A stretch of DNA of 63,815 bases, the filler included, from Hyphochytrium catenoides (lineage: Eukaryota > Protista > Hyphochytriomycota): NCBI GenBank assembly GCA_900088475.1. It is 10 parts of 10 records of this genome, joined end to end, with 100 filler letters (N's around TTAATTAATTAA, not from the genome) between each part and the next. Parts side by side here need not be neighbours in the genome. Positions count along the whole stretch, not along the records: positions 44,856 to 48,757 come from FLMG01001663.1; 9 more parts are not named here. One strand, written 5' to 3'. The number at the start of each line of letters is the position of its first letter. Position 1 is the first letter of the stretch. A program made the position numbers and the translations under genes. This document shows, in pieces, positions 1-63,815 of the stretch. Below the pieces are notes generated by a model. The model was not told the origin of the DNA. It was given only the letters and a program-made list of their open reading frames with translations, and made no database searches.

Positions 1-1440
1 ACTGGCTTTGTGTTGGTGATACCCGTCGGTCTCCCCACCTCTCTCCGGCTGCAGTCGTTCCCTCCATAGTCACTCACCCATGGGTGGGAACCCCCACTCC
101 GACCTGGAGGGCGACAACCCTCTGTTCTTCTTCCAATATAAAGCCAGTAATGCGTTTCTGGGCCCTCCTCCTGTGTCCCCCTGCCAACCCCACAATACGC
201 CTCCCTCGCTTTTTTTATTCTACACAAAGTAAACAAATTTTATTTCTTCTTAGATAAAAAAGCCTTCTCTCTGTATAGACGGCATGCTCTGTGATAAACC
301 TGTCTTTCAATAAATCTCACACACAATGACCATCTTCTTTCCGAGAAAGCTTTATTTGGAAAAAAAGGCAGTGACAAACATGATATCATTATTATATAAA
401 AAGCCGAAATAAGCTTCGGTGGGGTCTTCCGGTCCTATTCTCAGGTAACTGTACAGTTTCTATTAGTTTTGGTTCCCTGACCCTTTACGCACAACCCATA
501 AAATTTTAGTCCACAAGGAGAAAATGTCGCGGCCATCGCAACAGCCTCGTCCTCCTCCCAACAAGCTCTCTTCCTTCATCTGGAGACAGATTCTCAGGTT
601 GCAGGCAGAAGGAGAAGAGATCTCGACCCATTGTCGTCCCATTGTTTGGCTGACTGGCTGAGAGTTGAGACCAAACAAAGAAGGCGGCTGCTGCTGTGTG
701 ATCATCAGCTCTTAAGGGAGAAGATAGCTTGATGATGGAAGGTGCGGTGCGTAAGCGTCTTCTTACTGCCACCATCGTCTGCTTCCTCTTCTCTCCTCTT
801 AGCTTGCCGGACAGGAGGTAGTACAGACAGGCTGGCTGGCTGTGAGGAGGGTAGCCTGATGAGTCGCCAGTGCTGGTTGAAGAAGGAGGTGGCTGAAGAA
901 GAAGAAGACCTTTAATAATGCTTAGGAGGTTAGGGCTTCTTCCTAGGCTTTTTTTAAAATATATGTTCCCGTTCTAATATGATGAATGGAGAGCTCTGTC
1001 GTTCGTCGGCTGTTGTCTTCCATCATTCATCATCAACCTAAGTAACCTCCTTCCCTACTTCTTAACTATCATCCACTGAAAAGACGACGAGAGCCCAAGG
1101 TGCCGCCTCCTCAGCGCGTTATTATACTACCTCGCGGGTGATGAGGCGAGCAAGAGTGATTAGCGGTAAAAAGAATATAATAGTAGAGAAAGCGGTCGTC
1201 AGTGACTCGCCAGCATTTATGGGTCCGATAAGCAGCCAACAGGAGTGAGAAGATATACTTGAGCGCGTAGGTTGCCAGGCAGATTCAGTCGTCAGGCTCC
1301 CCGTACATAGACATAAGGGCTACGTAGACCTCCGCGCACCGCATCGCACATCACACTACTGGACTGAAGCACTTCTCACGGCAGCAATGCTTAATGGAGC
1401 TTCATCGTCACGGCAACAATTGAACCACCGGGTGATCACA

Positions 1441-3048
1441 ATGCAGTTGTGGATCAAGCTGCTCCTATCCATCTTCTGTTTCAGTCACAAAGCCGGACCT
1501 GGACTGCCCTTACCTATATCCATTCCTCTACGCTCAAGAGCATCAATCGATGGAGCCATTAGTCGAACATCCATCAGAGGCCCAGGCAACGATAATCGAC
1601 TATCTGTCGCTCCTCCATGGAGGTTGCGATCTTTTAATGCTCTAGAGCAGCAACTCGCGGCTGGAGGAGGTCCGAGCTCCGTCCCTCTCGACTCTGACCC
1701 ATTTGGTCTCATCTTAGTGGGCGAGATTGGCGTTGGTGGCACGTCATTCCCTCTCCTCATGGACACCGGCTCCTCCGACATTTGGCTCAATGGGACGCGA
1801 GAAGATACGGAGCTCTCCAAGAAGGTCTTCTCAAGTTATGGTAAGGACTGCTGTGCGTCAGGGAAATGCTGCGGCAGTGACAGTTGTTCCGCCATGGACC
1901 GGAAGCATCATACCTTGGCCACCTGCGGTTTTCATATTGAGTATGTCTCTGGGGCTGCGAGCGGGACGTTAGGAGTTGCTTCTGCAGTGTTTGGACAGCA
2001 GAATATCGGAGATATCCAGCTCGGCCTTGGCACCCTGGAGGACCCTCAACTCCGTGAGGTTATACCCGGCATCTTAGGTCTGGGCTTCCCGATCTTGGCT
2101 TCTTTTACAAAGCCCACGTTGGTCGATGTACTGTCAGAGTTCACCTTCAAGCTCACAGGCGAGAAGGCTCTACTTCTCGGTCATGTCAACACCGCAGGGC
2201 CTGGCAACTCGTCCGCGAGTGGCAGCAGCGGTGTAAGCCTTCCATCGACACTCCAATGGCTGGACGTTGCCCTCAAGCCAGTAACAACCACGGTCGGTGT
2301 CGTGAACGCCTGGTGGAGCGTTACACTGTCTAAGGTCAAGACTAAGGCTGCCGGTCAGAGTGAAGACGAAGTGGTTGTCCCTGAGATTGCCAATCGCCCC
2401 GTCATTTTCGACTCAGGAACATCCTTAGTTGTTATTCCTCCTAACGACCTCAACATACTAATCTCCTCAATACTTCCCAAGGACTCGACTAGCCCTTGCA
2501 AGAAAATCTCATGTGGATCGGCAAGTGCGACCAATATGTACGGCTGCACCTCTCTGGACAACCTTCGGAAACTTACTCTCTTCTTTGGCGATGGCAATGC
2601 TAGCCTCTCTGTCACTCCGGAGCAGTACTCGCTGCGCCATGCCTGTCCCGAGATGACTTATACTCTAGTCTTTGCAGCCTTGGACGGAAAAGAAGAAGAT
2701 GATGTCCATGGGTGGCTGGTGGGCATGGGGTTCTTAAAGAACTTTCCATATATCAAGCATGATGCCGCCGCCCGCACCATATCGTTTGCTATTGACCCGG
2801 AGGCCGCTCGTGGCGCAACGAAGGAGGGTAACAGCAGCACTGGCAATAGTAAGGCCCCTTCATCAGCTACTGATGATGATGAGCCATTGAAAAGCAATAC
2901 TGACGGAGGAGTTAACCTTGCTTTAGTGATAGCTGTTGCCGTGTCCGGGAGCATCATTGTAGGACTAGCGATAGCGGGTGGTGTCTGGTGGTGGGCAATG
3001 CGTAGAGAGAGGATGACAGGAGAAGTGCCACTCAATTGTGAAAGCTAA
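1441..3048 (+). CDS. Pepsin-family (A1) aspartic protease with signal peptide and C-terminal transmembrane anchor; intronless
   Basis: Both catalytic motifs are present (LLMDTGSSDIW, VIFDSGTSL), plus flap Tyr (IEYVSGAASG), GILGLGF and WLVGMGFL. Met 1441 begins a signal-like MQLWIKLLLSIFCF (the ORF opens at 1387). TM helix LALVIAVAVSGSIIVGLAIAGGVWWW. Confidence 0.92.
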   Translation: MQLWIKLLLSIFCFSHKAGPGLPLPISIPLRSRASIDGAISRTSIRGPGNDNRLSVAPPWRLRSFNALEQQLAAGGGPSSVPLDSDPFGLILVGEIGVGGTSFPLLMDTGSSDIWLNGTREDTELSKKVFSSYGKDCCASGKCCGSDSCSAMDRKHHTLATCGFHIEYVSGAASGTLGVASAVFGQQNIGDIQLGLGTLEDPQLREVIPGILGLGFPILASFTKPTLVDVLSEFTFKLTGEKALLLGHVNTAGPGNSSASGSSGVSLPSTLQWLDVALKPVTTTVGVVNAWWSVTLSKVKTKAAGQSEDEVVVPEIANRPVIFDSGTSLVVIPPNDLNILISSILPKDSTSPCKKISCGSASATNMYGCTSLDNLRKLTLFFGDGNASLSVTPEQYSLRHACPEMTYTLVFAALDGKEEDDVHGWLVGMGFLKNFPYIKHDAAARTISFAIDPEAARGATKEGNSSTGNSKAPSSATDDDEPLKSNTDGGVNLALVIAVAVSGSIIVGLAIAGGVWWWAMRRERMTGEVPLNCES

Positions 3049-4485
3049 TCCAATAAGGGTTGCGACGTATCACGTTGGCTTGTTGCGCGCTTTCTCATCA
3101 TGACTAGGTACAGATAACAGGCAAAGTCAAATCAGATTGTAGCGCCTCAGAGCTTCATGGGTCCAAGCTTAGCTTCAGCCACGGCGTAAAGTTCAGTCAC
3201 GCCGCCACGTTATCGATAGTGCTCATTAGTGTAGGCTGTGCCAAAATCTTCAAAGAGCATGGTAGTGACATTATTGGCACGGACTCGATAAAGCCACATT
3301 CTGCTCAGATCAAGGAGTTTCGAGTATCGGATCCTTTGACGCGATCACGACTCAAGGTCACCTATCCTTCACACTGCTACCGCCTTCCAGCGATCTCCCT
3401 CGTTAACGTAACTACCAGTCCATCATCATCAGGGCTGGAGCTGTTAGGTAGAGAGACCCGGGACCACGGCTGTGCCACGACATTCATCAACACACGTTCC
3501 AAATCCTTCTCCATAATACCTCTCCTCCTGGTGAAAGCAAATAGAGCTCAAGCTGTCTGTCTTAATATATGGATCATGCTCGTCCGTAGCGCTGCGTAGA
3601 GTATGAAGCCAGATAGATCGGACCCCGCGAGACGCTCTCGCTGTTTGGTGTCGGAGCCACTTCTTGCGGCCGGCGGTACATCGTCGCTTGGGGTTATTGC
3701 CGCCAGGATATCCTCTCCATCATAGTCAAAAGCAAATCTTCTGGACTGAAAAGCGCAACATAAGCAGGCAGTCCCGGAGCTCTTCGTCGGCCCAAACTTC
3801 TGATCGCTCAGCACTCACCTCGTAAGCCTAGCTCCATAACATAGGAACATAACATAGGAACGGCTTCCATAGGTCCTCCCTGTCGCACCAGATTTGCTGC
3901 CAGTGGAGTCTAGGCTCCATACCTCACGGCTACTACTGCCCAGCACCCTGCGTCCCCTAACCTGTCATGCTGCTATCTCTCTACATATGAAAGCAAGCAA
4001 CCAGTGGGCGATCAAGCAAAGAAATATTCCAACCAGTTGAGAAGCCAGACCTGACTGACTATCCTTGAGGATCTACTTATACGTTAGCATTCTCCCCGCC
4101 CAGCGGCACAGCGTGTCCCGGTCAAGGCTTCTCTTCCTCTTTGCACGCCCTCCCATCAGCAAGCAACAGCTCTTTCAATCCTCCGCCTCTGCCTAGCTAC
4201 TCTGGGAAATCTCTCCAGACGGTTGTCAGTTTGCCAGCTCTCTCTCTCTCTGATCCGGTCTCTCTAGCCACCCTTGACCGACTTCCCTACTCTTTGCCTT
4301 GCTTATTATCGCCTCTAATATTATACACTCTCCTGGCTAAGCGCCCAGCTACTATCTACCTTTAATCTCTCGCCACAGGTCCTGCGTACAGCTCAAGATG
4401 TCACGTCTATGCCAGGCTTCCCGATCTCAAATATGGGTAGGGACTGGAATGGCTATCCTTGTTATTATCTTAGAGTTCCCCTTCA

Positions 4486-7400
4486 CTAGGAGTGTCGACG
4501 ATTCTTCAAAATGCTCTTGGTTCCACTATGTGAGCCCTCTCTCTCCTTGTCTTTGTTACTGACACGCGTGGAGGAAGATGAAGAGAAGTCTATTGACTTA
4601 AAGTCTCCCGCCCCTGCTATCTCCTTTGAGTTTGTCTCCCTTAGCCACACAGGCAGATCCTCCTTCTTCCCGCTGACCTCTGCGCTAGGAGCAGATGAAG
4701 GGGGAGCAGGGAAGGGCTCAGCCTCCAGAGTCTTTCCTTCAGCGTTAGGAGCTGAAGAGGTCCGCATGGCACTGATTCGTCTCACATGAGACGCCGTGCT
4801 CATATTCATCTCGTCCTGCTGAACGCTGGATCTCTTCCTCCTCGGAGAAGAGGAAGCGGAGGGGTTTATCTCTCCAGCCGTTATAGAAGAGCCCCGCTCT
4901 CTCAAATCTAAGGCAGACAGCCGTTCAGAGAGCTGTGGCATCAGCCTCACAACCAGAGGAATCAGCACCATCCTAATGCTCTGGTCCGTCCCAGCCAAGA
5001 AGCTACTAACAGCATCTGGACCGGTCATCTCACAGGCCACTGCAGTCACATCGGTAGCCAGTTTGGAGATGAGGGGAGACACATGCCGAAGAGCGTGTGC
5101 TACGAACCCGAGAACAGTGTCCAGGGCCAGAGACGAACCGGAAATTGGCAGAGAAAACTCCCCAATTAGGGCTAAAATCAGTTGCAATCTGGCGCTTAGC
5201 TGCTGAGCGACAGCAGAATACTTTCGAATGGCAGCCTTCTCTTCGGTCGTTAATCTGCCCAAAGGCTGGGACGGAGAGGGGGAGAGAGGAGGCTTCTCTG
5301 AGAAGTCCAAGGGGGAGAGAAGACACCTCGCAACAGTGTTTAGCGCTACTTCGTGTTGCCGCGAGAGACGAAGAAGGACGTCATAGCATGCGCGTCGCAA
5401 GCGAACACTTTCATCCCCTGTTCTCTCTACTATGGTCTTTACCATAGAAGAGAGAATCATTCGACTCTCCCAGCTCTCCCAGGGAAACGCGACGGTAGGA
5501 GAGAGGGCGCTGTTCTGACTATCCACTGCTTGGAGGAGGTCAATGGCCGCCAGGCGCACTCTTGGGCTGTCGTCCATGAGGACCTGGAGGTCCAAGGAAA
5601 CGGCGGAAAGACAGTGGTACAAGGAAAAAGAGAGAGAGAGGAAGAGAGAGACGCGCAGACGAACAGAGAGGAGAGGAAATGGGTGAAAGGGATATTGGTA
5701 AGAGAGAGCCATCAGGTCAACCTTGTAACAGGCCAGTGGAGGATGGCATACATATACAAAGCCAGACAGCTGTATGAGATAGGAGCAAAAGTACTTCCGT
5801 ACTAAAACACGTTGAAGAAAGGACAGAAGCAGCAAAGCTTGAACCTTAACGACAAGGATTGCTACAGCCTCAACTTGCAAGCAACTCCAGAAGCTGGCGA
5901 ACCCGATTTATGGTGCATGAAAGAAATAGCAAGCCGACATGGAGGGAGAGAGACCCACAGAGGAACAAGGTACTCGAGGAAGTACATGCTCAGAGGCGCC
6001 GAAGGAGAGAGATGCCAAAGGCATGTCAAAAACGACGAGACCAGAAGAATGTCTTTACCTGCTTTACAAGCAAACAACAAAGCTCCCATGCTTTGCCATC
6101 GGTGTTTCGTACAGGAGGTGCGTTGCCCATTCCTGCTATCCGCTCGGCTGCCCTCCACAGCCCCTCTCGCCGCTGTTGCCAGGAGGAGGAGAGAAGAAGA
6201 GACGTATCTTCTTCTCCTAGAAACATGACCAGGCGTGCACGGTCTAGGCTTTGAATCTTGGAAGCGCCAGAATTGGACTTGCGACTGCCATGAAGGAGGA
6301 ACAGAATCATATGACTAGGGGTCAGCTAACACTAAAATGGGAAGCAACCGAAAGGATTCGGTGAAGGCAGTGCCGGAGTCACAGTCAGAGCCAATAGCAC
6401 ATGATATGAAGAGAAGAGAGGCATAGAACGGAGTGCGCAGGAGAAGGATGAATGGAATGAGGATATACATACCGCTCCTCTTTTGTTGGTGAACTAACTC
6501 CTACGTTAATGTGAAGTGTAGCATCCCTCAGCGCAGCTTGAGTGGATGGTTTAAGGTCTCTCACAGCCTCCTGAAGATCAAATGGCTGACCATCCTCCCC
6601 ATAACCAGTGAAGAGACCTCCCTGAGGGATTATATCAGTACGATGAGGAGACCTTTGACTCACAATGTCTCTGGTGAGTCAGATGTAGGGAGAGTTCGAG
6701 TACAAAGTGAGTAAGAGGAACATACAAAGAAAGGCGATAGAGAGGTCCTCCGCGCACAATGGCAGAGAATGTCTGAGTCCCCTCATGCCCTTAGGTAATA
6801 AAGCCATTTGCAGCGCTTAAGGAATGAAAGAGAGAGAAGTTTCTGCCGCGAAGTGTAAGATGACGGCTAGTGGCTGCTGAGGCACAAATCCTGACAAAAA
6901 ATGATGTTGACTCCGTCTACCTGTGTCTTCTCATAGATTTTCGCATAAGTCGCAACCGCGGCATTCCTTACATCCACATGCTTGTGGTCCAGACAAGGGA
7001 TTACCAGACCCATGATCGCAGACAGAGAGAGACGCATCGACGGGTGTGCTGGTAGCAGAGGGAACGTAAGGGACTAGGAACTCTCCATCTCTCCTCCATG
7101 ATGCCGTGTAACATTCTCCGCCCCTTCTCCAACCCACTGCTACCTTGTTCCCCGCTTGCCCCTCTTTTGTTTCTCACTGTAACCTTCCCGTCCTCACCTG
7201 CCGCTGTTGAACGAGAAGGGCCAAATTGTTCAATCAGCTTTCCTAGAAGGGAGAGACGAGAGACAGTGCCAGCTGCGCTTTGTTGCAGCTGCTCGTCATT
7301 AACGTTAAGAACAGCGTTCGCTATGTTGGAGGCTCCTATATCCGGGGATAGGGCAAGGGAGAGTAGTGCTTTCTCACTATCTTCTCTTAGCCTCTGCTTT

Positions 7401-10400
7401 GAGTCAGATAGCTTGCTGGCAATGTGAGAGAGCAGAGAAGAGAGTGCTCCTCTGTAAAGAAACTCTCTACCCCCCTGTGCAATTGTCGGGAGATACTCCT
7501 GGACAATCGCTTGCAGGAGAAGGAGGGAGGACTGATAAACTCTTAGGACGACATCCCCTAGTCCCCTTTCAACGACTTCTGCCGCCACTGTGACAACCTT
7601 AGGCTCTCCGGCTTTCAAGGCAGAGATGGAGAACTGCGTCGGGAGAGAAACCCCTCTAGCGGTAAACACAAGGCCAGCCTGAATCTGCACATGAAGAAAA
7701 GAATGTTGAGATATAGGCGGGCAGGAAAGATAGGGGAGAGAGAACGCCATTGACAGAGAACGTAGGAGACCGCGGACAAATAAGATAAGACTTGTGCTGG
7801 AGAGTCTTGGCAGCTTGTATCGTTTTTGACAGAGCAGAGAGATGATAAGTCATTCAAGAAAAAGAGAAAGAGATACAGAGTCAGAGGAAGAGAGGGATAA
7901 GGTTTTAAAACTCGGGCAAGAGGAGGTGGAAAGTGGGAGAGGGGGAATTATACCTCTCGAATCGCGCTCTCTCTGACAGACCAGTTCTTATCCATCAGAC
8001 AGCGCGCGATAGGATCGCCAAATACTTCCATAATATTTTTGCCTTCTGCCATCTGAGAGGCGGTCAAAGGGTTCGCATACGGCAGCGGCTCTAGCTTCGA
8101 AAGCTGGCCAACGTCTACGTATCACTGATGTCAGCATAACCAGGAAAAGAGTCTAGAACTTAAGGTGAACCTACCGAATGTGCTGTCCTCAGAGTTCTGA
8201 GAGACGTCCGCCAGGGCTGGGCGGTGCTTGGTCGTAGAGGCTGTGGTGGGACGAGAACAGGTGCCTGCAGGTCCAAGTTGCAGAGTGAAGGAGACAGTCG
8301 TTAGGGGTCGCTAGGGCTCGGCCAGGCGAGCTGAAACCAGAGATCAGTACACCATGGGAGTGATTAAACAAAGGCCAAAGTGAACGGAACAGAGGGCGGA
8401 CTGACCAGGTCGAGACCCAGTTTTGGGCCTCATGCCTGTCCCTGGACGCTCTTCAGGAGCCCCTCCGCCCATTCTCATAGACGTTCCAGGCCTTGTTGCG
8501 GTGCCCGGTCGCATGGAGGTGCCAGGCCTAGCCGCGGTACCAGGTCGGGTGGCCGTGCCTGGTCGAACTTCTGCGAAGTCAAAGTCCTCGAGCTCTTCTC
8601 CGAGCGCTGCTGGCTCGACAATGCCTGCCTCCTAGACCGATCATATGAGAAGACCAGAGAGAGAAAGAAAGATTGAGAGAGTATGACCCCAGTGAGAGCA
8701 AGAGAGAGAGAGGGAGATATCGTGAGCGAGAGAGTTAGAAGTGAAACATCGAACAGCAAAGAAGGGAGACAAAATGTTAAGACAGCTATTTTATAGAGCG
8801 CAAGGCAAGGTGATGAACTCAAAGATGTTGAGAAAGAGAGAGTAACTAGAAACGGAGGAGATTCTACACCAAAGGAAGGCCAGCCGAGAAAGCTTAAGCG
8901 TAATAAAAATCATGGGAGGGAGATTACTTACAATGAGCCGAGCAAGGATTCTCTTTCGCTTCTCAGTCTTGAGGTTATCTACGTACTTCATCGCTGGAGC
9001 TCGGCATAGCTGAGAGATGCCGCAAAGAGCAGGGTAGGAAAAGGGATCAAGACACGTTACGTGAGCGGGGCGGATAGGGGAATGAAGAAGAGCGAGACAG
9101 ACAGATAAAACAAGAGAGAGGAAAAGGAGGAGCGTGACCAGCATTCCCAAAACGTGGAGAGATTCTCATAGCAGCGGAGCAAGCCATCGTCATGTCCCCA
9201 ACCCAACATTTGGTGTTCGCGCCAGCGGTCCGTCCACTGCCCGACCATAGACAGCGAGCGAGCGAGCAAAAAGGACCGACATAAGGGAGTCTCTTACGAC
9301 GGACCTTGAAAATCTCTCCGCACAGCTCTGCGGCTACTTTCCTTACTGCGCTGTCTTTGTGCTCAAAGAGAGGAATTGCCATGTCTAGCACTGGGATAAG
9401 AGGAAGCTTGAGGAAAGACTTGGAAGACGAGGAGTGAGAAGGTGAGGAGCTCCTCTCTCTATCTTCAACGCCAAACTCTGTCACCAGCTTCACAAGTACC
9501 CCAAGCCTAAGCACCGGAAATATTAGTGGTAGGAAGATGTATGAAATCGCAGGGCCAAGGGCGAGAAGAGTTGGACTCGAAAGAAGGTAACTCTAAACAG
9601 GAGCCAGAAGCGAATGAAAACGGACGGGATAGAGCTAAGGAGATAGCTGAGGACAAAGGTTTATGCTGCAGCAAAGAGAGGGAAGATCAGGGGGACTCTA
9701 ACTTGTTAACCGAGACTTCTTTCAGATGAAGAAGGAACCCGATGCCACTCAAAGGACCAGAAGGGAGATAAATAGGCTAGCGCGTCATTATAAAGCACAA
9801 ATATTAGGGACATGCGAAGGGAAGAAATGGCTTCGGCATAAGTAAGAGGTAGAACCAAGACCGATTATCAGAGAGGACGAAGCGCCTCCTTACCTTGTCG
9901 CGATCAAGATGCTGCCATCCCCTGGCGTGGAGGCTTTACAAAGGGCGTTAAAGAGAAAGTAAGGACCGAACGGCGCGGGTTGCCGGGCAAGAAAAAGAAG
10001 CGCGTCCTCTGTGACAGTCCGAGTCTTTGGCTTAGTGTCGCCAAGTCTAATCAATAGTTGAATGGACAGAAATCAGAATCATTTTGGCGGCTTAAAGGTA
10101 TATATACAGCGGGAGACTGAAAAAGAGAGAAAGTGATGGGAACAGTATAACCAAGCAACGAATGAACTGATGTAAGGGGAAGAACGGATGAGAGCAAGAG
10201 AACAGCGAAGCTCTGAAGCACCGGTATGTTCTGGCGGTGTGTTCTTAGAAGAGAGAAGTCACTTCAAAAGACATGCTGGTCGTCGGCATCCCCAAAGCAC
10301 GAGGGAGCAAATAGTAAATAGACGATGATACGGAGGAGCATGTGTTTCAAGGAAGAAGGAGAAACATATATGAATGCCATCCCGTCGGTATTCAAATGGC

Positions 10401-13226
10401 AGAAGGAAGAGGACGAAAAGGAATATTCTTACCTCTTGCTAATAAGCGGCATGAGCTCCGCTACCGGAGCCGCTAAGGATTCCATGGGTCCTGCTACCGC
10501 CTTCCCACTCATCCCTGACCTAGCGGTGCGAGAGCCGCGGGGAGAAGTCTGTTCACTCCCCTTGAGCGAAAGAACAGCTTGTTGCAGCAAGGAAAGCCCT
10601 GCCGTAAACTGAGACAGAGAGAGAGCATACTGGTCAGCCTGGCAATGCTGGAACATCTATGGATATGGAAAGTGGCCTGAGAAAGTAACCTTATAGAGAA
10701 GAACTTCTATCCTTAACCTTTTTGGAGTAGGCACGCCAAGCAAGTACTGGACACCATAGACTTGCGGAGAAATGACAAGAAGAAACTAGACGGGATTGAA
10801 AATGTGAAGGGCTTGTTCCTCTTACCACGTGGATCACCCTGTCCGCCATGGCAACTCTCAGCGCACTGACTACGGCTTCTGTCACTTCTCTCTCACGGCC
10901 AGCAAGCTGGAAAGCCTCTCCACCCTTGGCGGCAGGGGCATCACTCCTCGGAGCGGTACCTTGTCTAATGAGAGTCTCCATTCTCTGCAGCGCCACCTCT
11001 CGAGGGCTCCACGTGTGTGAGAAGATGCATCGAGCCAAGGGCTCTCCAAATACAGAGATAATGGCCGCCGCTGCCTTCTTGTTTGCCTCTGTGTCCACCG
11101 CGCGAAGTCAGGAAGAAGTAGTATGAGCAATAGTATGAGGTGGTAGCAACTCAAGGACAAAGCAGAACCGGAATGGAAACAAGGGTAAGCAACAGAGAGG
11201 AGGAAATGAGCTGTTGATAGGCATCGCAAACGTTGAGAACAAGATAGAAGAACCAAGGTACCTGTAAGCGGCTCTGCATAGGGCAGTTCCGCAGTGTCCT
11301 CCTCCTTAGTAGCTGTGGGTTCAGGATTCCTGGTGCTTTCTTCTTCCTCTTTCCTAAGTTCTGAGTCTAAGTGAAGCAGGTCTCCGCCATTTTGCTTGTC
11401 GCTGCTGAGCTCTGAGAGGAGGCGGACGCGGATGTTCTTCATCATCACCGGCTTGATGAATGCAAGCTCTGCAGCCATTATCCGGTCCACTTCGGCGATC
11501 AGCTGCTCGCGACTGAAGTCCGTCTTTCCCTCTGTGGCAAGTATCGGGTAACGAGAGTGAAATGGTGAGCGGGAAGATCAGCGGTAATATTAAAGAGAAA
11601 GCGCCACGGTTCGGAGGAGAGAAGAGAAAGAGAAGATTATCTATGAAGGCAAGACGATGGAGAGCTTAAGACATTCTCAGTCGCAGAACGCGAGGGGAGA
11701 AAGAGAGAGAAAGAGACAAAGAGATACTGAAGAGAAATAGAGGACTGACTACTACATCTTACCAAGGATCTTGGCCGAGATTGCGGACGTCAAGATATCA
11801 GCAGCATGGTCTCTGATCTTGTTATTTGCATTGTCAACCACTGGCTTCGTGACAGACAGAGCTTCCTCATAGCTCAGCCCGTGTTTGCTGTGGAGCTTGA
11901 ACTCTCTAATGAGATAGTTCAGCACTCGGAGACGGACAGCGAGGGGACGCCAGTTGGCTCCCGTCCCACTACTGCTCTCTATGGCTTTCTTCATGCTCTT
12001 GAATATGGCAGAGGCGATGGGTCTTTTGTGTCATTGAAGAGAAGATAGAAGAGGAACGATGTGTGTGAGAAAGAGTGAAAGACAGTGAGAAAGAGGAAGA
12101 GAGAGGCGCGGAGAGAAAGAAGAGAGAGAAGAGGTTAAGAGTACAAGACAGAAAAAAAGAGAAAGTGAAAGAAGATGGAAGAGAGAGGGGAGAGAGAGGG
12201 AAAGAAAGATAGAGACAATAGAGACTGGCCGAGAGAGTCAGTTAGCAGGAAAACTGGTTGAGAGGACCGTGCTTGAGCGGCCTTAAAAGATCCATCCATA
12301 CCTGGGCCCGACCGTAGATGAGCGAGAGAGAAAAAGCAGTCCGTTGACAGCGTCATTGACAATTCTCTCTTGTGCCTCTCCTCCGCGCCGCAACAGTGCC
12401 TCAATAACACTCTCTAGTTCTGGGCTGGGCTCTCCTTTCTGCCAGGAAGCTTCAAGATCGATGTCAGCGGGGGTAAGGGAGGAGAGAAGGTGCGTCAAGC
12501 GAAAAAGAAAAACTTCGCCAAGAGAATGTGTGTGTGAGAGAGAGAGAGAGACAGCGAAAGAGAAAGAATACGCTAGTGACAATCTTCAGAGGCCACCCTA
12601 GAGAGCGAGAGACTTTAGAAGCGCAGGGATGAAGTTGCGGAGGTCTAACGTCACCGGTTGACAGAGGATAGAGAGAGACACACACAGTGTGGCAGATAGA
12701 GAGAGAGAGAGAGAGAGTTGGCGCGAGGGAGAGAGAGAGGGAGGAGAGGACGAGCGAGGTGAACGATAAGCTGTTAGGTAATCTGCCTACCAGAAAGCTG
12801 GGAGAGATTCAGGTGCTTCCCGCTGAAGGTCGCTCTAAGTAGCGGGACCGTGCGATGAAAGACCTGCGTCACCTTGTCTCCCATCGCCGCCACCAGCAAA
12901 TGGCAATAAGCTTCAAACTTAGTCTTCAAATTCAGAGCTCCATTGAGCTGAGGAAGCAGCGCCTCTGCTTGTGCTAGTGCCGCCTCTCTATTCTTCCAGT
13001 CTCGAGAGCCAAAGAGCCCCATAATCTGGGGTCCAAGCACACTGAGGAGCAGCTGCGGAGCTTTCTTCGCAATGGCCTCAAAATCTTCGGGCGGACCTTG
13101 TGGCGCATCCTCAGTGCCAATGCGGTCTCCGACCCCGGAGAGCACGCCACCATGCTCGGTCTTTGGCTTTTGGAGCTCTGCTTGCTCAGGCATCTCGCCA
13201 CGCAGCGCAGCGGGGGAGACTTCCAT
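4486..13226 (-). CDS. Large multi-exon HEAT/TOG protein with four CEP104-like TOG domains
   Basis: Four HEAT-A motifs: LFGSRDWKNREAAL (~13000), CIFSHTWSPREVAL (~11010), CLMDKNWSVRESAI (~7985), LLSSSWQQRREGL (~6180). Also LPYAEPL/LPYANPL leaders, GDKVTQVF/ADRVIHV/GDVVLRVY, LGDTKPKTR/LSDSKQRLR/TGDESVRLR and WRPLAVRL. Exons are flanked by GT-AG. The frame stays open upstream of 13226, so the start is uncertain. Confidence 0.8.
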
Positions 13227-13470
13227 TGGACAATGCGATGAACTGGCCTCTCTCTCGTAGATAATGCTTAGCTTTTGGTCGGCGGGAGACGAATGGAAAG
13301 AACCATCGGCGAGAAGGGCGATCGCTTTGCTCTTGGCGGCAACAAGCTGCTTTCCCGGACGGCGAAGAGGGAATAAATCTTCAAAGAAGCCCCGCAGGTT
13401 GCAAAGAGACAGCGCCGCTGGCGATTTCTACAGCTCCTGAATGAGATCGCTATCTCTAAAGCCCTTGTCT

Positions 13471-13502
<32 letters not shown>

Positions 13503-14000
13503 GCCGAGCGGAGTTCCCTCCTTTCCTGTGTCTCCCTCTTCTCTCTCCCTGTTCCAGCACCAATATCTTCGTGTCTCTTTGTAAGTCTTCATCTGTAGCA
13601 CGTCGTTCTCTCTCTCTTNNNNNNNNNNNNNNNNNNNNNNNNNNNNNNNNNNNNNNNNNNNNNNNNNNNNNNNNNNNNNNNNNNNNNNNNNNNNNNNNNN
13701 NNNNNNNNNNNNNNNNNNNNNNNNNNNNNTTTCATCCGCTCTATCTTTCTCTCCTGTGACCCTTGCGAGTCCTAATCTCTCTCTCTTGCGTTGATTCCCA
13801 GATCCTTAGCCCGATAAACTGACGTTTCTCTCTCTACCTTCTACCTTCTTCTCTCTCTTTTTCTCTCTCTCTCTCTGTTGTGCTCTTTCCTTTCCCTCTC
13901 TCTTTCTCTCTCTGTTGTGCTCTCTCCATTTTGTTCTCTCTCCTCTCTCTGGCTCTCTCTCTGTCCCACTTTCCTGTCCTGCACTTTAAACCTCTCCCAG

Positions 14001-14680
14001 GTCTCTTCTTCTCTATCATCTTCCTCAATGTACAACTCTGTCTATGAGTCGTTGGGCTTCCTCCCTCCTTTCAAACAGAGGAGCAGGGGTCACCGTGACC
14101 TGTTGGAGTTTGTATGGGCTGCCGGGGAAGAAAGAGAGACGGCCGTGAAGAGACAGATGGAGAAACATGCCAGAGATGAACTGAAAGAGGCGAGAGTAAG
14201 GGTTGTGGGGCCCATGGCTACGGCAGAAGACATTGAGGTACTTCTCTCTTGACCCTTTCCCTTCTCACATCTAGTTTGTAGGCAGAGGCTGAAAGGGTAT
14301 AGTCTCTTTCTCTCGCACTCGCTGATTCGTTTCTCTTTCGTCTTCCACCATTCTCTATCTCAGTTCATTTCCCTCTACTCTTTCGCTTCTCTCTCTCTCT
14401 CTCTCTTTCTTCACTCTCCTCTCAACTCGTTTGCACGTCCAGGATGAGGCTACAGGGAAGGTGCGTCAAGAAGAAGTTGAGCACTTTTTGAAGCTCAGAA
14501 GAGAGAGGAGGCAGAAGGCAAGGAAAAGAAGAGCTCAGGAAGTTGCTCTAGAGAACGTCATGGCAAGAAAACGTTTAGAAAACAAGGAAGAAGGAGGAGA
14601 GGCTTCCTCTGCGTTACCCTTTGAAGTCGAAGTAAAGGCAGAAGAGAGAAAGGTCCTACGTGGCTGGTCTAGAGCAAGAG
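14001..14680 (+). CDS. Partial two-exon hypothetical protein (14001-14237, 14443->14680), charged/coiled-coil, truncated by linker
   Basis: ctcccag acceptor, GAG|gtac donor and tccag|GAT acceptor join in frame (AEDIE|DEATGK). Confidence 0.5.
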
Positions 14681-14780
14681 NNNNNNNNNNNNNNNNNNNN
14701 NNNNNNNNNNNNNNNNNNNNNNNNTTAATTAATTAANNNNNNNNNNNNNNNNNNNNNNNNNNNNNNNNNNNNNNNNNNNN
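14681..14780. other. Artificial contig linker N44-TTAATTAATTAA-N44 (also at 18118, 20093, 38433, 42570, 44756, 48758, 59160, 61644)
   Basis: The identical 100-nt spacer with stops in all six frames occurs nine times. Confidence 0.98.
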
Positions 14781-17700
14781 GAAAGATAACAATTGACTGC
14801 CTAAAACAGTTAACAGAACTAGGCCGTGTCAAACCCTACAGGGAGGGAAAAAACTTTCACCGATTTATGGTCAAACCAAAACCTTAATCGGGACCCCCCT
14901 GAAGGTAGTAGACCACTCAATGATCTATCCTTGAAAAACAAATCGTGGGACCCATACAACTACCCACTACCAAGGATAGATGAAGAACTAGTGGACAAAC
15001 TCCATGGTTCCAAGTGTCGTGGTTCACTAAACTAGACATGACTCATGGCTATGCACAATTGCCACTAGCAGCGGCCATGCATCCATACTTCACCTTCTTC
15101 GTAACAGGAGTAGGAGTATTCACATACACAGTTATACCACAAGGATGGTCTCCAGCAGGAGCAGTCTTTGAAGAAATTGTCGAGTATACCCTCGGTGATA
15201 CAAGGTTCAGGTGCTGCATCGTTTACCTCGATGACAATATAGTACACAGCCCTAAGCTAGCTTTGACCAACACCTTCTCGTCGCTCGACGTAAAAGAGGT
15301 CATAACTAAATATGCTAATGCCGGTTTCCGCTTTTTAGTTTAACAACAAAACCAAGCTCGCCAAAAATGCATGCGAATGCTTGGGCCATTATACAGACGG
15401 CAACATAACCAGACCTCTAATTATAACCAAAACAGAAGCAATAAATAACAGGCCGCCGCCTGAATGAAGAGACGAACTCCGCTCTTGGATACAACTGTGC
15501 AACTACTACCGCTAATATATAAACCAATTTGCAATCGTAGCACACCCATTATTATATCAACTGCTAAAGAAAGACAGCAAGTTTGATTTCCGCAAAGACT
15601 GGAAGCCAGAATCAAAAGAGCTCCAGGCATTTAACAAAGTAAAAGCACTGCTAACAACCGCAGAGCCAATAATGCTTCATCACCCACCAGACCCCAACAA
15701 AGAGTACATCCTACATGTGGTGGATGGCAGCCAAAACGGCTATGGGGCTATCCTTTGTCAAGAAGACGAGGACCAAAACGAAAGGATAATTGCTACTGGT
15801 CCAAGGTCCACAAAAGCAAAGTCCGCAGTCACTACTTTGAGATAAAAGCTCTAGTAGAGCCAATCAAACACTTCAAATACTACTTACTGGGGACACCTAT
15901 CTTCCACGTAGTAGGAGACCATAAACCATTGACCGCCTTAATGAGTAAGGAAGCTGAAGGAGTAAAAGAAGAGTGGAAAAATTACCTCCAAAGCTATAAC
16001 TTTACCTATAACTATAGGCGAGGTACGGAGATCCCGTCCGACTAGACCTTCTCAGGGCAGTCACAAATTAAAGCTGACTCTGAAGAGCTACCAAAGCTAA
16101 AGACACACAAGGGCCGACCGACCATTGATTGCTTATTTATAAAGACAGCATTCGGTTAGCGCCACAGGTCATAGCTTCAATAATAACAGATACCTCCAGA
16201 AAGCACAGAGGTCTATGCTATCGAAAACCTCACCGATAGCCTAGCTGTTGAACAAGCTACTGATCCTGCCATCACAAATATTATCAACAAATTCCGGCAA
16301 CCAATACCGGAAGAGCAAAAAGAAAGTACTGCCCTCAAACAACAGGTCAGACAACAAAAACGACAACAAAAATATCGGGAGAGCTACTTAGGCTCCACCG
16401 AGATTAGGAGATAAGTAACAATAGCGAGCTCTGGCGCAAACCACCAGCAGCCAACGCTAACAAAAGCATCGCATCACACCTCAGAACAATAGAAACGGTG
16501 CCCATGATACCAAACAAATGGGTACCAAAGTTCATAATAGAAAGAGCGCATGTAGACCTACTCGGTCACAGAAGTGCAAAATGCAGAGTTGCCTTCCTCC
16601 GCCAACAAATCTACTGGCTGGGCCCATCCATGCTAAAAACAGTAAAGCACTGGATCGAGAAGTGCAAAATCTGTGAACTACACCCATTCACAAACAAAAT
16701 GATCACTGAACAATATTCAATGATCCCCTTAAGAAGGAATCACATACACATTATGGATCATATAGACAAGCTCCCTAAAACAAAAAGGGGGAACACTTGC
16801 GCTATTATCCTGCATGATCCCTTCGATGATCTTACCAAATTATTACCTGCCAAAAACAAATCGGCACAAGAGACAGCGTACCAAATTTGGGAACACTGGC
16901 TCACAGATCCAATCGGCGGTTTCCCAGAAATACTACAACACGACGCACATAATACGTTCCTGTCTGACGTTATAAAATGTTTACGTGAGATGTATGGAAT
17001 AAAGGCGCGTGTTAGCTCAGTAGGGAGCCACGGGAAAACAAGCAAAGTGGAAAGGACAATAAGAACTTTCAACAATATGCTGTCAAAAGTGATCAGTGAA
17101 AACCAAACTGATTGGGATTTAAAATGCAGTGCAGTATGGAAAGCCCATGCGATGTGTATATCATCAAGCACTGGTTACTCCCCAATATACATGAGGACAC
17201 TCATGCATCCCCGCCTCCCAGAGGTGATNNNNNNNNNNNNNNAATATGAAGCACTTCATATTGGGCAACAAGTAAATCGCCTGAATGTCTCTTCAATTCA
17301 ACCAAAAACGAACAAAACCAAAAGAGCGCAACAAGGCATAAACGAAACTGCTGCCACACTTGATGATGACATTACAAAAAACAACTTGTCTCAACAAGAA
17401 GAAAATAATGGTATGACAGAAGCCAAGCCGAAACAAAAGCTCGCCACCTATTGGGAAGGAGGGTACACCGTTCCAGAAAAAGTGGACGCCCTAACATACA
17501 AATTAGGGTACACAAGAACAACCAAAACAGGCAAAACCCGCAAGAAAACTGTCATTGTGCACAGGAAAAATATTAGACCGTCACAATGACACTGATCAAC
17601 AACAAACAACATTGATCAGACCATTAACCACCCCTCCAAAAACACCTTCCCAAGTGCAATAACAAATCACAAGTTGCCACAAATACCGCTGAACTGTTTT

Positions 17701-18050
17701 CCTTCACCTTTCTCAGGGCTCAAGCACAGCTCGACAGAGAGAAGGGAGGTTTTTTCCTCTTCAGCGATGAAATTATCATTAAATAACTCCTAAGAAAGCA
17801 CAACTCACACCTCATTCCCAAAAGTAAGTACTATAAAACAGTAGTACTTATGCATTATCGCTCTTCAGGATCATTGCATTCACCATTGAGCTGAAGGGGG
17901 GCATGTAAGGGATGAGGGGTTGAGTAGCCAGCCATCCCCCAGGACCTAGTCAGTAGGCTGGCCAGGAAGCGCTGGCGCGCTCTCAGGAAGTCAATAAACA
18001 GTCTGGTTTTTCCATCCCATCGCCCTCTCGTCCGCTGGAAGGACCTTACA
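14781..18050 (+). mobile_element. Ty3/Gypsy LTR retrotransposon, 3' part (RT-RNaseH-integrase, PPT, 3' LTR); degenerate
   Basis: RT motifs YPLPRIDE, WFTKLDMTHGYAQ, PQGWSPA, YLDDNIV. RNase H motifs EIKALV, GDHKPL. Integrase H-H-C-C (HVDLLGH...CKIC), D-D-E (IMDH, QHDA, KVERTIRT). The RT-RH-IN order indicates Gypsy. Multiple frameshifts and stops. Confidence 0.93.
17904..18050 (+). repeat. 147-bp LTR (TGTAAGG...CCTTACA), preceded by PPT GAAGGGGGG (17893-17901); a second copy starts at 18054
   Basis: Perfect 7-bp terminal inverted repeat with TG...CA ends and AATAAA at 17993-17998. Positions 18054-18117 repeat the LTR start with one mismatch. Confidence 0.88.
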
Positions 18051-18217
18051 TGGTGTAAGGGATGAGGGGTTGAGTAGCCAGCCATCCCCCAGGACCTAGT
18101 CAGTGGGCTGGCCAGGANNNNNNNNNNNNNNNNNNNNNNNNNNNNNNNNNNNNNNNNNNNNTTAATTAATTAANNNNNNNNNNNNNNNNNNNNNNNNNNN
18201 NNNNNNNNNNNNNNNNN

Positions 18218-18327
18218 CAGGTGATCCACGTCTTCCTGCTTCCATCGTACACCTCTGTATACGAGGAGGAGAGAAAGGGAGAGAGAGCGCGAGAGAGGGA
18301 CAGCACGAGAGAGGGCGAGAGAGACAC

Positions 18328-18372
<45 letters not shown>

Positions 18373-18545
18373 CAGAGAGAGAGAGAAGAGCGGGCGAGGC
18401 AGAGTGAAGCTCGTAAGTTCACATAGTGGCGCCCACGGTAAAGTGTGAGTGAGGCTTCGAGAGACAGGGAAGACCAGGAGAAAGCAGCAATAGGAAGAGA
18501 GGAGAGAGAGAGAGAGAGAGAGAGAGACGGAGAGAGAGAGACACG

Positions 18546-18576
<31 letters not shown>

Positions 18577-18740
18577 TGAGGCACACCTTCCATCTTTCCA
18601 TTCGGCTCCTGGGACTTCCTTAAGTCCAATGGAGCCTGTCTCCCGGTCCACCCGGATGGCGTGCAAATAATTACATTCTCCGCCCATCACCTGCCCAGGG
18701 GAGAGGGAGAGAGAGAGACACAGAGAGAGAGCGAGACACA

Positions 18741-18791
<51 letters not shown>

Positions 18792-19405
18792 GAGACGACA
18801 TTGAGAAATACTATATGAAAAGGAAAAGAGAGAGAGAAAGATGCAGGAAAGCGGACTCAAGATAAAATGTAGAGCATTTTTTTCTCTCTCTTTCTCTCTC
18901 TTCACTTTACCAAGAATCTGGAGAGCTGCTCACTTGTCATCTCTCTGTGCTGAAAGGCGTCCAGCAGCTACGAAAGAGAACGAGAAAGAATGAGATAGAA
19001 AGAGCAAAGATTGAGAGAGAGAAGGAGAGAAAGACAAAGGGAGAGAGGAAGAAGAAAAAGAGGAAGAAGGGATTCAGAGAATGCAAAGGAAACAGGGTTA
19101 TCAAGAAGAGAGAGAAAGTGATTGGAGAAGGACAAGAACATGGGAAACATACCAAGAGAAAGTGAGGATTGAGAATAGGAGGGAAGAGAGAACGGGAGAG
19201 AGAAGAGAGACAGAAGAGAAGGAGACAATTGAGAGCATAGAATGAAAGAGAGAAAGACAGAGAAGAAAAGAAGGCAGAGAGAGAGAGAGAGAGAAAGAAA
19301 GAGAGAAATGAGAGAGAGAGAGAGAGATTGGTGGCGGTTTACCCCTCTTAATCTTTCTTCATATCGGTAGACTTGCTTCGGATATCCAGCCGCAGTAACC
19401 AGAGA
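18218..19405 (-). CDS. Internal exons of an unidentified gene, separated by CT-rich introns
   Basis: Short complex islands translate on the minus strand: VTAAGYPKQVYRYEERLRG, VMGGECNYLHAIRVDRETGSIGLKEVPGAEWKDG, YTEVYDGSRKTWIT. No family recognised. Confidence 0.4.
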
Positions 19406-20634
19406 CACAAAAACCCCGCGCTCAANNNNNNNNNNNNNNNNNNNNNNNNNNNNNNNNNNNNNNNNNNNNNNNNNNNNNNNNNNNNNNNNNNNNNNNNNNN
19501 NNNNNNNNNNNNNNNNNNNNNNNNNNNNNNNNCCCTAGACCAGCTACAATTAGAAAGCGGGAGAGAGAGGTAATCGTATATGGGGAGAAAATAGGATAGT
19601 AATTCATGTGAAGCGAGAGCAACCGATAAATTGACGGCAAGAGAAGCACCAGATGAAGATAAGAGAGAGAGAAAGAGAGAGAGAGAGAAGAAAGAGGACT
19701 TTAAAGGAAGAAGGATCTTACGTCAATGATGATCCCCGTCATAGGGCTGTCGACACTGTGAGGAACGGAAACTTAGCTCAGCAAAGAGAGAGAAAGAAAG
19801 AGAGAGAGAGAGACACACCAGATGGGTATAGAGAGAGACTGTGTATCGCAAAGAGCACATTTTAGGGAGAGAAAGGGGAAAAGAGGAAATGATCCTCAAA
19901 GAAGGAGAGAAAGGGGACGAATAAATAGTACTTTTGAGCAGAGAACTAGAGAGAGAGAAGAAAGAGAGCGAGAGAGAGAGAAAGAGAGAGAGAGAAAGAG
20001 AGAGAGAGAAGAGAGAGAGAAGAGAGAGCGAGAGAGAAAAAACAACGAGAGAAGAGAGAGAGAGAGAGAGAAGAGAGAGAGAAGAGAGAGAGNNNNNNNN
20101 NNNNNNNNNNNNNNNNNNNNNNNNNNNNNNNNNNNNTTAATTAATTAANNNNNNNNNNNNNNNNNNNNNNNNNNNNNNNNNNNNNNNNNNNNCTCTCTCT
20201 CTCTCTCTCTCTCCCTCTCCCTCCCTCCTTCTCTCTCTGTCTCTCTCTCTCTTTCTTTCTCTCTCTCTCTTTCCCTCTCTCTTTTCTCTCTCTCTCTTTG
20301 CACCCTGCACCTTCCCTCACCGTCTACACGGCTCTGTCTTCTCCTTTCTCTCCCTTCTTACGCTCTTCCGTCATCCTACTGATCCCTTTTATCGTTCTTT
20401 CTCTTGCATGCCTAATGCTCCCCTTGTCTCAGTCTCAGTCTTTTGTCCCACATATTCTCTCTCTCTCTCTTCTCTTGCGTCCCTCCTACACCTCTTAGAA
20501 GCACCTTCTCTCTCCCGTGTTTCTCCCTCTCCCTCTCTCTCTCCTTGGTTCTCGAGACACATGACTTTCCCTGTCATTCTGGTCGCTGTTCCTTACCTAT
20601 TTGTCTCGCTCTTGGCATCTCTGGCACGTGGCAG

Positions 20635-21151
20635 GACCCTCAAAAGCTGAAAAAGAAGCAGCAGAACGGGTCAGGGTCCTACAAAGGCGGCGGAGGAGGA
20701 GGCGGCGGAGGAGGCGGTGGCCCTGGCGGCGGGGGAGGAGGCCGTCGTGGTCCTAATATCCGCACTCTTGACCGCAGTCAAATGTGCCATCCCAGTACGT
20801 CTCTCCTTCCTCTGTCATTATATATCTATCTCTTACTCGCCGAGAGAGAGTCCTATAAGCCTCTTCGGTGCCATCTCTCTCTCTCTCTCTCTTTCTCTCT
20901 CTTCTTCTCCGTATCTGTGTACTTCTCTCTTCTCGCTTCTCCCGCAGCGGTGGCATGAAAGCCAAGCCAGCCTATGGTCTCCTCACTCTTTGGCGTCCCT
21001 CAATGCTCTGAAGCTTTACTCACGCAGTCTTGCTGCTTACAAGCTTACGGTCTGACTCTACTGTCCCGTGCTCTTGACCGCTTCTCCATCTTCTGACCCT
21101 GATGTGTCATTGTTTCCTTTGGCAGTGCCGGGAGGAGCGTGAGGAAGGTAA
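20635..21151 (+). CDS. SELENOK: Selenoprotein K (SelK/SelG family), last two exons (20635-20794, 21126-21151); Sec codon TGA at 21140-21142
   Basis: Gly-rich exon DPQKLKK...GGGGRRGPNIRTLDRSQMCHP, then A|gtacgt...ggcag|TG gives ...MPGGA-U-GR-TAA. This matches the SelK C-terminal GGUGR signature. A SECIS lies downstream. The 5' exons are beyond the linker. Confidence 0.9.
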
Positions 21152-21292
21152 AGCCACGGAGATGATAAGCGACCTCCTCCGTTAAGTTCTCTTGATAGAG
21201 GGAAGGCGCGTGTCTCCCGTGGCTGCAAGGGTCCTCTTTTCTCTCTCAGTCTATTCCTATTCTCTCTCTCTTTCTTCAGAGGGACATAGGGA

Positions 21293-21368
21293 TGCCTGCT
21301 TGATGCTGCAATGACTCTGTACCATGAAACCACGATGTGGAGTGGGGACAGATGACAAGCATGAGGCA
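21293..21368 (+). promoter_or_regulatory. Eukaryotic type II SECIS element
   Basis: Helix I TGCCT..GCTTG / CAAGC..AGGCA; core ATGA at 21311-21314 and GA at 21354-21355; helix II TCTGT-ACCAT / GTGG..ACAGA; AAA at 21327-21329; apical ministem CCAC-GAT-GTGG. Confidence 0.9.
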
Positions 21369-21470
21369 GAGGAAAAGGGATCACGGGCCCTTACCAATGC
21401 GTTATTAATGCTGTGAATATATATTATTAGTGAGCACAGCCCTGGATGCTTGTCAGTGCGCCAGAGGAAA

Positions 21471-21514
<44 letters not shown>

Positions 21515-21958
21515 CTCCTCTGTCTCTCTCGCCGTGTCCTATCTGTCTCTCCTACTTTCTCCGTTGTAGTCCATTCTTTTCTCTCATCGTGCTTCTCTCT
21601 TCCCACGTCAATACAGCACATATGGGACGCTTGGCGTCTCTGAGGTTGGCCGTCCACACCGCAAGGACGATGATGAAGCTGCTAAGTGAGAATGGGAGTA
21701 ATAGTACGGCCGCTAAGAGAGATAGGACCATTAAGTCCAGAAGTACCGCGCGCGCGAGAGAGAGAGAAGCATACTGGGCACAACGAATAGAGGTTGATGC
21801 CTGCTGGAGAGTAGAGGCATCCATATCACTTTTCCAAAAAGCAACGTACACACCACGTAGGAAGGTGATTGAGTGCAGAGATCGGACGCATTGGCTTCAT
21901 AGCACATCGTCTTCCTCACGAGGTCGTACAGCGCTTCCTCTGATCTGTTGGTTGTAGC

Positions 21959-23800
21959 TCAGGATACCAGCCGTATTGTCCCCTTCCAGTACCAAGCCCA
22001 GCGGAGGAGGAGAAAAAGGAGAGAAACGTAGAGAAAGAGAGCTGCCTTGAGGAGGGGATTATAGTACCAGAGATAGCCGTTAAAGACAGAGTTCTCTAAG
22101 CATTCCAGGCGTGTCAAGCGTGGCGTGTGATAGTCCTCTCCGTACTCCAGCCTCAAGATAGAATGAGGAGAGGCCGGGATTTGTACGTTCATCCCCAAGA
22201 ACGTGGCGTTCTGAAGGGGAAACGTCTGGTCTACGGGCCGCGCCTACCAAAAGAGAGACATTGAGAGAAAGAAAGAGGACGAAGAGAAAGAAAGAGAGCC
22301 GAGGGTCAAAGGTGTTCCCTAGGTTTGCCTTAATGTATGACCGTTGCCTCTTCTCCCCACAGCTTCCTGAGCAGTTTCCCTCTTTGGCTAGAGACATCAA
22401 ACCCTGACAGCTATTCGTCCTCGCCTAAGGCTCTAGAAAGGCACTGTTTGTTTAGCTCTTCTTCTTACCTTGATGTGCGTGGTATAGTCATTGATCTTTA
22501 GATACTCTCGCTTGTTCCCCTCAGTGATGCGCCGCCAGAGGAAGATGTCCACATGTGGACCCTTTCTCTTCGTAGTGCTATAGTACACTTGAAGCATGTC
22601 CCTAGAGATGAATTAACGAGGAAGAAGAGGACGGAGAGAGAGTGTGAGAGAGAGGGGTAAAGGGGGAGTGGCGATAAAGAAGAGCGCTTAGACGTTGCTG
22701 CAGGGACAAAAGAGTGGACGAAGAAAGAAAAGGAAGAGGGTGAGATAGGGCCAAACAGGAGTCCGAGAAGGTGCCAAGATAGAGAGAAGCTCTACGATGA
22801 GACGACTATCGGGGAGACAGAGAGAGAGAGAGAGAGGGAAGAAGAGAGAGGAAGAAAAAGGGAGAAACAATGAGGGAAACCATGCGGAAGAGCAAGAAGA
22901 GCAACGCAGAAATCGAGGGCTAAGATATCGGAAGATAGGACGAGTGAACGCCACCACCTGTCAGGCAGATGACGGGTTACGTATCCCAGTCTCTCAAAGG
23001 CCTTTCTCATCTCCTGCACTTGTCCTTCACTCTTCAGTTCAATAGAAAGATCCGTGTCCGTGTCTCTCCTCGGCATCCCTTCCCCTCTCACATGGAAGAG
23101 GAGAGTCCCAAAGTCCAGCCAAAAGGGGACAGAGAGAGAGGAAAGTACGCGGAAGGATAGCTTTGTCAGCTCCTTTGTTCGGGCGTAGAAGTTCTCACTG
23201 TTCGGGCAGTTACACGCGTAGTAGAGCTCCAGGAGGAGAAAGAGGGAGAACATAGAGATGCAGAACAGAAAGAGAAGCTTCCGCCTGCATTGCGAAGAGC
23301 AGAGTGGGTTAGCCTTCACAGTAGACAGAGCCTAAGCTTCGAACAGGAGGTAGAAGTTCATCGAGTGGGGCTTACAGGGTGCAGAGTATTGAAAAGCGTG
23401 CACGTTTGCGCGCGCGAGAGAGAGAGAGAGAGAAAGAAAGAAGAGAGAGAAGAGAGAGAGAGACCGATAGAGAGAGAGAGAGACTGATAGAGAGGAAGAG
23501 CGAAAGAAAGACAGAGTTCGAGGGGAGACGAGCGCGCTTGATAGACTAATATGGTGAGGCAGCTGAGGATACATCTCAAGCTCTCAAAAGGCGGCAACAG
23601 TCTACACAAATAGCAGAGAGAGGTGGTTGCCAGGCATTCGATGACTGAATGTCATTGCCTGGAAGAAGAAAGACATGATACCTCGCTAGTGAGACCCTGG
23701 CGAGCACTTTGTGCCGGAAGCGGAGCAGCAGGAGAGGGCCGAGCCAGAGAGGAAGAAAGAAGTTCATCTTCGCGAGCCATACGGGCACCGCCAGCGCCAT
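21959..23800 (-). CDS. LicD/fukutin-related nucleotidyltransferase-family membrane protein, multi-exon
   Basis: FWLDFGTLLFHVRGEGMPRRDTDTDLSI (GTLL...DxDxD), GPHVDIFLW, FLGMNVQIPASPHSILRLEYGEDYHTP. Hydrophobic segments at both ends. Confidence 0.85.
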
Positions 23801-24547
23801 GATTCAGACTCCGGAGCTGAAACTGCCTTCTTCAGGCCAAGGAACTAGTTGACGGCGTTGAAGAGCTCAGCGACGACCGATACTGAACGTTAAAGAGACC
23901 TGGCAGCTCATCAAGAGCTCACACGCTGTCCAGAGTCTCCGTGTAGACGCAGCAGGCAATAACTTTATAATACGAAGACTGCTATCCGGGTCCTCGCCAG
24001 AAGCGGCGCGCGCTATTGAGGCCCCGAAATTGGCGACCAGAATCTTCCTTCGTCGGGTCTGTTCAACAGGCCGTTAACAGCTCTATTTCTAAAAACTGTC
24101 CGTTACTGCCTTTCTGAGGGATCTGGGGTGCGGTAGTAGCTGAGCAGTGGCTAGCTGGTATAGCAGCTCAAGGTCCGACACGGGACTACGGCTCTTAGAA
24201 GCAGGATCATCGGATGTGAAGAAGGGCCGTCGCCCAGAGCTTTGGCTGCATAGAACTTTTATCTACAAGGGCCAAGTGGTAGTCTTCCTTGTCTCGCTCT
24301 CTCAACAGCAAGAGGCGGACCCGGCGAAGTCGTGGGGATATATTTGTGCATTAATGGCTGCTGGCAGCTGCTAAAAGCTCGATAACAAGCATTGTTTCCT
24401 ACCTACAGGCAGGAACCCCCATTATCTCTGGTGCTGTTCGTCGTTGCTCTACCTCTTCAGTTCTAACTAGCTGCCGGCTTACCTTGAAATCTAGGCTTAT
24501 CCCAAATAGTGGCCTCTATCTATCTCTATCTTCCTCAATCTCTATCT

Positions 24548-27267
24548 CTACTCTAGCCCCGAGTTATTAAGCGCACTGGCCACCTCACTTGAGGTGACGC
24601 CGTACCGCTCTCTCTCCTCTTGCTCCTTCCTTTTCTTCTCCTCCACCTCTTTCGTACTCAAAGCACTATCCTGCTCCTCCGCAATCTCCCAGGAAGACGG
24701 ACCAAAGAAGAGATAGCGCCGCCAGCCCCTTCTAGTCTTTGTCAGTCGAACCTCCGGCGCGCGGGCGCTTCCTTCTTCCTCTGCGGCTATTACTTCTCTC
24801 ATAGCCGCCGAGATGTTGCCTTGGGCGGCCTTTAGTCCTTCTTCATAGCGGCGATAAAACTGGGCCAATCCGGGAACGATGTTGTTCTCAGCGTCCACAT
24901 GAGAATCGACTGAGCAAACCACTAGGGACGCTTCAGAAAACTCCTGACGCACGAGCAACAAAGAAAGGAAATAGTGAAAACAATCGTTACAACGGGAACG
25001 CAAGAAAGGGGTAGTTGAGAGGGAAGTAAGCCGTGGATCAGAGCAGCTCAGCTTACGCCAAGAGACTAGCTTAGCCACAATCAGGGTCGCCAAGAACGGG
25101 AACCACCACCAAAGTCGAAGGAGAGATGACCGGACTAGAGCGACACCATTTGGTGGCCATAGAGCTCTAAACAAGCCTTAAGGCTGAAAGAAGGGAAACA
25201 GAGATCCATATAGCAAAAGAAAAAAGGAAGAAAAGCGGATAACAGACAATAAAGACCCATCATCTGAGGCGAGTCAGACCTTGGAGAACTGGTCAGCAAC
25301 CTCGGGGATGATGAGAAAGGAGGTCACAGTGACCTTGTCCAGTGAGACTCCCCGTTTCTGCAGTTTCTGATAGTGGGAAACTGTAAGAAGGCGCCAGCTC
25401 AGAGTATCCTAAACGCCACATACGCCTACAGCCCTCTCCACTCTTCGTTACCATAGCTAGTCTCCTGCTGTCTTCTCATTGCATATTCCTTGAGTTCCCC
25501 GATATCCTTGTCTTACCTTGAGGACATGCTTCAGTCTCTCTAGTGAGGTTATCTCAGGCTCAAAGAGAACCACATGCCGATCCGAAATGTCCTCAGGAAC
25601 AGCGTATCTGACTACCTAAAGAGACCGTGATCACCAAGAAAGAGACCGCAGGAGACGGTCAGGAGTGGGAAAGGATCCATAAATGAGTTACGCCTAAAGA
25701 CAGATCTCTTACATCTAGAACGCCTTGCTCGCTTCCGGTCTTGTCGACCACAAAATGCCCGGAGGTCGCGTCAGAAGGTGCAGCGCTAAGGAGAACAGCC
25801 TCATACGCACTATTGCAGATCTCAATTAATACCTCGAACAATACGAAGGACCAAGAACGACAATAGAAGGCGTAGGGAGAGGGAGGAAAAAGGAGGAAGC
25901 GAGGAAGGTCCAGAAAGAGCTTCTTACTCATAAGTATGCGCGCGATTATATAGAATTGGCGCCAAGCAAAGCTTAACGTCGTCCTCGTGGGCGACTCCTA
26001 GCGTCTTTAGGCCTGCGGGCGTCTCTACAACGGCCTGAAGAGGTATCAATGGTGGCACACGAGAGATGTCAGACAGGAGAATGTAAAGAGCACGACTATC
26101 AGAATCCATAAAATAGGAGGACGTTCAAAACTTCCTGTCCGTGCGTGCTGCTTTCTCTCTCCATTAGTCTCACCTCCTCGTCTAGAGGCAATGACGCTAA
26201 AGCGTGCTCCGTCAATAATCTCAGAAGCCTATTTGAGGCCTTCACAAAGGCAGCTCCTGGGTGGAAATAGCGTGGGTCACGTCAAACAGACAGACATAAC
26301 GTGATGAGGTATCCTAGGGCCAAACGAGAGGTGTAACACAGCTGGAAAGAAAAGCAGATAGAGGGGAATCACAGCGTTGAAAAGTATTCAGAGGGTAGAA
26401 ATACATAGGTTAATGTGACCTGTGTTACTCTTGTCTCTCATGTATGTCAGGACTAAAGCGACCGGCGGGAGTTCCAGGTCCAGGATGTTAACGTTAGGGT
26501 GCTACTTCGGCGCGGGACGAGAGAAAGATGTTTTAGCGGTGCATGGAATTGAAAGGTAGAGACAGAAAATGGGAGAGAGGGAGACCGTTAGGTGAGAGGA
26601 ATTGAAAGAGATTAGAAGACAGATCCTGAGAACGAAGCTCTAGTGAGGTGAAAGAATGTATATCTCGGTGAGAGAAGAGAAGTTGGTAGCTGGAGATGAT
26701 TGGGACTAGATGGGTCGTGACAATTGACAATGACACAAGAGGATAGGGTTTACCTTCGCCTTCCACACCTCCTGCCTGAAACCGACACCCACAGCCGCAC
26801 TGCGAATGGGGCCACGCCGAAAACAGGGGGAAGAGAGAGAGAGAATAAGAGGGAAAGGTAAGAGAAATAAGAGAGAGAGAGAGAGTAAAGGTAAGTATTC
26901 AGAAGGAAAAGAAGGACACAGTATGGACAGATATAGTTAGCAGGAAAGAGGATCCTTGGCAAAGAGCTACGCACTTTGGCACAAAAACCTTCGACTCTTC
27001 GCATTCTACTGAGTCATTTAAGGAGCTGGCGGCGATGGCGCATAGGCTGCTGGCAAGTAACGCAGCTGCTGCCATCTGTTTCACTCGTTGGCGCCTTAGT
27101 TCCTCCTTTGCCGCTTCTGTTGCCGCATAGGAGAGACTGATGGCAACAGGTCTGGTAATGTGTGTATGAACGCTTCGAACAGCTCTCGAAGCATTAGGTA
27201 TCGCGGACAGAGACAAGCAGCCGTTAGCCCGGGCGCTCAGCTTGGACATCCTTAGAAACGGACTCAT
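24548..27267 (-). CDS. Uracil phosphoribosyltransferase-like protein, divergent, with N-terminal targeting-like extension; multi-exon
   Basis: Collinear UPRT blocks: LTYMRDKSNT, FVKASNRLLRLLTEHALASLP, VETPAG, YAVPEDISDRHVVLFEP, RGVSLDKV, LVVCSVDSHVDAENNIVPGLAQFYRRY. Confidence 0.75.
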
Positions 27268-28275
27268 TGTTTGCGGCTTAGTTAATTAGCTTCCAAAGAG
27301 AGATGTTTGTTGACAAGGAGTGGCCCCCACCGCCTCAAGCGCGTCGTAAGAAAAAGAAAGAAAAAGCAACGATATACTTTCGCCAACAAAGAAAGGACAG
27401 GCTCCAACCTCAGAGCCTCAAAGACAGCGGCAATGGCGTACACTGTTTCCTCAACGAGAAGTTTAGAGATCTGTCTGAAACTTCGGATCTGCAGACAGAA
27501 GGATCCAGAGATCTGCTAGCGAGGCCGCAGAGACCGAACCGCAGAGGAACATAAGCAAGCCAAGGTATTGGACAGACAGAGAAGCTTTGTTCTCAATGAT
27601 GCGAATCCTGTTCTTTTTGCCTTCAGTTACAAAAGCATCAAAAGATCTACAACAAGTATAAGTAAACAAGAAGAGGAGGGCTACTTGAAGGAAGATATTG
27701 GCCGAAGCTCTCTCTTTGATTCTCTTCGGTGATGGAGAAACAGTACAAGATACTTACATGTTGTTTGTACTTGTACAAGTACTTATATTTATATAAACCG
27801 ACCAGAATGTGCGTTCACGCTCGAACTTGGTTGAATTGAGGTTGAGCACACACATGTCTGTTGTGCGCTCATGGCATCTAAGCCGAAGTTGCGTAATTAC
27901 TACGGGTCGATTTGTGTGCGCAAGGGACATCCTATGTGCGTCAACTACCAAGACAGGGCTGAAGTGATGGTTGTGGAGACAGAAAGCGCACCAGAAGAAG
28001 GCGAGAGGCGCAGCACTGTTGACGCTGCAGGAGCGAGCTCAAGCAGTCATCATGGTTCTCTTTCTACCTTCTCTCATAGGAAAAATGTGTCCGACCACGA
28101 GGACTCACGAGCCATCAAGCGTCTTTGCGTCTCTTCTTCTACATTCTTTCTCCCGTGCTTTCATCTAACTCATGTCCCTAAGATATTTCTTTGACATGTC
28201 AGACTTATTAAAGTTTACGGAGATCTTTCATGAGATGCTGTTCATCTGGTTTGATAGGACCACACAGAAGCCAAG

Positions 28276-29199
28276 TTATTTCCTGACCCTTTTCAGTTTC
28301 CGGTTAGTCTGTCGATGGAGCTTGTGATAATCGGTTAGCTTCGTCTTGGTTTCCGGATCCATCTTTTCTATGGCATATCGAAGGCCCTCAGGACTGATGT
28401 TTGCTGCATTCTCTTTCAAGAAATCGATACAGCGAGGTCGGTTCTTCTTTGCGGCTTCCCTCAAGACCCAGCCGCACCCAAGCTGCACGAAGCGGTGATC
28501 CATATCTAGGGCAGTCTCACATATGGAAAGAATAACGTCCTCAAAGTCGTGATGAGGTTTGCAGAGTTTCACAAAGCTCACGGCACTTGCTCGCCTCTTC
28601 CAGGGGTTCTCTGATGTCTTCCACGTGCTCACTACATCTGCTAGTGAAGGAAAGGTCTCGATAAGGGGGCAGAGACCTCTTGAGGATAGGCCGTCAGTCG
28701 TTGCCCAATCAAAGACGAGATGCTGGTCAAAGAGGTCACTGATCGAGTGGACCGCTTCCGTCGCCGATGTGATATCCTGTCTAAGAAGCTTCGAGTAGCA
28801 GTGATAAGTAAGCACTCCGCAGTGCTTCATCTCATGATGCCGGTCTTGAATGCAAGCGGACGCAGTATCAATTATTGCCCTGATAGATGGAGAGGGCCCC
28901 AGGGAGCTAACTACCTCCTTCTTGTGAACCTTCTCAATGGTGGGATAAGTGAGGCCGTAGAAGAGATTCACATGTTTCAGATATGCAGACTGCTTCAGGG
29001 CTAAGGTCTCCGATCCAGCATTTTGCAAGGCCAGTCGCAGCCGTTCTATTAAAGTTCTTGTTACAATTGTCTGGGGACCTGTGGTGAAGCGCCTGGGTGC
29101 TTCTTCTCCTGGGGCTTTCCTCTTGACGGCGCCCGTTATGCGCTCATTGGCGGCTGCCTTGGCGGCTCTTACGGTGATACTTCTGGCAGAGACCTGCAT
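28276..29199 (-). CDS. AlkD-family DNA alkylation repair enzyme (HEAT-like glycosylase); intronless
   Basis: Motifs SAYLK..FYGLTYP, FDWATTDGL, WKTSENPWKRRAS, DHRFVQLGCGWVLRE, LRYAIEKM. First in-frame ATG at 29199. Confidence 0.85.
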   Translation of the reverse strand: MQVSARSITVRAAKAAANERITGAVKRKAPGEEAPRRFTTGPQTIVTRTLIERLRLALQNAGSETLALKQSAYLKHVNLFYGLTYPTIEKVHKKEVVSSLGPSPSIRAIIDTASACIQDRHHEMKHCGVLTYHCYSKLLRQDITSATEAVHSISDLFDQHLVFDWATTDGLSSRGLCPLIETFPSLADVVSTWKTSENPWKRRASAVSFVKLCKPHHDFEDVILSICETALDMDHRFVQLGCGWVLREAAKKNRPRCIDFLKENAANISPEGLRYAIEKMDPETKTKLTDYHKLHRQTNRKLKRVRK

Positions 29200-29414
29200 G
29201 GGGGCTGACAGCACATAGTATACGTGATCACTTCTCTTCTCTCAATCTACCGGGGACCCGTCAGCAGGAGAGAAAAGATAGAAGGGCAAGCTGTAGAGTC
29301 TTTGTCCAAGCCCCCTAAAGCGGAGCCCAAGAACAGCTGCATAGTTGCCTAGCTGGTGAGCTGCAGAGCTGTAGTGACTCCTGAAGCCGCAACTCTACTT
29401 GGAACCTTTGCTAA

Positions 29415-29884
29415 TAAGGGCCTAGATTATCGACGAGACCCGTATACAGGAGTACCATATACGGGTCTGACCGTTTGCGACACACACTCTCTGTTTTAGT
29501 AGCTGTACAAGACTTCTGACCATGGCTATCGGGATGGTGCAGTACAGTACGGGATTGGGACAGCTAACGGCCACTCTGTTGCATTTTTCCAATTTTCTCT
29601 AATTTTCTAGTTTGCATGATTATCAAGCTTGGCGTATTTGAGAGATCTAGGCTTGGTGATTCCGTCCAAAGGTGGGAGTTGTTGCTGTGTTTACATTTGA
29701 TGTGGTTATCATCTCTTGCTAGGTCGAAGATCTAATATGTGATTTCTTCGTACGGGCCAGTACCGTATGGTACGGGTTAAGGGTAACCGGTCTCACCCGT
29801 ACGTGCGTTAGCGGATAGAATTGCGGTTAACGGGCTATTTCTCTACGGTACGGCCCGTACGGGGTGTCGATAATTATGCCCCTA
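29415..29884. mobile_element. Non-autonomous DNA transposon/MITE (hAT-like), about 470 bp
   Basis: Imperfect TIRs TAAGGGCCTAGATTATCGAC and GTCGATAATTATGCCCCTA, with TACGGG/CCCGTA subterminal motifs clustered at both ends. No clean TSD. Confidence 0.6.
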
Positions 29885-30272
29885 AGATTGCTTCAAACAG
29901 AAAGCCAAGCTGGATCTGACTGGTTATAGAGCGGCTAACGGCTGAGTTGCCTACATTTGCAGACACGCCGTATTCTAGAATTCATACGACGACGTAATGA
30001 ATAAAGCTATTTGGAACCCTTCCGATCGGGAATAGATTCTCAGATTCTAATGTCCCACGGTTTTGGTGCTTTTGGTCTGTCTTTCGCACTTCATCTGTAG
30101 CCCGCACTCCGATATCTCTTGCGGGGTGGGTGGAGGTGTACAACGTGCAACAGCATCTCTCTGTCTATGGCAGTCTTCACTCTGTGTCGTCGTTTACTGT
30201 CTATTGATCTGTCTCCAACATCTCTCTTTTCCTCTCTGTCTCTCCCACTCCCTACCTCTCTCTTTCACCCCT

Positions 30273-30331
<59 letters not shown>

Positions 30332-30884
30332 TCTCTCTCTGTCAGTCGCTGTTGAGGGCTCTGACTATAAATCCTGGCGCCATCTCCCTTCTCGTTTCTT
30401 GGCTCTTCTTTCTTTCCGTCAATCAATCTTCCTCAGTCTCATGGCGCTGATCTCTTCTTCCTCTCTCACGCAACTTCATCTGCCAGTGTCCTCTCCTATC
30501 TCTTCTATTGTGACTGCGCTTGGACGGGAAGGCCAACGAGGAGCACGGCCAGTAAACTGGAAGAGACAGAGCGCGCAGACAAAAACAGCGGACAGCCTTA
30601 CTATTGACCTCTAACTAGATCTTCTTGTTAGCAAGCGTAAGGCTCACCGTCATCGGTAGCTGGGAACAGGTGGCGGATGGTGGAGCTGAAACCTTTGGCA
30701 TCCTCGGGCTTTCCTAGTGCTGGGAATGGTTCTGTCTGTGCTAGCGAAGCGTAACGTGTCCCCAGGGTGCTTAAAGTGAACCAGCGCCTTCCTTAAGAAG
30801 GACTACGATCGATCGCCTAGGGCGGCAGATAGAAAACGAGAGAAAGAGAGAGAGAGAAGAGCAGCAGCGGGTGCGGTTGGAGAC

Positions 30885-31071
30885 ATGGCGGTACGGCTGG
30901 AAGAGTGGCCGGTTTCGGTGGAAGGCTATGAGGTCAGAGAGCAGATAGGACAGGTACGACGCGGAGACCATGGGGTTTTAGGTGGGAGCAAGCAGTGTTC
31001 GAAGGGGTTCGGGCAGCGCCTGACCACAGAGGTTGGGCCAGAGAGACAGAGAAAGATAGAAGAGAAGGTGA

Positions 31072-31103
<32 letters not shown>

Positions 31104-31413
31104 GAGAGGACGAAGGGTAGATATTGAAAGAGAAGCCCAGGAGCGGACACGCACACACGAGGTGTCACTAATGGTAGGCCATCACCCTCTCTCTTTTCTC
31201 TTCTGTCTCTCTCTTCTCTCTGTCTTTATCTATCTACCTTCATAGGGAGCGTTCGCTAAGGTTTATAAAGCGTACTGCCCCTCACGGAACTCGTTCGTCG
31301 CGGTGAAGATCATGGACCTCGAGCGAGTGACCTCTAATTTTGAGGATATTAGAGTAAGCATTAGGCTTTGACGCGCACTAGAAATCTTTAGCTCTATTCT
31401 TCTCTACTTTGAA

Positions 31414-31448
<35 letters not shown>

Positions 31449-34234
31449 CCTAGTAGTGTGGCGTCACTCTTCTTGCGTTATAACCCTTTCTGTCGTATCC
31501 TGATCATCCATCATGCTTCTGAGAGGCTAGTTCAGTCCCCAAGCCGTTCTCCAAGACGTCTCTCCATATTATGCACTCTGCCATGCTCTCATTAGAAACC
31601 AAGGACTCATCTGTACGCACCTTGCGCTCTTCTCTAACCTGCAGTCTGAAGTTCACACTATGAGAATGACGAGTCACCCTGACGTCCTGACTTGTCACGC
31701 AAGGTAAGCTGAACTCCTATGGACGCTGTCGATATAACATCTCAATCCTTCCGTCCCCTGGGCTCTCCTGTCTCTAACCCTATTCCTGGTGCTATTCTTG
31801 CCTTCTCACCGCGTCCTCCAGCTTTGTCCATAAAGAACAGCTTTGGCTCATCATGCCATACATGAGCAAAGGTAAAGAGAGCGTATGTACCTCTACTATC
31901 GCCAAACCTGTCTTTCTTCCTTTCAACGTGACCGCAAGGCTAGACCTGCTTCTTCTATTCAGCGCTCGCTGTGTCTTCTTTGCTGTAACTCTCTCCTAAC
32001 ATACCTCGACCCTTTCATTTTGGACCTGTATAGGGTCCTGTCTGCATGTGATGAACGTACTAAAGAAGGAAGGCAAGGGTGAAGGACTGAAGGTGAGCTG
32101 GCCGGTTGAGGCTCTTTGTATCCCTTGTAACTATTGACCGACTGACTTCAACCAGGAGGAATGGATAGCAACCGTTCTTAAAGAGGCGCTGCAAGGCTTA
32201 GAATACTTTCATAACAATGGACAGATACACAGGTACTTGCAGGCCTTCGCTGAAGGGAAATGAAGGACACGAGCGTGTTTAGACGTTGATATCAGAAAGG
32301 GGAGAGTGACTTCTATCTCCTGCCGTGACTCTCTCTGACCCCTCTCTGCGCACTTGTATAGAGACATTAAGGCCGGAAATATTCTTCTTGACGGCGAGGG
32401 AAATGTTAAGATTGCAGACTTCGGCGTTTCCGGCTGGCTAATGGAAGGTGGAGATCGGCGGAAGAACAGAAGGGTACCTGGATGACTTCTTAGCTCTCTG
32501 TTCTCTTCGCTTTTTCTTCTCTTCCTGTGTACCCTGTCCCTTGGTCTCTTTCTTTCTCGTTTTCTTCTCTCTCTTATCGATTGTGTTAACTGTTCCTCTG
32601 ACTACTATCCATTGCCTAGACGTTCGTGGGCACGCCGTGCTGGATGGCTCCTGAGGTGATGGAGCAATCTCATGGCTATGACTGCAAGGTAGGACTTATA
32701 TATGTCTTTCCTATCCGTTTGTTCCTCACTGGCCGCACTCTTCTTTGACGTTTTCGACGGGCAGGCGGATATCTGGTCAATCGGCATCACAGCGCTAGAG
32801 TTGGCAAAAGGATATGCCCCTTATGCTAAGTACCAGCCCATGAAGGTAGAAAATTGAGGCAACAACATTCTTAGGCCTAACACTATTCTTCGTAGGTTGT
32901 CCTACATACGGAGGATATCGCCTTTGACTTTCTTCTTGGTCTTTTCTTCCTCATGCCAGTCGTCACCCTTCATCGTTTGACGTTGCTTTCTGTCCTAGGT
33001 CTTACTACTTACACTGCAAGAGGATCCGCCGTCGCTTCGATCGTATGAGGTAAGAAGAGAGATTCCACCACTTGGGTGCACCTAGTTAGGAAATAACAGG
33101 CGTTGATTTGGTTGCGTCCAGGGTGGAGACAAGGGGAACTTCTCTAGAAAGTATAAGGACCTAGTGAGGCTCTGCCTGCAAAAAGATCCAACAAAGAGGT
33201 ACCTCCCTTGCGGGCTTTTCCTCCGCATTTCTCTCTGTCCCTGACTTTGTCATGGCTCATGGTCTCTTACTCACTTCTTTGTAGGCATCCCTCCCTGTCT
33301 CTTCGCCTTGTCCTCGTCTTCTTTCCCCTGTTCATTCCTGTACTTTGTTTGCTTTCATCGGCTAGAGCTCTGCATTCCCCTCTTTTTCTTTTCCTCTGTC
33401 TTTATCTATGAATTTTCTCCTTCAGCGCTATTTTACGCCCTCAATGCAGAGGCTCTTTCATGCAACTCATGTTGGCAGTGCTGCCTTCTCACCCTGTTTC
33501 CTCCCATACTAGGCCCTCCGCAACGACACTATTGAAGCACGACTTCCTGAGGAAAGCACGGCCTACGTCGACATTGGTAGGTATCGGATAGCTCGCCTCC
33601 TACCGTCCTCTTCATGCCATGCCTCGGCTTTCTCTGTTGGCACATCTCCTCAACATCAGTAAGCAACTAACTATTCCTCACAGAAGGACGAGCTGCTAGC
33701 TGGACTAAAGGACATAGGGGAGGGCTCATTCGCGCCTCCTAATATAGACGACTTACCAGGGTGCGTATACAACTCTCAGGCTTCAAGGCATAGTTAGCCA
33801 GCCATGAGAAAGGGAAAGAGAATTATGGGGAGAGAGACACGAACGGAGGACATTGTTGCTGTAGGAAGAAGACTGATCTGAGTCCGTCCAGGGCTACCCC
33901 TATGTTTATTGATCCAAACGAGCCTCGATACATTCCGGGAACCACCTGGACCTTCGATGACGATGACGAGGTAAGAATGCAGAAGAGCCTTTCCAGAGCT
34001 TATGAACGAGTGAGCCTCACTTCCAATCTTTCTCTAACTGCTGCGCCGCGCTTAGGACAAGCCGAAGTCAGCTGTTATGGACGAGAGCTCTATCGATGAC
34101 TTCGCCGCTCAATTTGAAATGGTACGTACGCTTGCTCACGCCTCCGCACTCCTCCCCGCTAAAAGTCTGGCCGTCTTTCTCTCCTTTACCAGGCGACAGG
34201 AGGCGCAGGAGAAGACTTCAAGAAGCGCCTGTAG
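30885..34234 (+). CDS. STE20-family Ser/Thr kinase, OSR1/SPAK(Fray)-like; many small exons
   Basis: Spliced motifs IGQ|[19 protein letters not shown]|[50 protein letters not shown]|[13 protein letters not shown]. Ends [11 protein letters not shown]. Confidence 0.95.
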
Positions 34235-34484
34235 ACTGAGGGCGCGAGCTGCCTCTGCTGCTGCTGGAAGCTGAGGCGCTGGCTAACAGTGACATAGCGT
34301 TAACGATTTTCGAAATAAATAGCATTCTATAAGAGACATGGCCAAGACATTGTTGATATATTCTGGATATTGCTGGTAGATAGCCCGTAGACTAGCCGTT
34401 ATTTGCGTTGTAATTTGAATGTCCGTTTGGCGGCAAAAGAGGTTTCGCGGCACTTCTCAAAAAGTGCGAAAAGAAGGGCAGAAG

Positions 34485-34660
34485 AGAGAGAGAGAGAGAG
34501 AGAGAGACTCGACGGAGAGAGAGAGAGAGACAGAGAGAGACTCGACGGAGAGAGAGATAGAAAGAGAGAGAGAGAGAGAGACTCGACAGAGAGAAAGAGA
34601 GAAGAGAGACTCGACGGAAAGAGAAAGAGAGCGAGGAGAGACTCGAGGGAGAGAGAGAAA
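34485..34660. repeat. Minisatellite: GACTCGA core embedded in GA repeats, about 5 copies
   Basis: GACTCGA(C/G) recurs near 34507, 34540, 34581, 34609 and 34641. Confidence 0.7.
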
Positions 34661-34861
34661 GAGAAGTATGATCTGTGCCTTCGGGCGTTTGGTTATTTAG
34701 AGACTTTCAAAGATCAAAGGTCAGGATCGTCTTAGGACCTTAAAGGAGATTGCGTCACTAGTTCGGAAGTATCCGCCAGGAATAGAGCACTTGCGGGTCA
34801 TCGGTACTATTCAACAGATATTGCAACAGATCGCGACCAGTCAATAAGAGGAGACGACACT

Positions 34862-37800
34862 ATGTCCCCTCCTCGCCTCTCTTTCGAAGGTAGGCTTCAT
34901 GCTTCTAACTTTGATTTCCATCATCAGACCCTAGAGCCTGTGTCTGATCGCCTTGGTCTTTGGCCTAACGTCTCCAGGGGTCACCGTGCAGCTGCCCACC
35001 GCGTCTGAAGGCCTAGAGTTTGAGTTTGCGAGAGGGCAACTTGTCCTGCACTTTTCAGATTTCTCGGGGCACATCACTCTCTCTCCAGGAGACAAGCCTA
35101 ACGTCTCCCTGACCCAAAGGCGCGATGTAGATATTGCTCTTGCTAAGGCAGCTGCCGATGAGGTTGACGAAGAAATGGATCAGAAGAACGAGGACCCCGA
35201 GGAACATCCGAAGAGAGAGATCTTCGAGGAGAAAGAAAGAGATAGCCATGTCCTTCTTTCACAAGCTAAAATTAGTCAAGCTCTTGATCCAGACGGTGAA
35301 GATGAGAAAGATGACGAAGACGATGAAGAAAAAGCTCAGGTTACGCAGCCCAGCCAAGAGGACATGCTGTCACAGATCGAGGTGGAGCTTGAGCAGGACA
35401 CCGTCCAGTCTGATTCCTCCTCTAGCCCAGAGGTGCCTTCGGCTCCCAAAATCTCATTAAAGGTGACGAAAGAAGATTGTCTCTCTCTTTCCTGGCCGTT
35501 CCTTTCTCTCTCTCTATGATCTCTCCCCGTGTCCTATGCCTCGTTCTGCCCCCAATTCCTTCTGTATCGACCTTCTTTTCCTCTTATACAGCTTCTACTC
35601 CCGCTATAACGTATATTGATCTGGCCCTTATCTTCGCTATCCTGCCTTCCTTCCGTTGAGACAAGAAGCCCGATGATTAACTTCTCACTTTCCCTTGCTT
35701 CAGGAACCCACCAGTCCTATGAATGGGAGCGGCGATGTCCTTGCCCATTCGGCCTTCAAGTCTCCTGACGAGGGTGGTAAGAGGAAGAGGAAGCAAGAGG
35801 ACATCTCTCCTGCTGAGCAAGGGCACCGCAGAGAAGCTCCAGCTAATAGAGAGGAAGTCAAAGAGAACTTACGGCCACTTTCTACTGCTCTGTCGCAGTG
35901 CTTCACGCCATCACCCAACGGCAAGAGGAAGAAGTCGGCCAGTGGTAGGACTTTCTTCCAACAATCTCCTTTCTTTCTTTCTATTCTACTGGCAGAAAGA
36001 GAGCGCCTACACTTTCCCTGGCATCAGGACTGCTTGTGATTCTACAAGTTACTAGGGCTTCTTAGCTCTCTCTTGGCTTTTCCTCCTTGGCCCCAAACGT
36101 ATCGGTGCTCCATTCCTCGACACCCCCAGTGTGGCGTTCTTGGCCTACGTCTAACATTTCTTTCTAGAACTATCGCTATCTTGGAAGGCGGTGACTGCCA
36201 GCGGTACCCTTCCTCCTGGCCTTTGGGGCCACAGTGCTGCCTTGATCAGTGACTCGAAGGTGTTGGTCTATGGCGGGGAAGATGACGGCGAGGTTGCTCT
36301 CGGTGACCTATATGTCTATGACCTAGGTACACCCACAGCTCCTTGTGTCTCCCTTCCCTTTCTGTCCTTGCTCTGTTCACCGTACTCACTCTATCGCCTC
36401 AGATTCCATACAATGGATGGTTTCCTTCCCAGCATTCATCGCGACTACTCAGCTGGCCCTGTCTGCCTTGACAGTCACCGCTTTTTATGGCCTTGTCCAC
36501 TCATTGTCTCTTACATGCTGCTGTTCTCAGAGAAGTCCACGTGGCAGAAGCCTGTCAATTGCCAGAATGTGGCGAGGACCTGGCATAGCTGCACGGCTGT
36601 GCCGGAAAGAAGCATGCTCCTTTTCTTTGGCGGAGAGGTCAATGGCGAGCAGATGGATAAGCTCATGATCTTAGATACAGGTGGGAAACGGCTTCAACGG
36701 GACATTTTCTGTTCTCTCTCAGGCGCGCTCTCGCTGCCTGTGCTCTCTGGGTCTTTTCTTCGTCGTTGTTTCTCTTGCTCTTCCTATCTTGAATCCTGCA
36801 TCTTGCAGGTGTATCATTGGAGCTAAATTTGAATCGTAGGCATCCTTCTCTGGTACCCTGCCGCTGTCAGCGGACCTGCCCCCACAGCCAGGTAGCCCCA
36901 GTAGCTTTTGTCACTGCCGTCGTGATATGCGCGTTTGCGTCTTTCTGCGTCTCCAGCCTCTCCCTGCCTCTATCCCACAGTGATCTGCCACTTCATCGTT
37001 CTCTCCTCCTCTTGTATCTCTCCCTCAGATTTCATCTCTGACCGACCGCCTCTCTGCCTGCCACCTTTCTCACATATCATTTTCAAGGGCCGGACACACT
37101 GCTTCCCTCGTAGGAAACCATGTCTTGGTCTTTGGCGGTGTCCGCCGAGGAAAGTGGCAGAACTCATTGCATCTCCTTAACATCGGTACGTCGTCATCGT
37201 CCTTCCTGGAGAGTCCCAAAACGTCCTCCTTCTTTCTACCACTCGCTCTCTGCTTCTCTCTTCTCTGCTTTAGTCATTTTCTGGTTCAGATAGCATCTCC
37301 TCTTCCCTGTTTTACATCTGTCTCCCCTCACCCGCCTCTTTAACTTTTCTCTCTCCCACTCTTTGTTATTTGGTCACTAGACTCTTGGCAATGGTCCAGA
37401 CCCACGGTACGAGGTAAAGCTCCTCGACCGCGGAGCTACCATTCAGCCACTGTTATGGGCCAAGACCTTGTTGTCTTTGGTGGGAACGACCAGTTTGAGA
37501 GCTTCAACGAAGTGCACGTCCTCCGTGTAAAAGAGCAACAAGGGGAGAGAGGAAGAGGGAGAGACAGTAGCGATGGCTCTCTCTCTTGCGAGTGGTTCCA
37601 TCCAGTCGTGTTGGGTGAGGCGCCGTGCCCTCGCACAGGACACATTGCGGTGAAGGTGTCAGAGACTCTGATGCTGGTGGCTGGAGGGTGGGACATCTCT
37701 GCAGGGACAGAAGTGTACTTCGATGACGCTTTCCTCTTAGACACAGGTACTTGAAGAAGAGAGATCCTCAGAGAGAGACAGAGAAAGAGAAGAAGAGGGA

Positions 37801-38230
37801 GGTCTAGAGAGAGAGAGGGAGAGGGAGACTTCTTACGATAAGCTAGGCTGTTACTAGCACTGTCTTTCTTTACTACGACTGCGACGGTTCTTGGCTGGTC
37901 CTCTAGTCCCCGTCTTGCCGCTAAGAGCATGTTTATTTGCAGAGAATTGGGTATGGAGACGACTAGGAAGGCTTTCAGACTTGGGTATGCCTAACGCTCA
38001 CAGAGTGGGCCTCCAAGGGCTGGCTGTTGAGGCAAAAGAGCTAGGAGGGAAAGGTAGGACGTGTTCTCCGCCTTTAACTTCTTTCTTGGCTCATCTCTTA
38101 TAGAGCGAAGGTCCTTACTCTATCCCCCTCCTCCTCTTATTATAACACAGGTGTCATGCTCTTCGGCGGACAGTCACAGTCAGGAAAGCGGTTAAATGAC
38201 GTCCAATTGTTATCATTAGGAGATCTATGA
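34862..38230 (+). CDS. Kelch-repeat beta-propeller protein with acidic N-terminal region; multi-exon
   Basis: Kelch blades: GLWGHSA..VLVYGGED..GDLYVYD, RTWHSC..LFFGGE, GHTA..VFGGVR, PRSYHSA..VVFGGND, PRTGHIA..VAGGWD, MLFGGQ..LND. Confidence 0.88.
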
Positions 38231-38276
38231 ATGCCCGTTGCCCAGCCAGACCTAGTTCTCTTGGCTGCTGACCGAC

Positions 38277-38328
<52 letters not shown>

Positions 38329-38629
38329 CACTTTGTCTGTGACACACCCAAACGACACACTTGACTGCTGACTCTGTCTCACTGTTAGCTCACATTGGTA
38401 GCCCTTCTTCTACCTCCTGACTCTTTCTGTACNNNNNNNNNNNNNNNNNNNNNNNNNNNNNNNNNNNNNNNNNNNNTTAATTAATTAANNNNNNNNNNNN
38501 NNNNNNNNNNNNNNNNNNNNNNNNNNNNNNNNGTCTTGTCCCTCGTCCGTTACAAGGAGATGACCCATCCCCTAACCTCTGCAGGCGTAAAGTAACCTAC
38601 AGAGGAGTGGACCCTTAATACAGTCGAAG

Positions 38630-38842
38630 CAATACAAAGGCGTTATTGCTCGACACGCCGTTACCCGCTATTTGAGCAATAACTGGTACCGATTATTGCT
38701 CAAACTGTCCGTTACCTGACCGAGCAATAATAACGTTATTGTTTATTGCTCCCGGTGGAGAACACTTTTCAGTATTCGAGCAATAAAATTCCGCCAACGC
38801 CCAGTTTATATTGTTTAGAGCTCCCCGGTGGAGATGCTCTTA
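38630..38842. mobile_element. PIF/Harbinger (Tourist-like) element terminus
   Basis: TGGAGATGCTC (38829-38839) followed by TTA, resembling a GAGCATCTCCA TIR with a TTA TSD. Repeated subterminal GAGCAATA/TATTGCTC. The partner end was not seen. Confidence 0.55.
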
Positions 38843-38850
38843 GAGAGGGT

Positions 38851-39470
38851 TAGTGATGGGTCGTGAGTCCGACCAACTCGAGTCGGACTCGAGTCGAGCC
38901 GGGCCTCAGCTCGACTCGAGCCGAGCTCACTTGGTTAAACGTGCAGCGTCGTGACATAACCTGCATGGTTGATCTCAGTTGCAACAGATTTATATGTTTT
39001 CTTGTTCAGACCGTTTACTAAATGCTGAATCTGCGAAAGGTAGGGGACTACAGACGAAACCATGTCAAGAGTTCAGCGAATACATGGAGCCATTCACGAA
39101 GCGCCACCGGTAGCCACGCGAACGCTTTGTATTCATCAGGTTTGATTTCTCGAATGCAGGGCTAAAGGTCCCGCAATCTGGGAATCTGACCGCAAGGCGG
39201 AAGGTCAGAGGCTGTGATGCATTAGCTGCAACCAGGCGACACAATCTCTTCTGGAACTCGATCCGGTCCAGATGCCCACCCTACCTCTACCATGTCCACC
39301 ATCCTGACAGCATGATAATCGTTGAATGGGTGAGACAGAGTGGGTCAGCAGCCTATATATATGTTAGGCTTAAAGGAAGCCGTAGTTAATATTAGGCAGC
39401 TTGGGTTAGCTTGGGTCTCAATAGTAAATGTTAGGCTTATGGACTCGAGTCCACACCCGAGCTGGAGAAG
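38851..39470. mobile_element. hAT-like non-autonomous element (left end; right end probably in the gap)
   Basis: Starts TAGTGATGGG, followed by dense ACTCGAGTC/GACTCG/CGAGC subterminal repeats (38865-38930) that reappear at about 39441-39462. Confidence 0.45.
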
Positions 39471-39664
39471 TNNNNNNNNNNNNNNNNNNNNNNNNNNNNN
39501 NNNNNNNNNNNNNNNNNNNNNNNNNNNNNNNNNNNNNNNNNNNGATGGCGATTGACTGTGGTCATTGACTGTGGCCTTCTTGATTGGTCATTCCGCCTTT
39601 TCCGCCTTTTCCATTCCAGGTCGTCGTCAGTTGCAAATTGGAGACTCCTCCTTATAATCTACAC

Positions 39665-40238
39665 ATGGAGACAACTAATGCAGGAAGAAAGCGCAGTCGG
39701 AAGAGGAAAGTCTGCGAGATTGAGGGCTGCACAACGCTAGCCAGAGCACGACTAGGCACTTGCCAAAAGCATGCTGATCCGAAAGATGTCATTCCACCAA
39801 AGCAATGCAGTGTTGAAAATTGCACGAAAAATAGCAGGGGAAAAGCAGGGCTTTGCTACCATCATAGACGTAAGCAGACTGATGNNNNNNNNNNNNNNNN
39901 NNNNNNNNNNNNNNNNNNNNNNNNNNNNNNNNNNNNNACTAGAAGAGCCAGCCGCAGGGCCAGAACAGCCAGCATTACCACTGGGAGAGCCAGCAGCAGG
40001 ACTAGTAAAAGAGCCAGCAGCAGGGCTAGAACAGCCAGCATCACCACCAGAACAACCAGCAGCACCACCAGAACAGCCAGCAGCACCAGCAGAACAGCCA
40101 GCAGCACCACCAGAACAGCCAGCAGCACCACCAGAACAGCCAGCAGCACCACCAGAACAGCCAGCAGCACCACCAGAACAGCCAGCATTACATCTTTGCA
40201 TTCTCCCTCTTCCACTAGTTATTTATTTACAAGTCTGA
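39665..40238 (+). CDS. C-x4-C-x10-C-x2-H zinc-finger repeat protein (WRKY19-like finger) with basic NLS and EQPAAPP tail; spans a gap
   Basis: RKRSRKRK, CEIEGCTTLARARLGTCQKH, CSVENCTKNSRGKAGLCYHH. The tail frame across the gap is inferred. Confidence 0.65.
39940..40190 (+). repeat. 21-bp tandem repeat CCAGAACAGCCAGCAGCACCA (PEQPAAP)
   Basis: About 7-8 near-perfect units plus diverged upstream units. Confidence 0.9.
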
Positions 40239-40711
40239 GAAGCAGACTCAATAAAAAGAGCTGTCAAGGGTAGCCTTCTTCCGCCTGCGTTCTTGTTGTC
40301 CTCTCCTCTTCTAGTCTGACGCCCCAAATAACATCTCTTCTATAAAAGTACATTCTCTCTCTTCCTCTCTTTGGTTACCTTTCATCCACCGCGTGTCGTC
40401 CTGCCGGCTGCCGTCGACACTGTAACAAGGAGCAGAGTCTAAATTAAAAAAAATGCCTGGAGGAAGACTTCAATAGTGCCTTGGACGACTGTCTCTTTCG
40501 AAAGGTAATAAGCTGTCGAGGACGACTTTCTTAATTCAGCCTCTTCTTATCGATTAGTCTTGCTTGCCCTTCCTCTATTGTCTTTCTATTCCTCTCCTCA
40601 CTCTGTCGAATTTCTCTCGCATTCCGCATCTAATCTAATCCCCTTAATTCAATCTTGCTCTTCCTCTTTCTCTCTTCTGGTTGTCTTCCTTCATATTTTC
40701 TGCAGGTAATC

Positions 40712-40747
<36 letters not shown>

Positions 40748-43013
40748 TTCTCTCTCTCGCTCTCTATTTCTCTCCCTTTCTGGTTTCCCGTCCTCCTGTT
40801 CCTGCTATTTTTTCAGCCAGACGTTTGCCTGCGTCCGCTGCTTGCTCTCTCTCTCTTCCTGTCCGGTAACCCTCTGTCCTCATGGTCTCTCTGCCTTTTG
40901 CTTCATTCACTTCTATGTAAAAAGAGCTCATTAGTACGCCGCCTGGGCCGTCCTCTATACCTCCCCAAGCTCCCTGCTTTTCCGGCAATACTCTTCTCTC
41001 AATATAATTGGACTGAACAGACAGTGAAAGATGTTGCCTAGTCTCCTCCCTGACGGCTTCCCAATTTCTCCGTCTCTTCTTATTTTCAGAAGCTCTCACT
41101 TCGAGCTCTCATTCCATCTGGCACCTGCCGCCTTTGTCCTTCTTGACCACTTTTCTTATCTCCTACCGAAGTTTAAATCGGTGACCCTCTTGCTCTCTCT
41201 CTGAGTTAGCGCTTCAATAGCTCTTTCTTGTTCGCTCTTCTTGGGACGCCCCCACACTACTGTTTCGATGCTGTTTTACTCTTCAACCTCAATAGCTCTC
41301 CCTCTCCCTCTAACCCTCTCTCATCAAATTGTCTCCGCGTCTGAATTTTCCTTGACATCTTTTTCGTGTGTCTCTGTTGCCTTAGTGGCTAGGATATCTC
41401 TTTCTCTCCAATTTTCCTGACAGGCTTCTCGGCGCCCCATCTTTCCTTCCTTCTTGCAACGGTTGCCGTTCTATAAATCGGTTCATTGACACCTAGTTGT
41501 TGCCACCGCCCCTCCCGGTCGCTCCTGCTGTATTGGGCATCTTCCCTCATCAGTCTCACTCTCTGTCGTTTCTACTACTCTCTCTCTGGGAATACTCAGG
41601 GCTGTTCATCTTCTCACATCTGCTCTAACTGTTTCCCACCTCCCCATTCCTATCTTCCAACTCCTCCCTCACTGTCCTTTCTTCTCCTCCTAAGCTTTCT
41701 CTCTATTTCTTAGTATACCTTTCGACGCCCAGACTTCAGCCTCCCACTGCCTGTTCTCCCGCTCTTCTTTTGCCATCGAGTGTCTGTTAACCGAAGTCTC
41801 AGTTGCAGCTTCCTTTTTCTTATGGCCTGAGCGTCAACGTTTACCTAATTCCGGCGCCTCTCTAGCACTTCATTGCTTCTCTTTGTTCTACCAGCTTCCT
41901 CTTCTATAGCACTCCTTCTCTCTCATGTCTCGTGCATACGTTTCTATAATAAGAAGGGCCTGTCTGGATTCAGCAAACTTGTGCTTTGCGATGATCTGCA
42001 ATATCCCGAGTCAACTTTTTACCGTGATAACCGAGCATTTCTTGATAGGGCGTAATATTCTTCCGTCTGGATTCGACAGGTAGAATGGAGTAACAATACG
42101 GTGATTTGCGGAGAGAGATAGAAACATTGCAGTCCGGAAAAACTCTAGTGTAATCTTGAGCTCTGGAAGACTATGCCGATGCAGGAGATGCTGAGTCGCA
42201 AACTTTGCTTCATCATCAAGGGCAGGCAACCCAAGAGCAATGCACAACCCTGGGCGCTGTGCTCTGAGAGCTGGGAAGAGTGATAAACGAACCACGAAAG
42301 AACCGTTGTCAGTCAGGTCATTGATTTGTGGCAGCAGCAGGAGGAAGCCTACACGCAATGGGCAAGAGATCTCGAAACGCCAATGACAAAAAGACGGCAG
42401 TTAGTGGAGGGACAACTATTGAACTACTTGTCTCACTCAGAGCGGTTGTTAGGATGAGAAATTGAGCCCCCGCCGCCGGAAGAAGGCCGTCGTAGCTCTG
42501 GCTTGCGTCTTCGACTGTCCATTGAAGCACAAACTGTTACTAAATCTAGGCAGATCAGAAGTTGCTCACNNNNNNNNNNNNNNNNNNNNNNNNNNNNNNN
42601 NNNNNNNNNNNNNTTAATTAATTAANNNNNNNNNNNNNNNNNNNNNNNNNNNNNNNNNNNNNNNNNNNNTCAGAAGGCGCTCCTGAAGGAAAGAGAAGAA
42701 TAAAGAGAGAGAGACATCGAACGAGAGAGAAAGAGAGAGAGAGAGAGGAGACGAGAAAGGCGAAAGAGAGAGAGAGAATGGAGTGAGCGCGAGAAAGAGA
42801 GAGAGAGAGAGAGATGACAGTCATACCGAAAGATCAAGCTCCAGCGAGAGAGAGAGAGAGTTCAGAGCAGGGTGAAAATAGAAGCCGACGATACAGAGAG
42901 AGTTGTAAGTGGAAGAGAGAAGCTTTAAAACAAGAAGAGGACACCAAGGAAGAAGAGAGAGAGAAAAAGAGTGAGAGAGAAAGAGTGAGAAAGAAAAGAG
43001 AGGGCGTCCTCAC

Positions 43014-44655
<1,642 letters not shown>

Positions 44656-45329
44656 TCAAGGAAGGGAGCCACGTTATATTGGAGCAACTCAGGAGTAGCA
44701 CTAGACGGGAAGACTGGTAGAGAGTCATTGCAAAAGAGAGAGAGAGAGAGAGAGANNNNNNNNNNNNNNNNNNNNNNNNNNNNNNNNNNNNNNNNNNNNT
44801 TAATTAATTAANNNNNNNNNNNNNNNNNNNNNNNNNNNNNNNNNNNNNNNNNNNNCTCTCTCTCTCTCTCCCCGTCTCTCTTTCTAAGAGCTTTCCTTTG
44901 ACACGGTGACGGTTCAACATCTCACCGGCGAAGGTTTAGAACGAATCAAAATTTCCCTAAACGTTCAAACCGTTAACTAAGGCGGTTAATGTTCTGAAAG
45001 TGGAGAGAGGAATTGTTGGGTGTTTTATTTTAATAGTGGAGCTATTTCAGATTATGGTTCGTTGGGACATCTAATATGCACTTCACCAACCAATTTTCTG
45101 CTGTTGTAGTTGTTGTTCTCGTTTCTAAGTTGCTCTGGGTTTGACGATTGTCTGTGATTTTATCTTAACACTTAGGATTCTACGGTTAGTGGGTGATCTA
45201 TCTGTGGTGTGTTTGTTGGAATACGACGCGTACAGAGGAACTTCAACTTGGATCCTCGTCAGTCGTTAGAAGATGTTTAGGAGAAAGGAAGAGCTCAGGA
45301 TTCGAAAGGCCAGATACCGACTTCCTTCC

Positions 45330-45363
<34 letters not shown>

Positions 45364-46205
45364 TTCTCTCTGTCTCTCCCTCCCTTTGGGTCTCTCCCTT
45401 TCTTTATATCTCTTCTCCCTTTATCTAGCTCCCTCTTTGTCGACCTCTGTCTCTCTCTTCTCACCGCACTTTCTCTCTCGTCTCTCCCTCCGTCTTGCAT
45501 TCGGCCCTTTCATCATCTCCCTTTGTTGGCTCTCTCCTCCTTTTATGAAGACTCTCTCTCTCCTGTAGAACTGGGAACCCCTGTACATGTAGGGCAAAAC
45601 GTACCCTTAGTAGAAGTCTAATTAGAAATAAGCATAGTCACCTTCCATATTTGGGGCTATGATTATCCCATTTATCCAGAACAGAGGTATCTGCCTAAGC
45701 CTAACCTAATGCTTGAAGCTCTATCGCCCTTCTGTCGCAAATAACATACGCTAAACTCCTTAGTAGACAACCTTTTAGCGAGTATTGTTGATAAGTGGGT
45801 ACATGGTGCTTTAAGCTGCAGTTGTCCAGACGAAACTGCCAGCTTGAAGTACTCACTCCTTCGCGCGCTGGTCACTGTTTTGGTTTTTCAAGAGGAGGGA
45901 GACCAGTAGCAGGAGCATCACAATCTTCGAGACCAGCAGCAGGAGCATCACAATCTTCCCTTTCATCACCGCAAGCCAGAGATTCAGTAGCGCCACTCTA
46001 CTATTGGATGGCAAGAAGCAGCAATTGAAGCCTGAATGAAGTTCATTGCTTGTTTTTCTGCCCTCTGGTGCGAACCCGTCCTCTCATCTTCTCCAGAGGC
46101 AGCACAGAAACAAAAAGAGCAGTAAATAGTCGTACTACTAACGGGCCCAAGAACTACTTCTGCCGTCATAGTACCGTTGTTGTCGTCATCATTTGAACTG
46201 CTGTC

Positions 46206-48757
46206 ATGCGGGACTCACGCAATAGAGCCGGTAGAGGGGGCAGAGGAGGTGGAAGAATAGGCACTCGTACCCAGCAGGTTTGTGGGAGATGTCATCGCCC
46301 TGGCCATAACAAGAGGAGGTGTCCGCTGATTGGACAACCACCAAGGACAGACCGTCATCCTCCTCCTGACACAGCGCTGCAAGACAATGTGCTTCAGAGA
46401 GAGGCAACCACGGAGAGAACGGCTGAGCGCCAACAAGGACAGCAGCAGCCAGAGCATGCAGCACGGCGAGGGGATGGCCAGTCACCCCCGTTCAAAGGAG
46501 AAAATGTCAATGTACATCTAGAGTACCTTCGAGATCTAGAATCTACTCTTCGGCGAGAGCTTGACATCGGCACCGGAGCGGGAGCAGGCATCAGTGCTGT
46601 GGCTTGGTTCAAAGCGAACGTGTCGAATGGCTGGTGGCTTTATCCTCACAGAAGAGGCTACTCCTATATGGGAGATCCACACCCAGCTCCATATTGCCTT
46701 CCACCAGTATTCCTCTGGTTTCCCTCATTTAACTATCCTGCAGATTTACCAGGTTACAAGCTCCCCTGCCCTGAATGTAGATCAACCGTTAGGGTCCGGA
46801 GCGATGGAATTAACCCCAAGGTAGAGTAAGATTTTGTTCTCCCTAATATCCAATATTTCCTAGTGGGAAACAGCCTTTCCAGCTACTATGGACAGTAATC
46901 CCTTTATTCCTTTCCTCAGGGTTCGCGCACAGTGTCGGGCATGGAGTATAACTATCTAGTCCTGTGCAGAAGATTTCGATGCGATGCAGAGCACGGACCC
47001 AAAAAGTCTCCTCGAACCTTTAATGCTTATGATCAGGAAGTGCTGAGACAGTTGCCGCTACATATACGTTTGGAGTTCCCAGCAATGCTGTCTAGGAAGG
47101 CTGGCATAGACAAAGCCCTTGTTGAGACAATGATGTCCTTAGTTGCTTCCAGTGGCGGCGGTGGCTTTGGAACCTTTCATCACCTCATTGTTGAAAGGCA
47201 CAAAGAAAACTGGCTGAAGCGCTATGGGGCCTGGGCTTCTACTGTAAATGAGGCTAGACAAAAGAGTGATATACGACGCTATTTTCAATCTGCGGAGTCA
47301 GAGCTCATTCACACTCCAAAACGCTTCCCAGCCTTTGAGGATAAGAATGGCTTTGGTGGCTCCGTTCCTAGCGTAGAGTACCTAAAGTGCATGGGAAAGC
47401 GGTGGCTTGCACAAAGAGAGGCTGGTCTGGATAGAAGGCAGCAACTCTACCATGCAGACGTAGGTCGATCTCCAGCTCTCTCCATTTTTGTTAGTGATCA
47501 AGTACCATTCTTGCGCCCAACGGCCTAACAAACCCATTTTTGTAGGTAATCAAGGCCGACGGCAGCTTCAAGCTGCCTAAGGTGATTCACACTCCTGACG
47601 GTAGAGAGCTAGAGGAGCTGTACACTGTCCAAAACGGGCTAGGGCAAGTTCTAAATCAGTCATTCTTCGAAAGCCAGGAAGTGGATCTGAAAAAGCCCTT
47701 TATCGAAGGGCTTGCCATGCGCCACGATGGGCATGGAGTGCCGAGACCCAGAGTTTGTTATATTGATAAATGCTGCAGGTAAGTAGGGATCGACCAAGGA
47801 ACAGCATAGCCTCCCATCTCCCTTTTCCGGCCACAACCTATGTCTTAGAGTACCGTTATTGCCTCTCTCAAATCAATAGTTCTCTGTTTAGATGGCAGGG
47901 GTCTTTCTTACCTATGAACTCTCAGTCACTCTCTTCGTAGCTTGCCAGGGGCCTTGCCTCTCCTGCCACTATTATCTCTCTCTCTTCTCGTCAATTTTAT
48001 CCTGACCTGAGTCAACGCCCCGTCTCACCTTCGCTCTTCTATGACACCTCACAGCAAAGAAGCCCAACTATGGCATGAAGTATTTGCAAGTAGTGATCAG
48101 AGCCACGGAGACAGGGCAAACAATACCAGAGGCCGCCAGAGGACTAAGAAAAGGCTGATTCTTCCCGCCAGCGCTAAAGTTGTGCCGCTGACAACAGAGT
48201 TTCTTATTGCTCAAAAATGTAGGGAGATAATGGACTTGGCAGACAGTATCACGGAATATAATGATGGCATACCGGGCGATGGTGAAAAAAAGAAGCTTCG
48301 CCTTATTTTCGACGTAAAGTGGCCCATTGTGCACCACGGAAAAAGGCAAAAAGTGTCACTCATCCAAGTTGCTATCCTACCCTCTCCTGGAGACGGGGTG
48401 GATGAGCACTCTTCTTCTCCTCTGCCCTCTATATATCTCTTTCACCTGCATCGACTGAGCAGCCTATTGGCCATCAGGAACGTCTTCTCTCACGGTGGGA
48501 TTGAGAAGTATTGCTTTGACTTATCTCGGTTGAGAAAAATGCTCAACGAAGATCACTCTATTCAGCTCTGCAATGCCCGAGATATCTCGTCCCTGGCTTA
48601 CTTGCGAGGGTTCTGTGATAGAGTCACCTCTTCTTTTGAGGAATTATGTGGAGAGGTGCTTGGGTGTGAGGTTGACCTCCCACTCGAGATTATGTATAGC
48701 GACTGGTCCGGAGAAGCCCGCCGTGCTCTGCAAGATGGTGCAGAAGACCTAGCTCCT
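46206..48757 (+). mobile_element. Dada-like DDE transposase gene (CCHC knuckle, core, inserted DnaQ/WRN-type exonuclease); exons 46206-46820, 46920-47459, 47546-47778, 48055->48757; truncated
   Basis: CGRCHRPGHNKRRC; VFLWFP..LPCPEC; QLPLHIRLEFPAMLSRKAGID; PSVEYL; first catalytic D in VIKADGSFK; LYTVQNGLGQV; second D in YIDKCC; then exonuclease-like IFDVKWP..VSLIQVA..YLFHL..SDWS. Confidence 0.7.
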
Positions 48758-48857
48758 NNNNNNNNNNNNNNNNNNNNNNNNNNNNNNNNNNNNNNNNNNN
48801 NTTAATTAATTAANNNNNNNNNNNNNNNNNNNNNNNNNNNNNNNNNNNNNNNNNNNN

Positions 48858-50326
48858 AGAGTTCTCTGCAGCAGCTCCGGGTCTTCTTTCTGTATCGTGC
48901 CGTCCACCAGCATTCGAAGCATCACGTCGTTCACCCTTCCACCAAGAGAAGAGAAGCGCTTGGTCACTCGCAGCGCCTCGTACACGTGGCCTCTTTGACA
49001 GAGCTCGTGCACCACTTGCCCGTAGAAGTAAACGGAGGGAGGAGATGGGGAAGAGCTATTTTTCTCTCGTAGCCGTTCCATGACGTCTAGCGTTTGTTCT
49101 ACCATGGACGGCAAGCCGCTTTTGCAATATGCCAGCGTGAGGGCGCCATAGCACGCCCAGTGGGGCTCTGCAAGAAGCGCTAACACCCTCTTCGCTCCCC
49201 GGCTGTCCTTTCTCTCTCCATATGCCTTAATCAGCTCTTTGCAAAGATTGTGTTGCCTATTCTCCGCGATGTGAGGATAATCCTGGAGAAGCTGCGCAAA
49301 GAGTCTTTCCCCTTTCTCAATATCTCCAGTCCGAACCAGATGGAGAATAAATCGACCCACAGCTTCGGTCACTGCCACCTTTTCTTGATCGTTTGTGGCC
49401 TTGATGGCACCCGAGGAAGAGGAGAGTGCGCTGAGTAGCTGTGACAAAGTGTCCTCCGCTTGCTCAGTGGAGCCAGAAGAGAGGAAACCCTTCAATAGCT
49501 CTGCGTAGGTAAAGACAGAGAGACAAGGGCTCTCTGCTTTGTTGAACTTGCGACCTACGCCTTCCCTTGGTCCGTCTCCTATCTCCGTCTCCGCTTTGAG
49601 GTCTCGAATTAGCTTTTCTGCAGCTCTCATGTCTCCTTTCCGGCACAAGCTGCTGAGCCGGGGAAAGAGTAGAAGCTCGCGCTCCTCCCTTGTCCATTTC
49701 TCTCTTGTGTTTACTTCTTTCACCCAGGTCCTCAGCTCCTTTGCGGCTCCTCCGCAGAGGAAACTGTACCCCAAACAAGCTTCAAAGCGATAGTCAGGCT
49801 CCTGACCCCAAAGCTTCATTTTCTCCAGCTCTGACTGCACTTTTTTCCATTCTCCTCTGACAGCGTATGTCAGAAGTTCCGCAAGAAGTTGTCTTCTAAG
49901 CGTCTCCTCGAAGGTAGACGCCACATCTTCAGCTGATAGCTCTCTTGTGGCAGCTTGTGGGCGGGAGACAGAAGTAAGATAGAGAGAGAAGAAGTCTACG
50001 TTTTTCGAGTGAGAAGGAGGACAAGAAGGCGTCCTCGCAGCATCGCAGGAAGTCGAGAGAACAGAGCTGAGAGAGGACGCAGAAGTAGAAGAAGGGGAAG
50101 GGACCGCAGAAGGAGCTCGGGTGGACCGCGGAGATGCTGAGGTCCGCCGAGCCACAGGAGGATCAGGAGAAGACCTTGAGGACGAAGCGACAGCTGGAGA
50201 TGGCGACGGAGCTCCACCCTTATCGACGCTTGAGAGGCTCTTCCATATGTCTGTAGCCTGGACCGCAGCCGTGGAGTTCCCACGACGGAGCACTCCGGCT
50301 AGCGGTAGCGCTCTCTTCATGGTCAT
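48858..50326 (-). CDS. Pentatricopeptide repeat (PPR) protein, probably mitochondrial; 3' truncated
   Basis: PPR helices VFTYAELLKGF, LCKELIKAYG, CYGALTLAYCKSG, FYGQVVHELCQRG; Arg/Ser-rich N-terminus. Confidence 0.88.
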
Positions 50327-50803
50327 AAACTTGTCATGACTCTCAAGTTCTAGCTCTGTCCCATAAGGGGATACCGATGGAGGTCAGTGGTCAATTCACA
50401 CCCTTCCATTAACCCTGCAAAGGAGGTGGCTTGGAGAAAGTGTTAGCCCATTCTGGGCCGGAAGTAGCCCATTGCTTGCCTCTTCTTCTGCTTGGTAGGG
50501 CTCCCGACGTATCGCTGGCTTACAGCCTTGGTAAGTGTTCGTGTTTCGTGCTCTCAAGTTGTCTTTATAAAACGATGTAACCTCCTCTCCTTTTGATGCC
50601 CGTCCACTGTGCTATGAATAGCTCTACCCCTCTCGCCGTCTCGGTCCGGTCCGATAAGAGCTCTGCCTTGCCATTTGATCCCTCTGTCCCTGTCTGTCTC
50701 TTCTATTACCTTCTTCCTTTCTGTGTGTCTTTGCCTACCGAGGCGCCTCAGGAGAGAGATGCACTGTCAATCTCTCACCAAGCTTCGCTCTCTCGCTCTC
50801 TCG

Positions 50804-50870
<67 letters not shown>

Positions 50871-51354
50871 GCATCTCTGCCGTCTCTCTCTCTCTCTTCG
50901 CTGTTGGGGGCGACCGGGGCGGCAGGTTCGCATCACGCTCGCTCCTCACAAGTCATCAGCCATCTCCTGGAGTAGCACTGTAAAGTACAGCTAGCCGCTA
51001 ACCGCCATAGGCTGGACGGACTGTGTAACAGGGAGAACGTGGTGGGACGCACAACTCTTTCGAGGGCTTGTACATCCATACAACTATTGATCGAACAGAG
51101 GTATTCTTTGTTACAACATGAACGCACCAACGGTGTGCTTTATTTGAAGATTGATCAGCATCTGGAGCATCATACTTGGAATAATGAAGATATCTATCGA
51201 CTTTGTTATAAAAACTTCTGATGAGTCCCATTGCGAATGGAACATTATTTGGCTAGCAAGGGCCTGTGGATTGGGTCTCGGTAAGGTAACGTTTGACATT
51301 TATCGATGGATATAGACCTTTCATGACGGCGAGCGCCAGCCTCCGATAGCAGGG

Positions 51355-51878
51355 ATGGACGAGCAATGTCTGAAGGCTAAGCAGCTGTACGAGCAAGCTT
51401 GATACTCTCCTCGTCTTGTCAAATCCACTTCTGTCCCTTCCCTTCTCACTGAGTCATCAATCTTGCTATTGCCATTCCCGTCGTCTTGGTCTTCGTCAAG
51501 GTCTTTTTGGACCCTAAGCTAGTCGCTCTCTTGTTCTGGAGCACAACTTCCCTCTCTTTGTGAAAAGTGTCAATGATGTTGATCTCAAGTTTTGCATGTG
51601 CATTTAGATATGAGACCTGCTTCAACAGCTGGTATCAGGACAACTTTCTTAAGGGAGACCGGGTTCTAGGATGCCAGGAGGAGTGGAAGAAGTACCACAT
51701 CTGCGTCGAGGTGACAATGTCCCCAACTTAAGTTCTGCTTACCCAGGAGGCTTCTCTTTGAAAATCCGGCCCTCTCCTTTCTTCGCAGGCGATGATGAAG
51801 TCCTTCGAGCTGCATGAAGAGGCGAAGGATTACATTGAGAAGCACAAGTCAGAAAAAGAGGCTAACACCAAGTCATAA
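51355..51878 (+). CDS. Mdm35/TRIAP1 family twin-Cys mitochondrial IMS protein (exons about 51355-51386, 51609-51711, 51789-51878)
   Basis: Spliced product MDEQCLKAKQLYETCFNSWYQDNFLKGDRVLGCQEEWKKYHICVE|AMMKSF..., with twin Cx9C and the CFNxWY..FLKG motif. Not in the ORF track. Confidence 0.85.
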
Positions 51879-52484
51879 CAAACGGGATGGGCCATCTCAC
51901 TGGTACACTTTGGGAAAGGTGTATCTCTCTAAAGCCGAAGCAAGACCTCTGGGGTACCTCGTTTGCTTAGACTCTTACAACCCTACTGCCATCCCGTTTG
52001 CTTAGACTCTTACAACCTTACTGCCATTTGTCACTGCCGCCGTGACATCAGAGCGTTGAAACACTCCTATCCATCCATGCTCTGTGTCGCACATGGAGGG
52101 AGTTCACAGCAGGGACTAGTAGCTCTAGTATTACGGGGCGACAGTGATGAATATTTATATACAGTTTGAAGGCTAGGAGACGTAAACACGAATGAAAGCT
52201 CCGCAGCGTAAAGTGTAGAATCTACAGAGCTTGTGAATCCTAAGAACAACGATACCATTTGCCGCAAGCGAAACTGCTAATCAAAGTAGAGATGAGGAGG
52301 GTGCAAGAGAATGGCGTAAAGTCGCGCGGACTATCCTAACTCCCTAGTTGGTGACTCGCAGCAGACATGCACTGCAAGCCTGACAGTTGGACTTGTACAG
52401 AGCCTCCTGCCGATTAACATAGTACAGTCTCCAACTTCACGCTCACGCCCTCTCTCTATTGCTGCCTTCCTTGAAAGGGGCTAA

Positions 52485-53558
52485 TCAAAGGACGCTCCGT
52501 CCGTTATTGGGCCTATGAAGTTCCCAGTTGGATGTAGATCCGACCTCACTGTCCACATATCTGTCTGTCTCTCGTGGTGCCTCCGAGAATCTTCCGAAGG
52601 TTCTAGCCCAGATGGAGCTACGCTTTAGGTGATCCGTGTGCCTGGGGTTACGGACTCTAAGAGTCTTTGGGATGTTTGTTTCCATCATCTCGTCGAATTG
52701 TTGCTTTCTACGTCGTTTCCGAACCGCTACACCTACCACTACCAGGGCTACCAGCAGAGCTGTTCCACCTAAAGCAGCCAGAATAACCACCATTGACTTC
52801 GTGAATATTCCACCCTTGCTGCGATCGCCGTCCGCGTCCTTTTCAACTGGTGCTCCCGTCACCCCATCAGCCGTCTGGCTTTCGGTCGTACTCGAGTCGT
52901 CTACAGAGTCACCGCCATCTAGTAGACCGGCTGAGGATGCAGGATCACTCGTAGGCTCGATGCCGTCCTCTGGAGGCACAGCCACTATCTCTGGGGCGGC
53001 TGAAGCTCCAGAACTGGAGGAGGAAGGCGGGGAGGAGGAAGTAGAGGAAGTTCCGGAAGGTGGGGAGAGAGCGGGGGGTGCTTTTGCTTCGTTGCCAGCT
53101 CTATTTTGACTCTCCTTACTGTCCGTCAAAGATGCCTGCGGGGATGGGGGCCCTGCAGGAGATTTCAGCTCAGCAGAAGGTGGGGATGGTGAAGTAGCAC
53201 TTGGGGATATGGGCTCGAGAATACTCTTCAGGATGGCTGATGGAGGACAAGCTGGCCAGTTGTTGGGGTTAGGGAAGAATGGCTCGCCAGGACCAGGGAC
53301 GCGTATGCAAAACCGGCAAGGTGCAAAGTTTCCAATACAGCCAACCAATGCTGGACAAGCTGGATCTGAGTAGACACCAGCACCATTCTTTGCTAACGCA
53401 GAGCCCAGGTGCACTTGACAGCTTGCTTCTCCCGCCGCGTGCGCCCTTTCACTTAAGAAAAATTGCGCAGCCGTTACTAAGGACCATAATATCCGCTGCC
53501 TTCTGCCTCCTCTGTTGCGCACCTGCCCACTCGACTCCTTTGACCTTTGTTCATCCAT
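52485..53558 (-). CDS. Type I membrane protein: signal-like segment, small Cys-rich domain, Ser/Pro stalk, TM, basic tail; intronless
   Basis: ILWSLVTAAQFF; DPACPALVGCIGNFAPCRFC..WPAC; TM SMVVILAALGGTALLVALVVVGVAV followed by RKRRRK. Confidence 0.75.
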   Translation of the reverse strand: MDEQRSKESSGQVRNRGGRRQRILWSLVTAAQFFLSERAHAAGEASCQVHLGSALAKNGAGVYSDPACPALVGCIGNFAPCRFCIRVPGPGEPFFPNPNNWPACPPSAILKSILEPISPSATSPSPPSAELKSPAGPPSPQASLTDSKESQNRAGNEAKAPPALSPPSGTSSTSSSPPSSSSSGASAAPEIVAVPPEDGIEPTSDPASSAGLLDGGDSVDDSSTTESQTADGVTGAPVEKDADGDRSKGGIFTKSMVVILAALGGTALLVALVVVGVAVRKRRRKQQFDEMMETNIPKTLRVRNPRHTDHLKRSSIWARTFGRFSEAPRETDRYVDSEVGSTSNWELHRPNNGRSVL

Positions 53559-56024
53559 AGCGAGTTCCTCGAACAGTCTTCCTTCCACTAGCTGACTCTC
53601 AGTCTTTCAGTCATCTCTTCGATATGCAGGCCATGCCAAGATTACGATATCGCGGTATATCAGCCTACCAACGGCATCCATCTTTCTTTGTGTCCATGCT
53701 CTTGCAGATGTCAGGGAAAACAAACTTTACTGTGAGCGGCAGGATTAGCTGCATTAGCCGCTTTAAGAAGTCCCGATGTTGACGGTCCAAATGGGCTGAT
53801 TGTCAGACGGATAGTAACAGACAAGGAATGACAAGAACAAGCGCTGTTCCCTAACACATTCGGACCAGGCGCCAGGCAAAACCGCAGTCTTAGAGTGCCA
53901 CAGGTTTATCCATGAAGCCAGGTCTGGTGAGACATAGTGTTCAGGCTCCATAGGACAACCTTGGAAGGAACAGAATAATATACTGAGGAACGGACTATCC
54001 GGAAACCCATAAGGAGACAGAGAGCGAGAGCGGGGCCAGGTGCCATTCAGGCGCAGAACATTATCTCCACACTCCATCTCTCTGTCTCTCTCTCACTACA
54101 GCTCTTTTCCACACTTCCCTTGCCCCCTAAGAATCAGCATAGTTCTACACAGCAGGTTAGGGTGCACGGTCAAAACCAAACTGTGCAGCTTCACAGCAGC
54201 CGTCGATCACCTTGGGTTAGGTAACGCTATGTGTTTGCTAGTCTATATAGGGTTAAGAGTGACATGTGGGTTTGGGCGATATCTGTGCTTAGTTGTCATG
54301 GAGAGTCAAGCTTCAGAAGCCAGACTCCTCTGAACATAACCTAAGCAATAAATTTCTGAAAGGTATGAAGCTTATAGCGGAAACCTTCACTGCAATGATA
54401 ATCGGCCCATATGTCTGAATTATTCCTCGCCTACGTAGCTTTCACGTTCAAACCGGGGCAGTCCACCGGGGTAGGGGTAGCCTCTTTTGTGAGTTGTTGC
54501 CCACGGTATGATATGCCGGCCGTCACCCCCTTGGGCCAGGACACCGACGTCTTCCCCTATCAAATACAAAAAGTGAGGTAAAGGCTCTTTCTTATGCATA
54601 TTCTTAGGCTTATTGAGCTCCAACTCTTCCTCAGCCTTCGCCTCAGCAATTTGCCTCGAGTGCTCCTCTATCTACAGAACTACACAGTAGGTCTACTTGT
54701 GCTCGAAAGCCTCCGTCTTTCTCTGGTCCTCTCTGACTTCTGGGCCTGGCCTCGTGCCAGAGAGAACTAGAAGCTGGGCGATAGTAGGAGAGGGACGGCA
54801 AGAGTCGATTATCATTGGCGGAAGAACAACTGCTATTGTTCTGGATGACTGACGTTGTCCTCTTGTTGCGCCTGTTGTTGCTGACCCAAGCTCCCTCTTC
54901 ATTCTTCAACACAATGCATGCCCAGCTGCATGCGCATGAGGGCTCTGCATCATCTTCTTCACGTGTACAGCCGCACGCAGGAGGAAGCATATATGTATAT
55001 ATATATAGACTAATAATAGAAGTATAAGGGAGGGACTTTTGTGGCCATCTCGCTCTTATCCTCTGCCCTCAGTCATGCCTGAACTCCTTTGCTTAATTTT
55101 CACGTGTTTGAAAGAAGGAGGAGAAGATGTATCTCGCTTTATCTCAGCAAAACATCCTGCGCACAGAGTAAAGCGCATGGCGGTGGACCTGTTCAAACTA
55201 TGCGCTCTCTTTAGGTTGTTCTGACGCCAGCCAATTGATGAGAAGTGATGATCAGCTCAGCTCCGTTGTCACCCGGCCGCCAAGAAGGGAAACCTAACAA
55301 CACTCTTCTGCCGAACGACGCATAACCTTTCCTCTCTAATATTCGTCGTAGCCTCTATTAGATCTTTTTGGTCATATTATCAAGAAGTCTCTTTACCATT
55401 TAACAGCTAACAACCAGACTTCGTCCCTCCTTCTTCATTTGTTGGTTGGGGTACTGTCCTTCCCCTGCCCAAGGTTCGCTCTCCCATATTCGAAGAAGAA
55501 GAGAGACCTATACACGAAAATAGATATAAAAAAATGCAGATCGTTTGGATACTAAGAAAATGCGTGGACTTGTTCCAGGCAACCGCAAAGCCAAAAAGCC
55601 TTCTTCATCAGCAGTATCACTATCCATTCGAGCCAGGACGATTGATCGCCTTTAATATTGTATAACAGCAGCAGCAAAAATTGTTGTTAATAATGGGTTG
55701 AAGGAGGAGAAGATTTTCCTAGACGAGGGCATAATATATGTAGTTCCCTTATATAATAGCAACTTTCCTATTGCTGCTTGCGACAATCTACTACCCACGG
55801 AATCAGACGATACGTTGAGGATGAGGATCTTGAGGAATATCGGCACTGCGAGCAAAGAGAAATTAATGGAAAGAGAGAGCTGTGCGTTGTGGCGCAAGTG
55901 CTATTATCCTTGCAGTCTCTTCTTTCTCCATGCTTCATTAAGCCTTATATTGCTATGTAAAACGATAGTGCAAGAGAAGCATACTTGTACCAAGAAGGCG
56001 TTGTAGAGTCCAGGGCGTTGGAGC

Positions 56025-56180
56025 TCTCGTCTCCTCTTCATTTTCCTTCTTCTCCTCCTTTCCTTCTTCTTCTTCTCCTTCTTCTTCTCCTCCTCCTCTT
56101 CTCCTTTTCCTCCCTTCTTTTTCTCCTTGTTCTTCTCCTTCTTCTTCTCTTCCTCTTCCTTCTTCTTCTTCTTCTTCTTT
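56025..56180. repeat. (CTT/CCT)n microsatellite
   Basis: Seen directly in the sequence. Confidence 0.9.
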
Positions 56181-58052
56181 ATTCACTTCTTTTTACTTAG
56201 TCGTAGTAGTAGTTGGAAGAGAAGGCCTTTTATTAACGAACAAATATTAAGGAGTGACTAGTAGACTATGTTTAGAAAAGAAGATATGAAAAATGTACGA
56301 CGAACAAGAAGAACAAGAGTGAAAACTACTAGTAGGCCAGAAAAGAGAAAAAGAGGAAAAAAGCAGCTCCGTTATTATCACCCGACCACCAAGGCGGCGG
56401 CAGTAGTAGTAGCTATTATATGTCCGTCTGAAAATAAAAAAAAAATACCTAGTAGTAGAAGTAAGGAGGAAGAAATTGATGAGACAAAGGTAGAGCGAGC
56501 CAAGTGAGAGAGAGAGAGAGAGAGAGACATAGCCAGAGCCAGAGAGAGGGGACGAGATAGAAAGATATATATAATATATAGAGGAGAGAGAGAGAGAAGG
56601 AGAGAGACCCTGGAAAAAACTACGAAGAGACACTGAGAGAAAAAAGAGAGAGATGCAAAGGTCAAGATACCGAACTTACCAGACCCGCTAGTAATCAATC
56701 ACCTCCAGATATGGTAACTATTGGATTGACCAGTGGAGGGGGTTACAAGAATTTGTAACTTCTTTGTGGTCATCGCCTGACAACCCACTCGATCGGAGCT
56801 CCTGATGCCCAACTGCAACTTTCTCTTCTGTCTCTCTCTCCCTCTCTTTCTCTCTCTCTCTCTGTCCCTTTCTCTCTCTCTCTCTCTGTCTTTCTCCCCC
56901 TTCCTCTCTTTCTCTCTCGTCCGCCTGCCCGCCCACTCTCTTTCTCTCTCTCTCTCTTTCCAACTTCCTCGAACTCGCTCTCGAGCTCCTGATGGCTGTT
57001 TGCAACTTGGTCCTCTCCCTCTTACTCTCTCTCTCTCTCCCAAACCCGTCTTTTGTCTCTTGTCCTCTCTGACTTCATTCCTTCTCGCTCTCTCCCACAC
57101 AAGTGGCCACAATCCTATATCTCTGAGGATGTATGTAGAGCAAAAAGCCCTGCTCCTGCAAATCTCTCCAGTAACGGAGGCCCGAGGCGACATTACTGAT
57201 CCATGAATCTCTGCTTGATTCCCATGCATTGTAACTCTCTCTTTTCTCTTCTTGATGGCAACAGCCAAGGCTATGTCCCTCCCATGTCCCTATACGACAC
57301 TCCATAGCTTGACCGTTGCCTGACCAAGGTCAATCAGTTGTCATCCATCTTCCCGCAACCTGTGGCTTAGGACTCCTACCTGTACTCGCTCGCATACCAT
57401 TATCTCTCTCTCACTCTCTCTCTCTCCTCCTCCTCATCCCACTTTCAACCTTCCTCCTACACTTGTCGATTCCATTCTTGGATACCTGGTTCCACACGTC
57501 GTTTCGACTCCCTCATGTCGCTTCAAGCGTAACGAAAGGCTGTCAAAACGTCAATAGTTAATCTCTCTTTGTGCTCTCTCTCTCTCACTCGCTCCCTCGC
57601 TTACCGCTCTCTCTCTCTCTCTTTGCACCTCACTCACGCTCTCCCTATCTCTGCCTTTGAACCCGTCCGTAGGACACTTATCGTGTGTCTGTCGTCTCTT
57701 CTTCTTCTCATCAGTTGCTATGTTTATATAGTTGACAAGGCCATCAAGAGCCAGAAAAACGTGACGTTTCGATTTCCCATAGATTTGTTTCGCACATTCT
57801 TCACCCCTTTTTCTCGCTTACAATCAGGCAGCAGACTTCGTCGGCGCTGCCGGCGGGGGAAATAAGAGTTGAAGCGTCCAGAGGAGAATCTGCAGCTCAA
57901 AGCTGCAAAGCTAGCACCTAAATCGCGCGGCAACTCAAGGGAAAGACTCTTCTCTTTCTGCAATATCGGGCCTCAGGTCTATGGCACAGACTCGTAGACA
58001 GAGAGGAAGGCCCATCGCATAAGAATAAAGAGGGAGAAAGAGAACCAGAGCA

Positions 58053-59159
58053 ATGGCGGAATTGACTCCTTGCCAGTGTTACTGGCTGCAGAGTCCGAGG
58101 GAGTCCTGGCGGGAGTGCCAGGTGCTTGCTTTTCAAGGCGGGCAAGTGGCGCGCGTGAAGGATCTGAAGTCTGGGCGTGTAGAGAACATCAACATCCGCA
58201 CATCCACTTATCATCGGACCAATGAGGGACAGTGAGTTTGAGCTCTGACTTTGTTTGCCTCTGGTCATTTTGTCTGTCTCGCTCAAAAGCAACCTCTTCC
58301 TTGCACAATGTTGGTCTGGCGGCTCCTGGTCAGCTGTGTAGTCCCTCCCTAGCTGCCTCAATCTTCATCAAGAGCACACTTGCCTCCCTCGTAGCCTTAC
58401 GGTTTGCTTGGTCTCTTCCCCTCGCTCTTCGAAGTCTTTCACTAATGATCTCTCTCTCTCTTGCTCTCGCTCTTTGCAGGGCTGTCGATGATGTGACTTC
58501 TCTCTACTTTCTGAATGAGCCGGCTCTAGTGGATAACTTGGAACGGCGATATCGAGGGGCAAAGGTCAGCCTCCTGTCAGTGTCTCTCTCTCCCTCACCA
58601 GCCCTGGTTTCTTCTCTCGGTGTTGACTTAGACTCAACTTGTCCGATGCTTACATTGTTCAACTTGTCTTTCACTCTCGTCACTCTTTCTTTCTCTGTCT
58701 GCCTTTCTTTCTCTCCGTATCTCTTTGCCCCTCTTTGTGCTCTATCCGAACTGATCCTCTCTCTTCTCAGGCTCGACCCTACACTTTCATGTCTTCTGTG
58801 CTGCTGTCCGTCAACCCCTTAAGGTACTTGAGAGACCCGGAGAAGCGAAGGATCGCAGCGGGGAAGCTGGATGACGCACCGCCTCACCCGTACACTGTCG
58901 CTGAGGTAAGAGAAAACCGGCTCTCAAGGGAGAGGAGCAAAGAGAGAGAAAAAGCAAAAGGGTTAGCCGGCTTAGATAAGATCGGCAATAACGGGAGAGA
59001 AAGAGAAAGAAGATATGAATAGAGAGTGTTGCAGGACGGAGTAGTTCCGCTGTTGCTATTCGTGCGTTCTCACTCACGCTCTTTCTCTTCAATCTCTCTC
59101 TCTCTCTTTCTCTCCTCCCTCCCACAACTCAAGACTGCATATCGGAGCATGAGGAAGAG
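58053..59159 (+). CDS. Myosin, N-terminal SH3-like region and start of motor domain; truncated
   Basis: AVDDVTSLYFLNEPALVDNLERRY, PYTFMSSVLLSVNPLR, PPHPYTVAE|TAYRSM, joined by in-phase introns. Confidence 0.92.
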
Positions 59160-60672
59160 NNNNNNNNNNNNNNNNNNNNNNNNNNNNNNNNNNNNNNNNN
59201 NNNTTAATTAATTAANNNNNNNNNNNNNNNNNNNNNNNNNNNNNNNNNNNNNNNNNNNNCAGGACTGCCATACCATCTAGCCTTGTGTGGCTCAGCATTT
59301 GGGGACGGAAAAAAGAAGGGATAAATTGCTGCTGCTCAAGGTCAATCACTGCACGACGACTTGGGACCCAGTCACATCCTAGCCATATATGTGCATTTCC
59401 GCTACGAGGACATGCAGCAAAGCCCTGAGGTAGGAGGCCGAAGGGAAGGAGGGTGACACACTGCCACCAATCAAGGAAAGCTGCGAGTTAGACACTGCTC
59501 TCTGCTGGTTAGCTATTTATGATGAACATGACTGATGCCTCTCGCTGCTCTTATCATTTATCTAAACAGGAAGGAGGACATATCCTCTCCACAACCAAGA
59601 GTACCCGACCGTTTGCCTGCTTTCATAATTACCGCTTCACTCATCACTAGCAAGGCACTAATATCATGTTCACAAGAATTCTTATAATAGGATAATGATG
59701 GAGGCGAATTCTTATAATACGATAATGATGGAGGCGTTAATAGAAGAACTGACAGCAAGGTCTGCTTTTCTGCAGGCGCGATCAGCCTATGGCCTGTAGG
59801 TGCTGTAGGTGCTTGGTGGCATCACACTCTTATAAGGCATGATGAATGCATGCCGCAAATTTGCATTGCAAGGGTTCGAAACGCCCTGGAGGAGCAGCAC
59901 CACTGTAGCTTTCCGGTGCTTGCCAATCTTGTCCCATACTCCGGCGGTGTGGTCGAAGAACGAGTACTCGGTCCCCCTGCGGCCCCCTCAATTAGCAGAG
60001 CCAAAAAAGGTTACAGCTTCTTACGATCCGGGAAATCTTTCTGAAGATGTCGAACGACTAGGAGGGCATGCATGCTGCTAACCTTACATCATCACACCTC
60101 GAAAGAACATCCAAAGCATTCATTATCCTCAGATCAGATGCTTCACACAATAATATTCTCGCCCTATCCCATTCCAAAGAAAGTATCCGTATCCAAAAGT
60201 AGTCAAAAGTAAAGAGGCTCTCCTCTCAAGATAATAGTGTACAGTGTGAGCGACTGATAAATGAGTTTACCTTTCGCACCAGTCCAGCCTTTGATGTTGA
60301 AGGTAAACCCTACCTATTGGATTGAATAATGGTCCTTCGATCTTGCCTGAAACATCGTAGTAGTAGTTGTACCACTCCTCGCTGTTTCGAACCCTTATCA
60401 ACACTACACCCATAGTTGTCATGCTCCCTCCTCCACTTTCGACGGTTCATCAACCTGTCAAGCAGAGAATGAACGCGGGGTCCCATCATCTCAGCACCAT
60501 GATGGATGAGGAGCTCTTCTTCACAGAGAACAATGCCGCGCAACTGTGACAATGGAGGATGATTACCGAGCAACCCTCTATTACTATCGTTGTATATTTC
60601 CTCCTGTTGTGCACTCACAAGCTGAGGATCTCCGCCTTCTCGTCCTGTTCTTTTTGCGGGCAACTTCTTATT

Positions 60673-61487
60673 ATGGACGATTTGCCATCTTGTCATACAC
60701 GTCTTGAAGGATGGTTGACCACTTCTGAAGCTGTCCCTAATAAGATCCACGAAGAATCCGGAGGAAACCAAACAGCTCTTGGAACCATGACAAGATCTCT
60801 TGGTGGAGCGAGCGCCAAGAGGAAGCTAGAAGCTCTTGTAACGTCAAAAGGAGCGAAGGGATCGTCCCTGAAGCGCCTTTACAAAACTGCGCCAGTGCCG
60901 CACACGCTTGTCCAGTCCGTGGGGCGGCATAATGCCAGAAGAAAAGGCTCTGAGATGGTGCCATATTCTACTATTCCTACAGAAGTCAATGGCGATCTAC
61001 CGCTTAGCACTTTTGAAAACGCAGTCATAACTGAATCCGAACTGCAGAAGGGACGCAAGGTGCCACAAACTCTCTTTGAAGGCAAGCAACACGAACTAGC
61101 GGATGACCCCACATCTTCAGCCTATAGTTCCGTTCCTGCCAACAGTCCAGGTAATCAACAGGAAAAGCAAAAGTACAAGCCGGGAGATCTTTCTGAAGAT
61201 GTCAAGCTAATGATGTTTGGCTTCGGAGATGCATGGGAGCCTCTGGACGACTCTGTACAGCTGATGGAGGGATTGGTGGCCCATTACATACGGCAAACGA
61301 CAGTAGGTTACTTGAGGTAGCTAGGATTAGAGGACGATTGGACAATGACTGCTTTACCTTTCTCATGAGAAGGGATCAAGAGAGGAGTCAGCGCATACTG
61401 GAGCTCAATGAGGCCATGGCGACCGGAAGCAAGGCAACGGGGAACACTTTTGATGCAGAGGATGAGTCCAGTTTAGGGGTCGGTTAA
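60673..61487 (+). CDS. TAF13: TAF13 (TFIID 18-kDa histone-fold subunit)-like, with N-terminal extension and an apparent 1-nt frameshift near 61302
   Basis: DVKLMMFGFGDAWEPLDDSVQLMEGLVAHYI continues in another frame as SRLLEVARIRGRLDNDCFTFLMRRDQERSQRILEL. Confidence 0.8.
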
Positions 61488-62226
61488 GGGCGCTTATGAG
61501 CGGTTTCAACTGGGATGAGACTCCGTCACTAGGGCATCTCAGTACTTCGTTATTACAGAGAAAAGAATATTGTCTGTCACTCTGACTTCCAGAACAGGGG
61601 AGCTGGGTAAGGCAACGGCGCCTGTCACCTCCGCGGCCACATGGAGTCCTCTTGAGACTTACANNNNNNNNNNNNNNNNNNNNNNNNNNNNNNNNNNNNN
61701 NNNNNNNTTAATTAATTAANNNNNNNNNNNNNNNNNNNNNNNNNNNNNNNNNNNNNNNNNNNNAGAGGGAGAGGATGAGGAGAAGGGGGTGTGAAGAGCT
61801 TAGGAGAGAGAGAGAGACAGAGAACGAGAGAGAAAGAAGAGGGTCCACAGAGAGAGGGGAAGAAAGGGTAAGACAAGCAAGCTCAAAGAAGAAACAGTTT
61901 GGAATAGAAAGAGTGTGAGTTCAAAGATAAGAATGTACGGAAGTACACTGCTCACCAAACGGGAGAAAGGATCAGAGAGTAAAGAGAGACAAAGTGGGTT
62001 GAGAAGAGAGAGAGAGAGAGACAGACAGACAGACGAAGGCGCAAATGTCTCACCGACTAATCTCACGCGTAAGGTCCTTGAGGGTGGACAAGAGAGAAGA
62101 TCCCTTTATCGCGCTCACTACTCCCGCCTCTCGCCACTCTCGACCGTCCTCCAACATCTCTTTCTCTCTCNNNNNNNNNNNNNNNNNNNNNNNNNNNNNN
62201 NNNNNNNNNNNNNNNNNNNNNNNNNN

Positions 62227-63050
62227 NTGTTCTCTTCTTCTCCGCTGGCCATAGGATAGGAAGAGAGACTCTTGGCCAAATCAATGAGAGATCGTGCTCT
62301 CTGCAGGACGTCGTCCGCGGCTTCTTCTTTCTCTCTCTCTTCTCTCTCACTCTTGAGTCTTTCCTCGTCATTTGGAGGAACGTCTATGATGTGATGGAGA
62401 TCTGGTCTCTCTTCTTCCCTCTTCCTCGGTCCCTGTCCTGAGCCTTCAGTGTTTTCCTCTGTGTGACGGTCGTCTTTCTCTCTCTGTTCTCTTTCCTCCG
62501 GAGTCTCTCCCTCTTCTGCCTCTCTCTTAGCAGCTCTTTCTTTTTCCGTTGTCTCTACTCTTCTCTCTCCTTTCTCCTTCCTCTCTAACAGTTGTTCTCC
62601 GGTTTGTCTTTCTAATTGTTTGATGTCCTCGCCTTGCCGCTTGTCTCTCTCTCTTCCCTCGCCTTCTCTCTCCTCTGCTTGCTCCACCATCTCTTCGCCC
62701 GGAGCTGCTTCTCTTACGATGGTTCTTTCTGCTTCTTTCTCCTTCTCTCTCCCTCGCTCGCTCTCTGCTTCCTGACTTTCTTCATCTTGTGTCTGGCCCT
62801 CAGCCTCTCTTCCTACTTTCGGTCCTCCATGAGTTTCTTTCTCTACTTTGTAGGTCTCTCCTGGGGTCTCTCTCTCTCTCTGGCTGTCAGCTCGTTCTTC
62901 AGCGAGGGTGTCGTTTCCCCTCTCTCTCCCTCCTCCAGTGGCTCTCTCTTCCCCTGTTGGAAAAATACCAGGTTCTTCCTTTTCTTCCGGCTCTGTCACC
63001 TCTTCATGAGAGAGATCTCTGGCCATGTCGGCCTAGTTACAGCCTTGAGG
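62227..63050 (-). CDS. Exon of a Glu/Arg-rich low-complexity protein
   Basis: Open frame longer than 260 codons preceded by ggaagATGAGAATGCC/ctag-type boundaries. Composition is the only support. Confidence 0.4.
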
Positions 63051-63815
63051 CATTCTCATCTTCCTCCTGTCTTCTCTCTCTCTCTCTCTCTCTCACTCTG
63101 TCTCTCGCTCTCTGTCTCTCTTTCTTTCTTTTCTTCCTTTGTGTTAATCCCTCTTCAGCCTTTCCCTGCTGCTGCCATAACTTCTGGGCTTCGACCTCAT
63201 ACTCTCTCTCTCTCTCTCTTCCTTCCTCTCCCTCTCTCCAGCTTTCTTGCTCTCTCATCTCCTCTCTCTTCCTTGTGTCAACATTGAAAGCAAGCCACAG
63301 AGGAAGAGAGTAAAAAAGGCCTAACTAAGCCCGAAATAAGAGGCGCCAGAGGAAGAAGAGAAAGACAGAAAGCAAAAGAGAATTGGGGGGAGAGAGAGAG
63401 AGAAAGAACAGACAATTAGGGAGAGAGAGAGAGAAAGAGAGAGAGACACACACAGAATGAGAGGGGGAGAGAGAGAAAGAGAAACAAAGAGAGGAAGAGA
63501 AAGAAGAGGTCCAATCTCTGAGAGGTGAAGAGAGAGAAAGAGACACAGAGAGAAAGACTACCTTCACATCGCATTAAATAGCCGTTAGCCACTCTTATTG
63601 CCACACCTTTGGGTGAGCCGTACCGTCAATTAAGCTTGATTAGGGGGAGAACAGAAAATATGAGCGCACTGACAAATGTTGTGATATGGGGCGTTACAAA
63701 AGAAGAGGAAGGTGTCTGTGGGCTTGAAAGGGGCTGACGGAAGGACTTCAGGACGTTATTCTGGCTGCCAGCTGATGACCTTACACAGGATATGCTTGCT
63801 CTCTCTCTCTCTCTC

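Follow-up and report, generated by a model that had tools for sequence, protein, structure and literature searches.

A TOG domain consists of six HEAT repeats (A-F) in about 220-250 residues. Among the solved TOG domains closest to those described here is that of CEP104 (FAP256), a ciliary-tip protein in which a jelly-roll, a coiled coil and a C2HC zinc-finger array flank one TOG; CEP104 TOG domains bind tubulin 1:1 (PMC5222566). MEKK1 carries a cryptic TOG, as a single domain within an animal kinase and E3 ligase protein. Several TOGs are combined in XMAP215/Stu2 and CLASP, together with basic lattice-binding stretches (XMAP215 activity requires multiple TOGs plus the basic region; Widlund 2011, as cited in PMC5222566), and in Crescerin (TOGARAM1/CHE-12/SHF1), which has been reported across ciliated eukaryotes (PMC4642858; PMC9236146) and was discovered through its similarity to CLASP TOG1 (PMC4642858).

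The gene that we describe lies in a window of Hyphochytrium catenoides DNA (GCA_900088475.1; the window is the whole stretch analysed, 63,815 nucleotides with filler). In the spliced model, 17 exons and 16 GT-AG introns (60-475 nt) span 4486..13226 on the minus strand and encode a product of 1,491 aa (Table 1). The best explanation as a whole, to which we give a probability of roughly three in four, is a single gene with four TOGs of the CEP104/MEKK1 subtype, belonging to an old family and encoding a flagellar or basal-body microtubule protein.

Table 1. Predicted features of the four-TOG gene in window coordinates; positions of PF21040 (CEP104-like TOG) matches are given in brackets in the last column.
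Feature	Position	Strand	Basis
TOG1, exons 1-3 (13226-12791, 12449-12302, 12022-11763); ATG at 13226	11763..13226	minus	PF21040 (12801-13055 and 11797-12000), family HMM
Exon 4: post-TOG1 helices, acidic linker, LPYAEPL leader of TOG2	11262..11531	minus	Aphanomyces P0007 alignment, leader motif
TOG2, exons 5-8 (11088-10826, 10608-10433, 10046-9894, 9506-9305)	9305..11088	minus	PF21040 (10820-11080 and weaker pieces; 49.9 bits on exon 5), family HMM, oomycete alignments
Central linker, exons 9-11 (9009-8932, 8631-8406, 8240-8175)	8175..9009	minus	Composition, repeats, orthologue alignments
TOG3 with LPYANPL leader, exons 12-14 (8114-7954, 7684-7198, 7048-6921)	6921..8114	minus	PF21040 (7948-8040 and 7208-7615; top match of the four, about 72.8 bits), family HMM
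Exon 15: post-TOG3 helix and short basic linker	6473..6570	minus	Splice-site fit, likeness to post-TOG1 and post-TOG2 segments
TOG4, exon 16 (6284-6059) and first 219 codons of exon 17 (5583-4927)	4927..6284	minus	PF21040 (5290-5595 and weak piece 6026-6310; 44 bits), family HMM
Ser/Arg/Lys-rich C-terminal tail and stop (4486-4488)	4486..4926	minus	Composition; Phytophthora P0014 alignment

Homology and splice-site fit underlie the predicted exon model, and its 5′ end is likewise a prediction. In tblastn comparisons, residues 400-572 of Aphanomyces P0007 align across 11952-11266, oomycete TOG2 pieces align to each of exons 5-8, alignments of P0006, P0059 and P0007 run from the central linker into TOG3 (8631/8274-7951), and Phytophthora P0014 aligns over 5586-4474, reaching the end of the frame. 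Three splice junctions are ambiguous; the exon 2 acceptor has three alternatives (12449, 12434 or 12512), the exon 13 donor could lie at 7198, 7144 or 7135 (all phase 1), and exon 15 is the least certain exon call. In the predicted protein, an acidic N-terminus of 53 aa precedes TOG1, and the inter-TOG linkers are 84, 140 and 42 residues long. The first is acidic (pI 4.5); the central one (pI 9.5) consists of an Arg/Lys-rich helix following TOG2 and then basic RPGT(A/S)x repeats, with a 36-nt tandem repeat at 8476-8559 in its exons. The C-terminal tail of about 146 aa has a pI of 9.8; no Cys/His pattern is present in this Ser/Arg-rich tail, and the 1,491-aa model contains no SxIP motif.

Four separate minus-strand exon sets match PF21040 above its cut-off, and a family HMM, seeded partly with the locus’s own four TOGs, finds four full-length TOGs at residues 54-271 (209 bits), 375-630 (218), 781-1009 (244) and 1063-1305 (211). 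The HEAT-A Trp is present in each (WKNRE, WSPRE, WSVRE and WQQRRE). Across 11-12 orthologues, neither this Trp nor the Arg that follows it varies in TOG1-3, and the Trp is also invariant in 5 of the 5 CEP104-candidate TOGs aligned (from four single-TOG proteins of CEP104-like length and the CEP104 fragment of the same genome); it is not conserved among the TOG4 domains of the orthologues. The HEAT-C loop, GD..R.R, is found in TOG2-4 of the H. catenoides gene and is degenerate in TOG1, and TOG2 and TOG3 of distant taxa share its basic form, GD.K.R.R. In solved TOGs, these Trp and basic-loop residues face tubulin (PMC5222566).

Whether compared by sequence, by profile or by fold, the four domains have the CEP104 TOG as their nearest or second-nearest solved relative, and PF21040 is the best Pfam match of the four-TOG protein. 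When searched against the PDB with phmmer, the TOG3 exon matched only the CEP104 TOG at E <= 1e-3, and Picozoa P0002 matched it first, the MEKK1 TOG being the only other match at that threshold. The TOG2 profile, whose alignment to the CEP104 TOG chain 5jo8 covers residues 28-239 of that chain, gave E-values of 2.3e-24 for CEP104, 1.2e-18 for MEKK1 (6whb) and 5e-7 for CLASP; the TOG4 profile matched CEP104 at 9e-6. AlphaFold predicted a paired-helix array (pLDDT 85) for TOG3 of the closest homologue, which we used rather than the H. catenoides domain, and the top ten Foldseek matches to this model were all TOGs: MEKK1 came first (7.5e-8), then CEP104 near 1e-6 (TM 0.65-0.69), with CLASP and XMAP215 TOGs near 1e-3. 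There is also a conserved helix past HEAT F, often Arg/Lys-rich, that resembles the Arg-rich C-terminal helices common to CEP104 and MEKK1 TOGs. Although the protein is like XMAP215/Stu2 and CLASP in joining multiple, putatively tubulin-binding TOGs to basic stretches, theirs are of another subtype: PF21041 gave one sub-threshold match on the locus (16.5 bits, in one exon), and CLASP_N (PF12348) scores low or absent on the locus and its homologues. From these sequence and modelled-fold comparisons, we assign the four TOGs to the CEP104/MEKK1 subtype and not to that of Crescerin, CLASP or XMAP215. What sets the gene apart from MEKK1 is the array itself, and from CEP104 both the number of TOGs and the flanking domains, which it does not have.

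A whole-genome profile scan placed a true CEP104 (jelly-roll, TOG and zinc finger) on another contig, C896. The jelly-roll profile PF21038 matched there only, apart from a sub-threshold match on C4064, and the zinc-finger profile PF21039 matched there and weakly on C79; neither had a match on the contig of the four-TOG gene. An XMAP215-like gene lies on C4285 and a CLASP-like gene on C12. Much of this had been anticipated by a sequence-only reading, which gave the gene’s span exactly and saw in it four similar HEAT arrays, each with the HEAT-A Trp, most with a later D..xR loop and two with a YA(E/N)PL leader, but no jelly-roll or zinc finger. Its view of the TOGs as CEP104-type also holds, as does the lack of a one-to-one match to Crescerin, CLASP or XMAP215 TOGs in our profile and fold comparisons, where Crescerin is represented by TOG2 alone. 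The role that it proposed, a microtubule polymerase or ciliary-tip regulator, is conjectural.

Homologue searches returned proteins of 1,000-2,600 aa with 3-5 PF21040 stretches, and the same four TOGs occur in the same order in oomycete, Cantina, Picozoa and metagenomic (uncultured protist) proteins. Some entries are annotated “TOG domain-containing protein” (Globisporangium ultimum K3WLG3, Aphanomyces stellatus A0A485L4X7 and Picozoa EP01045_P010820), and the literature that we searched contained no description of an ankyrin plus four-TOG family. Most members have about 200 aa of ankyrin repeats N-terminal to the TOGs (the combination is found in Aphanomyces, Globisporangium, Phytophthora, Pythium, Picozoa and one Logan contig); the transcript-derived Cantina member has none. 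By sequence, we regard the gene as the H. catenoides orthologue in this uncharacterised family, in which four TOGs behind a set of ankyrin repeats are the typical layout. Neither ankyrin repeats nor coding frames were found in the 1.45 kb (with an N gap) from the ATG to the contig end, and a genome-wide ankyrin scan gave generic matches alone (28-38% identity). Because the contig ends so close upstream and this stretch holds the gap, the model may lack 5′ exons encoding the ankyrin part.

That the locus is a single gene is read from collinear orthologues: in tblastn, single proteins of at least six taxa are collinear with it across every inter-TOG junction, through all four TOGs and all linkers. 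They include the Cantina four-TOG protein, which derives from a transcript, and the metagenomic P0001, whose 1,329 aa are encoded on a contig of just 5,145 bases. Two or more adjacent genes (e.g., TOG1-2 and TOG3-4) might instead have been wrongly fused in a model built from DNA and homology alone, particularly as the exons of the TOG2-TOG3 linker are short and of low complexity. Oomycete annotations at times break the gene up, as in the fragments P0060 and P0061, or merge it with others, as in Phytophthora and Pythium, where the models run into WW and kinase domains. We consider such a fusion very unlikely, given the proteins that span the junctions and a frame that is kept by all 16 introns, with every exon junction in frame and zero internal stops. 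The same orthologues bear on the age of the array, which the sequence-only reading had explained by independent internal duplication of the CEP104 TOG in this lineage. Such a lineage-specific novelty would account for four domains of one subtype, and in our trees CEP104 TOGs do fall among the array TOGs, with an unresolved backbone. Yet oomycetes, Cantina, Picozoa and others have orthologues with four TOGs, and in these trees, which sampled family and CEP104 TOGs without a bona fide Crescerin sequence, each H. catenoides TOG falls with TOGs that hold the same position in other taxa: TOG1 is sister to oomycete TOG1 (support 92/85), TOG2 is placed in the TOG2 group, and the TOG4 clade holds all 11 same-position domains (97/80). 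Moreover, the AU test rejects the four H. catenoides TOGs as one clade (p = 1.4e-24), and their pairwise identity is just 20-26%, versus best identities of 27-40% to same-position orthologue TOGs. We rate recent duplication in this lineage as extremely improbable, and place the four-domain array in the common ancestor of oomycetes, other stramenopiles, Picozoa and the uncultured protists.

Could the gene instead be a divergent stramenopile orthologue of Crescerin? The gross architecture is the same, with TOG1-TOG2, a basic central linker and TOG3-TOG4 on one chain, a resemblance only; both occur in flagellated eukaryotes, where regulation of axonemal microtubules is the expected job, and the wide reported distribution of Crescerin also counts in favor of orthology, as does the fact that we identified no clear Crescerin gene elsewhere in the genome. 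However, the family TOG2 profile matches Crescerin TOG2 (5dn7, the only solved Crescerin TOG) at E = 0.063 versus 2e-24 for CEP104, the TOG4 profile matches it at 0.014, and 5dn7 ranks 30th in Foldseek. Crescerin was found through its likeness to CLASP TOG1, yet CLASP_N barely registers here; CLASP_N-type TOGs on C621 and C369 are still candidate Crescerin genes, and an ankyrin module goes unmentioned in the accounts of Crescerin that we compared. Orthology to Crescerin therefore seems unlikely. Doubtful, too, is the idea that these are TOG-shaped HEAT scaffolds past tubulin binding, in an ankyrin/HEAT adaptor for something else. Some TOG-like domains, such as the CLASP CLIP-ID, do not bind tubulin, the TOG1 HEAT-C loop and the TOG4 Trp are degenerate, and ankyrin-armadillo proteins came up, as a weak lead, when look-alikes were sought with a language model; against this, the tubulin-face residues described above are retained, the Trp-Arg pair invariantly in TOG1-3 and the basic loop in TOG2-3 across distant taxa.

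In the preferred reading, a flagellar or basal-body microtubule protein, we infer that tubulin is bound, where the protein acts and which way it affects microtubules. The HEAT-A Trp is retained by TOG1-3, and TOG2 and TOG3 have the basic HEAT-C loop as well; each of TOG1-3 would bind one alpha-beta tubulin dimer via its intra-HEAT loop face, like the TOGs of CEP104, XMAP215 and CLASP. The basic linker and tail would anchor the protein to the microtubule lattice, the divergent TOG4 would contact lattice-like tubulin or a partner, and their combined action would concentrate tubulin at microtubule ends or stabilise those ends. In the zoospore, flagellar or basal-body microtubules are the likely site, since ciliary-tip CEP104 has TOGs of this subtype and every identified carrier of the four-TOG family is a flagellate (about a dozen taxa, counting carriers only). 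More tentatively, and with the odds somewhat against it, ankyrin repeats plus four CEP104-type TOGs may define another class, not described before, of microtubule regulator built on a TOG array, older than the split of stramenopiles and Picozoa and acting at flagellar or basal-body microtubule ends. If so, one chain would join covalently several TOGs of the CEP104 kind, which CEP104 proper is proposed to bring together by oligomerisation.

In the H. catenoides protein, the leader motif LPYAEPL lies at residue 364, about 11 residues ahead of TOG2, and a second copy, LPYANPL, precedes TOG3. Neither the two partial metagenomic members (P0001 and P0006) nor the CEP104 candidates have the motif; of 10 four-TOG orthologues examined, 9 carry LPYAEP(L/I/V) before TOG2, and in Cantina a leader of this type stands before TOG3 rather than TOG2.

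On the minus strand of the window, the stretch from 13226 to 4486 consists of many short open frames with CT/GA-rich stretches in between. Nine of the ten frames tested against Pfam matched the CEP104-like TOG family (PF21040), five of these nine passing the curated cut-off, and in a six-frame scan of the genome (61 Mb in 4,759 records), six of the ten PF21040 matches fell on this one contig (C4690; 14,680 bases, lying entirely within the window). These matches confirm that the four HEAT arrays noticed in the sequence-only reading are real and belong to this family, as first proposed. Using frame-compatible GT-AG pairs, the sequence around doubtful sites and tblastn alignments of homologues, we built a predicted model of 17 exons and 16 introns that encodes 1,491 residues with no internal stops; a family HMM places four full-length TOGs on it (see table). 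Splicing is ambiguous in three places (the acceptor of exon 2, the donor of exon 13, and exons 15-16), but the domain count is unaffected. The predicted product contains no SxIP motif.

Features of the TOG gene, its surroundings and related loci in the H. catenoides genome (positions are those of the window unless a contig is named)
Feature	Position	Strand	Residues or length	Remarks
TOG1			aa 54-271	full-length
TOG1-TOG2 linker			84 aa	acidic
Leader copy 1	~11268-11288		aa 364-370	LPYAEP(L/I/V) type
TOG2			aa 375-630	full-length
TOG2-TOG3 linker			140 aa	basic, RPGT repeats
RPGT(A/S)x repeats	8406-8631	-		six to seven copies, in the central linker
Tandem repeat	8476-8559		36-nt unit	encodes part of the RPGT(A/S)x repeats
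Leader copy 2	~8064-8084		aa 770-776	LPYAEP(L/I/V) type
TOG3			aa 781-1009	full-length
TOG3-TOG4 linker			42 aa	short, basic
TOG4			aa 1063-1305	full-length
C-terminal tail				basic, Ser-rich
Tract upstream of ATG	13232-14680			GA/CT-rich, low complexity; contig ends at 14680
N gap	~13600-13730			upstream of ATG
Aspartyl protease gene	1387-3048	+	553 aa	single open frame, eukaryotic type (PF00026, 73.7 bits); convergent with TOG gene
CEP104 gene (L003, L020-L025)	C896:15080-19985	-		jelly-roll PF21038, TOG PF21040 and Zn-finger array PF21039, all on one strand in this order
HEAT-rich open frame (L036)	C621:9549-14327	+	1,131 aa	large frame, followed by one CLASP_N-type TOG
CLASP_N fragment (L037)	C369:36837-37082	-		at contig end
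Two-TOG gene (L002, L004, L038)	C2429:29745-31821	-		separate gene; at least two PF21040 TOGs behind an acidic Ser/Glu-rich N-terminus

An exhaustive search with the TOG3 exon returned 44 proteins at E <= 1e-3, the best of them 32% identical. The top matches are 1,000-2,600 aa long with three to five PF21040 stretches each, and come from Picozoa, Cantina marsupialis, Aphanomyces, Globisporangium, Pythium, Phytophthora and metagenome or Logan contigs. Exactly four TOGs are found in ten of the relatives, and in most relatives about 200 aa of ankyrin repeats precede the TOGs. In the window, the tract upstream of the ATG, N gap included, has no coding frames as far as the contig end; any ankyrin exons that this gene may have would be located past that tract. 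In the gene models of P0014 (Phytophthora nicotianae; annotated as 'AGC/PKC protein kinase') and P0010 (Pythium oligandrum), WW and protein-kinase domains lie upstream of the ankyrin/four-TOG part; these represent either a true fusion or merged neighbouring genes, and the fusion may be one of annotation. Databases name the relatives hypothetical or 'TOG domain-containing protein', and our literature search found no paper naming their accessions or such a family. The window gene is an additional member of an uncharacterised family. Throughout this family, an LPYAEP(L/I/V) leader is conserved about 11 residues ahead of a TOG: oomycetes and Picozoa have it ahead of TOG2, some members ahead of TOG3 or TOG1 as well, and it was not found in the CEP104 candidates. 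For the Cantina protein (P0004), a word-based protein search found no relatives; PF28295 is among its precomputed domains.

The relatives also bear on whether one gene or several are present and on how old the array is. By tblastn, the oomycete proteins are collinear with the exons of all four TOGs and the intervening linkers, and the TOGs are likewise spanned by the transcript-derived Cantina protein and by the metagenomic P0001, a 1,329-aa protein whose contig is just 5,145 bases long; several separate genes, raised earlier as the alternative, are unlikely. In trees built by maximum likelihood from 61-65 TOG domains, TOG4 of the window gene fell within the clade holding all same-position domains (support for that clade 98 in a quick tree and 97/80 in a careful one), TOG1 was sister to oomycete TOG1 (92/85), and TOG2 and TOG3 joined their respective position groups (80-93). 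The window TOGs are 27-40% identical to same-position TOGs elsewhere, versus 20-26% to their siblings. It had been proposed that the array arose independently by internal duplication of the CEP104 TOG; for the H. catenoides lineage, relatives with the same four-TOG order speak against this, and forcing the four window TOGs together was 189 log-likelihood units worse, which the AU test rejects (p = 1.4e-24). Together, the collinear orthologues, the same-position grouping, the AU test and the identities show that the four-TOG array is older than the split of the lineages that carry it. Because the tree backbone is unresolved and rooting failed, with long-branch attraction placing the XMAP215 outgroup TOG in the TOG2 group, we make no claim as to the oldest TOG, the order of duplication or descent relative to CEP104.

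The other part of the original reading, that the array is built of CEP104-type TOGs rather than those of Crescerin, XMAP215 or CLASP, is borne out by profiles and fold. For database and fold searches the window gene was queried exon by exon or via orthologues, and the joined model was used in local alignments and trees only. When the TOG3 exon was compared with the PDB by phmmer, the CEP104 TOG was the sole match at E <= 1e-3 (3e-5), and for the TOG part of the Picozoa homologue (P0002) CEP104 (2e-13) and the MEKK1 TOG were the only matches. A TOG2 profile made from ten homologues matched CEP104 at 2.3e-24, MEKK1 at 1.2e-18, CLASP at 5e-7 and Crescerin TOG2 (5dn7) at 0.063; a TOG4 profile gave 9e-6 for CEP104 and 0.014 for 5dn7. 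With the TOG3 of the closest homologue, modelled by AlphaFold (pLDDT 85), standing in for the window gene's own TOGs, Foldseek ranked MEKK1 and CEP104 TOGs first (7.5e-8 to 1e-6, TM 0.65-0.69), with CLASP and XMAP215 TOGs near 1e-3 and Crescerin TOG2 at rank 30. The CEP104 and MEKK1 TOGs are mutually close and have Arg-rich C-terminal helices in common (PMC7474687); a comparable conserved segment follows HEAT F in TOG1-3 of the window gene, and the copies behind TOG1 and TOG2 are rich in Arg/Lys. A look-alike search returned generic TOG/HEAT clusters only, plus one weak ankyrin-armadillo lead whose 143 shared features are under the level suggesting kinship.

The same genome has a true CEP104 orthologue, judged from its sequence, on contig C896, as well as a CLASP-like gene (C12) and an XMAP215-like gene (C4285). 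CEP104 combines jelly-roll, TOG and Zn-finger domains, whereas the window gene has four TOGs and neither accessory domain (no PF21038 or PF21039 match on its contig); it is neither CEP104 nor any other known TOG array. The genes on C621 and C369 are possibly Crescerin or second CLASP-family genes. Two-TOG CEP104-type proteins also occur in Diplonema ambulator (P0023) and Diphylleia rotans (P0024), and with the C2429 gene these may form another unnamed family.

In solved TOGs the HEAT-A and HEAT-C loops are on the tubulin-contacting face, and the CEP104 TOG binds tubulin 1:1 (PMC5222566). All orthologues keep the HEAT-A Trp and the next Arg unchanged in TOG1-3, as do the aligned TOGs of CEP104 candidates, and TOG2 and TOG3 also retain the HEAT-C loop GD.K.R.R; the HEAT-C loop of TOG1 and the Trp of TOG4 are degenerate. 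The most likely mechanism would be multivalent tubulin capture by the array, with lattice tethering at microtubule ends. By analogy with XMAP215, the basic linkers may serve as the tether, and the central one could bind the microtubule lattice. Kinship with CEP104, together with the presence of flagella in all carriers identified, suggests flagellar or basal-body microtubules as the site of action. The H. catenoides zoospore bears one anterior flagellum.

TOG arrays are the main known cellular route by which tubulin is added to microtubule ends or these ends are stabilised, and the literature consulted names three array classes: XMAP215, CLASP and Crescerin. To our knowledge, the CEP104/MEKK1 subtype is represented in solved structures by single-TOG proteins only. 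The uncharacterised four-TOG family looks like a variation on the array theme not described before, and offers a natural test of what arraying that subtype does. It also provides an unstudied candidate for the flagellum machinery of oomycete zoospores; oomycetes are major pathogens of plants and animals in which gene tagging and knock-outs are feasible.

For the neighbouring aspartyl protease, no relative reached E <= 1e-10 in a word-based protein search. AMA1 and SRS domains, looked for after the CT/GA-rich introns had pointed to a coccidian apicomplexan, gave no match in the genome, a negative of little weight since none of the control genomes matched them either. The genome's single-exon HSP90 shares 84-85% identity with its oomycete counterparts, its closest, and about 80% with those of other stramenopiles.

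What the first reader, a model, noticed from the sequence alone, without database searches (positions are those of the whole stretch)
46206..48757. Spliced Dada-like transposase carrying a degenerate DnaQ exonuclease insert
Seen: three in-phase GT-AG introns join a CCHC knuckle, a Cys-containing core, D1 (KADGSFK), D2 (YIDKCC) and a WRN-like exonuclease domain, with no stops. The ExoI D-x-E is D-V-K and no clear ExoII Asp is present. Known (from memory): Dada DNA transposons target tRNA/snRNA genes or microsatellites, and some fungal and brown-algal members carry a DEDDy exonuclease between D2 and DxxH. Inference: either a new target-specific Dada lineage whose exonuclease became a binding module, or a domesticated gene. 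No tRNA or snRNA fragment is visible upstream; the contig begins in (CT)n, so targeting of the abundant GA/CT repeats is a testable idea.
Basis: partly seen in the sequence, partly recalled or inferred. Interest (0 to 1): 0.75.

Follow-up and report, generated by a model that had tools for sequence, protein, structure and literature searches.

The report
Dada transposase gene with dead exonuclease
This is the front two-thirds of a spliced gene for a rare "Dada"-type jumping-gene enzyme whose built-in DNA-trimming (exonuclease) module has lost its active site; it is a correct and tidy annotation, but an incomplete single copy of a known kind of element.

Summary
Four exons (46206-46820, 46920-47459, 47546-47778, 48055-48757) joined by three GT-AG introns encode, in order:
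- a canonical CCHC knuckle;
- the Pfam DUF6729 region;
- the first half of an RNase H-like DDE core, with both aspartates;
- a WRN-like DEDDy exonuclease fold.

Each exon, searched on its own, matches the same proteins in the same order, with no gap at any splice junction. These relatives include Plasmodiophora brassicae proteins with DUF6729, D, D, an intact DEDDy exonuclease, DxxH and GTNSLEG. They have the published architecture of the exonuclease-bearing Dada transposons (Dada-1/2_LB, Dada-1_ES).

The exonuclease is catalytically dead. ExoI is D-V-K, the ExoII Asp is Leu159, and no ExoIII Tyr appears in any register. The conserved Lys and Arg of the K-x4-R-x-S-x-W motif are also gone, while the fold is kept (AF2 pLDDT 82; best PDB match WRN exonuclease). 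The DUF6729 part scores like a typical family member, so the decay is confined to one domain.

The contig ends inside ExoIII. DxxH, the catalytic E, the termini, the target and the copy number are therefore all unknown. Whether this is a mobile element or a domesticated gene cannot be decided here. Microsatellite targeting is untested, and the two Dada papers read do not attribute it to Dada. I file it as a new member of a known kind.

The parts
46206..46820 (+). Exon 1 (205 codons). It holds the start Met, an Arg/Gly-rich tail, the CCHC knuckle, a low-complexity linker, and the N-terminal part of DUF6729 ending in the C-P-E-C pair (C188, C191).
   Evidence: Translation. Pfam DUF6729 is weak here (profile 30-89). 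phmmer to P0018 gives 7e-12 and to P0016 gives 1e-11, over residues 140-205.
46281..46322 (+). CCHC zinc knuckle, C-x2-C-x4-H-x4-C (C26, C29, H34, C39).
   Evidence: Regex match. Similar N-terminal C-x2-C...H-x4-C/H motifs occur only in P0005, P0010, P0032 and P0112 among relatives of 500 aa or more, apart from one different mid-protein motif in P0145. Pfam reported no zf-CCHC match at E<=1.
46821..46919 (+). Intron 1, GT..AG, 99 nt, phase 0.
   Evidence: Sequence. There is a stop at 46827-46829. The junction is gap-free against homologues.
46920..47459 (+). Exon 2 (180 codons): the C-terminal part of DUF6729, which is the conserved N-terminal region of Dada transposases.
   Evidence: Pfam PF20499 at E 7e-10, above the cut-off. 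There are 241 hits in 1.84 billion proteins, the best at 1e-16. It scores 143 bits against a family HMM, the 75th percentile of members. It keeps 10 of 12 strongly conserved columns.
47460..47545 (+). Intron 2, GT..AG, 86 nt, phase 0.
   Evidence: Sequence. The junction is gap-free against homologues.
47546..47778 (+). Exon 3: the first half of the RNase H-like DDE core. D1 is codon 47558-47560 (VIKADGSFK). D2 is codon 47765-47767 (YIDKCC). They lie 69 residues apart.
   Evidence: phmmer to P0005 gives 3.5e-13. D5 and D74 are the only invariant columns of 30 sequences. The AF2 model has pLDDT 91 with b1-b2-b3-a1-b4, D5 on b1 and D74 just after b4. The published Dada-U6_DR spacing is 68 residues, D567 to D635.
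47779..48054 (+). Intron 3, GTAAGT..CAG, 276 nt, phase 2.
   Evidence: Sequence. CC|S|KEAQLW aligns without a gap to CCSEREVW of P0005.
48055..48757 (+). Exon 4, cut by the contig end: a linker followed by a WRN-like DEDDy-fold exonuclease domain (about 48296-48757). Its active site is lost: D86 is kept, and E is replaced by K88 (48317-48319). The ExoII D is replaced by L159 (48530-48532). No ExoIII Tyr is present.
   Evidence: Pfam PF01612 at E 0.01, below the cut-off. The only PDB sequence hits are WRN exonucleases. In the ESM Atlas, 29 of 30 neighbours carry PF01612. The family exonuclease HMM gives 54 bits, E 1e-16. The AF2 model has pLDDT 82, and Foldseek's top hit is 2fbv (WRN exonuclease) at E 1.3e-9.
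44856..46205 (.). Upstream 1.35 kb. It holds (CT)n at the contig start (44856-44885), a CT-rich tract (about 45333-45560) and a 30-bp tandem duplication (45899-45958). There is no recognisable gene, tRNA or snRNA. It is not known whether any of this belongs to the element.
   Evidence: Upstream ORFs have no Pfam match.

Best explanation
The piece carries the 5' two-thirds of a gene for a DDE transposase of the Dada superfamily, of the clade that has a DnaQ/WRN-like exonuclease inserted after the second catalytic Asp.

Shown:
- The domain order is N-terminal CCHC knuckle, Dada-specific N-terminal region (Pfam DUF6729, with its Cys cluster), b1-b2-b3-a1-b4 of the RNase H fold with D1 and D2, then a DEDDy-fold domain.
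- The transposase parts are conserved at normal family level.
- The exonuclease has lost its active site. The ExoI Glu is Lys88, the ExoII Asp is Leu159, and no ExoIII Tyr is present.
- The conserved Lys and Arg of its K-x4-R-x-S-x-W motif are also replaced, by Leu208 and Met213. The hydrophobic core and the predicted fold are kept.

Inferred:
- The protein would bind DNA through the knuckle and the DUF6729 zinc cluster.
- It would cut and join DNA with the DDE site, the rest of which (DxxH, E) lies beyond the contig end.
- The exonuclease insert no longer trims 3' ends. It survives as a structural insertion domain of the catalytic core. Most Dada transposases have no such domain at all, so its activity is dispensable.
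- The gene is most likely part of a transposon copy that is, or recently was, functional. It is less likely a host gene.
For: Family assignment:
- Pfam DUF6729 matches exons 1 and 2 collinearly.
- HMMER of exon 2 against 1.84 billion proteins gave 241 relatives. The long ones carry DUF6729 plus PF01612.
- Exons 1, 3 and 4, tested independently against those hits, match the same proteins in order. Best E values are 7e-12, 3.5e-13 and 1e-7.
- Splice junctions are gap-free in the alignment.
- Relatives P0006, P0081, P0043, P0024 and P0151 carry DxxH (for example KDIFHLMD) and GTNSLEG downstream of the exonuclease.
- This matches Dada-1_LB in the published alignment motif for motif: GIDHSHK, FTDN, the exonuclease, KDIFHVF and RGTNFTEG.
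- The paper states that the Laccaria and Ectocarpus Dada carry a DEDDy exonuclease between D2 and DxxH.

DDE core:
- D1 and D2 are the only invariant columns in the alignment.
- They sit on b1 and just after b4 in the model.

Exonuclease:
- The fold is confirmed.
- The catalytic columns read D-K-L, against DEDYD in 22 relatives.
- It keeps 7 of 17 conserved columns, against 10 of 12 in exon 2.
- It scores 54 bits, against 92-104 for intact relatives over the same partial range.

Still an open gene: about 703 codons with no stop or frameshift, and consensus splice sites.
Against: - The contig ends in ExoIII, so DxxH and the catalytic Glu are unseen. The transposase could be incomplete.
- There is no second copy, terminus, TSD or target, so mobility is not shown.
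- The best relative is only about 32-35% identical, so no dN/dS or synteny test is possible.
- The fourth Cys of the Dada zinc cluster is not in either usual position: Ser30 and Glu24 of exon 2. About two-thirds of relatives have a Cys at one of those positions. His25 might substitute.
- Foldseek hits for the 77-residue half-core are not significant. The best is E 0.045, although integrases, IstA, RNase H and PIWI dominate the list.
Confidence: 0.6

Rival explanations
1. It is a domesticated Dada-derived host gene, like dDada of cyprinid fishes. On this reading the protein is kept for DNA or RNA binding, or some other non-transposition role, and the dead exonuclease serves as an interaction module.
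For: - The ORF is intact across four exons, and decay is confined to one domain.
- No close paralogue or relative above 35% identity was found in 15 billion proteins.
- There is precedent for Dada domestication (PMC8869645).
- There is precedent for exonuclease-like folds of this kind in binding or adaptor proteins. Exd1 and Egalitarian appear among the fold hits. That they are catalytically inactive is from memory, not tested here.
Against: - D1 and D2 are intact, whereas in dDada the D residues are often mutated.
- The conserved Lys and Arg of the exonuclease's K-x4-R-x-S-x-W motif are lost too.
- No orthologue, synteny or expression data exist.
- The absence of close relatives may only reflect a poorly sampled host.
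Confidence: 0.25
2. It is a dead, decaying transposon copy. On this reading the exonuclease substitutions are neutral decay and the protein has no function.
For: - At least three, and probably four, of the five DEDDy residues are lost.
- There is a 17-residue insertion in the exonuclease.
- One zinc-ligand position is not Cys.
- Other relatives also show degenerate exonucleases: P0027, P0036, P0042 and P0078.
Against: - About 703 codons are open, and all three intron boundaries are consensus.
- The exon 2 region scores at the 75th percentile of the family and keeps 10 of 12 conserved columns.
- D1 and D2 are kept.
- Neutral decay deep enough to erase the exonuclease site should also have produced stops or frameshifts and eroded the other domains.
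Confidence: 0.13
3. It is not a transposase at all, but a host WRN/Mut-7-like exonuclease gene with unrelated N-terminal domains.
For: Databases name the relatives only '3'-5' exonuclease' or 'SANT domain-containing protein'. Pfam sees only DUF6729 and PF01612.
Against: The D1-D2 half-core and the downstream DxxH and E motifs in relatives match the published Dada alignment. The exonuclease is the least conserved part here.
Confidence: 0.02

Closest known systems
Dada-1_LB and Dada-2_LB (Laccaria bicolor) and Dada-1_ES (Ectocarpus siliculosus): Dada transposons with a DEDDy exonuclease (Kojima & Jurka 2013, PMC3706591).
   Same: The domain order is the same: the Cys-cluster N-terminal region, D1, D2 with a D-N/K-C-C type motif, then a WRN-like exonuclease directly after D2. 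The genes contain introns.
   Different: - The published ones keep all four DEDD residues. Here only the first Asp is kept.
- Here a canonical CCHC knuckle sits at the N-terminus. The paper describes a C-terminal CCHC finger.
- The 3' part, termini and target are not available here.
Plasmodiophora brassicae CEO96649.1 / A0A0G4INA1 (P0151, 1445 aa; its shorter model P0001 is the best exon-2 hit), annotated '3'-5' exonuclease'.
   Same: It has DUF6729, D1, D2, PF01612, DxxH and GTNSLEG in the same order. It is 32% identical over exon 2.
   Different: Its exonuclease is an intact DEDYD. Its exonuclease is too far from the window's for BLASTP to align them.
Unnamed Logan-assembly proteins P0005, P0008, P0010, P0016 and P0112.
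   Same: They are the best matches for exons 1, 3 and 4. P0005, P0010 and P0112 share an N-terminal CCHC-like knuckle.
   Different: All five keep DEDYD. Identity is only about 30-40%. Their ORFs stop before a DxxH/E region, which may be an artefact of ORF calling.
dDada, the domesticated Dada-U6 of Cypriniformes (PMC8869645).
   Same: It is a Dada-derived coding sequence with lost catalytic residues.
   Different: In dDada the DDE aspartates and DxxH are mutated, and the locus is shown to be orthologous across fishes. Here D1 and D2 are intact and only the exonuclease insert is dead. Orthology is unknown.
WRN exonuclease domain (PDB 2fbt, 2fbv, 2e6l).
   Same: It is the best structural match (E 1.3e-9, TM 0.58/0.69) and the only sequence match in the PDB. 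The F-D-x-x-W-P start of ExoI is shared.
   Different: WRN has D82, E84, D143, Y212 and D216 (residue numbers from memory). The window has K at the Glu, L at the ExoII Asp and no Tyr.

Membership tests
Dada superfamily of DDE transposons | Conserved N-terminal region with a CCCC zinc finger (covered by Pfam DUF6729). | tested here: met
   PF20499 matches exon 2 at E 7e-10, above the cut-off, and continues weakly into exon 1. C188, C191 and exon-2 C21 are present. The fourth Cys is not at either usual column, though His25 is nearby, so the finger itself is 3 of 4.
Dada superfamily of DDE transposons | First catalytic Asp on b1 of an RNase H-like core. | tested here: met
   D5 of exon 3 (47558-47560) is invariant in 30 sequences. 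It lies on strand 2-7 of the model.
Dada superfamily of DDE transposons | Second catalytic Asp about 68 residues later (the D-N-C-C type motif). | tested here: met
   D74 of exon 3 (YIDKCC) is invariant, 69 residues after D1. The published alignment shows VDNCC and ADNCC. Dada-U6_DR has D567 and D635.
Dada superfamily of DDE transposons | DxxH motif after the second Asp. | not testable with these tools
   It lies downstream of the exonuclease in relatives. The contig ends at 48757, inside ExoIII.
Dada superfamily of DDE transposons | Third catalytic residue (the Glu in G-T-N-x-x-E). | not testable with these tools
   It lies beyond the contig end. It is present in relatives P0006, P0081, P0043, P0024 and P0151.
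Dada superfamily of DDE transposons | Repeated element with 6-7 bp TSD, inserted in a tRNA or snRNA gene. | tested here: inconclusive
   ARAGORN and Rfam (E<=1) find no tRNA or snRNA in 44856-48757. The element's ends are unknown and only one copy is available.
DEDDy (DnaQ-like) 3'-5' exonuclease, PF01612 | DnaQ/RNase H-like exonuclease fold. | tested here: met
   The AF2 model has pLDDT 82. Foldseek hits WRN exonuclease at E 1.3e-9, then EXD2, Nibbler, RNase D and Rrp6. The family HMM gives 54 bits.
DEDDy (DnaQ-like) 3'-5' exonuclease, PF01612 | ExoI D-x-E. | tested here: not met
   The motif is D86-V-K88. The column is Glu in 89% of relatives, and WRN has FDMEWP.
DEDDy (DnaQ-like) 3'-5' exonuclease, PF01612 | ExoII Asp. 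| tested here: not met
   Leu159 sits in the Asp column in the family alignment and in the WRN alignment. Asp155, four residues upstream, would need a 4-residue deletion to align.
DEDDy (DnaQ-like) 3'-5' exonuclease, PF01612 | ExoIII Y-x3-D. | tested here: not met
   The last 15 residues (EARRALQDGAEDLAP) contain no Tyr. The MAFFT register gives Ala and Gly, and the ungapped register counted from Trp217 gives Ala and Ala. The contig ends here, so the register is uncertain.
zf-CCHC zinc knuckle | C-x2-C-x4-H-x4-C spacing. | tested here: met
   CGRCHRPGHNKRRC at residues 26-39. This is a pattern match only, with no Pfam hit at E<=1.
Domesticated Dada (dDada-like) | Mutated DDE/DxxH residues plus a single-copy orthologous locus. 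| tested here: inconclusive
   D1 and D2 are intact. DxxH and E are unseen. Orthology cannot be tested with one short contig.

The most novel reading that the evidence does not exclude
The window belongs to an undescribed Dada sub-lineage with an N-terminal CCHC knuckle, shared with P0005, P0010, P0032 and P0112. In this organism the exonuclease insert has become a catalytically dead structural domain while the transposase stays active, or the whole protein has been taken over by the host. Either way it would be the first case of a Dada protein that keeps its DDE aspartates but has silenced its exonuclease.
Probability: 0.3. Interest if true: 0.5.

Novelty: new member of a known kind. Interest (0 to 1): 0.35.

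Why it matters
- Dada is a rare superfamily, of interest because its members insert into specific small-RNA genes. Its exonuclease-bearing branch was described from only two organisms.
- This piece and its 241 database relatives show that the branch is much wider. They also show that the uncharacterised Pfam family DUF6729 is the N-terminal region of these transposases. No paper in the searched library mentions DUF6729.
- The exonuclease active site has been lost repeatedly while the rest of the protein stays conserved. That bears on what the exonuclease does in transposition: it is apparently dispensable.
- For this particular locus the value is mainly a correct annotation.

Tried and rejected
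Searches that found nothing useful:
- Word-based protein search with exon 4 and with exon 2 found nothing in the allowed length range. With the near-group alignment it returned only the query member.
- NCBIfam found nothing.
- BLASTP of exon 4 against P0001 gave no alignment of the exonuclease domains. A family HMM was needed.
With A2 it found two short metagenome contigs (L001, L002) that do not reach the exonuclease or the 3' part. It found nothing in bacterial/archaeal genomes or viral contigs.
- Foldseek on the 77-residue half-core gave no significant hit.

Ideas dropped:
- I first thought the nearest relatives (P0005, P0008, P0010, P0016, P0112) truly lack DxxH and E. P0001, which looked the same, turned out to be a split gene model whose sibling P0151 has both motifs. 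The truncation is therefore probably an ORF-calling artefact.
- Asp155 (FDLSRL) as the ExoII Asp is rejected. The ungapped match IEKYCFDLSRLRKML to ITKYGRAISQDAKRL puts Leu159 in the Asp column.

Tools and steps not available:
All searches were exon by exon, by reference.
Full report
**What is there**

The piece 44856-48757 is eukaryotic DNA. On the + strand, four open stretches are linked by three GT-AG introns:
- exon 1, 46206-46820;
- exon 2, 46920-47459;
- exon 3, 47546-47778;
- exon 4, 48055-48757, which runs off the contig.

Introns 1 and 2 lie between codons. Intron 3 (CAG|GTAAGT ... CACAG|C) splits a Ser codon after its second base. Each intron contains an in-frame stop. The ATG at 46206 follows an in-frame TGA by four codons.

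Every search used one exon by reference.

**Is the model real?**

Pfam places DUF6729 on exon 1 (weak, profile 30-89) and on exon 2 (E 7e-10, profile 114-209), in order. It gives a sub-threshold PF01612 match on exon 4.

An exhaustive HMMER search with exon 2 found 241 relatives, the best at 1e-16 and about 32-35% identity. The long ones carry DUF6729 followed some 200 residues later by PF01612.

That set was chosen with exon 2 only. Exons 1, 3 and 4 were then tested against it independently and hit the same proteins in the same order. For P0010:
- exon 1 residues 141-204 match 216-280;
- exon 2 residues 2-176 match 283-458;
- exon 3 matches 463-539;
- exon 4 residues 82-221 match 604-743.

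The best E values are 7e-12, 3.5e-13 and 1e-7. In the alignment the exon ends abut with no gap at any of the three junctions. The spliced model is therefore confirmed by homology.

**What family**

Several relatives continue after the exonuclease with a DxxH motif (for example KDIFHLMD) and a G-T-N-S-L-E-G motif. These are P0006, P0081, P0043 and P0024, plus P0151, the long model of the best hit, from Plasmodiophora brassicae.

This is the layout of the Dada superfamily as published. Dada has a DDE triad with DxxH after the second D and an N-terminal CCCC finger. In the Laccaria and Ectocarpus elements a DEDDy exonuclease sits between D2 and DxxH (PMC3706591).

The published alignment of Dada-1_LB shows the same run of motifs:
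- the Cys cluster;
- FPAYL..R.G.S;
- GIDHSHK;
- FTDN;
- the exonuclease;
- KDIFHVF;
- RGTNFTEG.

The D2 motif D-N-C-C occurs in other Dada entries. I compared these by eye and could not feed the supplement into a tool.

In a 30-sequence alignment the only invariant columns are the window's D5 and D74 of exon 3, in KADGSFK and YIDKCC. They are 69 residues apart, against 68 in Dada-U6_DR.

An AlphaFold model of exon 3 (pLDDT 91) gives b1-b2-b3-a1-b4, with D5 on b1 and D74 just after b4. This is the first half of an RNase H-like core. Foldseek on this half-domain is not significant, though integrase cores, IstA, RNase H and PIWI domains dominate the list.

DUF6729 is thus the conserved N-terminal region of these transposases. 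No paper in the library mentions the name.

**The exonuclease**

Exon 4 matches an HMM built from 13 relatives' exonuclease domains at 54 bits. Its only PDB sequence hits are the human and mouse WRN exonucleases. In the ESM Atlas, 29 of 30 neighbours carry PF01612. Its model (pLDDT 82) matches WRN exonuclease best (E 1.3e-9), followed by EXD2, Nibbler, RNase D and Rrp6.

The catalytic columns read DEDYD in 22 relatives. In the window they read as follows:
- D86 is kept.
- K88 stands in place of Glu.
- L159 stands in place of the ExoII Asp.
- No register gives a Tyr in the last 15 residues before the contig end.
- The final Asp survives only in one forced register.

Gly153, Lys208 and Arg213 of the family consensus are also replaced, by Cys, Leu and Met. 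The last two belong to the K-x4-R-x-S-x-W motif. Core leucines are changed conservatively.

Overall, 7 of 17 strongly conserved columns are kept. In exon 2 the figure is 10 of 12, and exon 2 scores at the 75th percentile of the family. Intact relatives covering the same partial range of the exonuclease score 92-104 bits, against 54 here.

The decay is therefore specific to the exonuclease. The fold is kept but the chemistry is gone.

This is not unique. P0027, P0036, P0042 and P0078 also have degenerate sites, and P0036 combines this with a well-conserved DUF6729 region.

**How it most likely works**

Shown: the domain order, the two aspartates, the dead exonuclease site and the intact reading frame.

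Inferred: the protein is a Dada transposase that binds DNA through its N-terminal knuckle and the DUF6729 zinc cluster, and that cuts and joins with the DDE site. The exonuclease insert, which most Dada transposases lack altogether, is retained here only as a structural insertion domain.

The idea that it became a nucleic-acid binding module is weakened by the loss of the conserved Lys and Arg. That these line the substrate cleft in DEDDy enzymes is from memory.

**What cannot be said**

The contig ends inside ExoIII, so DxxH, the catalytic Glu and any C-terminal finger are unseen.

The 1.35 kb upstream holds (CT)n, a CT-rich tract and a 30-bp tandem duplication. It has no tRNA, snRNA or recognisable ORF. 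The element's ends are unknown, so this says nothing about a target.

The two Dada papers I read attribute microsatellite targeting to non-LTR elements and CryptonV, not to Dada.

Mobile element, domesticated gene (precedent: dDada) and dying copy cannot be separated with one short contig:
- The intact ORF and the normal conservation of the transposase parts argue against long decay.
- The intact D1 and D2 argue, weakly, against a dDada-like domestication.

**Relatives and placement**

On exon 2 alone the window sits on a long branch beside P0002, near but not inside the group P0005, P0008, P0010, P0016 and P0112. That tree rests on a short region, and I did not assess its support.

Exons 1, 3 and 4 match that group best. 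An N-terminal CCHC-like knuckle right after the start Met is found only in the window and in P0005, P0010, P0032 and P0112 among the long relatives, apart from one different mid-protein motif in P0145.

These proteins come from unnamed Logan assemblies. Their ORFs stop before any DxxH/E region. The same appearance in P0001 proved to be a split gene model, so I do not read it as a real truncation.

**Verdict**

The piece is a divergent, truncated member of the exonuclease-bearing Dada transposases with a catalytically dead exonuclease insert. The more ambitious readings (new target specificity, binding module, domestication) are untested. The piece does not look human, and nothing here called for a referred step.

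Noticed in passing
Pfam PF20499 (DUF6729); relatives P0001-P0150: DUF6729 corresponds to the conserved N-terminal Cys-cluster region of Dada transposases, directly upstream of the first catalytic Asp. No paper in the searched library mentions DUF6729. Public names for relatives are only '3'-5' exonuclease' or 'SANT domain-containing protein'.
   Followed up: partly
P0005, P0008, P0010, P0016, P0112 (Logan assemblies): The nearest relatives are single ORFs of about 770-1050 aa. Three of them (P0005, P0010, P0112) carry an N-terminal CCHC-like knuckle. All five stop shortly after a W-x3-[RKLN]-V-[RSG] motif, without a recognisable DxxH or catalytic Glu. They share a W-D-x-S-[VI]-D-x-x-F stretch where DxxH might be expected. 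This may be a conserved intron or ORF-calling artefact, or a real truncated lineage. Their DNA could not be fetched.
   Followed up: partly
P0027, P0036, P0042, P0078, P0034 (relatives): Several family members have degenerate exonuclease catalytic columns (DADSE, NSQAE, DLQYR, QSGYR). At least P0036 has a well-conserved DUF6729 region as well. Loss of the exonuclease site seems to have happened repeatedly in this family.
   Followed up: partly
window 45899-45958: A 30-bp unit (GAGACCAGCAGCAGGAGCATCACAATCTTC) is tandemly duplicated at 97% identity, about 250 bp upstream of the start codon. Its meaning is unknown.
   Followed up: no
window 44856-44885 and about 45333-45560: There is (CT)n at the contig start and a 230-bp CT-rich, polypyrimidine tract 650-870 bp upstream of the ATG. 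Whether either marks an element boundary or a target cannot be told from one copy.
   Followed up: no
L001 (Ga0209550_10167737, 1541 nt) and L002 (JACCDR012253448.1, 1591 nt): These are two short public contigs encoding relatives of the near group. L001 is 48% identical to P0005 over residues 318-461. Both are too short to show the exonuclease or the 3' part.
   Followed up: no
P0001, P0152 and P0151 (Plasmodiophora brassicae): One annotation of the P. brassicae locus splits the Dada-like gene into two models: XXQ31558.1 (1030 aa) and XXQ31557.1 (389 aa). An older model, CEO96649.1 (1445 aa), spans DUF6729, the exonuclease, DxxH and the Glu motif.
   Followed up: yes
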